Origin: a virus
Lineage: Duplodnaviria > Heunggongvirae > Uroviricota > Caudoviricetes
Direction: 5' to 3' (one strand)
Virus record (IMG/VR): IMGVR_UViG_2563366976_000005
Length of the DNA stretch: 13,080 nt
A program made the position numbers and the translations under genes. The notes under the pieces are model-generated. The model had not been told where the DNA came from. It saw only the letters and a list, made by a program, of their open reading frames with translations, and searched no databases. The number at the start of each line of letters is the position of its first letter. Positions within the stretch are counted from its first letter, which is position 1. Shown here piece by piece: positions 1-13,080 of this stretch.

Positions 1-1284
1 TTACTTCTTCGCCTCTGCAACCACTTTACTACCCACGCCGCGGTTATTGTATTCCCACATGCGGTTGTAGTTAGTGTCATTCAGATTGCGCTGTATTTCG
101 TCGTTATCATCTACGCTGCCGGTATTACCCGCAAACGGACGATTAGAGATCACCGCATCGGCCCACGGTTTAGCCGTGTTAAAACCTTCGTTGATGGCGC
201 TATCACGGATCACCACCTGACCGTTGGTATTGGCATCAACATCCAGCGAGCGGCCCAGTTGCGCCACACCATCACCGAAAGCATTGAAACGGCTGTTTAC
301 GGCGAGGAAACCGTAGTAAATGTTGGACAGCGTAGCCGGTGCAAACACATACGCTTCTTGCTGAGTACGTGAGTTCACCACGCGGAATTCGGTGTTATCG
401 AACACCACTGCGCCGCGACCAGAAACGATATCCACATCCCCTTCAATGTAGCTGTTGGTCACCAGCGTACGCGGCTGACGATTCGTTTCCAGACGGTTCT
501 GCACACCGCTGTTGGTGACAAAGAAGGTGTTCTGACGACCGAGAATGTTAACGTTGTTAATCTGTACCTGGTCACCATCAGTACGCAGTGCCACCGCCGG
601 ATGGTTACCTGCATCTACGCTATCGCCCAGCGTGTTTTCGATGGTCAGATTTTGCAGTTGCAGGCCATTGTTTTGTGACCAGAAGACCGCAGAGCAGAGA
701 ACACCGATACTGTCGCTGCGTTTGCTCTGGCAGCTATCGTACATATACCACGCTGGTTTACCTGGCATATATTTGCCGCGCGGGTTGACGTCGTGACGCC
801 AGTCGGCAGGGCTCATGCCACCATCAAGGGAAAGCCCAATCTTCACATCAATCGGTTTTTCACCTGTACCGTACAGAGTAATTCCACCCGGAGCGGCAGG
901 GACATATACCGTTCCCTGATACTCACCAGGCATCACGGCAATATACTGGCGCTTGTTGGTACGCTTGATAATTGCCGCATCTACCGCCGCCTGAATCGTG
1001 GTATGCGTTACACCTTGAGTGCCCGCCGGGCCGACAACAAAGTCAGGTTGCGCAGGCAGGGTAATCGGGGAAGGATTCCACGCTGCAGCACCTGGTGTCA
1101 GGGATGCAAAATAGTGTTGAGCATCGAAATTCTGCGCTTCTTTTGCCGACAGAATCGGGCGAGAAGAGGTACCAGGCGCGGTTTGATCAGAAGGACGTTG
1201 ATCGGGCGGGGTTGAGCTACAGGCGGTCAGCGTCACGCCAAAAGCCAATGCCAGCGCCAGACGGGAAACTGAAAATGTGTTCAC
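1..1284 (-). CDS. ybhC: YbhC outer-membrane lipoprotein (pectinesterase-family acyl-CoA thioesterase), host gene flanking attB-lambda
   Basis: Full 427-aa ORF with a lipoprotein signal (LTACSS lipobox). The sequence matches the E. coli YbhC that I recall. It lies immediately next to the lambda att core, as in the chromosome order ybhC-attB-ybhB-bio. Confidence 0.9.
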   Translation of the reverse strand: MNTFSVSRLALALAFGVTLTACSSTPPDQRPSDQTAPGTSSRPILSAKEAQNFDAQHYFASLTPGAAAWNPSPITLPAQPDFVVGPAGTQGVTHTTIQAAVDAAIIKRTNKRQYIAVMPGEYQGTVYVPAAPGGITLYGTGEKPIDVKIGLSLDGGMSPADWRHDVNPRGKYMPGKPAWYMYDSCQSKRSDSIGVLCSAVFWSQNNGLQLQNLTIENTLGDSVDAGNHPAVALRTDGDQVQINNVNILGRQNTFFVTNSGVQNRLETNRQPRTLVTNSYIEGDVDIVSGRGAVVFDNTEFRVVNSRTQQEAYVFAPATLSNIYYGFLAVNSRFNAFGDGVAQLGRSLDVDANTNGQVVIRDSAINEGFNTAKPWADAVISNRPFAGNTGSVDDNDEIQRNLNDTNYNRMWEYNNRGVGSKVVAEAKK

Positions 1285-1319
1285 AGGTTGCTCCGGGCTA
1301 TGAAATAGAAAAATGAATC

Positions 1320-1425
1320 CGTTGAAGCCTGCTTTTTATACTAAGTTGGCATTATAAAAAAGCATTGCTTATCAATTTGTTGCAACGAACAGGTCACTAT
1401 CAGTCAAAATAAAATCATTATTTGA
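1320..1425. other. Prophage attL. The core-like sequence GCTTTTTATACTAA is at 1331-1344, the IHF H' site (TATCAATTTGTTG) at 1370-1382, and the Int arm-type sites P'1-P'3 (AGGTCACTAT, CAGTCAAAAT, AAATCATTAT) at about 1392-1422
   Basis: Host-like sequence GAAGCCTGC lies to the left and phage P' arm sequence (GTTGGCATTATAAAAAAGCATTGCTTATCAATTTGTTGCAACGAACAGGTCACTATCAGTCAAAATAAAATCATTATTTG) to the right, matching the lambda attL that I recall. The int stop codon falls inside the P' arm, as in lambda. Confidence 0.85.
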
Positions 1426-2488
1426 TTTCAATTTTGTCCCACTCCCTGCCTCTGTCATCACGATACTGTGATGCCATGGTGTCCGACTTATGCCCGAGAA
1501 GATGTTGAGCAAACTTATCGCTTATCTGCTTCTCATAGAGTCTTGCAGACAAACTGCGCAACTCGTGAAAGGTAGGCGGATCCCCTTCGAAGGAAAGACC
1601 TGATGCTTTTCGTGCGCGCATAAAATACCTTGATACTGTGCCGGATGAAAGCGGTTCGCGACGAGTAGATGCAATTATGGTTTCTCCGCCAAGAATCTCT
1701 TTGCATTTATCAAGTGTTTCCTTCATTGATATTCCGAGAGCATCAACATGCAATGCTGTTGGGATGGCAATTTTTACGCCTGTTTTGCTTTGCTCGACAT
1801 AAAGATATCCATCTACGATATCAGACCACTTCATTTCGCATAAATCACCAACTCGTTGCCCGGTAACAACAGCCAGTTCCATTGCAAGTCTGAGCCAACA
1901 TGGTGATGATTCTGCTGCTTGATAAATTTTCAGGTATTCGTCAGCCGTAAGTCTTGATCTCCTTACCTCTGATTTTGCTGCGCGAGTGGCAGCGACAGGG
2001 TTTGTTGTTATATGGCCTTCAGCTATTGCCTCTCGGAATGCATCGCTCAGTGTTGATCTGATTAACTTGGCTGACGCCGCCTTGCCCTCGTCTATGTATC
2101 CATTGAGCATTGCCGCAATTTCTTTTGTGGTGATGTCTTCAAGTGGAGCATCAGGCAGACCCCTCCTTATTGCTTTAATTTTGCTCATGTAATTTATGAG
2201 TGTCTTCTGCTTGATTCCTCTGCTGGCCAGGATTTTTTCGTAGCGATCAAGCCATGAATGTAACGTAACGGAATTATCACTGTTGATTCTCGCTGTCAGA
2301 GGCTTGTGTTTGTGTCCTGAAAATAACTCAATGTTGGCCTGTATAGCTTCAGTGATTGCGATTCGCCTGTCTCGGCCTAATCCAAACTCTTTACCCGTCC
2401 TTGGGTCCCTGTAGCAGTAATATCCATTGTTTCTTATATAAAGGTTAGGGGGTAAATCCCGGCGCTCATGACTTCGCCTTCTTCCCAT
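1418..2488 (-). CDS. int: Lambda integrase (tyrosine recombinase), 356 aa
   Basis: The translation MGRRRSHERRDLPPNLYIRNNGYYCYRDPRTGKEFGLGRDRR... ...HLLGHKSDTMASQYRDDRGREWDKIEIK matches lambda Int over its full length. It overlaps xis by 23 nt, as in lambda. Confidence 0.97.
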   Translation of the reverse strand: MGRRRSHERRDLPPNLYIRNNGYYCYRDPRTGKEFGLGRDRRIAITEAIQANIELFSGHKHKPLTARINSDNSVTLHSWLDRYEKILASRGIKQKTLINYMSKIKAIRRGLPDAPLEDITTKEIAAMLNGYIDEGKAASAKLIRSTLSDAFREAIAEGHITTNPVAATRAAKSEVRRSRLTADEYLKIYQAAESSPCWLRLAMELAVVTGQRVGDLCEMKWSDIVDGYLYVEQSKTGVKIAIPTALHVDALGISMKETLDKCKEILGGETIIASTRREPLSSGTVSRYFMRARKASGLSFEGDPPTFHELRSLSARLYEKQISDKFAQHLLGHKSDTMASQYRDDRGREWDKIEIK

Positions 2489-2684
2489 TTCTGATCCTCT
2501 TCAAAAGGCTACCTGTTACTGGTCGATTTAAGTCAACCTTTACCGCTGATTCGTGGAACAGATATTCTCTTCCATCCTTAACCGGAGGAGGGAATATCCT
2601 GCATTCGCGCACCCATCGACGAACTGTTTCAAGGCTTCTTGGGCGTCGCTGGCGAGCGTTCCACTCCTGAAGTGTCAAGTACAT
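2466..2684 (-). CDS. xis: Lambda excisionase Xis, 72 aa
   Basis: MYLTLQEWNARQRRPRSLETVRRWVRECRIFPPPVKDGREYLFHESAVKVDLNRPVTGSLLKRIRNGKKAKS is lambda Xis. It overlaps the int start. Confidence 0.95.
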   Translation of the reverse strand: MYLTLQEWNARQRRPRSLETVRRWVRECRIFPPPVKDGREYLFHESAVKVDLNRPVTGSLLKRIRNGKKAKS

Positions 2685-2710
2685 CGCAAAGTCTCCGCAA
2701 TTACACGCAA

Positions 2711-2732
2711 GAAAAAACCGCCATCAGGCGGC
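2711..2732 (-). terminator. Rho-independent terminator for leftward (pL-distal) transcription, just upstream of xis
   Basis: On the - strand the sequence reads GCCGCCTGATGGCGGTTTTTT. This is a 5-6 bp GC stem with a 4-nt loop followed by a T6 run. Confidence 0.55.
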
Positions 2733-2901
2733 TTGGTGTTCTTTCAGTTCTTCAATTCGAATATTGGTTACGTCTGCATGTGCTATCTGCGCCCACAGCA
2801 TCCAGTGGTTATAGCAGTCGCTGATGTTCTCGGCTTCGATAACTCTGTTGAATGGTTCTCCATTCCATTCACCTGTAACTCGGAAGTGCATTTATCATCG
2901 C

Positions 2902-2960
2902 CATAAAACAAAACTCGCCGTAGCGAGTTCAGATAAAAGAAAACCCGCACTCGGCGGGTT
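2902..2960 (-). terminator. Tandem pair of rho-independent terminators on the - strand
   Basis: Hairpin A is CCCGC-ACTCG-GCGGG (2944-2958), followed on the - strand by TTTCTTTTATCT. Hairpin B is ACTCGC-CGTA-GCGAGT (2914-2929), followed on the - strand by TTTGTTTTATGG. Confidence 0.5.
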
Positions 2961-3239
2961 CGCATTCGTTCAAATTGCGTTTACTTCTTGGCGTTCTGTT
3001 CATCCATATCGATATACCATGGGTTGCTTCCCTTGGGCATGTTTAACGACTGCTCGCGATAGTATCTGATGCGCTCCATGAAATACTCGCGTGAGTGCTC
3101 AGGTTGCTCTCATGATACCTGCTCAGTGATAACAGGTATGTTAAGGCGCTCTCTGTACTCCATGCCTGATGCTGCAAGGTCAACGTTTACCTTGTTCTGT
3201 TTTTCTTTCGATTTCTCGGCGATGTTATGCCTGACATTG

Positions 3240-3524
3240 TCAACCCGCCTCCTTCTGAACATAACGGTTATAAATCAGTCCCTGAGGGCCATAAGGAAGC
3301 GGGATGTGCAACTCCTCTGGTTCAGAAACTATCCATTCCCCGGCCATCTCCGCTGGAGAGGTAATGATAAGTTGTTTGCTAATAAAAGGACCACTCCTCT
3401 CAACAACAAGCTTACCATCTTCATTAATAAAAGCTTGGATGTCAGGTGTGCTTCCACACTTGGTGATGCAGCGTTTGAACATTTTGTGTCCCCCCATTTT
3501 ATGGACGGGGTAATTATAACACAT
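3240..3524 (-). CDS. Hypothetical small protein in the ea8.5 position. The true start is more likely the internal M (MFKRC...) at about 3482, which has a GGGGGA Shine-Dalgarno
   Basis: ORF of 94 aa (80 aa from the SD-supported start), in a low-GC region. It occupies the lambda ea8.5 position between xis and the ea22 neighbourhood. I cannot confirm homology from memory. Confidence 0.4.
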   Translation of the reverse strand: MCYNYPVHKMGGHKMFKRCITKCGSTPDIQAFINEDGKLVVERSGPFISKQLIITSPAEMAGEWIVSEPEELHIPLPYGPQGLIYNRYVQKEAG

Positions 3525-3608
3525 TGAAATATAGTAATATTTGACGTAGATTTCTTTTGATCTATAAGCGATTTTTTAATGCTTTTAAGTTATAAATACT
3601 TGTTTTCA

Positions 3609-4184
3609 TCACCCATCTTGCTGCGGTGCTACTATTGAAAAGTACTCACACCCTTTAGCCCAAATAGTTTTGATAGTTGTCCAACTGACTGGAACCTTGA
3701 TTTCGATTCTTCCGCTGCCGTCACAAGTTTCGCAATCATCATCACCAAAGCATTCCGGGCAGCTTATAAACGTAGTTTCTGAAAATTCACCGGATAGCAC
3801 ACCCTTAGCGCCGTTCTCAGCGGTTAGTTTCTTCGGCACTATAACCCAACCATCCGGAGTTACCGGAGAATTGCCATTTATATCGAAGTTTGGCTCTGCG
3901 TCCTGAACCAGGAGGATGTAACCATTCTTGGCAGTATCAAGTTCTAACGCCTCGGTGACGGTACCGAAATAGCGATTACCTAAATCCGCATCACAAGTGC
4001 TTACATCAATGGAAACCTCCATGCCTTCGATTAATTCTGGCAAGTTGTAAGTTTGGCTTACAGGTTCTGCTCCCAGTGATGCCAGTGCAATTCGTGCCAG
4101 TTCCATTTGTTCGCCACGAGTAAGCCCGTTTTCAAGCGGATTTTTAATGAACAATTCAATACGTTCTTTGGTAATAGTGGTCAT
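3609..4184 (-). CDS. Hypothetical protein (191 aa) with a C-terminal DnaJ-type CxxCxGxG zinc-ribbon motif (CPECFGDDDCETCDGSGRIE)
   Basis: Clean ORF with an AAGGA Shine-Dalgarno 7 nt upstream of the ATG. It starts 10 bp after the stop of the upstream TGT-like gene, so they form an operon. GC content is lower than in the lambda core genes. Confidence 0.7.
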   Translation of the reverse strand: MTTITKERIELFIKNPLENGLTRGEQMELARIALASLGAEPVSQTYNLPELIEGMEVSIDVSTCDADLGNRYFGTVTEALELDTAKNGYILLVQDAEPNFDINGNSPVTPDGWVIVPKKLTAENGAKGVLSGEFSETTFISCPECFGDDDCETCDGSGRIEIKVPVSWTTIKTIWAKGCEYFSIVAPQQDG

Positions 4185-4194
4185 TTGTTAGTCC

Positions 4195-4950
4195 TTAAAC
4201 TGCTAGTTGCAATTGCATTTCAAAGCGGTCGCGTTGTTCACAATACGCAAGAGAACCAGGGCTATTGTGTGCCTCAATCCGTTCTACCATTAATGCTGCG
4301 CGTGTCTCTTTACTTGCAGGTGCATAAGCCCCAGACCAGGCTTTATCAATACCGATGTTTCGAGCGACGTTCGTACTATCTGCGCTGGCTAAGGGTAATT
4401 TTGTGAATATCAGCGGATTTAACATGCGCAATCCATGTAGTTTCGTAACCGGCTGACCATGCCCATCAACAATGTGACGAATCAGGTCTTTCATTCTGGC
4501 TACCGCAAGAGTTGGGCGCTTTACGTCATAGTCGCCACAACTACCGATAGCCACTCGCGGAAACTCATTGCACAAATGAATAAATCGCTCGTCACTTTCA
4601 TTCATGTGCCACACTGGAACGCCAGCTAGTTTTCCGTGAGGCCACTCATTCAGAAGCGCATCATTTTCCTCCTCTCCGCCATCAATAACATCCGGGATAA
4701 TGGCAAAATCGAATCCTGGGTGATTCTTCCAGCGAGCAACAAACTCGTAGTAATCGCTCCAGTCGATTTTGTTTTTGCCAGCTGCTTTCCAGGCGGTGAA
4801 TGCACCGTTGTCCAGCGCGAACGACTGACAGTATTCAGCCGCGAGATTGATCTGGCCTGAATGCGCAAAACTGATAAACGCATGTCGCCCTTTCCATGCT
4901 CTCATTGCGCACGTATCAGGAGTAATAGGCCCACCGTGGTAGTGAATCAT
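4195..4950 (-). CDS. tRNA-guanine transglycosylase (TGT)/DpdA-like protein, 251 aa. This is a candidate 7-deazaguanine DNA transglycosylase
   Basis: An AAGGAG Shine-Dalgarno precedes the ATG at 4950 (MIHYHGGP...). The ORF track extends a 265-aa version to 4992, overlapping the upstream gene. Four motifs occur in the same order and similar spacing as the bacterial TGT catalytic core that I recall: LDNGAF resembles TDSGG(F/Y)Q (nucleophile Asp), RVAIGSCG resembles YAVGGLAVG, KLHGLRM resembles HYLMGVG, and ADSTNVARNIG resembles FDCVLPTRSGRNG (second catalytic Asp). There is no C-terminal Zn subdomain, consistent with minimal phage DpdA-type enzymes. Confidence 0.5.
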   Translation of the reverse strand: MIHYHGGPITPDTCAMRAWKGRHAFISFAHSGQINLAAEYCQSFALDNGAFTAWKAAGKNKIDWSDYYEFVARWKNHPGFDFAIIPDVIDGGEEENDALLNEWPHGKLAGVPVWHMNESDERFIHLCNEFPRVAIGSCGDYDVKRPTLAVARMKDLIRHIVDGHGQPVTKLHGLRMLNPLIFTKLPLASADSTNVARNIGIDKAWSGAYAPASKETRAALMVERIEAHNSPGSLAYCEQRDRFEMQLQLAV

Positions 4951-4951
4951 C

Positions 4952-5359
4952 TCACTCTCCTTTGATGCGAATGCCAGTAGCGCGGATTGCATCGATGACT
5001 TCAGAAACTTTGTATGCCATTACCGTTTGGTAATCATCGTGAAAATCTGTTCGATGAAGCATGCTGCTACGTTCCGGGAGCAGTATTTCCCGCGCTTCCA
5101 GTTCTGCAATGCGCTTTTTTGCTGCTTCCAGTTCATCCAGTAATTCCAGCACGGTAGCCGGATTAGCCTTGGCAACAAAATCCCGGACTGGCTTACAATC
5201 AATCTCCGCAATGGGTTGATACGATGTGTAGCCATGCTGTCTTGTATAACTACCGTGACGAATAACGAAAAAATCACCATTTATTTTTTTAGCCTGCCAC
5301 TTATCTTCACCGGCTTTCTCTGCCGCTTCACGCAGTGCCTGAGAGTTAATTTCGCTCAC
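4952..5359 (-). CDS. Ea22-like protein (short form, 135 aa) with a GTG start
   Basis: The N-terminus MSEINSQALREAAE and C-terminus ...GIRIKGE resemble lambda Ea22 termini as I recall them. The middle is a coiled-coil (LLDELEAAKKRIAELEAREI). The start codon is GTG, overlapping the TGA of the upstream orf73. Confidence 0.6.
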   Translation of the reverse strand: MSEINSQALREAAEKAGEDKWQAKKINGDFFVIRHGSYTRQHGYTSYQPIAEIDCKPVRDFVAKANPATVLELLDELEAAKKRIAELEAREILLPERSSMLHRTDFHDDYQTVMAYKVSEVIDAIRATGIRIKGE

Positions 5360-5577
5360 GTCGAACCTCTCTGTTTACTGATAAGCTCCAGATCTTGCTG
5401 GCAACTGGCACAAGTCCGACAACCCTGAACGGCCAGTCGTCTTCGTTCATCTATCGGATCGCCACACTCACAACAATGAGTGGCAGATATAGCCTGGTGG
5501 TTCAGGCGGCGCATTTTTATTGCTGTGTTGCGCTGTAATTCTTCAATTTCTGATGCTGAATCAATTATGTCTGCCAT
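5356..5577 (-). CDS. DksA/TraR-family C4 zinc-finger protein (lambda orf73-like), 73 aa
   Basis: CCECGDPI...CRTCASCQ forms a CxxC-x17-CxxC zinc finger in a 73-aa protein. This is the size and architecture of TraR and lambda Orf73, which are RNAP secondary-channel binders. Confidence 0.75.
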   Translation of the reverse strand: MADIIDSASEIEELQRNTAIKMRRLNHQAISATHCCECGDPIDERRRLAVQGCRTCASCQQDLELISKQRGST

Positions 5578-5675
5578 CTTTCATTAATCCCTGAATTGTT
5601 GGTTAATACGCTTGAGGGTGAATGCGAATAATAAAAAAGGAGCCTGTAGCTCCCTGATGATTTTGCTTTTCATGT

Positions 5676-5957
5676 TCACCGTTCCTTAAAGACGCCGTTC
5701 AACATGCCGATCGCCAGGCTTAAATGAGTCGGTGTGAATCCCATCAGCGTTACCGTTTCGCGGTGCTTCTTTAGTACGCTACGGCAAATGTAATCGACGT
5801 TTTTATCCGGAAACTGCTGTCTGGCTTTTTTGATTTCAGAATTAGCCTGACGGGCAATGCTGCGAAGGGCGTTTTCTTGCTGAGGTGTCATTGAACAAGC
5901 CCCATGTCGGCAAGCATAAGCACACAGAATATGAAGCCCGCTGCCAGAAAAATGCAT
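5676..5957 (-). CDS. Small early-left ORF in the lambda orf61 position. An alternative start at MTPQQ (about 5891) would give 71 aa
   Basis: Positional correspondence in the orf61-orf63-orf60a-exo string. The start is ambiguous: a weak Shine-Dalgarno precedes the first ATG and GGGG precedes the internal ATG. Confidence 0.5.
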   Translation of the reverse strand: MHFSGSGLHILCAYACRHGACSMTPQQENALRSIARQANSEIKKARQQFPDKNVDYICRSVLKKHRETVTLMGFTPTHLSLAIGMLNGVFKER

Positions 5958-5967
5958 TCAGTGGTTG

Positions 5968-6159
5968 TCATACCTGGTCTCTCTCATCTGCTTCTGCTTT
6001 CGCCACCATCATTTCCAGCTTTTGTGAAAGGGATGCGGCTAACGTATGAAATTCTTCGTCTGTTTCTACTGATATTGGCACAAACCTGACTCCAATTTGA
6101 GCGAGGCTATGTGCCATCTCGATACTCGTTCTTAACTCAACGGGAGATGCTTTGTGCAT
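5968..6159 (-). CDS. Lambda orf63 homologue (63 aa)
   Basis: The size is exactly 63 aa. It overlaps orf60a by 28 nt, as in lambda, and the sequence [23 protein letters not shown]... is consistent with lambda orf63. Confidence 0.8.
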   Translation of the reverse strand: MHKASPVELRTSIEMAHSLAQIGVRFVPISVETDEEFHTLAASLSQKLEMMVAKAEADERDQV

Positions 6160-6314
6160 ACAGCTCCCCGTTTATTATTTATCTCCTCAGCCAGCCGCTG
6201 TGCTTTCAGGGGATTTCTGATAACAGAAAGGCCGGGAAATACCCAGCCTCGCTTTGTAATGGAGTAGACGAAAGTGATCGCGCCCACCCGGATATTATCG
6301 TGAGGATGCGTCAT
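6132..6314 (-). CDS. Lambda orf60a homologue (60 aa from MTHPHD...)
   Basis: The start at the second Met gives 60 aa and an ATGA overlap with the exo stop, exactly the lambda arrangement. The track ORF is 2 codons longer (MAM...). Confidence 0.8.
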
Positions 6315-6991
6315 CGCCATTGCTCCCCAAATACAAAACCAATTTCAGCCAGTGCCTCGTCCATTTTTTCGATGAACTCCGGCACCATCTCGTCAAAACT
6401 CGCCATGTACTTTTCATCCCGCTCAACCACGACATAATGCAGGCCTTCACGCTTCATACGCGGGTCATAGTTGGCAAAGTACCAGGCATCTTTTCGCGTC
6501 ACCCACATGCTGTACTGCACCTGGGCCATGTAAGCCGACTTTATGGCCTCGAAACCACCGAGCCGGAACTTCATGAAATCCCGGGAGGTAAACGGGCATT
6601 TCAGCTCAAGGCCATTGCCGTCACTGCATAAACCATCGGGAGAGCAGGCGGTACGCATACTTTCGTCGCGATAGATGATCGGGGATTCAGTAACATTCAC
6701 GCCGGAAGTGAATTCAAACAGAGTTCTGGCGTCGTTCTCGTACTGTTTTCCCCATGCCAGCGCCTTAGCATTAACTTCCGGAGCCACACCGGTGCAAACC
6801 TCAGCCAGCAGGGTGTGGAAGTAGGACATTTTCATGTCAGGCCACTTTTTTCCGGAGCGGGGTTTTGCTATCACATTGTGAACTTCTGAAGCGGTGATGA
6901 CGCCGAGCCGTAATTTGTGCCACGCATCATCCCCCTGTTCGACAGCTCTCACGTCGATTCCGGTACGCTGCAGGATAATGTCCGGTGTCAT
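6311..6991 (-). CDS. exo: Lambda exonuclease (Red-alpha), 226 aa
   Basis: [65 protein letters not shown]... ends ...[11 protein letters not shown]. This is lambda Exo, and it overlaps the bet stop. Confidence 0.97.
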
Positions 6992-7773
6992 GCAGCCACC
7001 TTCTGCTCAGTGGCTTTCTGTTTCAGGAATCCAAGAGCTTTCACTGCTTCGGCCTGTGTCAGTTCTGACGATGCGCGAATGTCGCGGCGAAATATCTGGG
7101 AACAGAGCGGCAATAAGTCGTCATCCCATGTTTTATCCAGGGCAATCAGCAGAGTGTTAATCTCCTGCATGGTTTCATCGTTAACCGGAGTGATGTCGCG
7201 TTCCGGCTGACGTTCTGCAGTGTATGCGGTATTTTCGACAATGCGCTCGGCTTCATCCTTGTCATAGATACCCGCAAATCCGAAGGCCAGACGGGCACAC
7301 TGAATCATGGCTTTATGCCGTAACATCCGTTTGGGATGCGACTGCCACGGCCCCGTAATTTCTCTGCCTTCGCGGGTTTTGAATGGTTCGCGGCGGCATT
7401 CATCCATCCACTCGGTAACGCAGATCGGATGATTACGGTCCTTGCGGTAAATCCGGCATGTACAGGATTCATTGTCCTGCTCAAAGTCCATGCCATCAAA
7501 CTGCTGGTTTTCATTGATGATGCGGGACCAGCCATCAACGCCCACCACCGGAACGATGCCATTCTGCTTATCAGGAAAGGTGTAAATTTCTTTCGTCCAC
7601 GGATTAAGGCCGTACTGGTTGGCAACGATCAGTAATGCGATGAACTGCGCATCGCTGGCATCACCTTTAAATGCCGTCTGGCGAAGAGTGGTGATCAGTT
7701 CCTGTGGGTCGACAGAATCCATGCCGACACGTTCAGCCAGCTTCCCAGCCAGCGTTGCGAGTGCTGTACTCAT
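6988..7773 (-). CDS. bet: Lambda Bet (Red-beta single-strand annealing protein), 261 aa
   Basis: [64 protein letters not shown]... matches lambda Bet. Confidence 0.97.
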
Positions 7774-7778
7774 CCGTT

Positions 7779-8075
7779 TTATACCTCTGAATCAATATCA
7801 ACCTGGTGGTGAGCAATGGTTTCAACCATGTACCGGATGTGTTCTGCCATGCGCTCCTGAAACTCAACATCGTCATCAAACGCACGGGTAATGGCTTTTT
7901 TGCTGGCCCCGTGGCGTTGCAAATGATCGATGCATAGCGATTCAAACAGGTGCTGGGGCAGGCCTTTTTCCATGTCGTCTGCCAGTTCTGCCTCTTTCTC
8001 TTCACGGGCGATCTGCTGGTAGTGACGCGCCCAGCTCTGAGCCTCAAGACGATCCTGAATGTAATAAGCGTTCAT
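7779..8075 (-). CDS. gam: Gam (RecBCD inhibitor), 98-aa GamS form
   Basis: [60 protein letters not shown]... ...[10 protein letters not shown] is lambda GamS. A strong AGGAG Shine-Dalgarno lies 8 nt upstream. The in-frame upstream sequence reads ...FRSSAM but hits a TAA before any ATG, so there is no 138-aa long form. Confidence 0.9.
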
Positions 8076-8150
8076 GGCTGAACTCCTGAAAATGGCTGTG
8101 AAAATATCGCCCGCGAAATGCCAGGCTGATTAGGAAAACAGGAAAGGGGA

Positions 8151-8561
8151 TTAGCGATTCAGGCCGTTACCGCGTCCGTCGAGAAAAACTTCCACGAGCA
8201 AATCACGGGTATAAGTGCGCTCGATGCCGCGATGCAGATAAAGCCGTCCGCGTAAATTAGCTGATGCAGTCCAGGTACCATCTTTGTGTTTGACCAGCAT
8301 TCCTGGCATGACCGCACCTCGATTAACGGTCTGCGTTCCGTAATGTTGATGAACCATAAAAACTCCTGCCCGTAAGCTGGGCTGCTGAACATATAGAGAC
8401 TTCTGCGCGTATTCAGGCGGTGGATGGCCGCCGGTTGTCATAACTAAGTCGCCTCGTTGAAGCGACTGAGGTATGAAGTGTTGAGTTGATTTCAGCTGGT
8501 CACACCGACGTTCACGCGTCCGCTTCACCCCTCGCACTCCCCGAAGCCTGCTGAAATTCAA
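8151..8561 (-). CDS. First gene of the pL operon. It is a hypothetical protein with an N-terminal arginine-rich motif (VKRTRERR) and may be an N-like antiterminator. The start is uncertain: TTG at 8561 per the track, GTG at about 8528 with a GGGAG SD, or the first ATG at 8441
   Basis: It lies immediately downstream of the oL/pL operators in the position of lambda N. KRTRERR resembles the ARM of lambda N (TRRRERR) and P22 N (TRRHERR). There is no in-frame ATG before codon 41. The rest of the protein is unlike lambda N. Confidence 0.35.
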
Positions 8562-8635
8562 ACTGCGGATCTAAGCGGTCATCGCAACGGTGAAACAGGT
8601 GGTTACCGTATCGTTGTGTCGTTGCGATGAATTTA

Positions 8636-8705
8636 TTTAAAACTATAGTTGTTTTATCGTCAACAACAAAAGTTGTTTTGTCGGTTGTTTTAAATATAAC
8701 TGGTT
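8636..8705 (-). promoter_or_regulatory. oL/pL. Clustered GTTGTT/AACAAC operator half-sites overlap a leftward promoter (- strand TTGACG -N17- TTAAAT)
   Basis: The + strand reads AGTTGTTTTATCGTCAACAACAAAAGTTGTTTTGTCGGTTGTTTT. It contains GTTGTT-N8-AACAAC and AACAAC-N4-GTTGTT palindromes and shares the core GTTGTTGAC(G/T)A(T)AAAACAAC with the cI-cro intergenic operator. Confidence 0.6.
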
Positions 8706-8799
8706 GTATTTAGGATGGATTTATTTTGTGACTTGCATCGCATAGCGATAACTGAAGTGAGGTGTGGTGGTTTTTTGGACGGTATGAGTTATGAGGGGG

Positions 8800-8830
8800 A
8801 GGAAAAGAAAACCCGGCGCGGTTGCCGGGT
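8800..8830 (-). terminator. Rho-independent terminator directly downstream of the lipoprotein gene
   Basis: On the - strand the sequence reads CCCGGC-AACCGC-GCCGGG followed by TTTTCTTTTCC. Confidence 0.6.
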
Positions 8831-8837
8831 ATGATTA

Positions 8838-9218
8838 TCAGTCAGCCCAACCTGATTTCGAGTTTATTTGGGTTTCTGACATTGTGTATTTCTTAATCGT
8901 GTCATCGTTAAAAAGAATAGTAAGTTCTTTTTTCGTACCGTTCGTTCCATTATGGAATAATCCATAGAATGGAATAAAAGTGGTGCCATTAACTTTTACT
9001 TTTGCAAAGGCGTACTTCCAGATCTCGTTTCCACTGTCAGTATATGAAACAGCATCAGGAGAACCAAAGTAAGATTTAACCTCATTCTTGGTTGTTTTAC
9101 CTTCCTGAAGTTTAGACTGGACACTAATTTCAGTTTCATTTTTGAGTTGCTGGTTGCCTGAAGAAGCACACCCAGCCAATACAGATGCCATCATGGCAGC
9201 GATTAGGATTTTTCTCAT
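8838..9218 (-). CDS. Outer-membrane lipoprotein, 126 aa, with a BamE/SmpA-OmlA-like fold. It is a moron in the rex position and a candidate superinfection-exclusion protein
   Basis: Signal peptide plus lipobox (MRKILIAAMMASVLAGCASS). The pattern TTKNEVKSYFGSPD...EIWKYAF...ELTILFNDDTIKKY resembles the BamE pattern MTKQQV..LGTP...WFYVF...LTLTF. The gene is AT-rich, lies between cI and oL, and has its own terminator. Confidence 0.8.
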   Translation of the reverse strand: MRKILIAAMMASVLAGCASSGNQQLKNETEISVQSKLQEGKTTKNEVKSYFGSPDAVSYTDSGNEIWKYAFAKVKVNGTTFIPFYGLFHNGTNGTKKELTILFNDDTIKKYTMSETQINSKSGWAD

Positions 9219-9447
9219 TTTATGTTTCCATTCATTATAATCAGAAACATCTTAACATAATGATTCGAAATAAAAACCGCTACGAGATAGGGGGACATTT
9301 TGCTGACAGTAGCAACAAATCTCAGCTAACAACGAGAATATTTACTGAAATATGCAAACAGATTTGGCGTTCTTATAGAGAATTTAGTGCAATATCTAAT
9401 CCGAGTGGTATAAACCTTAACCTTCGCTCCCTTAAGTCGTAGATAAA

Positions 9448-10137
9448 TTAACCATGCTTCCTGTACGTCTGCGGCATGCTTCCAATGACCTTACCGAATA
9501 TGAACACCCGGTTCATCTCGTCTTTCTCGATCGGGTCCCACGGCGAGTAGCTCTTGTTATCAGAGATAACCAGCAGCTTATCCTTCATCATTTGAAGACG
9601 TTTTACATGGGCAGTGTCGTCGTACAGAAACGCATAGATGCCATCACCGTCGAAAGATTTAACAGTGATATCAACGAACAGCAGGTCACCTGGTTCGATC
9701 GTCCCTGACATGCTGTCACCTCGCACGTTAATGATGCGGATATTTTCCGCCTTCCTGCCATCGAACATGTGACGAGCATCGTCAAACGAGTACTCAACCG
9801 AGCGTAGAACTTCTACAAACTCACGGTTGATTACACCTGGCCCGGCACTGACTTCTATATCAAGAACGTCAATTTTGAAGTATTTGGAATGGCTGACAGT
9901 TGATTGTATTGGTTGCACTGTACTGTCTGACATATTTCCAACGCCAGAAGATAACCATTCTGCGCGCACACCCAAAGCGTTCGCGATCTCCACGATTTTA
10001 GTTGTTTGGTTAGCTTTCCCTGTTTCGATTTTCTGAATAGCAGCCTGGCTAACCCCGACCAAATCCCCAAGCGCCTTTTGTGTAAGGCCTCGCGCTAATC
10101 TGGCTTCTTTAAGTCTTTCTGAGAGTGTTGTTTTCAT
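9448..10137 (-). CDS. cI: CI-type prophage repressor (N-terminal XRE HTH plus C-terminal S24 LexA-like autopeptidase), 229 aa
   Basis: HTH segment LTQKALGDLVGVSQAAIQKIETGK. The C-terminus carries S24 motifs (VRGDSMSGTIEPGDLLFVD ... VKRL). It is divergent from the cro-like gene across an operator-rich 104-bp intergenic region. Confidence 0.9.
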   Translation of the reverse strand: MKTTLSERLKEARLARGLTQKALGDLVGVSQAAIQKIETGKANQTTKIVEIANALGVRAEWLSSGVGNMSDSTVQPIQSTVSHSKYFKIDVLDIEVSAGPGVINREFVEVLRSVEYSFDDARHMFDGRKAENIRIINVRGDSMSGTIEPGDLLFVDITVKSFDGDGIYAFLYDDTAHVKRLQMMKDKLLVISDNKSYSPWDPIEKDEMNRVFIFGKVIGSMPQTYRKHG

Positions 10138-10241
10138 AGATCAAATGTACAACCAAGGTTTTATTTCATCAAACGAAAATGGTTGTTGACTAAAAACAAC
10201 CATAGTTTTAATCTTGATTCGGATTAACCACGGAGGTTGTT
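10138..10241. promoter_or_regulatory. oR/pR/pRM region. A 25-bp palindromic operator ATGGTTGTTGACTAAAAACAACCAT (10179-10203) contains the pR -35 TTGACT. An extra GGTTGT half-site lies next to the cI start (10149-10158)
   Basis: A perfect inverted repeat, ATGGTTGTT/AACAACCAT, overlaps TTGACT-N17-TAATCT. A GGAGG Shine-Dalgarno lies 5 nt before the cro ATG. The operator matches the oL repeats. Confidence 0.65.
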
Positions 10242-10472
10242 ATGAACCCAGCAATCAAAACAGCGATCAATATCGTTGGTTCACAAAAGAAACTAGGCGA
10301 TGCCTGCGAAGTTTCACAGCAGGCCGTCTATAAGTGGCTTCACAACAAAGCAAAGGTATCCCCTGAACATGTCGGCAGCATTGTTACGGCTACTGGTGGA
10401 GTTGTGAAGGCATACCAGATTCGCCCGGATCTTCCGAAGTTGTTTCCACACACCGAAAAGAACGCAGCTTAA
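10242..10472 (+). CDS. cro: Cro-like repressor of the YdaS/P22-Cro family, 76 aa
   Basis: Small HTH protein (GSQKKLGDACEVSQQAVYKWLH) transcribed divergently from cI and followed by boxA. It belongs to the YdaS_antitoxin/P22 Cro-like family by its pattern. Confidence 0.85.
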   Translation: MNPAIKTAINIVGSQKKLGDACEVSQQAVYKWLHNKAKVSPEHVGSIVTATGGVVKAYQIRPDLPKLFPHTEKNAA

Positions 10473-10484
10473 ATTTCCATTTCA

Positions 10485-10497
10485 CGCTCTTTAACAA
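10485..10497 (+). promoter_or_regulatory. nutR boxA (CGCTCTTTAACAA), rrn-type consensus
   Basis: It matches the E. coli rrn boxA GCTCTTTAACAA exactly. It sits 13 nt after the cro stop and 45 nt before the next gene. I could not recognise boxB. Confidence 0.55.
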
Positions 10498-10541
10498 TAA
10501 GCAATCAACTTAACAGTCAATTCAAACTAAAGGAGTCAATT

Positions 10542-11081
10542 ATGCAACCACTTACATACCAACAGACTAGCGGATTTATTCCGACTGCGGTGATAAATCG
10601 TTCTCAAACAAAACAAGCTCCAGGCCACGAAAAAATCCGTGATGCCGTCCGCGCCTGGTCGGCTGTAGATAATCAGGATGTCGTTGCCGCACTCATTGTG
10701 AATGAGTATCGGGAGCAGGGCGACGGCACCATCGATTTCCCTGATGATGTCAGCCGTGCACGCCAGAAGCTGTTCCGCTTCCTCGATAACAAATTCGATT
10801 CTGAAAAATACCGAAATAACGTGCGTGAACTGACCCCGGCAATTCTGGCGGTACTACCGCTGGAATATCGCGGTTACCTGGTTGAGCAGGATAGCTTCAT
10901 GACTCGGTTGGCTGAAATGGAAAAGGAACTCAGTGAGGCAAAACAGGCTGTCATTCTCAACGCACCACGCCACCAGAAACTGAAGGAAATGAGTGAAGGT
11001 ATTGTGTCGATGTTTCGTGTGGACCCGGATCTGGCTGGTCCATTAATGGCGATGGTGACCACCATGCTGGGGGCAATATGA
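10542..11081 (+). CDS. YdaT-family protein (a CII-analogue regulator, annotated in databases as toxin YdaT), 179 aa
   Basis: It lies directly downstream of cro with an AAGGAG Shine-Dalgarno. The segment ELTPAILAVLPLEYRGYL matches the Rac YdaT segment KLIPAILAILPRELRHRL that I recall. Its position equals lambda cII. Confidence 0.75.
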   Translation: MQPLTYQQTSGFIPTAVINRSQTKQAPGHEKIRDAVRAWSAVDNQDVVAALIVNEYREQGDGTIDFPDDVSRARQKLFRFLDNKFDSEKYRNNVRELTPAILAVLPLEYRGYLVEQDSFMTRLAEMEKELSEAKQAVILNAPRHQKLKEMSEGIVSMFRVDPDLAGPLMAMVTTMLGAI

Positions 11082-11167
11082 CAGGTTCAGAAATGGCGAA
11101 AGTCGGTCTGCGGGAACAGAACCGACTTTCAGGTGCAAATCGTAACACACTCATTGCGGGAGGAATT

Positions 11168-12097
11168 ATGGCAAACACTGCTGAGATATTCAATTTTCCA
11201 GTGCCGGATGCGGCACAAAAGGAGCCGCGCGTGGCAGATCTCGATGATGGTTATACGCGCATTGCAAATGAGTTGCTGGAAGCTGTGATGCTGGCCGGAT
11301 TAACACAGCACCAGCTTCTGGTCTTCCTGGCTGTCATGCGCAAAACATATGGCTTTAATAAAAAACTGGATTGGGTGAGCAACGAGCAACTTTCCGAGTT
11401 GACCGGGATATTGCCGCACAAGTGTTCTGCTGCAAAAAGCGTTCTGGTAAAGCGTGGGATTCTTATTCAGAGCGGGCGGAATATCGGCATTAATAATGTG
11501 GTCAGTGAATGGTCAACATTACCCGAATCAGGTAAGAAAAATAAAGTTTACCTGAAAGAGGTAAATTTACCTGAATCAGGTAAGAAAAGTTTACCCAAAT
11601 CAGGTAAAGGCGTTTACCCGAATCAGGTAAACACAAAAGACAAACTAACAAAAGACAATATAAAACCTTTTTCGTCCGAGAATTCTGGCGAATCCTCTGA
11701 CCAACCAGAAAACGATCTTCCTGTGGAGAAACCAGATGCTGCAATTCAGAGCGGCAGCAGGTGGGGGACAGCAGAAGACCTGACCGCCGCAGAGTGGATG
11801 TTTGACATGGTGAAGACCATCGCGCCATCAGCCAGAAAACCGAATTTTGCAGGGTGGGCTAACGATATCCGCCTGATGCGTGAACGTGACGGACGTAACC
11901 ACCGCGACATGTGCGTGCTGTTCCGCTGGGCATGCCAGGACAACTTCTGGTCCGGTAACGTGCTAAGTCCGGCCAAACTCCGCGACAAGTGGACCCAACT
12001 CGAAATCAACCGTAACAAGCAACAGGCTGGCGTGACAGCCGGAAAATCAAAACTCGACCTGACAAACACTGACTGGATTTATGGGGTGGATTTATGA
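11168..12097 (+). CDS. O: Replication initiator O. The N-terminal iteron-binding domain is non-lambda and the C-terminal P-interaction domain is lambda-type
   Basis: The start is chosen at ATG 11168 (MANTAEIFNFPVPDAAQKEPRVADLDDGY...), which has a GGGAGG Shine-Dalgarno and aligns with the lambda O N-terminus MTNTAKILNF...NVADLDDGY. The track ORF begins earlier, at 11078. The C-terminal 130 aa (FSENSGESSDQPENDL...NTDWIYGVDL) match lambda O. The stop overlaps the P start (ATGA). Confidence 0.9.
   Translation: MANTAEIFNFPVPDAAQKEPRVADLDDGYTRIANELLEAVMLAGLTQHQLLVFLAVMRKTYGFNKKLDWVSNEQLSELTGILPHKCSAAKSVLVKRGILIQSGRNIGINNVVSEWSTLPESGKKNKVYLKEVNLPESGKKSLPKSGKGVYPNQVNTKDKLTKDNIKPFSSENSGESSDQPENDLPVEKPDAAIQSGSRWGTAEDLTAAEWMFDMVKTIAPSARKPNFAGWANDIRLMRERDGRNHRDMCVLFRWACQDNFWSGNVLSPAKLRDKWTQLEINRNKQQAGVTAGKSKLDLTNTDWIYGVDL
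11519..11675 (+). repeat. ori iterons. Five 17-bp palindromic repeats TTACC(C/T)-N5-(A)GGTAA at 11519, 11548, 11567, 11591 and 11614, followed by an AT-rich A/C-rich region (11631-11675)
   Basis: Copies are TTACCCGAATCAGGTAA, TTACCTGAAAGAGGTAA, TTACCTGAATCAGGTAA, TTACCCAAATCAGGTAA and TTACCCGAATCAGGTAA at 19-29 bp spacing inside the O linker, then ACACAAAAGACAAACTAACAAAAGACAATATAAAACC. The architecture matches ori-lambda but the iteron sequence differs. Confidence 0.8.
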
Positions 12098-12771
12098 AAA
12101 ACATCGCCGCACAGATGGTTAACTTTGACCGTGAGCAGATGCGCCGGATCGCCAACAACATGCCGGAACAGTACGACGAAAAGCCGCAGGTACAGCAGGT
12201 AGCGCGGATCATCAACGGTGTGTTCAGCCAGTTACTGGCAACTTTCCCGGCGAGCCTGGCTAACCGGGACCAGAACGAACTGAACGAAATCCGCCGCCAG
12301 TGGGTTCTGGCTTTCCGGGAAAACGGGATCACCACAATGGAACAGGTTAACGCAGGAATGCGCGTAGCCCGTCGGCAGAATCGACCATTCCTGCCATCAC
12401 CCGGGCAGTTTGTCGCCTGGTGCCGGGAAGAAGCATCCGTTACCGCCGGACTGCCAAACGCCAGCGAGCTGGTTGATATGGTTTACGAGTATTGCCGGAA
12501 GCGTGGCCTGTATCCGGACGCAGAGTCTTATCCATGGAAATCAAACGCGCACTACTGGTTGGTTACCAACCTGTACCAGAACATGCGGGCCAATGCGCTG
12601 ACTGACGCGGAATTACGGCGTAAAGCTGCCGATGAGCTGACCTGTATGACCGCGCGAATTAACCGTGGTGAGGCGATACCTGAACCAGTAAAACAACTTC
12701 CTGTCATGGGCGGTAGGCCTCTAAATCGTGCACAGGCTCTGGCGAAGATCGCAGAAATCAAAGCGAAGTGA
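12094..12771 (+). CDS. P: Replication protein P (DnaB loader). On my recollection of lambda P (233 aa) it is C-terminally truncated at residue 225 by an IS insertion
   Basis: MKNIAAQMVNFDREQMRRIANNMPEQYDEKPQVQQV... matches lambda P through ...LAKIAEIKAK. As I recall it, lambda P continues FGLKGASV. Here the TGA stop is the first 3 nt of the IS terminal repeat. Confidence 0.9.
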   Translation: MKNIAAQMVNFDREQMRRIANNMPEQYDEKPQVQQVARIINGVFSQLLATFPASLANRDQNELNEIRRQWVLAFRENGITTMEQVNAGMRVARRQNRPFLPSPGQFVAWCREEASVTAGLPNASELVDMVYEYCRKRGLYPDAESYPWKSNAHYWLVTNLYQNMRANALTDAELRRKAADELTCMTARINRGEAIPEPVKQLPVMGGRPLNRAQALAKIAEIKAK

Positions 12772-13080
12772 ACCGCCCCGGGAATCCTGGAGACTAAACT
12801 TCCTGAGAAAGAGGTAAACAGGATGACTAAAAATACTCGTTTTTCCCCTGAAGTCCGTCAACGGGCAGTCCGTATGGTTCTGGAAAGTCAGGGCGAATAT
12901 GACTCACAATGGGCGACAATTTGTTCCATTGCTCCAAAGATTGGCTGTACGCCGGAGACTCTGCGTGTCTGGGTTCGCCAGCATGAGCGGGATACCGGGG
13001 GCGGTGATGGAGGGCTCACCACCGCTGAACGTCAGCGTCTGAAAGAGCTGGAACGTGAAAATCGTGAACTGCGCCGCAGT
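12769..13080 (+). mobile_element. Left end of an IS3-family insertion sequence (IS629/IS1203/IS3411-like). It continues beyond the window
   Basis: The terminal sequence TGAACCGCCCCGGGAATCCTGGAGACTAAACTTCCTGAGAAAGAGGTAAACAGG precedes orfA. It has the IS3-family 5'-TGA end. Confidence 0.8.
12823..13080 (+). CDS. IS3-family transposase OrfA (HTH, leucine-zipper part), partial with its 3' end outside the window
   Basis: [86 protein letters not shown] matches the IS629/IS1203 OrfA that I recall. The ORF is open to the window end. Confidence 0.85.

Follow-up and report, generated by a model that had tools for sequence, protein, structure and literature searches.

The closest described systems are phage DpdA enzymes, some with and some without a dedicated precursor pathway. 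DpdA1 enzymes accompanied by a full preQ0/G+ pathway are found in Pseudomonas phage Iggy, Pantoea phage Vid5 and Escherichia phages 9g and CAjan; in Iggy 16.5% of G is replaced by dPreQ0 (PMC10484667), and the 9g DpdA by itself inserts dPreQ0 into plasmid DNA in E. coli (PMC6884629). Group 3 singletons include the proteins of BTP1 (SIU02687), SPN3UB (YP_007011024), SfI (YP_009147480), HK106, 7-11 and SEN1 (Hutinet et al. 2019), and the BTP1 and SPN3UB orthologs were entered as DpdA in Supplementary Data 1 of that study (PMC6884629). A further singleton relative is MED16 gp38, which was matched at 99.2% to TGT 2ASH by HHpred (PMC8306585). DNA of phage 7-11 was reported to contain 50 dADG per 1e6 nt (PMC6884629) and that of MED16 354 dADG per 1e6 nt (PMC8306585). 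Only 0.02-0.13% of G is modified in tested singleton relatives, with no modification in the singleton phage Orion (PMC6884629, PMC8306585), and restriction protection was not visible for MED16 (PMC8306585). In bacterial DpdA the barrel bears four insertions, a CXCX2CX22H Zn site is present, and the DpdB ATPase is required in vitro (PMC10164549). Cap10 of type IV CBASS acts with the QueC-like Cap9 on the N-terminus of the CD-NTase (PMC11996544).

The gene described here encodes a member of the phage DpdA family which is intact, retains the Asp/His/Asp set and has no dedicated neighbour.

Organization of the locus

The window, meaning the whole stretch of DNA analysed, is 13,080 nt long. The 251-aa gene lies in a lambdoid prophage of E. 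coli that occupies the lambda attachment site beside ybhC; an identical region is found there in an annotated genome. A sequence-only reading had described a linked pair of ORFs of 251 and 191 aa, co-directional with the pL operon; both ORFs were found, 10 bp apart, and share the orientation of int, xis, exo, bet and gam. The features of the locus are as follows.

4952..5359, minus strand: upstream Ead/Ea22-like gene (PF13935, E=2.6e-17), context only
4195..4950, minus strand: stand-alone phage DpdA-family (TGT-like) transglycosylase gene, 251 aa
4798..4815, minus strand: LDNGAF block, aa 46-51, with D47 as putative general acid/base and F51 as putative base-stacking residue
4606..4608, minus strand: H115, histidine at the end of strand 5, invariant in the Iggy/Vid5-containing alignment
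4372..4386, minus strand: SADST block, aa 189-193, with D191 as putative nucleophile
4185..4194, minus strand: 10-bp spacer with the Shine-Dalgarno of the 191-aa gene (TAAGGACTAACAAATG, AAGGA)
3609..4184, minus strand: EaA/Ea22-type mosaic gene, 191 aa (phrog_60, E=1.4e-41)
4061..4184, minus strand: leader module, about aa 1-41, MTTITKERIELF...ELARIALASL, 82% identical to the N-terminus of phage S107 EaA
3702..3761, minus strand: CxxC-x6-CxxCxGxG zinc-ribbon motif, aa 142-161 of the 191-aa protein, CPECFGDDDCETCDGSGRIE

The mechanical ORF of the 251-aa protein runs to 4992, and its start was set at 4950 as 29 of 29 aligned homologs begin MIHYHGG. This ATG is one base past the stop codon of the upstream ea22-like gene, in which the match to lambda Ea22 is limited to the first 21 aa. 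Several other descriptions of the surroundings had to be abandoned. The flanking gene taken to be ea8.5-like is no such gene, the best match of lambda Ea8.5 to the window by tblastn having E=2.7, and the 94-aa ORF at 3240-3524 which had carried that name belongs to phrog_9613. The GC content of the pair, said to be lower than that of the lambda core, is 0.470 versus 0.476 for the whole prophage part and shows no anomaly; int (0.453) and the ea22-like gene (0.466) lie lower, and the pair is below only exo and bet (0.52). Nor does the pair resemble a moron with signals of its own, as the minus strand from 2962 to 5636 is without a promoter-like or terminator-like site.

Genes which might supply or accompany such an enzyme were sought among the window ORFs and in the annotation of the identical region. 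As the sequence-only reading had held, queC, queD, queE and folE are absent from both. No preQ0 synthesis genes lie nearby, and any DpdA activity would therefore depend on host precursors, as had been proposed. Neither dpdB, dpdC and dpdD-K (in the window) nor, near the 251-aa gene, Cap9/QueC-like and CD-NTase genes were found.

Family membership and catalytic residues

The 251-aa protein matches phrog_887 with E=5e-104. The same profile is matched by the DpdA of Iggy and Vid5, whose genes sit in folE/queD/queC/queE clusters, and by the singleton DpdA of 7-11 and MED16. When a 49-sequence family profile was compared with a 25-sequence DpdA1 profile using hhalign, a probability of 98.95% and E=1e-17 were obtained over 175 columns, and tblastn of the 251-aa protein recovered the DpdA of 7-11 (E=2e-24) and MED16 (E=2e-34). 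The phrog_887 and hhalign matches uphold the proposed placement in the TGT/DpdA superfamily, as an enzyme of phage DpdA type. A profile match was obtained for the DpdA family and none for PF01702; no Pfam family was assigned to the 251-aa protein at E<=1. Its 49 relatives were likewise without a relevant Pfam match, and the proven phage DpdA1 enzymes too gave none. No match to the 251-aa protein was returned by NCBIfam, or by PADLOC at E<=10. Sequence searches of the PDB with the single protein and three family profiles produced no TGT or DpdA match, and nor did the DpdA1 profile against the PDB. Neither the family profile nor the DpdA1 profile aligned significantly to a single E. coli Tgt sequence with hhalign; the DpdA1 alignment did fall on TDSGGFQ. 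RefSeq and PHROGs label close relatives 'queuine tRNA-ribosyltransferase'; a search of the literature for the protein accessions or for a lambdoid queuine tRNA-ribosyltransferase found none.

The motifs quoted in the sequence-only reading are all present (LDNGAF at aa 46-51, VAIGSCG at 133-139, HGLRM at 172-176 and ADSTNVARNIG at 190-200), and its mapping to TGT holds for the two key Asp blocks, D47 and D191 corresponding to D69 and D212 in the alignment to Iggy-type DpdA. D47, H172, S189, D191 and S192 are invariant in all 49 representatives, which are 33-55% identical to the 251-aa protein; these motifs do not arise by chance. D47, H115 and D191 are also invariant in the mixed alignment including Iggy and Vid5 DpdA. 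Profile pairing with DpdA1 by hhalign placed LDNGAF opposite LDSGAF, PVWH opposite PCFH, KLHGL opposite KVHGF and SADST opposite SCDSS. H115 aligns with Iggy H138, and from the sequence alignment we infer that it is equivalent to DpdA His181 (PMC10164549) and is the histidine meant in PMC6884629, where it is described as conserved in DpdA and DpdA1 and absent from DpdA2.

An AF2 model built from diverse representatives (pLDDT 96.2) replaced a shallow-alignment model (pLDDT 67.7). In the predicted structure D47 lies at the C-terminal end of strand 3 and D191 on strand 8. By analogy with D95 and F99 of the S. Montevideo DpdA, D47 and F51 would act in acid/base catalysis and base stacking, and D191 would take the role of the nucleophiles D256 of DpdA and D280 of TGT (PMC10164549). 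The third, base-recognising Asp is D130 in bacterial DpdA and D156 in TGT; here D87 is at least 90% conserved within the family, yet it is D90, unconserved in the family, that lines up with the invariant DpdA1 Asp. The Zn subdomain is missing, as claimed: CxCxxC is absent from the 251-aa protein, and also from the DpdA of Iggy, Vid5, 7-11 and MED16, with E. coli Tgt carrying it at residue 302. In a Foldseek search of the PDB, tryptophan synthase alpha came top (E about 1e-3), with TGT only 33rd (E=0.026).

The 191-aa neighbour

The 191-aa protein resembles the EaA, Ead/Ea22 and DUF550-DUF551 mosaic proteins of lambdoid and P22-like phages, with which it has a 'GNSPV(T/I)PDGW' linker in common. 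What sets it apart from the EaA/Ea22 mosaics is the combination of leader, middle and zinc-ribbon modules, a combination restricted to about 47 complete E. coli genomes. The zinc-ribbon motif is retained in 100 of 120 homologs. With respect to the description of the protein as a DnaJ-type zinc ribbon, the CxxCxGxG signature is present, but there is a single CxxC-x6-CxxCxGxG unit and no match to the Pfam DnaJ zinc finger; the NCBI name 'molecular chaperone DnaJ' is based on the motif alone. Pfam gave nothing significant for this protein, with Anti-TRAP at E=0.68.

The sequence-only reading had joined the two genes into a co-inherited DNA-modification module in which the zinc-ribbon protein would be a targeting or specificity subunit of the DpdA-like enzyme. 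We give this very little credence. The 10-bp spacer and common strand would favour it, as would the TAAGGACTAAC(AAA/CCC)ATG junction, which is kept in all close DpdA-gene copies examined; the same leader follows at this junction in every close copy (>=93% identical). A zinc-ribbon-like ORF was also present within about 2 kb upstream in 3 of 80 distant loci. Distribution argues against it. Downstream of the leader the body varies among near-identical DpdA copies, being DUF550/MazG-like, DUF551, EaA or zinc ribbon, and the leader itself (queried as 134 nt, 4061-4194, spacer included) was recovered from 1230 of 5426 E. coli genomes versus 204 for the DpdA gene. Among complete E. coli genomes, 204 carry the DpdA gene and 47 the full 191-aa gene, and only 29 have the exact 2.2-kb arrangement. 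The body of the 191-aa protein is 85-100% identical to C-terminal parts of Ead/Ea22-like (PF13935-containing) proteins, and two homologs, P0307 (92% identical over the full length) and P0349 (84%, Ea22-fused), come from prophages in which no DpdA gene lies within 3 kb. Orthologs of the enzyme in SfI, Eeyore and Vibrio phage D453 have unrelated neighbours, and among species-level loci the most-shared neighbour family occurs in 20 of 80, with the family of the 191-aa gene not among the shared ones. These data largely refute the two-gene module and, with it, the zinc-ribbon specificity partner, as the 191-aa gene is a mosaic whose modules occur without DpdA. It is an independent EaA/Ea22-type accessory gene, freely shuffled and not a partner of DpdA, and all three of its modules are independent of DpdA. 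A functional link of DpdA to the MazG-like (DUF550) domain, which in other copies often comes after the leader, was dropped because the leader is six times commoner than the DpdA gene and the body is interchangeable.

Neighbours of DpdA relatives elsewhere

At 50% identity the compact singleton DpdA clade falls into 813 clusters, and it is present in about 4% of complete E. coli genomes. A YhhQ/Vut_1-like gene adjoins the DpdA gene in 10 of 76 species-level loci, and in Caulobacter phage DMCA a QueD-like gene lies immediately upstream of it. Fusions of the clade to QueD (PTPS; P0270) and to Dam (P0233) were observed, and in several loci C5 and MT-A70-like DNA methyltransferase genes adjoin the DpdA-clade gene. 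The YhhQ, QueD and methyltransferase contexts link the compact clade to 7-deazaguanine and DNA modification. An uncharacterised 81-aa protein of phrog_37496 is encoded directly beside the DpdA gene in 20 of 80 species-level loci.

Discussion

Taken as a whole, the locus is best explained, with fair probability, by the 251-aa ORF encoding a compact, Zn-less, stand-alone phage DpdA, that is, a TGT-like (beta/alpha)8 DNA-guanine transglycosylase. The gene would be transcribed within the leftward early (pL) operon, and the product would therefore be made after induction or infection. With D47 as general acid/base and D191 as nucleophile, the enzyme would excise guanine from double-stranded DNA by way of a covalent enzyme-DNA intermediate, after which a 7-deazaguanine base, preQ0 or a close derivative, would be inserted from the E. 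coli FolE-QueD-QueE-QueC pool. Judging by the closest relatives that have been tested, the probable outcome is dPreQ0 or dADG at sparse levels, far below 1% of G, and not bulk replacement. The presumed benefit is protection against some restriction or other DNA-sensing defence.

Other identities of the enzyme were weighed against this one. The protein could be a TGT-superfamily enzyme with a non-DNA target, acting either on host or phage tRNA (altering queuosine status) or, in the manner of Cap10, on a 7-deazaguanine-protein conjugate, for example in anti-defence. This is unlikely, as its sequence kin is the DNA-acting DpdA1 (the hhalign match at E=1e-17) and not Tgt or Cap10, no PADLOC or Pfam match was obtained and no Cap9/QueC-like or CD-NTase gene is nearby; moreover, the Zn subdomain and C-terminal parts of tRNA TGTs are missing, and the neighbours and fusion partners of relatives are DNA methyltransferases. 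Decidedly improbable, in our assessment, is a diverged derivative which no longer exchanges bases, such as a DNA glycosylase, a binder or a preQ0-type base sink, which would leave no stable modification in DNA and for which the trace dADG of relatives would be incidental. The very low modification in 7-11 and MED16, its absence in Orion (PMC6884629, PMC8306585) and the ambiguous position of the base-recognition Asp are consistent with such a protein, but the His and the two catalytic Asp residues do not vary across the 33-55% identical representatives and DpdA1. The sequence is conserved to an unusual extent for an accessory gene of a phage (65-69% identity among copies from E. coli, Vibrio, Aeromonas and Shewanella), which also argues against it, and adjacency to YhhQ-like and QueD-like genes argues for a 7-deazaguanine substrate. 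A generic TIM-barrel metabolic enzyme without TGT kinship would fit the best Foldseek matches, tryptophan synthase alpha and dehydroquinase at TM about 0.45-0.5, but we give it almost no credence.

We regard as doubtful the proposal that the compact clade is not a bulk anti-restriction modifier and serves an as yet unrecognised function, for instance in escaping one specific defence system or as a signal for packaging or replication. It would then place sparse, sequence-specific, host-derived 7-deazaguanine marks or act on a non-DNA substrate, and in other clades it might work with the phrog_37496 protein as a partner.

Should the DpdA-type enzyme be active, then a considerable minority of the prophages of lambdoid and P22-like type, including Stx1a-converting phages and the Salmonella ST313 phage BTP1, would mark their own DNA with 7-deazaguanines using host preQ0 alone. 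Such marking, if true, would be relevant to restriction and defence evasion, sequencing artefacts and phage engineering. The literature has carried this prediction since 2019, and the window adds a further copy and no new idea. The practical value is negative in kind: the zinc-ribbon neighbour is not worth pursuing as a DpdA partner.

Comparison with known systems

Type IV CBASS Cap10 (PDB 9NTN) has 10% identity to the 251-aa protein. The tRNA-guanine transglycosylases (bacterial Tgt, ArcTGT; PF01702) have a Zn subdomain and tRNA-binding C-terminal domains, the 251-aa protein has neither, and its substrate, unlike theirs, is likely to be DNA. The enzyme of the bacterial Dpd restriction-modification system, S. 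Montevideo DpdA (PDB 7UI4), is 413 aa long versus 251 aa, and its barrel insertions and Zn site are absent here. Homology to DpdA1 extends over about 175 columns, with the invariant D, H, HG and DS positions in common and CxCxxC lacking in both; the 251-aa protein is nevertheless only about 20% identical, 55-60 aa shorter and without the N-terminal ~20 aa and the C-terminal insertion. DpdA1 enzymes replace 7-30% of G, and comparable levels are not expected for the 251-aa protein.

It is to the group 3 singletons that the 251-aa gene corresponds, and it is placed there, as 'DpdA only', because folE, queD, queE and queC are absent from the region. The 251-aa protein is 93% identical to its BTP1 and SPN3UB counterparts, and the figure is 68% for SfI and 36-38% for 7-11 and MED16; the trace dADG of the last two is not simply transferable because they are virulent phages at this degree of identity. 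The singletons and the 251-aa protein are alike in length (234-261 aa), in belonging to phrog_887 and in occurring in phages without preQ0 genes, and their genes occupy the same place, the ea/early-left region, in P22-like and lambdoid phages. Nothing substantive separates the 251-aa gene from a group 3 singleton DpdA. The finding is not new, because the BTP1 and SPN3UB relatives were listed as 'DpdA-only' (Hutinet et al. 2019); the gene is of an already known kind, its 93% identical relatives having been catalogued as singleton phage DpdA in 2019.

Prophage setting and gene calls

A lambdoid prophage has integrated beside ybhC, and the window is its left arm. The arm holds, from left to right, int, xis, a homolog of lambda orf55, the pair formed by ORF B (zinc-ribbon protein) and ORF A (DpdA-like protein), and an Ead/Ea22-like gene, followed by a TraR/DksA-like gene, homologs of orf61, orf63 and orf60a, exo, bet and gam, and beyond gam by a cI-like repressor, cro-like and YdaT-like genes and replication genes.

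Features of the window
1-1284, minus strand: ybhC, flanking the prophage
1418-2488: int, first prophage gene from the left
2715-2961, minus (coding) strand: three strong terminator-like hairpins between the theta-like gene and xis/int, in a position corresponding to the lambda tI/sib region
about 2981-3262, minus strand: DNA polymerase III theta (HolE/HOT-like) gene; in strain SW070919, whose sequence here is identical, NCBI marks it as a pseudogene carrying an internal stop
3609-4184, minus strand: ORF B, 191 aa
4195-4950, minus strand: ORF A, 251 aa
4952-5359: Ead/Ea22-like gene, right of ORF A
8838-9218, minus strand: lipoprotein ORF, 126 aa, BamE-like in other annotation, with a signal-peptide-like N-terminus with Cys
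10542-11081, plus strand: YdaT toxin-domain protein, downstream of the cro-like gene in the place of lambda cII

The immunity region is of the Rac/other-lambdoid type and not of the lambda type. All 29 aligned homologs of ORF A start with MIHYHGG; the mechanical ORF, which begins at 4992, is longer and runs into the ea22-like gene. The ORF A ATG lies one base past the upstream stop codon with GGAG seven bases upstream, and ORF B follows 10 bp downstream. The sequence-only reading had described the pair as a moron of lower GC than the lambda core, next to an ea8.5-like gene. While the sequence motifs which it quoted are all present in ORF A and ORF B, the adjacent gene is not a lambda ea8.5 homolog (best tblastn E=2.7) and the GC of the pair (0.470) equals the prophage mean (0.476). 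Because the coding strand from 2962 to 5636 carries no promoter-like or terminator-like site, the pair is normal pL-operon cargo, not a moron with signals of its own. The BamE-like ORF makes a stronger candidate for a true moron; it falls within a patch of 37-40% GC, with the gam/kil region on one side and the cI-like repressor on the other.

Family assignment of ORF A

ORF A had no match in Pfam, NCBIfam, PADLOC or PDB sequences. The absent Pfam match is uninformative, since none of the four DpdAs of Pseudomonas phage Iggy, Pantoea phage Vid5, Salmonella phage 7-11 and Pantoea phage MED16 matches Pfam TGT either. In PHROGs, ORF A matched phrog_887, 'queuine tRNA-ribosyltransferase' (E=5e-104), in a region also matched by the Iggy and Vid5 DpdAs and by the lone DpdAs of 7-11 and MED16. 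Profile searches upheld the DpdA side of the proposed TGT/DpdA membership, with nothing returned for Pfam TGT. The dpdA genes of Iggy and Vid5 adjoin folE, queD and queC, and in Iggy also queE; Iggy carries dPreQ0 in place of 16.5% of G (PMC10484667) and Vid5 carries dG+ in place of 7.55% of G (PMC8306585).

By tblastn against phage genomes, ORF A was 93% identical to proteins of BTP1, SPN3UB, S107 and related P22-like/lambdoid phages, 68% to SfI, 61% to a Vibrio phage group, 38% to MED16 (E=2e-34), 36% to 7-11 (E=2e-24) and 26% to Iggy DpdA (E=1e-5). A 1719-bp record labelled 'Staphylococcus phage SA 1298 Kay' (OR850331.1) also codes for a protein with 93% identity to ORF A, and is probably a mislabelled or contaminant sequence. 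Profile-profile alignment of 49 diverse ORF A family representatives (33-55% identical to ORF A) with 25 Iggy/Vid5-type (DpdA1) sequences gave 98.95% probability and E=1e-17 over 175 columns. The identification of ORF A as a DpdA-type transglycosylase holds and is well supported.

Predicted active site and fold

D47, H172, S189, D191 and S192 were invariant across the 49 representatives, and D47, A50, H115, G136, H172, G173, P186, D191 and S192 were still invariant with Iggy and Vid5 added. The structure model places D47, H115 and G136 at the ends of strands 3, 5 and 6, H172-G173 on strand 7 and D191 on strand 8. In S. Montevideo DpdA the essential residues are D95, the general acid/base, with F99 four residues on, and D256, the nucleophile, while D130 and H181 read the base (PMC10164549). 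By position and DpdA1 alignment, D47/F51 of ORF A would fit the general acid/base pair and D191 the nucleophile; H115 is plausibly the counterpart of H181, and the third Asp could be either D87 or D90. E. coli Tgt has a CxCxxC Zn motif that neither ORF A nor any of the four phage DpdAs examined carries, in agreement with the earlier suggestion that loss of the Zn subdomain fits phage DpdA.

A structure model from a diverse alignment was confident (pLDDT 96.2 and pTM 0.92), with eight strands alternating with helices; one based on a shallow alignment was of low quality. In a structure comparison the top matches also had the longest aligned lengths (205-218 residues), generic TIM barrels coming close behind at 13.2 and below. 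Foldseek, which placed tryptophan synthase alpha at the top (E about 1e-3) and TGT 33rd, did not discriminate. The modelled fold is compatible with a TGT-type barrel but not decisive; it is sequence profiles and context that carry the family assignment.

ORF B as a neighbour of ORF A

The proposal that ORF A and ORF B form a two-gene 7-deazaguanine module was not supported. Every near-identical DpdA copy examined has the same 10-bp junction followed by a gene beginning MTTITKE..., and past about 40 residues the bodies of these genes are wholly different: DUF550/MazG-like plus DUF551, DUF551 alone, EaA of 297 or 321 aa, or the zinc-ribbon body. Among complete E. coli genomes, 204 carry the DpdA gene, 1230 this leader (the ORF B N-terminus), 668 part of the ORF B body and 47 the whole body; the whole arrangement, an identical 2.2-kb stretch, occurs in 29 of 5426, and NCBI labels ORF A in an identical copy 'hypothetical protein'. 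Many Ead/Ea22-like proteins share the ORF B body as their C-terminal two-thirds, at 85-100% identity. A 92%-identical full-length homolog and an Ea22-fused protein 84% identical to ORF B (P0349) both come from prophages that lack a DpdA gene within 3 kb. The SfI, Eeyore and Vibrio phage D453 orthologs of ORF A (61-68% identity) have unrelated downstream genes, and a zinc-ribbon-like ORF was nearby in only 3 of 80 species-level loci, always upstream. Given these variable bodies, the genome distribution, the sharing with Ea22 and the DpdA-free prophages, ORF B is one of the shuffled EaA/Ea22 accessory proteins. It matched phrog_60 (E=1.4e-41), and its CxxC-x6-CxxCxGxG motif, kept in 100 of 120 homologs, matched no curated zinc-finger family.

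The ORF at 3609-4184 (cf. L001:6410-6985) is broken up by NCBI's pipeline: 137 aa are called 'molecular chaperone DnaJ' and the leader a 'pseudogene' fragment. The pipeline also separates the leader from DUF550 and DUF551 proteins of other genomes. This split is an annotation artefact of a mosaic family.

Genomic context of ORF A relatives

Relatives 44-90% identical to ORF A were collected at one genome per species, giving 80 loci (L-numbers) from Enterobacterales to Pseudomonas, beta-proteobacteria, Acidobacteria and Planctomycetota, mostly prophages judging by nearby integrases and cI-like repressors. Clustering of the neighbouring ORFs of all loci revealed no universal partner.

Neighbours of the DpdA-like gene
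YhhQ/Vut_1-type genes: L028:3537-4004, L054:3480-4004, L055:3170-3664, L057:1968-2450, L066:1278-1769, L073:1078-1545, L074:4747-5256, L083:2151-2633, and others
C5 methylases: L088, L089, L092, L100, L102, L103
MT-A70-like ('YADPPWSY'): L039, L042, L046, L050
Fusion/QueD-like context: L023:4705-5726
phrog_37496, directly beside: L059 (e.g. L059:3756-4004), L061, L066-L068, L070, L071, L073, L075, L077, L082, L089, L091-L093, L097, L099-L101, L103

In 10 of 76 loci, drawn from unrelated phyla, the gene directly next to the DpdA-like one encodes a short membrane protein of the YhhQ/Vut_1 type, which passes the Pfam cut-off for PF02592 (E=8.8e-9); YhhQ is the known preQ0 transporter (PMC6884629). 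DNA C5 and MT-A70-like methyltransferase genes adjoin the DpdA-like gene in several loci and are frequent neighbours in Pseudomonas and some Enterobacterales prophages, which suggests that DNA-modification genes share a corner of the early region. Among 50%-identity representatives, P0270 joins QueD/PTPS (PF01242) and P0233 a Dam methylase (PF02086) to a DpdA-like domain. Because 30-40 residues are missing from the start of the DpdA part in both, these proteins may have arisen from neighbouring genes through a gene-call error or a frameshift. The Caulobacter phage DMCA homolog has a QueD-like gene directly upstream that overlaps its start. These YhhQ, methyltransferase, QueD and Dam neighbours and fusions tie the singleton clade (phage DpdAs without preQ0 synthesis genes) to 7-deazaguanine precursors and DNA modification.

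An 81-aa protein, phrog_37496, abuts the DpdA-like gene in 20 of the 80 loci and often overlaps it by 4 nt; these loci come from Pseudomonas, Acidovorax, Variovorax, Cupriavidus, Rhodoferax, Nitrosomonadales and a Bacteroidetes MAG. It had no Pfam match (consensus MNIYRHTF.A.CP.DGE.I.Y.LEI...VEHIK...HE.IAD.L...FGG.Q.I.A.HQGVEIETVRL), is absent from the window and all Enterobacterales loci of the set, and is a candidate for a real DpdA partner in its clades.

Comparison with known systems

That ORF A is of the DpdA type is already known: BTP1 and SPN3UB, whose proteins are 93% identical to ORF A, figure among the DpdA phages in Supplementary Data 1 of Hutinet et al., the BTP1 and SfI proteins bear the RefSeq name 'queuine tRNA-ribosyltransferase', and Hutinet et al. 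wrote of the gamma-proteobacterial singleton cluster that its function 'will require more studies'. No study of temperate lambdoid or P22-like members was found in the literature. The best-supported inference, to which we give a fair measure of credence, is that ORF A would replace guanine in DNA with a 7-deazaguanine supplied by the host, probably sparsely. The sole measurements of singleton relatives gave nothing in mycobacteriophage Orion and trace dADG in 7-11 (0.02% of G) and in MED16 (0.13% of G), the last without visible protection from restriction.

What the first reader, a model, noticed from the sequence alone, without database searches (positions are those of the whole stretch)
8800..9447. 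BamE/SmpA-OmlA-like lipoprotein moron in the rex slot between cI and oL: a candidate superinfection-exclusion gene
The only gene between the repressor and the left operator is an AT-rich 126-aa lipoprotein (LAGC lipobox) whose mature domain resembles the small BamE/OmlA fold. It is co-oriented with cI, with no convincing terminator between the cI stop and its start, and it is followed by a clean intrinsic terminator before oL. This is the architecture of rexAB in lambda: lysogenically expressed and insulated from pL. Lysogen-expressed small outer-membrane lipoproteins such as T5 Llp and phi80/N15 Cor block phage receptors. A BamE mimic could also perturb BAM-dependent insertion of a receptor outer-membrane protein.
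Basis: partly seen in the sequence, partly recalled or inferred. Interest (0 to 1): 0.65.

Follow-up and report, generated by a model that had tools for sequence, protein, structure and literature searches.

The report
BamE-fold lipoprotein moron beside cI
A lambda-like prophage carries an inserted gene for a small outer-membrane lipoprotein shaped like the assembly factor BamE, placed where prophages usually keep genes that block other phages, but nobody has tested what it does.

The parts
8811..8830 (-). Intrinsic terminator ending the cI/lipoprotein transcription unit (ACCCGGCAACCGCGCCGGGT followed by TTTCTTTT). The same terminator, with compensatory changes, follows cI in the cassette-less phages Turner and PhiR34_1.
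8838..9218 (-). Lipoprotein gene, 126 codons plus stop. SEN1984 family / PHROG 3135.
9168..9218 (-). Signal peptide with lipobox LAGC (lipobox codons 9179-9168). Cys17 would become the lipidated N-terminus. Ala at +2 predicts sorting to the outer membrane.
   Evidence: read directly from the sequence; the +2 rule is established knowledge; Pfam LPAM_1 gives only a weak hit
8889..9116 (-). BamE/SmpA_OmlA-like domain (aa 35-110).
8955..8990 (-). Family-specific 12-residue insertion in the beta-hairpin (aa 77-88, NGTTFIPFYGLF). It holds the most conserved family motif, FIP..G.
   Evidence: hhalign gap against E. coli BamE; G78, F81, I82, P83, Y85, G86 and F88 are invariant in 49 sequences; P83 is invariant in 75 distant members
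9219..9263 (-). Conserved leader directly upstream of the ATG. The same leader precedes a different lipoprotein gene in other phages.
9249..9257 (-). Candidate extended -10 promoter, TGtTAAGAT, 30 nt before the ATG.
   Evidence: TGnTA(A/G)(G/A)AT lies 30-35 nt before the ATG in 30 of 57 distinct leaders, against about 0.011 per shuffled leader. This is an inference, not a mapped transcription start.
9219..9447 (-). AT-rich 229-nt spacer between the cI stop and the lipoprotein start. It has no canonical terminator. Only a T-run (about 9266-9280) survives of the terminator seen at this position in relatives.
8830..9448 (.). The inserted cassette: 619 bp that replace 122 bp in phage Turner.
   Evidence: present in 69 of 5426 complete E. 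coli genomes, against 758 with the empty junction
9448..10137 (-). cI-type repressor (HTH_3 plus Peptidase_S24).
8637..8692 (-). oL/pL region. Operator palindrome at 8648-8667. Read by eye, pL is TTGACG, a 17-nt spacer, then TTAAAT on the - strand.
10171..10211 (+). oR/pR region (operator palindrome at 10182-10200), the inverted counterpart of oL/pL.

Best explanation
The gene is cargo (a moron) of a lambdoid prophage.

What is shown:
- A 619-bp AT-rich cassette was inserted between the cI stop codon and the immunity-region terminator.
- It encodes a small lipoprotein with a BamE/BLIP-type alpha-alpha-beta-beta-beta domain plus a family-specific, highly conserved aromatic hairpin.

What is inferred from comparative anatomy: it is made in the lysogen. 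Expression comes by read-through from the cI promoters, since this copy has no terminator in between, and/or from its own extended -10 promoter. Transcription stops at the terminator before oL, so the gene is insulated from pL.

What is proposed and not shown: the protein acts at the envelope as a superinfection-exclusion factor. It would bind the periplasmic face of an outer-membrane component, or the periplasmic path of an incoming tail, so that adsorption or DNA entry of competing phages fails. This would resemble T5 Llp, Cor or HK97 gp15.

Sub-confidences: real gene 0.97; BamE-type fold 0.9; moron 0.9; expressed in the lysogen 0.7; exclusion function 0.35-0.4.
For: Gene and fold:
- (dN/dS below 0.1).
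- PF04355, 21.8 bits; 65 of 75 distant family members hit PF04355 at E <= 0.01.

Moron:
- Turner and PhiR34_1 have the same cI, operators and terminator but lack the cassette.
- One search shows the low G+C.
- 69 E. coli genomes carry the cassette and 758 have the empty junction.
- only 21 of 185,579 species-representative genomes hold a relative, and at least 16 of those 21 lie in prophage modules.

Lysogenic expression:
- 10 of 10 Citrobacter/Enterobacter prophages and 54 of 80 viral contigs place it in the immunity region. In 48 of these it lies downstream of and co-oriented with cI, behind at least six cI types.
- in 16 loci the gap after cI is in the 40-49 nt class. In L052, the one examined in detail, it is 47 nt with no terminator, giving a bicistronic cI-lipoprotein unit that ends in a terminator.
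- (PMC7067206): the analogous cI-bstA pair is transcribed from the cI promoter.
- conserved candidate extended -10 promoter.

Exclusion (circumstantial only):
- Both recurrent positions are known sites of exclusion or defence morons. One is the cI-to-pL slot (rexAB; bstA). The other is the chaperone-to-tape-measure slot of HK97 gp15 (PMC3594210). It holds 22 of 80 viral contigs and 10 of 21 genomes.
- In S107 the gene directly follows bstA.
Against: - The family also occurs in the non-phage island ROD21 (SEN1984). It also occurs next to an integrase in a Pseudomonas phage. It need not be anti-phage.
- The promoter is a sequence inference. In this copy the best -35 match is only 3 of 6.
- Rho-dependent termination in the 229-nt untranslated spacer cannot be excluded.
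- The hairpin that carries the conserved motif is modelled at only pLDDT 62-71.
Confidence: 0.4

Rival explanations
1. It is a lysogenic-conversion or fitness factor for the host rather than an anti-phage device. The envelope lipoprotein would change outer-membrane properties such as serum, bile or antimicrobial-peptide tolerance, stress signalling or colonisation, as lambda Bor and Lom do.
For: - The name-giving homologue SEN1984 lies in the excisable pathogenicity island ROD21 of S. Enteritidis.
- Phage PhiR26_1, which carries the identical cassette, is rich in envelope morons: Bor, Lom, an OmpD-like porin and an omptin.
- The family has 1332 representatives of 50%-identity clusters. Relatives at about 30% identity occur in Alteromonas and Pseudomonas phages. 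This argues for a generic envelope target rather than one variable phage receptor.
Against: - Characterised cargo of the cI-to-pL slot and of the pre-tape-measure slot, as far as I could find or recall, is anti-phage: rexAB, nun, stk (from my own knowledge), bstA and HK97 gp15.
- No virulence phenotype has been reported for SEN1984 itself.
Confidence: 0.28
2. It works on the BAM machine itself. A BamE surrogate or competitor would dock on BamA/BamD and change outer-membrane protein assembly or BamA conformation. This would lower receptor levels or mask BamA. From my own knowledge, BamA is a receptor for short-tailed Stx phages and for some CDI toxins.
For: - The predicted location, the inner leaflet of the outer membrane, is the same as BamE's.
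- PGAP names the protein BamE in most genomes.
Against: - Identity is only 22-31% over the core.
- The BamE N-terminal segment, including DINQGNY, does not align. There is a 12-residue insertion.
- The Pfam score is below the family cut-off.
- The same fold serves unrelated binding roles: BLIP, OsmE, BtiO, TpgA.
- NCBI now separates the family from BamE.
- No co-occurrence or contact evidence was obtainable.
Confidence: 0.1
3. It is a periplasmic inhibitor or immunity protein tethered to the outer membrane. It would neutralise an incoming enzyme or toxin: a T6SS effector, a colicin, a lysozyme or transglycosylase, or a phage tail-tip peptidoglycan hydrolase.
For: - The BFVD search gave weak hits to a phage 'BLIP' and to an 'immunity protein'.
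Against: - No effector or toxin gene is linked to it in any locus examined.
- The fold matches are generic and share little sequence identity.
Confidence: 0.12
4. It is a decaying or silent passenger with no function in this prophage.
For: - In this copy the upstream terminator stem and the -35 element seen in relatives are missing.
- One E. coli strain carries an IS1 between cI and the gene.
Against: - The ORF is intact and at least 99% identical in all 69 E. coli genomes that carry it.
- dN/dS is below 0.1 across genera.
- The lipobox and family motifs are intact.
Confidence: 0.03

Closest known systems
Lambda rexAB (cargo of the immunity operon), together with HK022 nun, 933W stk and BTP1 bstA
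   Same: The gene lies between cI and oL/pL, is co-oriented with cI, and is followed by the immunity terminator. Relatives form tight cI-cargo operons. For bstA, transcription from the cI promoter has been shown. In phage S107 bstA and this lipoprotein share the slot.
   Different: There is no sequence or fold relation to any of them. The product is a secreted lipoprotein, not a cytoplasmic or inner-membrane protein. It also carries a candidate promoter of its own. The roles of rex, nun and stk are quoted from my own knowledge.
HK97 gp15 moron (superinfection exclusion, between the tail chaperone and tape-measure genes)
   Same: Of the close relatives, 22 of 80 on viral contigs and 10 of 21 in genomes occupy this slot as terminator-promoter-gene-terminator units. 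PMC3594210 describes the gp15 position and its expression from the prophage.
   Different: gp15 is a small inner-membrane YebO-like protein. This one is a predicted outer-membrane lipoprotein with a BamE fold. The copy in the window is in the immunity region, not the tail operon.
T5 Llp and phi80/N15/HK022 Cor (receptor-blocking outer-membrane lipoproteins)
   Same: Small phage-encoded lipoproteins predicted to sit in the inner leaflet of the outer membrane. Llp binds FhuA from the periplasmic side, according to the abstract of 10.64898/2026.03.26.714494 shown.
E. coli BamE (SmpA/OmlA), subunit of the BAM complex
   Different: It is prophage cargo found in about 1% of E. coli genomes, not the core chromosomal gene. 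It has a 12-residue hairpin insertion and an unaligned N-terminal segment. NCBI now names it 'SEN1984 family lipoprotein'.
SEN1984 of the ROD21 island (S. Enteritidis) / PHROG 3135
   Same: Same family. The PHROG 3135 match has E 2.9e-48 over the full length. PGAP names identical E. coli genes 'SEN1984 family lipoprotein'. SEN1984 was likewise predicted by Phyre2 to be BamE-like.
   Different: SEN1984 sits in an excisable island, not next to a phage repressor. Its function is equally unknown.
Lambda Bor (prophage-expressed outer-membrane lipoprotein, serum resistance)
   Same: A moron-encoded outer-membrane lipoprotein expressed from the prophage. Bor co-occurs with this cassette in PhiR26_1.
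   Different: Different family, different genome position (late region), and a host-directed rather than phage-directed role.

Membership tests
BamE (BAM complex subunit; Pfam PF04355) | alpha-alpha-beta-beta-beta BamE/SmpA_OmlA fold | tested here: met
BamE (BAM complex subunit; Pfam PF04355) | Score at or above the Pfam gathering threshold | tested here: not met
   21.8 bits against a cut-off of 23.2. However, 65 of 75 distant family members match at E <= 0.01, the best at 4e-9.
BamE (BAM complex subunit; Pfam PF04355) | Core chromosomal orthologue, one per genome | tested here: not met
   It lies in a prophage cassette found in 69 of 5426 complete E. coli genomes and in 21 of 185,579 species-representative genomes.
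BamE (BAM complex subunit; Pfam PF04355) | Conserved N-terminal BamE segment and BamE-length beta-hairpin | tested here: not met
   hhalign aligns only residues 34-108 to BamE residues 43-100 and leaves a 12-residue insertion. The Pfam match starts at profile position 10.
BamE (BAM complex subunit; Pfam PF04355) | Physical association with BamA/BamD | not testable with these tools
   Needs pull-down, crosslinking or a multimer prediction.
SEN1984 family lipoprotein / PHROG 3135 | Full-length profile match | tested here: met
   PHROG 3135 E 2.9e-48, residues 1-124 against profile positions 1-114 of 114. PGAP uses this name for 100% identical genes. No NCBIfam release 20 HMM of that name was hit.
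SEN1984 family lipoprotein / PHROG 3135 | Family motifs: C-A-S-x-G-N after the lipobox, G-x-T-T-K, G-x-P, E-x-W-x-Y, F-I-P hairpin, C-terminal K-[ST]-G | tested here: met
   Invariant and near-invariant columns in alignments of 49 and 75 members. Sequences are listed.
Moron (sense of Juhala et al. 2000, as summarised in PMC3594210) | Extra DNA relative to otherwise collinear relatives | tested here: met
   619 bp replace 122 bp of Turner/PhiR34_1. The flanks are about 96% identical.
Moron (sense of Juhala et al. 2000, as summarised in PMC3594210) | Base composition that departs from the neighbours | tested here: met
   32-41.5% G+C across the cassette against about 47-50% in the flanks.
Moron (sense of Juhala et al. 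2000, as summarised in PMC3594210) | Own terminator | tested here: met
   Terminator at 8811-8830. Downstream terminators were detected in 55 of the 80 viral-contig loci. In this window the terminator is the one the recipient phage already had.
Moron (sense of Juhala et al. 2000, as summarised in PMC3594210) | Own promoter | tested here: inconclusive
   A conserved TGnTA(A/G)GAT lies 30-35 nt before the ATG in 30 of 57 distinct leaders. The consensus scan did not call it. No transcription start data exist.
Moron (sense of Juhala et al. 2000, as summarised in PMC3594210) | Expression from the repressed prophage | not testable with these tools
   Inferred only, from the cI-linked operon structure and the bstA precedent.
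rexAB-type cargo of the immunity operon | Between cI and oL/pL, same strand as cI, terminator before oL | tested here: met
rexAB-type cargo of the immunity operon | No terminator between cI and the cargo | tested here: met
   No canonical terminator is found in 9219-9447. My looser scan finds only a weak AT-rich hairpin. Rho-dependent termination is not testable.
Receptor-blocking exclusion lipoproteins (Cor, Llp) | Homology to Cor or Llp | tested here: not met
Receptor-blocking exclusion lipoproteins (Cor, Llp) | Blocks infection by phages that use a given receptor | not testable with these tools
   Needs plating, adsorption and injection assays.
Known anti-phage defence systems (PADLOC-DB 2.0) | Match to any defence-protein model | tested here: not met
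   0 families at E <= 1.

The most novel reading that the evidence does not exclude
The SEN1984/PHROG 3135 lipoproteins are a new, widespread class of prophage superinfection-exclusion proteins built on the BamE fold. [quoted passage not shown] That would lock its surface loops and shut out phages, and perhaps CDI toxins or colicins, that depend on it. They hop between the two classical exclusion-moron slots (cI-to-pL and chaperone-to-tape-measure) by recombination at look-alike terminators.
Probability: 0.12. Interest if true: 0.75.

Novelty: new member of a known kind. Interest (0 to 1): 0.42.

Why it matters
If the exclusion reading is right, this would be a third structural solution, after Cor and Llp, for blocking phage entry from the periplasmic side of the outer membrane.

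The family is common. It has 1332 representatives of 50%-identity clusters, and it sits in about 1% of complete E. coli genomes and in many Citrobacter, Enterobacter, Serratia and Salmonella prophages.

It would also matter for phage-therapy host-range prediction.

It corrects an annotation. Most RefSeq E. coli genomes call this prophage gene 'outer membrane protein assembly factor BamE', and one calls it BamD. That could mislead analyses of BAM gene content.

The comparative anatomy also gives a clean natural experiment. PhiR26_1 carries the cassette. PhiR34_1 and Turner have the same immunity region without it.

Tried and rejected
Searches that led nowhere:
- The second and third homologue searches were meant to deepen the alignment. 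One search listed only the closest 120 again. One search added 13 sequences of the Klebsiella/Tatumella clade, which I used.
- The 75-sequence alignment was too diverse for the search for related loci. The AFDB50 fold library was unavailable.
- A profile search of PDB sequences gave only marginal BamE hits, E about 0.04. The fold comparison was needed.
- The BFVD fold search gave only weak hits to uncharacterised Pseudomonas phage SmpA/OmlA lipoproteins.
- Literature searches found nothing on function for BamE-like phage proteins, SEN1984, prophage lipoproteins downstream of repressors, or exclusion lipoproteins.
- The BamE structure paper (PMC3049429) is not held. I therefore make no claim about specific BamD- or BamA-contact residues.

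Readings of the conserved leader that I considered and dropped:
- A conserved RNA hairpin masking the Shine-Dalgarno sequence. The stem is present in some leaders (ATGTTTCC/GGAAACAT) but not conserved in others.
- By eye, sigma-E, sigma-28 and RcsB-box readings. The spacings do not fit a working promoter or activator site.
- The perfect TATAAT at 9234-9239. It lies too close to the ATG to leave a ribosome-binding site, and it is specific to this copy.

Other ideas dropped:
- The conserved hairpin as an OMP beta-signal mimic. The motif does not fit the beta-signal pattern as I recall it.
- The 85-aa + strand ORF at 9185-9442. It was ignored as an antisense artefact of the AT-rich spacer.

Full report
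**Setting**

The window is the left arm and immunity region of a lambdoid prophage.
- A pectinesterase-family host gene lies at 1-1284. I take it to be ybhC next to att-lambda, from my own knowledge.
- It is followed by lambda-type int and xis, Ea22-like and TraR-like genes, YqaJ exonuclease, bet, gam and a KilR-like gene.
- The immunity region has an S24/HTH cI (9448-10137, - strand), a YdaS-type cro and a YdaT-type 'cII', then O and P.
- Operator-like palindromes GTTGTT-N-AACAAC occur only at 8648-8667 and 10182-10200, against 0.01 expected by chance. Region 8637-8692 is an inverted copy of 10171-10211, as expected for divergent pL and pR.

**Checking the observation**

Between cI and oL there is one credible gene, 8838-9218 on the - strand. 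It encodes 126 aa, MRKILIAAMMASVLAG-C-ASSGN....
- The lipobox LAGC is intact. Ala at +2 means no inner-membrane retention signal, so by the established +2 rule the mature protein should be sorted to the outer membrane.
- The gene is 38% G+C and 200-nt windows across the cassette are 32-41.5%, against 47-50% in the flanks.
- A 7-bp, 6-GC hairpin with a T-run follows at 8811-8830.
- No canonical terminator is found in the 229-nt spacer after cI.
- The ORF is under strong purifying selection: dN is 0.10-0.20 with saturated dS, so dN/dS is below 0.1.

**Fold**

- Pfam BamE (PF04355) matches residues 35-110 at E 1.6e-4 and 21.8 bits, just under the 23.2-bit cut-off.
- An AlphaFold2 model built on 49 homologues has mean pLDDT 78.9, with two helices followed by a beta-sheet.
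- The ten best Foldseek PDB matches are all BamE chains.
- Of 75 distant family members, 65 hit PF04355 at E <= 0.01.

The fold assignment stands.

Membership in BamE proper does not.
- The gene is prophage cargo. It is present in 69 of 5426 complete E. coli genomes.
- The profile alignment to BamE covers only the core and leaves out BamE's N-terminal segment.
- The alignment shows a 12-residue insertion (aa 77-88, NGTTFIPFYGLF).
- That insertion is the most conserved part of the family. G78, F81, I82, P83, Y85, G86 and F88 are invariant in 49 sequences, and P83 is invariant in 75 distant ones.
- The family is PHROG 3135 (E 2.9e-48, function unknown).
- The newest PGAP annotations call it 'SEN1984 family lipoprotein', while older ones say 'BamE', 'hypothetical' or in one case 'BamD'.
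- SEN1984 is a gene of the ROD21 island of S. Enteritidis. Phyre2 predicted it to be BamE-like, and it has no known function (PMC10655114).
- The family is large: 1332 representatives of 50%-identity clusters at E <= 1e-3.

**It is a moron**

- Phage PhiR26_1 carries the region at 99.9% identity.
- Phages Turner and PhiR34_1 have the same cI, cro, operators and terminator at about 96% identity. They lack window 8830-9448, where Turner has 122 unrelated bases.
- The cassette was therefore inserted between the cI stop codon and the immunity terminator, which now ends the lipoprotein gene.
- In complete E. coli genomes the empty junction occurs in 758 genomes and the filled one in 69. The two filled loci I inspected carry the same cI protein.
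- Only 21 of 185,579 species-representative genomes hold a relative.

**Where the family sits elsewhere**

- In 10 of 10 Citrobacter and Enterobacter prophage loci, the 77%-identical homologue is co-oriented with and downstream of an S24 repressor. It is either adjacent to it or follows one or two other cargo genes.
- I examined 80 IMG/VR contigs with relatives of at least 79% identity:
  - 54 place the gene in the immunity region;
  - 48 of these have a recognisable co-oriented cI upstream, of at least six cI types;
  - 22 place it in the tail module, between a DUF6246 gene and the tape-measure gene;
  - 4 are unassigned.
- The same two contexts recur in genomes, 6 and 10 of 21. The more divergent members (42-69% identity) are mostly in the tail module. 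Serratia and Tatumella prophages show this too.
- The tail position is the slot of the founding moron, HK97 gene 15, a prophage-expressed exclusion protein (PMC3594210).
- The immunity position is the rexAB slot.
- In Salmonella phage S107 the order is cI, bstA (PADLOC E 9e-100, annotated as two ORFs), lipoprotein, N. The cI-bstA pair of BTP1 is known to be transcribed from the cI promoter across an 88-bp gap (PMC7067206).

**How it is expressed (inferred)**

Three arrangements exist.
- Fused to cI: 16 loci have a gap after cI in the 40-49 nt class. In L052, the one examined in detail, the gap is 47 nt with no terminator and a terminator follows the pair. The distinct leaders of this class that I listed show no promoter motif.
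- Autonomous unit: terminator, conserved leader, gene, terminator. This is seen in S107, the Citrobacter and Enterobacter loci and the tail-module copies.
- The window type: the leader is kept, but the upstream terminator has lost its stem, leaving only the T-run near 9266-9280.

The leader holds TGnTA(A/G)GAT 30-35 nt before the ATG in 30 of 57 distinct leaders, in both contexts. The chance rate is about 0.011 per shuffled leader, although the leaders are related. This reads as an extended -10 promoter. In the window it is TG at 9257-9256 and TAAGAT at 9254-9249.

The same leader precedes a different lipoprotein gene (PHROG 7441) in the tail modules of S107 and Cronobacter phage ENT47670.

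The terminators on both sides of the unit resemble each other (CCCGGC..GCCGGG-T-run). This suggests the unit moves by recombination at terminators, which is my inference.

In the window the gene can be reached both from pRM/pRE and from its own promoter, and it is insulated from pL by the terminator at 8811-8830.

**What it does**

Nothing has been tested.
- There is no PADLOC match.
- Similarity to Cor is limited to the signal peptide.
- No paper on function was found.

The case for superinfection exclusion rests on four points:
- the recurrent use of two slots known for exclusion or defence cargo;
- the adjacency to bstA;
- the predicted location under the outer membrane;
- a fold widely used for protein-protein inhibition.

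I rate this reading at 0.35-0.4.

A host-directed envelope or fitness role, like Bor, is nearly as likely (0.28). It is supported by the ROD21 homologue and by the breadth of the family.

A direct action on BAM (0.1) has only the fold in its favour. An inhibitor or immunity role against periplasmic toxins or hydrolases (0.12) has only fold neighbours in its favour.

**Verdict**

- The exclusion function remains a reasonable, directly testable hypothesis.
- The BAM-perturbation idea is speculative.
- The gene family is already catalogued, but without a function.
- I file it as a new (uncharacterised) member of a known kind, the prophage moron lipoproteins. Interest is moderate.

Noticed in passing
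window 9219-9263 (- strand); L017:2001-2045; L018:2001-2039: The roughly 45-nt leader upstream of the lipoprotein gene, with its TGnTA(A/G)GAT box, also precedes an unrelated 118-aa lipoprotein gene (PHROG 7441). That gene sits in the tail modules of Salmonella phage S107 and Cronobacter phage ENT47670. Different lipoprotein morons therefore share one expression module.
   Followed up: partly
window 8811-8830; L003-L013 upstream and downstream of the gene: Look-alike intrinsic terminators (CCCGGC..GCCGGG plus a T-run) flank the moron on both sides in many loci. The cassette-less phage Turner has the same terminator after cI. This suggests the unit is shuffled by recombination at terminators. 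In the window only the T-run of the upstream copy remains (about 9266-9280).
   Followed up: partly
L003:2989-3911 (Salmonella phage S107): The defence gene bstA (PADLOC E 9e-100) lies between cI and the lipoprotein homologue. It is annotated as two ORFs (255 and 62 aa), so it may be frameshifted.
   Followed up: partly
L025:5381-5668 and L018:2523-2816: In tail-module copies the lipoprotein gene is followed, with stop and start overlapping, by a gene for a small secreted Cys-rich protein of 95-97 aa with a signal peptide. This makes a two-gene moron that ends in a terminator just before the tape-measure gene. The protein has no family match in PHROGs, Pfam or PADLOC.
   Followed up: partly
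L005:6413-6619 (- strand) and equivalents in most immunity-region loci: A conserved 68-74-aa ORF (PHROG 3975, function unknown) lies on the opposite strand, 34-60 bp after the lipoprotein gene, in many immunity-region loci. It is absent from the window.
   Followed up: no
window 8151-8561 (- strand): The 136-aa ORF is probably over-extended. Only its C-terminal 65 residues match the KilR-type FtsZ inhibitor (NCBIfam PRK11354, E 1.3e-16), and RefSeq annotates a 207-bp gene there in other strains. No N-like antiterminator ORF is evident between pL and kil. The early-left operon therefore looks Rac-like, while the recombination genes are lambda-like.
   Followed up: partly
E. coli RefSeq genomes (hits H43-H107): PGAP names the identical gene in four ways: 'outer membrane protein assembly factor BamE', 'BamD' (strain PM4), 'hypothetical protein' and 'SEN1984 family lipoprotein'. 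The BamE and BamD labels are over-annotations of a prophage gene.
   Followed up: yes
L021:3555-4251 (E. coli ET201): An IS1 element is inserted in the spacer between cI and the lipoprotein gene. This naturally uncouples the gene from the cI transcript and could serve as a test case for the gene's own promoter.
   Followed up: no
window 9234-9239: A perfect, palindromic TATAAT (ATTATAAT) lies 15 nt before the ATG. It arose from GATTGCAAT in relatives and is specific to the window-type leader. It is also the second hexamer of the + strand promoter-like hit at 9212-9241. It is too close to the ATG to leave a ribosome-binding site, so it is probably not the working promoter.
   Followed up: partly
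L019 (phage PhiR26_1, whole genome): The phage that carries the identical cassette is loaded with envelope and defence morons: PD-lambda-1, an OmpD-like porin, Bor, Lom and an omptin. Its integrase differs from the lambda-type int of the window, so the immunity module has been reassorted.
   Followed up: no
window 3609-4184 and 4195-4992 (- strand): Two sizeable ORFs of the b-region side (191 and 265 aa) have no Pfam match at E <= 1e-5.
   Followed up: no

Follow-up and report, generated by a model that had tools for sequence, protein, structure and literature searches.

The locus studied here raises the question of whether P, a replication gene in a lambda-like prophage, owes its early stop to an insertion sequence (IS), and what this would mean for the prophage. 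It lies at the end of a window of 13,080 nucleotides (the whole stretch of DNA that was analysed), belonging to a virus of the Caudoviricetes (IMG/VR record IMGVR_UViG_2563366976_000005). A sequence-only reading of this DNA had proposed that P is truncated by an IS3-family element that also provides its stop codon, and that the prophage is defective and cryptic.

Gene P and the adjoining IS629 element

Gene P directly follows replication gene O in the pR operon, the stop codon of O overlapping the start codon of P (Table 1). Its product is a member of the helicase loader family on the basis of a 208-bit match to PF06992 (Phage_lambda_P; cutoff 26). The predicted protein counts 225 amino acids and ends in ...AQALAKIAEIKAK (also given as ...NRAQALAKIAEIKAK). 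Aligned with residues 1-225 of lambda P, it shows 98% identity with five substitutions, and Lys225 is the last residue that can be matched; lambda P itself continues with FGLKGASV up to residue 233. The alignment thus bears out the initial claim that P follows lambda P through AEIKAK and then lacks the last eight codons. In the ancestral 233-aa protein, these codons encoded FGLKGATV, and the C-terminal lasso of the loader (domain IV, residues 193-233) is consequently incomplete, Phe226 to Val233 being missing. The 225-aa product is labelled by PGAP as an ordinary 'replication protein P', free of any partial or pseudogene flag, and the PF06992 model spans only residues 39-198 of P, leaving the C-terminus outside, so that an in-frame IS terminus can mask a truncation from routine annotation.

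Table 1. Features of the window at and around the P-IS629 junction.
Feature	Window position	Strand	Evidence
Replication gene O, intact	11078..12097	+	ORF list; PGAP on identical gene; Pfam Phage_rep_O
Truncated replication gene P (225 codons + TGA)	12094..12771	+	Translation; Pfam; lambda P alignment
Left target-site duplication AAG (codon Lys225)	12766..12768	+	AAG/IS/AAG in L001 and in scaffold L006
P stop TGA (opening triplet of the IS left end)	12769..12771	+	Sequence; translation; empty-site comparison
IS629 (IS3 family), first 312 bp of 1310	12769..13080	+ (P orientation)	311/312 vs the same-site copy of NZ_AP045810.1
Left terminal inverted repeat (IRL) of IS629	12769..12796	+	Comparison with right end of full copy in L001
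IS orfA, 5' part (86/108 codons)	12823..13080	+	Pfam HTH_Tnp_1, 49 bits

Counted from the stop codon of P, the left end of the IS begins with TGAACCGCCCCGGGAATCC... (also given as TGAACCGCCCCGGGAATCCTGGAGACTAAAC...), and the ATG of orfA stands 52 nt past this stop, at the distance originally noted. The edge of the window falls inside orfA and the remainder of the IS is outside the window; the 312 bases that are inside match full copies of the element at 311/312 and 310/312 positions. A complete copy of 1310 bp was found at the same site in Escherichia coli 23CRST038 (NZ_AP045810.1, here locus L001, positions 20270-21579; window position = L001 position - 7501). This full copy encodes a 108-aa orfA (HTH_Tnp_1) and an orfB (rve/DDE, 97.9 bits) recognized by Pfam, the latter also matching the NCBIfam model NF033516 'IS3 family transposase' (315.7 bits, cutoff 160), and PGAP annotates a programmed -1 frameshift between orfA and orfB together with a pseudoknot feature ('AL1L pseudoknot'). 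Its ends read TGAACCGCCCCGGG... and ...CCCGGGGCGGTTCA, of the TG...CA type, with 25/28 repeat positions paired and the first 14 perfect. The element therefore displays all the hallmarks of the IS3 family, namely TG...CA inverted repeats, a length within about 1.2-1.55 kb with orfA and orfB joined by a -1 frameshift, and a target duplication of 3-4 bp. No Rfam family matched the window at gathering thresholds.

IS629 was originally described in Shigella sonnei, and elements more than 90% identical in nucleotides or more than 95% identical in amino acids are conventionally treated as isoforms. With S. sonnei and O157 copies taken as proxies for the ISfinder type sequence, the IS at the window site shares 99.3% identity over 1310 bp with a plasmid copy of S. 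sonnei Ss046 and 95.9-96.0% with the pO157 and O157-type copies that PGAP names IS1203. The element is thus an isoform of IS629, and the suggestion that an IS629/IS1203-like member of the IS3 family adjoins P holds, as judged from these identities and from the IS3-family domain matches.

The junction and the empty site

The IS is inserted after nucleotide 675 of P, in the same orientation as the gene. The ends of IS3-family elements start with 5'-TGA and, the insertion being in frame, P ends exactly at the IS boundary and carries no IS-encoded tail. The idea that the stop of P was donated by the terminal TGA of the IS stands with one refinement: the T at 12769 is also found where P is uninterrupted (AAG TTC), which leaves only the 'GA' of the stop as unambiguously derived from the IS, and its T is assigned to the element on account of the TG...CA ends and the AAG duplication.

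The right end of the IS and the 3-bp target duplication, which had been named as features to look for in a longer contig, were both found, with AAG as the duplication, in NZ_AP045810.1 and in scaffold KB732669.1 (GCA_000351465.1, locus L006). The scaffold, which is among the contigs encoding the exact 225-aa protein and is probably where the window comes from, shows 0 mismatches over 3,987 compared bases (window 9094-13080), followed by a 1375-base N-gap (L006 3988-5363) that begins exactly at the window end, 312 bp into the IS, whose interior was left unassembled; beyond the gap come the right end of the IS, AAG and the last eight codons of P. In 23CRST038, with 2 base differences from the window, TTCGGACTGAAAGGAGCAACTGTATGA follows the right IS end and AAG; it encodes FGLKGATV and a stop, which the ATG of ren overlaps. 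A chimeric join induced by a repeated IS copy could in principle create such a junction, given that short-read assemblies commonly break at IS copies and that the window stops inside the IS at a scaffold gap, but an artefact of this kind is hardly credible here, since both junctions with matching AAG are present in a complete genome assembly as well as in the scaffold, and the left junction is repeated in independent ENA metagenome and NCBI assemblies. An exact scan for the junction in GTDB species-representative genomes gave 0 matches. Three JGI metagenome contigs retrieved by a degenerate junction scan were discarded as chance 22-mer matches, their flanks being about 25-29% identical.

An empty site is present in strain N10 (NZ_CM165902.1, locus L004), which shows 0 mismatches to window positions 1-12769 and has no IS at the site. 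Its P is a 233-aa protein ending KAKFGLKGATV*, the same as the window P through residue 225, and in-silico removal of the IS and of one AAG from L001 yields the exact N10 sequence. Phage genomes agree with this. Indeed (i) 152 records of the phage collection carry a P gene with a DNA identity of 90% or more and, among the matches listed, every phage P ceases to match at the junction, position 676 of 678 in the window gene, (ii) in an evenly spaced sample of 40 tblastn hits, 25/25 lambda-type P genes reach residue 233, (iii) no lambda-type P stopping at KAK was found among the phage records examined, and (iv) a Klebsiella homologue of 67% identity keeps FGL. Distant P-like loaders (HK639, PHB10) have no FGL motif, yet extend 4-5 residues beyond the cut point. 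Intact relatives ending P at ...KAK would have dissociated the short protein from the insertion; lambda-type P proteins run to residue 233 instead, and the site in N10 is empty. The truncation of P is caused by the IS insertion.

A second insertion bears on the age of this event. Strain 61_150228 (NZ_AP026099.1, locus L003 3230-4640) carries an IS1203 isoform at the identical nucleotide of P, in the same orientation and with the same AAG duplication, in a different, decayed prophage adjoining icd. The two elements differ at 52 of 1310 positions (96.0% identity), the two P alleles are 96.6% identical, and the 225-aa P of 61_150228 occurs on 9 contigs. The similar divergence of IS and P is what would be expected if the short P were native, or an ancient shared state from which sister strains regained an empty site by precise excision, and IS-excision enhancers promoting IS629 excision are known (bioRxiv 10.1101/2023.06.07.543989). 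Such a history is nonetheless very improbable: the IS of the window is 99.5% identical to copies elsewhere in sister prophages and only 96% identical to the copy of 61_150228, the two prophages do not have the same bases beside the junction (GCG AAG versus GCT AAG), the flanks are the same as in the empty-site genome over 12.7 kb, and protein records place the full-length protein on 644 contigs versus 43 for the exact 225-aa window P. The differences within the IS and at the junction also rule out that the two insertions are the same event. On the evidence of these alignments, the insertion in the window is derived, not ancestral, and it is recent, as the zero divergence from N10 across the 12.7-kb left flank shows.

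Predicted effect on the loader and state of the prophage

Very probably, an active IS629 transposed into the 3' end of P in a lambda-like prophage; the accompanying loss or weakening of replication is the part that we infer. IS629 (IS3 family, 1310 bp) would have jumped into P by copy-out/paste-in, the established transposition mode of the IS3 family, duplicating AAG (Lys225) and leaving P to terminate as a clean 225-aa form. Loss of FGLKGATV would remove the distal third of the C-terminal lasso helix, including Phe226, and the shortened loader would probably bind or open DnaB less well, so that prophage replication after induction may be weakened or abolished. The 1.3-kb IS would moreover part P from ren, nin and Q within the pR transcript and could lower Q-dependent late expression. 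The net outcome would probably be a lytic growth that is partly or wholly crippled, in a prophage whose immunity, Red recombination genes and morons would stay intact.

In the 2.66 Å structure of DnaB with lambda P, domain IV of P (residues 193-233) forms the C-terminal lasso, whose helix is ordered to residues 231-233, buries about 1400 Å2 and packs against the DH/LH helices of DnaB, Phe226 touching Met301 and Leu305; this lasso was proposed to be probably the first element of P to bind DnaB (PMC12661323). The residues missing from the window P represent about one third of the lasso segment that is ordered (211-232). Compared with the lambda loader (PDB 8V9T; PMC12661323), the window P has the same domains I-III, domain III providing the larger interface, and the same proximal lasso helix with its contacts Ala215, Lys218, Ile219 and Ile222, but is devoid of residues 226-233. 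A loss of P replication function is plausible on this structural basis, and the defect is likely to be biologically significant, in the form of a weakened or dead loader. The literature searched yielded no experiment on P(1-225) or on any other lambda P shortened at its C-terminus.

It is rather unlikely, though a serious alternative, that the insertion is real and near-neutral, P(1-225) loading DnaB adequately, transcription reading through the IS and the prophage remaining inducible. Most contacts of the lasso helix and all of domains I-III are kept, and the distant homologues do without Phe226; however, this residue is a named DnaB contact in a lasso that may bind first, the FGLKGA(S/T)V tail is found in every lambda-type P among the phage records examined, and even the Klebsiella homologue retains FGL. 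No strong intrinsic terminator was predicted on the + strand inside the IS, so that polarity on the downstream genes may be small or modest, which would suit a near-neutral insertion, as would the persistence of the truncated allele on its 43 contigs. The intact Q, lysis, head, tail and J genes of the sister genome weigh in the same direction, and O157 prophages that look defective in silico often prove to be inducible (PMC2669165). A biologically significant defect of P is preferred over this alternative.

The prophage as a whole could be followed in a sister genome, where it is integrated between ybhC and ybhB, at the classical lambda attachment site, and keeps the nin genes, quuD (Q) and the lysis, terminase, portal, head, tail and J genes. 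The genes downstream of P (ren/nin and Q) are displaced as had been anticipated, by 1313 bp, yet they are present. The attL core was likewise correctly read as altered: it consists of CTGCTTTTTATACTAAG (window 1330-1344), with five T instead of the six of the canonical core, and six T are found in the attR of this sister genome (L010 16930-16945) and in the attL of M15 (L005 6330-6345). The window shares this deletion with 23CRST038 and N10, so that it is probably genuine; the B core-type Int site is displaced by one base, and excision might be impaired. IS-bearing and empty-site prophages alike have ren as a pseudogene, through a frameshift or an internal stop (L001 21606-21874; L004 18792-19060), and its loss is therefore older than the IS and unrelated to it. 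An IS2, itself cut by an IS629-like element, breaks the genes for the side tail fibre and for tail fibre assembly (L010 12541-16540); the full IS2/IS629 nest is common to 23CRST038 and N10, and in M15, MS 196-1 and NZ_CM185152 this region gives a shorter match (69% of the query) with one IS3-family element annotated. The prophage being otherwise nearly complete, its description as 'defective' and 'cryptic' stays at the level of what we infer from its sequence.

Several other features of the window were recorded. A holE-like gene for the theta subunit of DNA polymerase III (window 2981-3262, - strand; L001 10482-10763) has an internal stop, and is annotated as a pseudogene, in every sister genome examined. 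Neither an N gene nor any other annotated gene lies between kil and the presumed pL region (window 8358-8840, - strand). A missing N as a sign of decay was ruled out, since the isolated phage PhiR26_1 has the pL-leader-kil arrangement at 99% identity and other viable lambdoid phages have it too. The pL leader gave no sign of a put RNA like that of HK022, the fold of positions 8430-8580 (- strand) being no stabler than that of shuffled sequences (z = -0.22). A gene for a 126-aa lipoprotein (window 8838-9218, - strand), with a weak BamE/SmpA-like Pfam match and annotated by PGAP as 'SEN1984 family lipoprotein', has its own terminator-like hairpin and lies just downstream of cI; since lambda has rexAB at this place, it is probably a moron expressed in the lysogen. 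Finally, positions 10242-11081, from the operator region to O, encode a YdaS-like protein in the Cro position and a YdaT-like protein in the cII position, a layout that resembles the immunity region of the Rac prophage.

Recurrent insertions between P and Q and comparison with known systems

The interval from P to quuD (4431 bp; L004 18094-22524, and the same interval in L001, L005, L019, L020, L021 and L022) is essentially identical in eight complete genomes, six of which (6/8) carry an IS, at five sites. These are five independent insertions, four of IS629 and one of IS21, located as follows, counted from nucleotide 1 of P: position 675 in P (IS629, +, duplication AAG; 23CRST038, the window allele), position 719 in ren (IS629, -, duplication ATT; SW070919 and DLI.6n), position 1750 in an intergenic region (IS629, +, duplication TGG; M15), position 3135 in ninE (IS21, -; strain 582) and position 3708 in rusA (IS629, +, duplication CTC; MS 196-1). 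By contrast, the IS of the tail fibre region is common to at least five of the eight genomes. Several other lineages, including CFT073, also carry an IS629-like element within ren or immediately after it. A rough Poisson estimate under a generous uniform model gives at most about 0.17 expected IS629 insertions between P and Q for four observed, a suggestive lead only, as the interval was chosen post hoc and IS629 has a preference for prophages. The stretch from P to Q may tentatively be regarded as a recurrent IS target, either as a regional hot spot or through selection for lysogens whose pR operon, from replication to Q, is crippled, although the odds are somewhat against it.

The insertion resembles those of IS629/IS1203 in lambdoid prophages of O157:H7 and Shigella, with which it shares the 1310-bp length, the TG...CA ends, the -1 frameshift between orfA and orfB and the 3-bp duplication. 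IS629 was described as generating duplications of 3-4 bp, as residing mostly in prophages (62% of the O157 copies lie in prophages or prophage-like elements) and as having no sequence-specific targets (PMC3271280), and the position of an IS can alter the behaviour of a prophage, as in phiPA2 versus phiPA8 (PMC10810198). The present case differs from the O157 cases in that (i) the isoform is of the S. sonnei type (99.3%) and not of the O157 IS1203 type (96%), (ii) the host belongs to a non-O157 human commensal or extra-intestinal lineage, and (iii) the IS has struck P at its extreme 3' end, with a clean loss of eight residues and not a gross disruption.

An IS within P of a lambda-type prophage also has a precedent in the spontaneous IS2 insertion recovered by the Hayes laboratory among survivors of replicative killing, a documented escape of lysogens from prophage replication and P toxicity (PMC4926192). 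That IS2 lies in the early part of P, past lambda nt 39690, and leaves P without function (complementation EOP about 1e-6; PMC4926192), whereas the window P loses only its last eight codons. Among isolated phages, the viable N-less lambdoid Escherichia phage PhiR26_1 (PV340555.1) is 98.6% identical in nucleotides over exo-bet-gam-kil-pL-lipoprotein-cI-cro-ydaT-O-P and has the same pL leader/kil layout without N, but it encodes a full-length P of 233 aa that is directly followed by ren, with no IS there.

In summary, the event is of an ordinary and already known kind, an IS629 insertion into a gene of a lambdoid prophage, and the allele is already present in public genomes. It shows how an in-frame IS terminus can conceal a truncation from annotation, and this natural, clean P(1-225) allele, together with the isogenic empty-site strain N10, could be used to gauge the share of the last eight lasso residues in DnaB loading. 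Follow-up might be worthwhile only for the repeated IS hits between P and Q; together with the same-site hit elsewhere, they could provide a small data set on prophage disarming or on the target choice of IS629. If this stretch is indeed a recurrent target, the insertion in the window would be one case of parallel prophage domestication and not a random hit.
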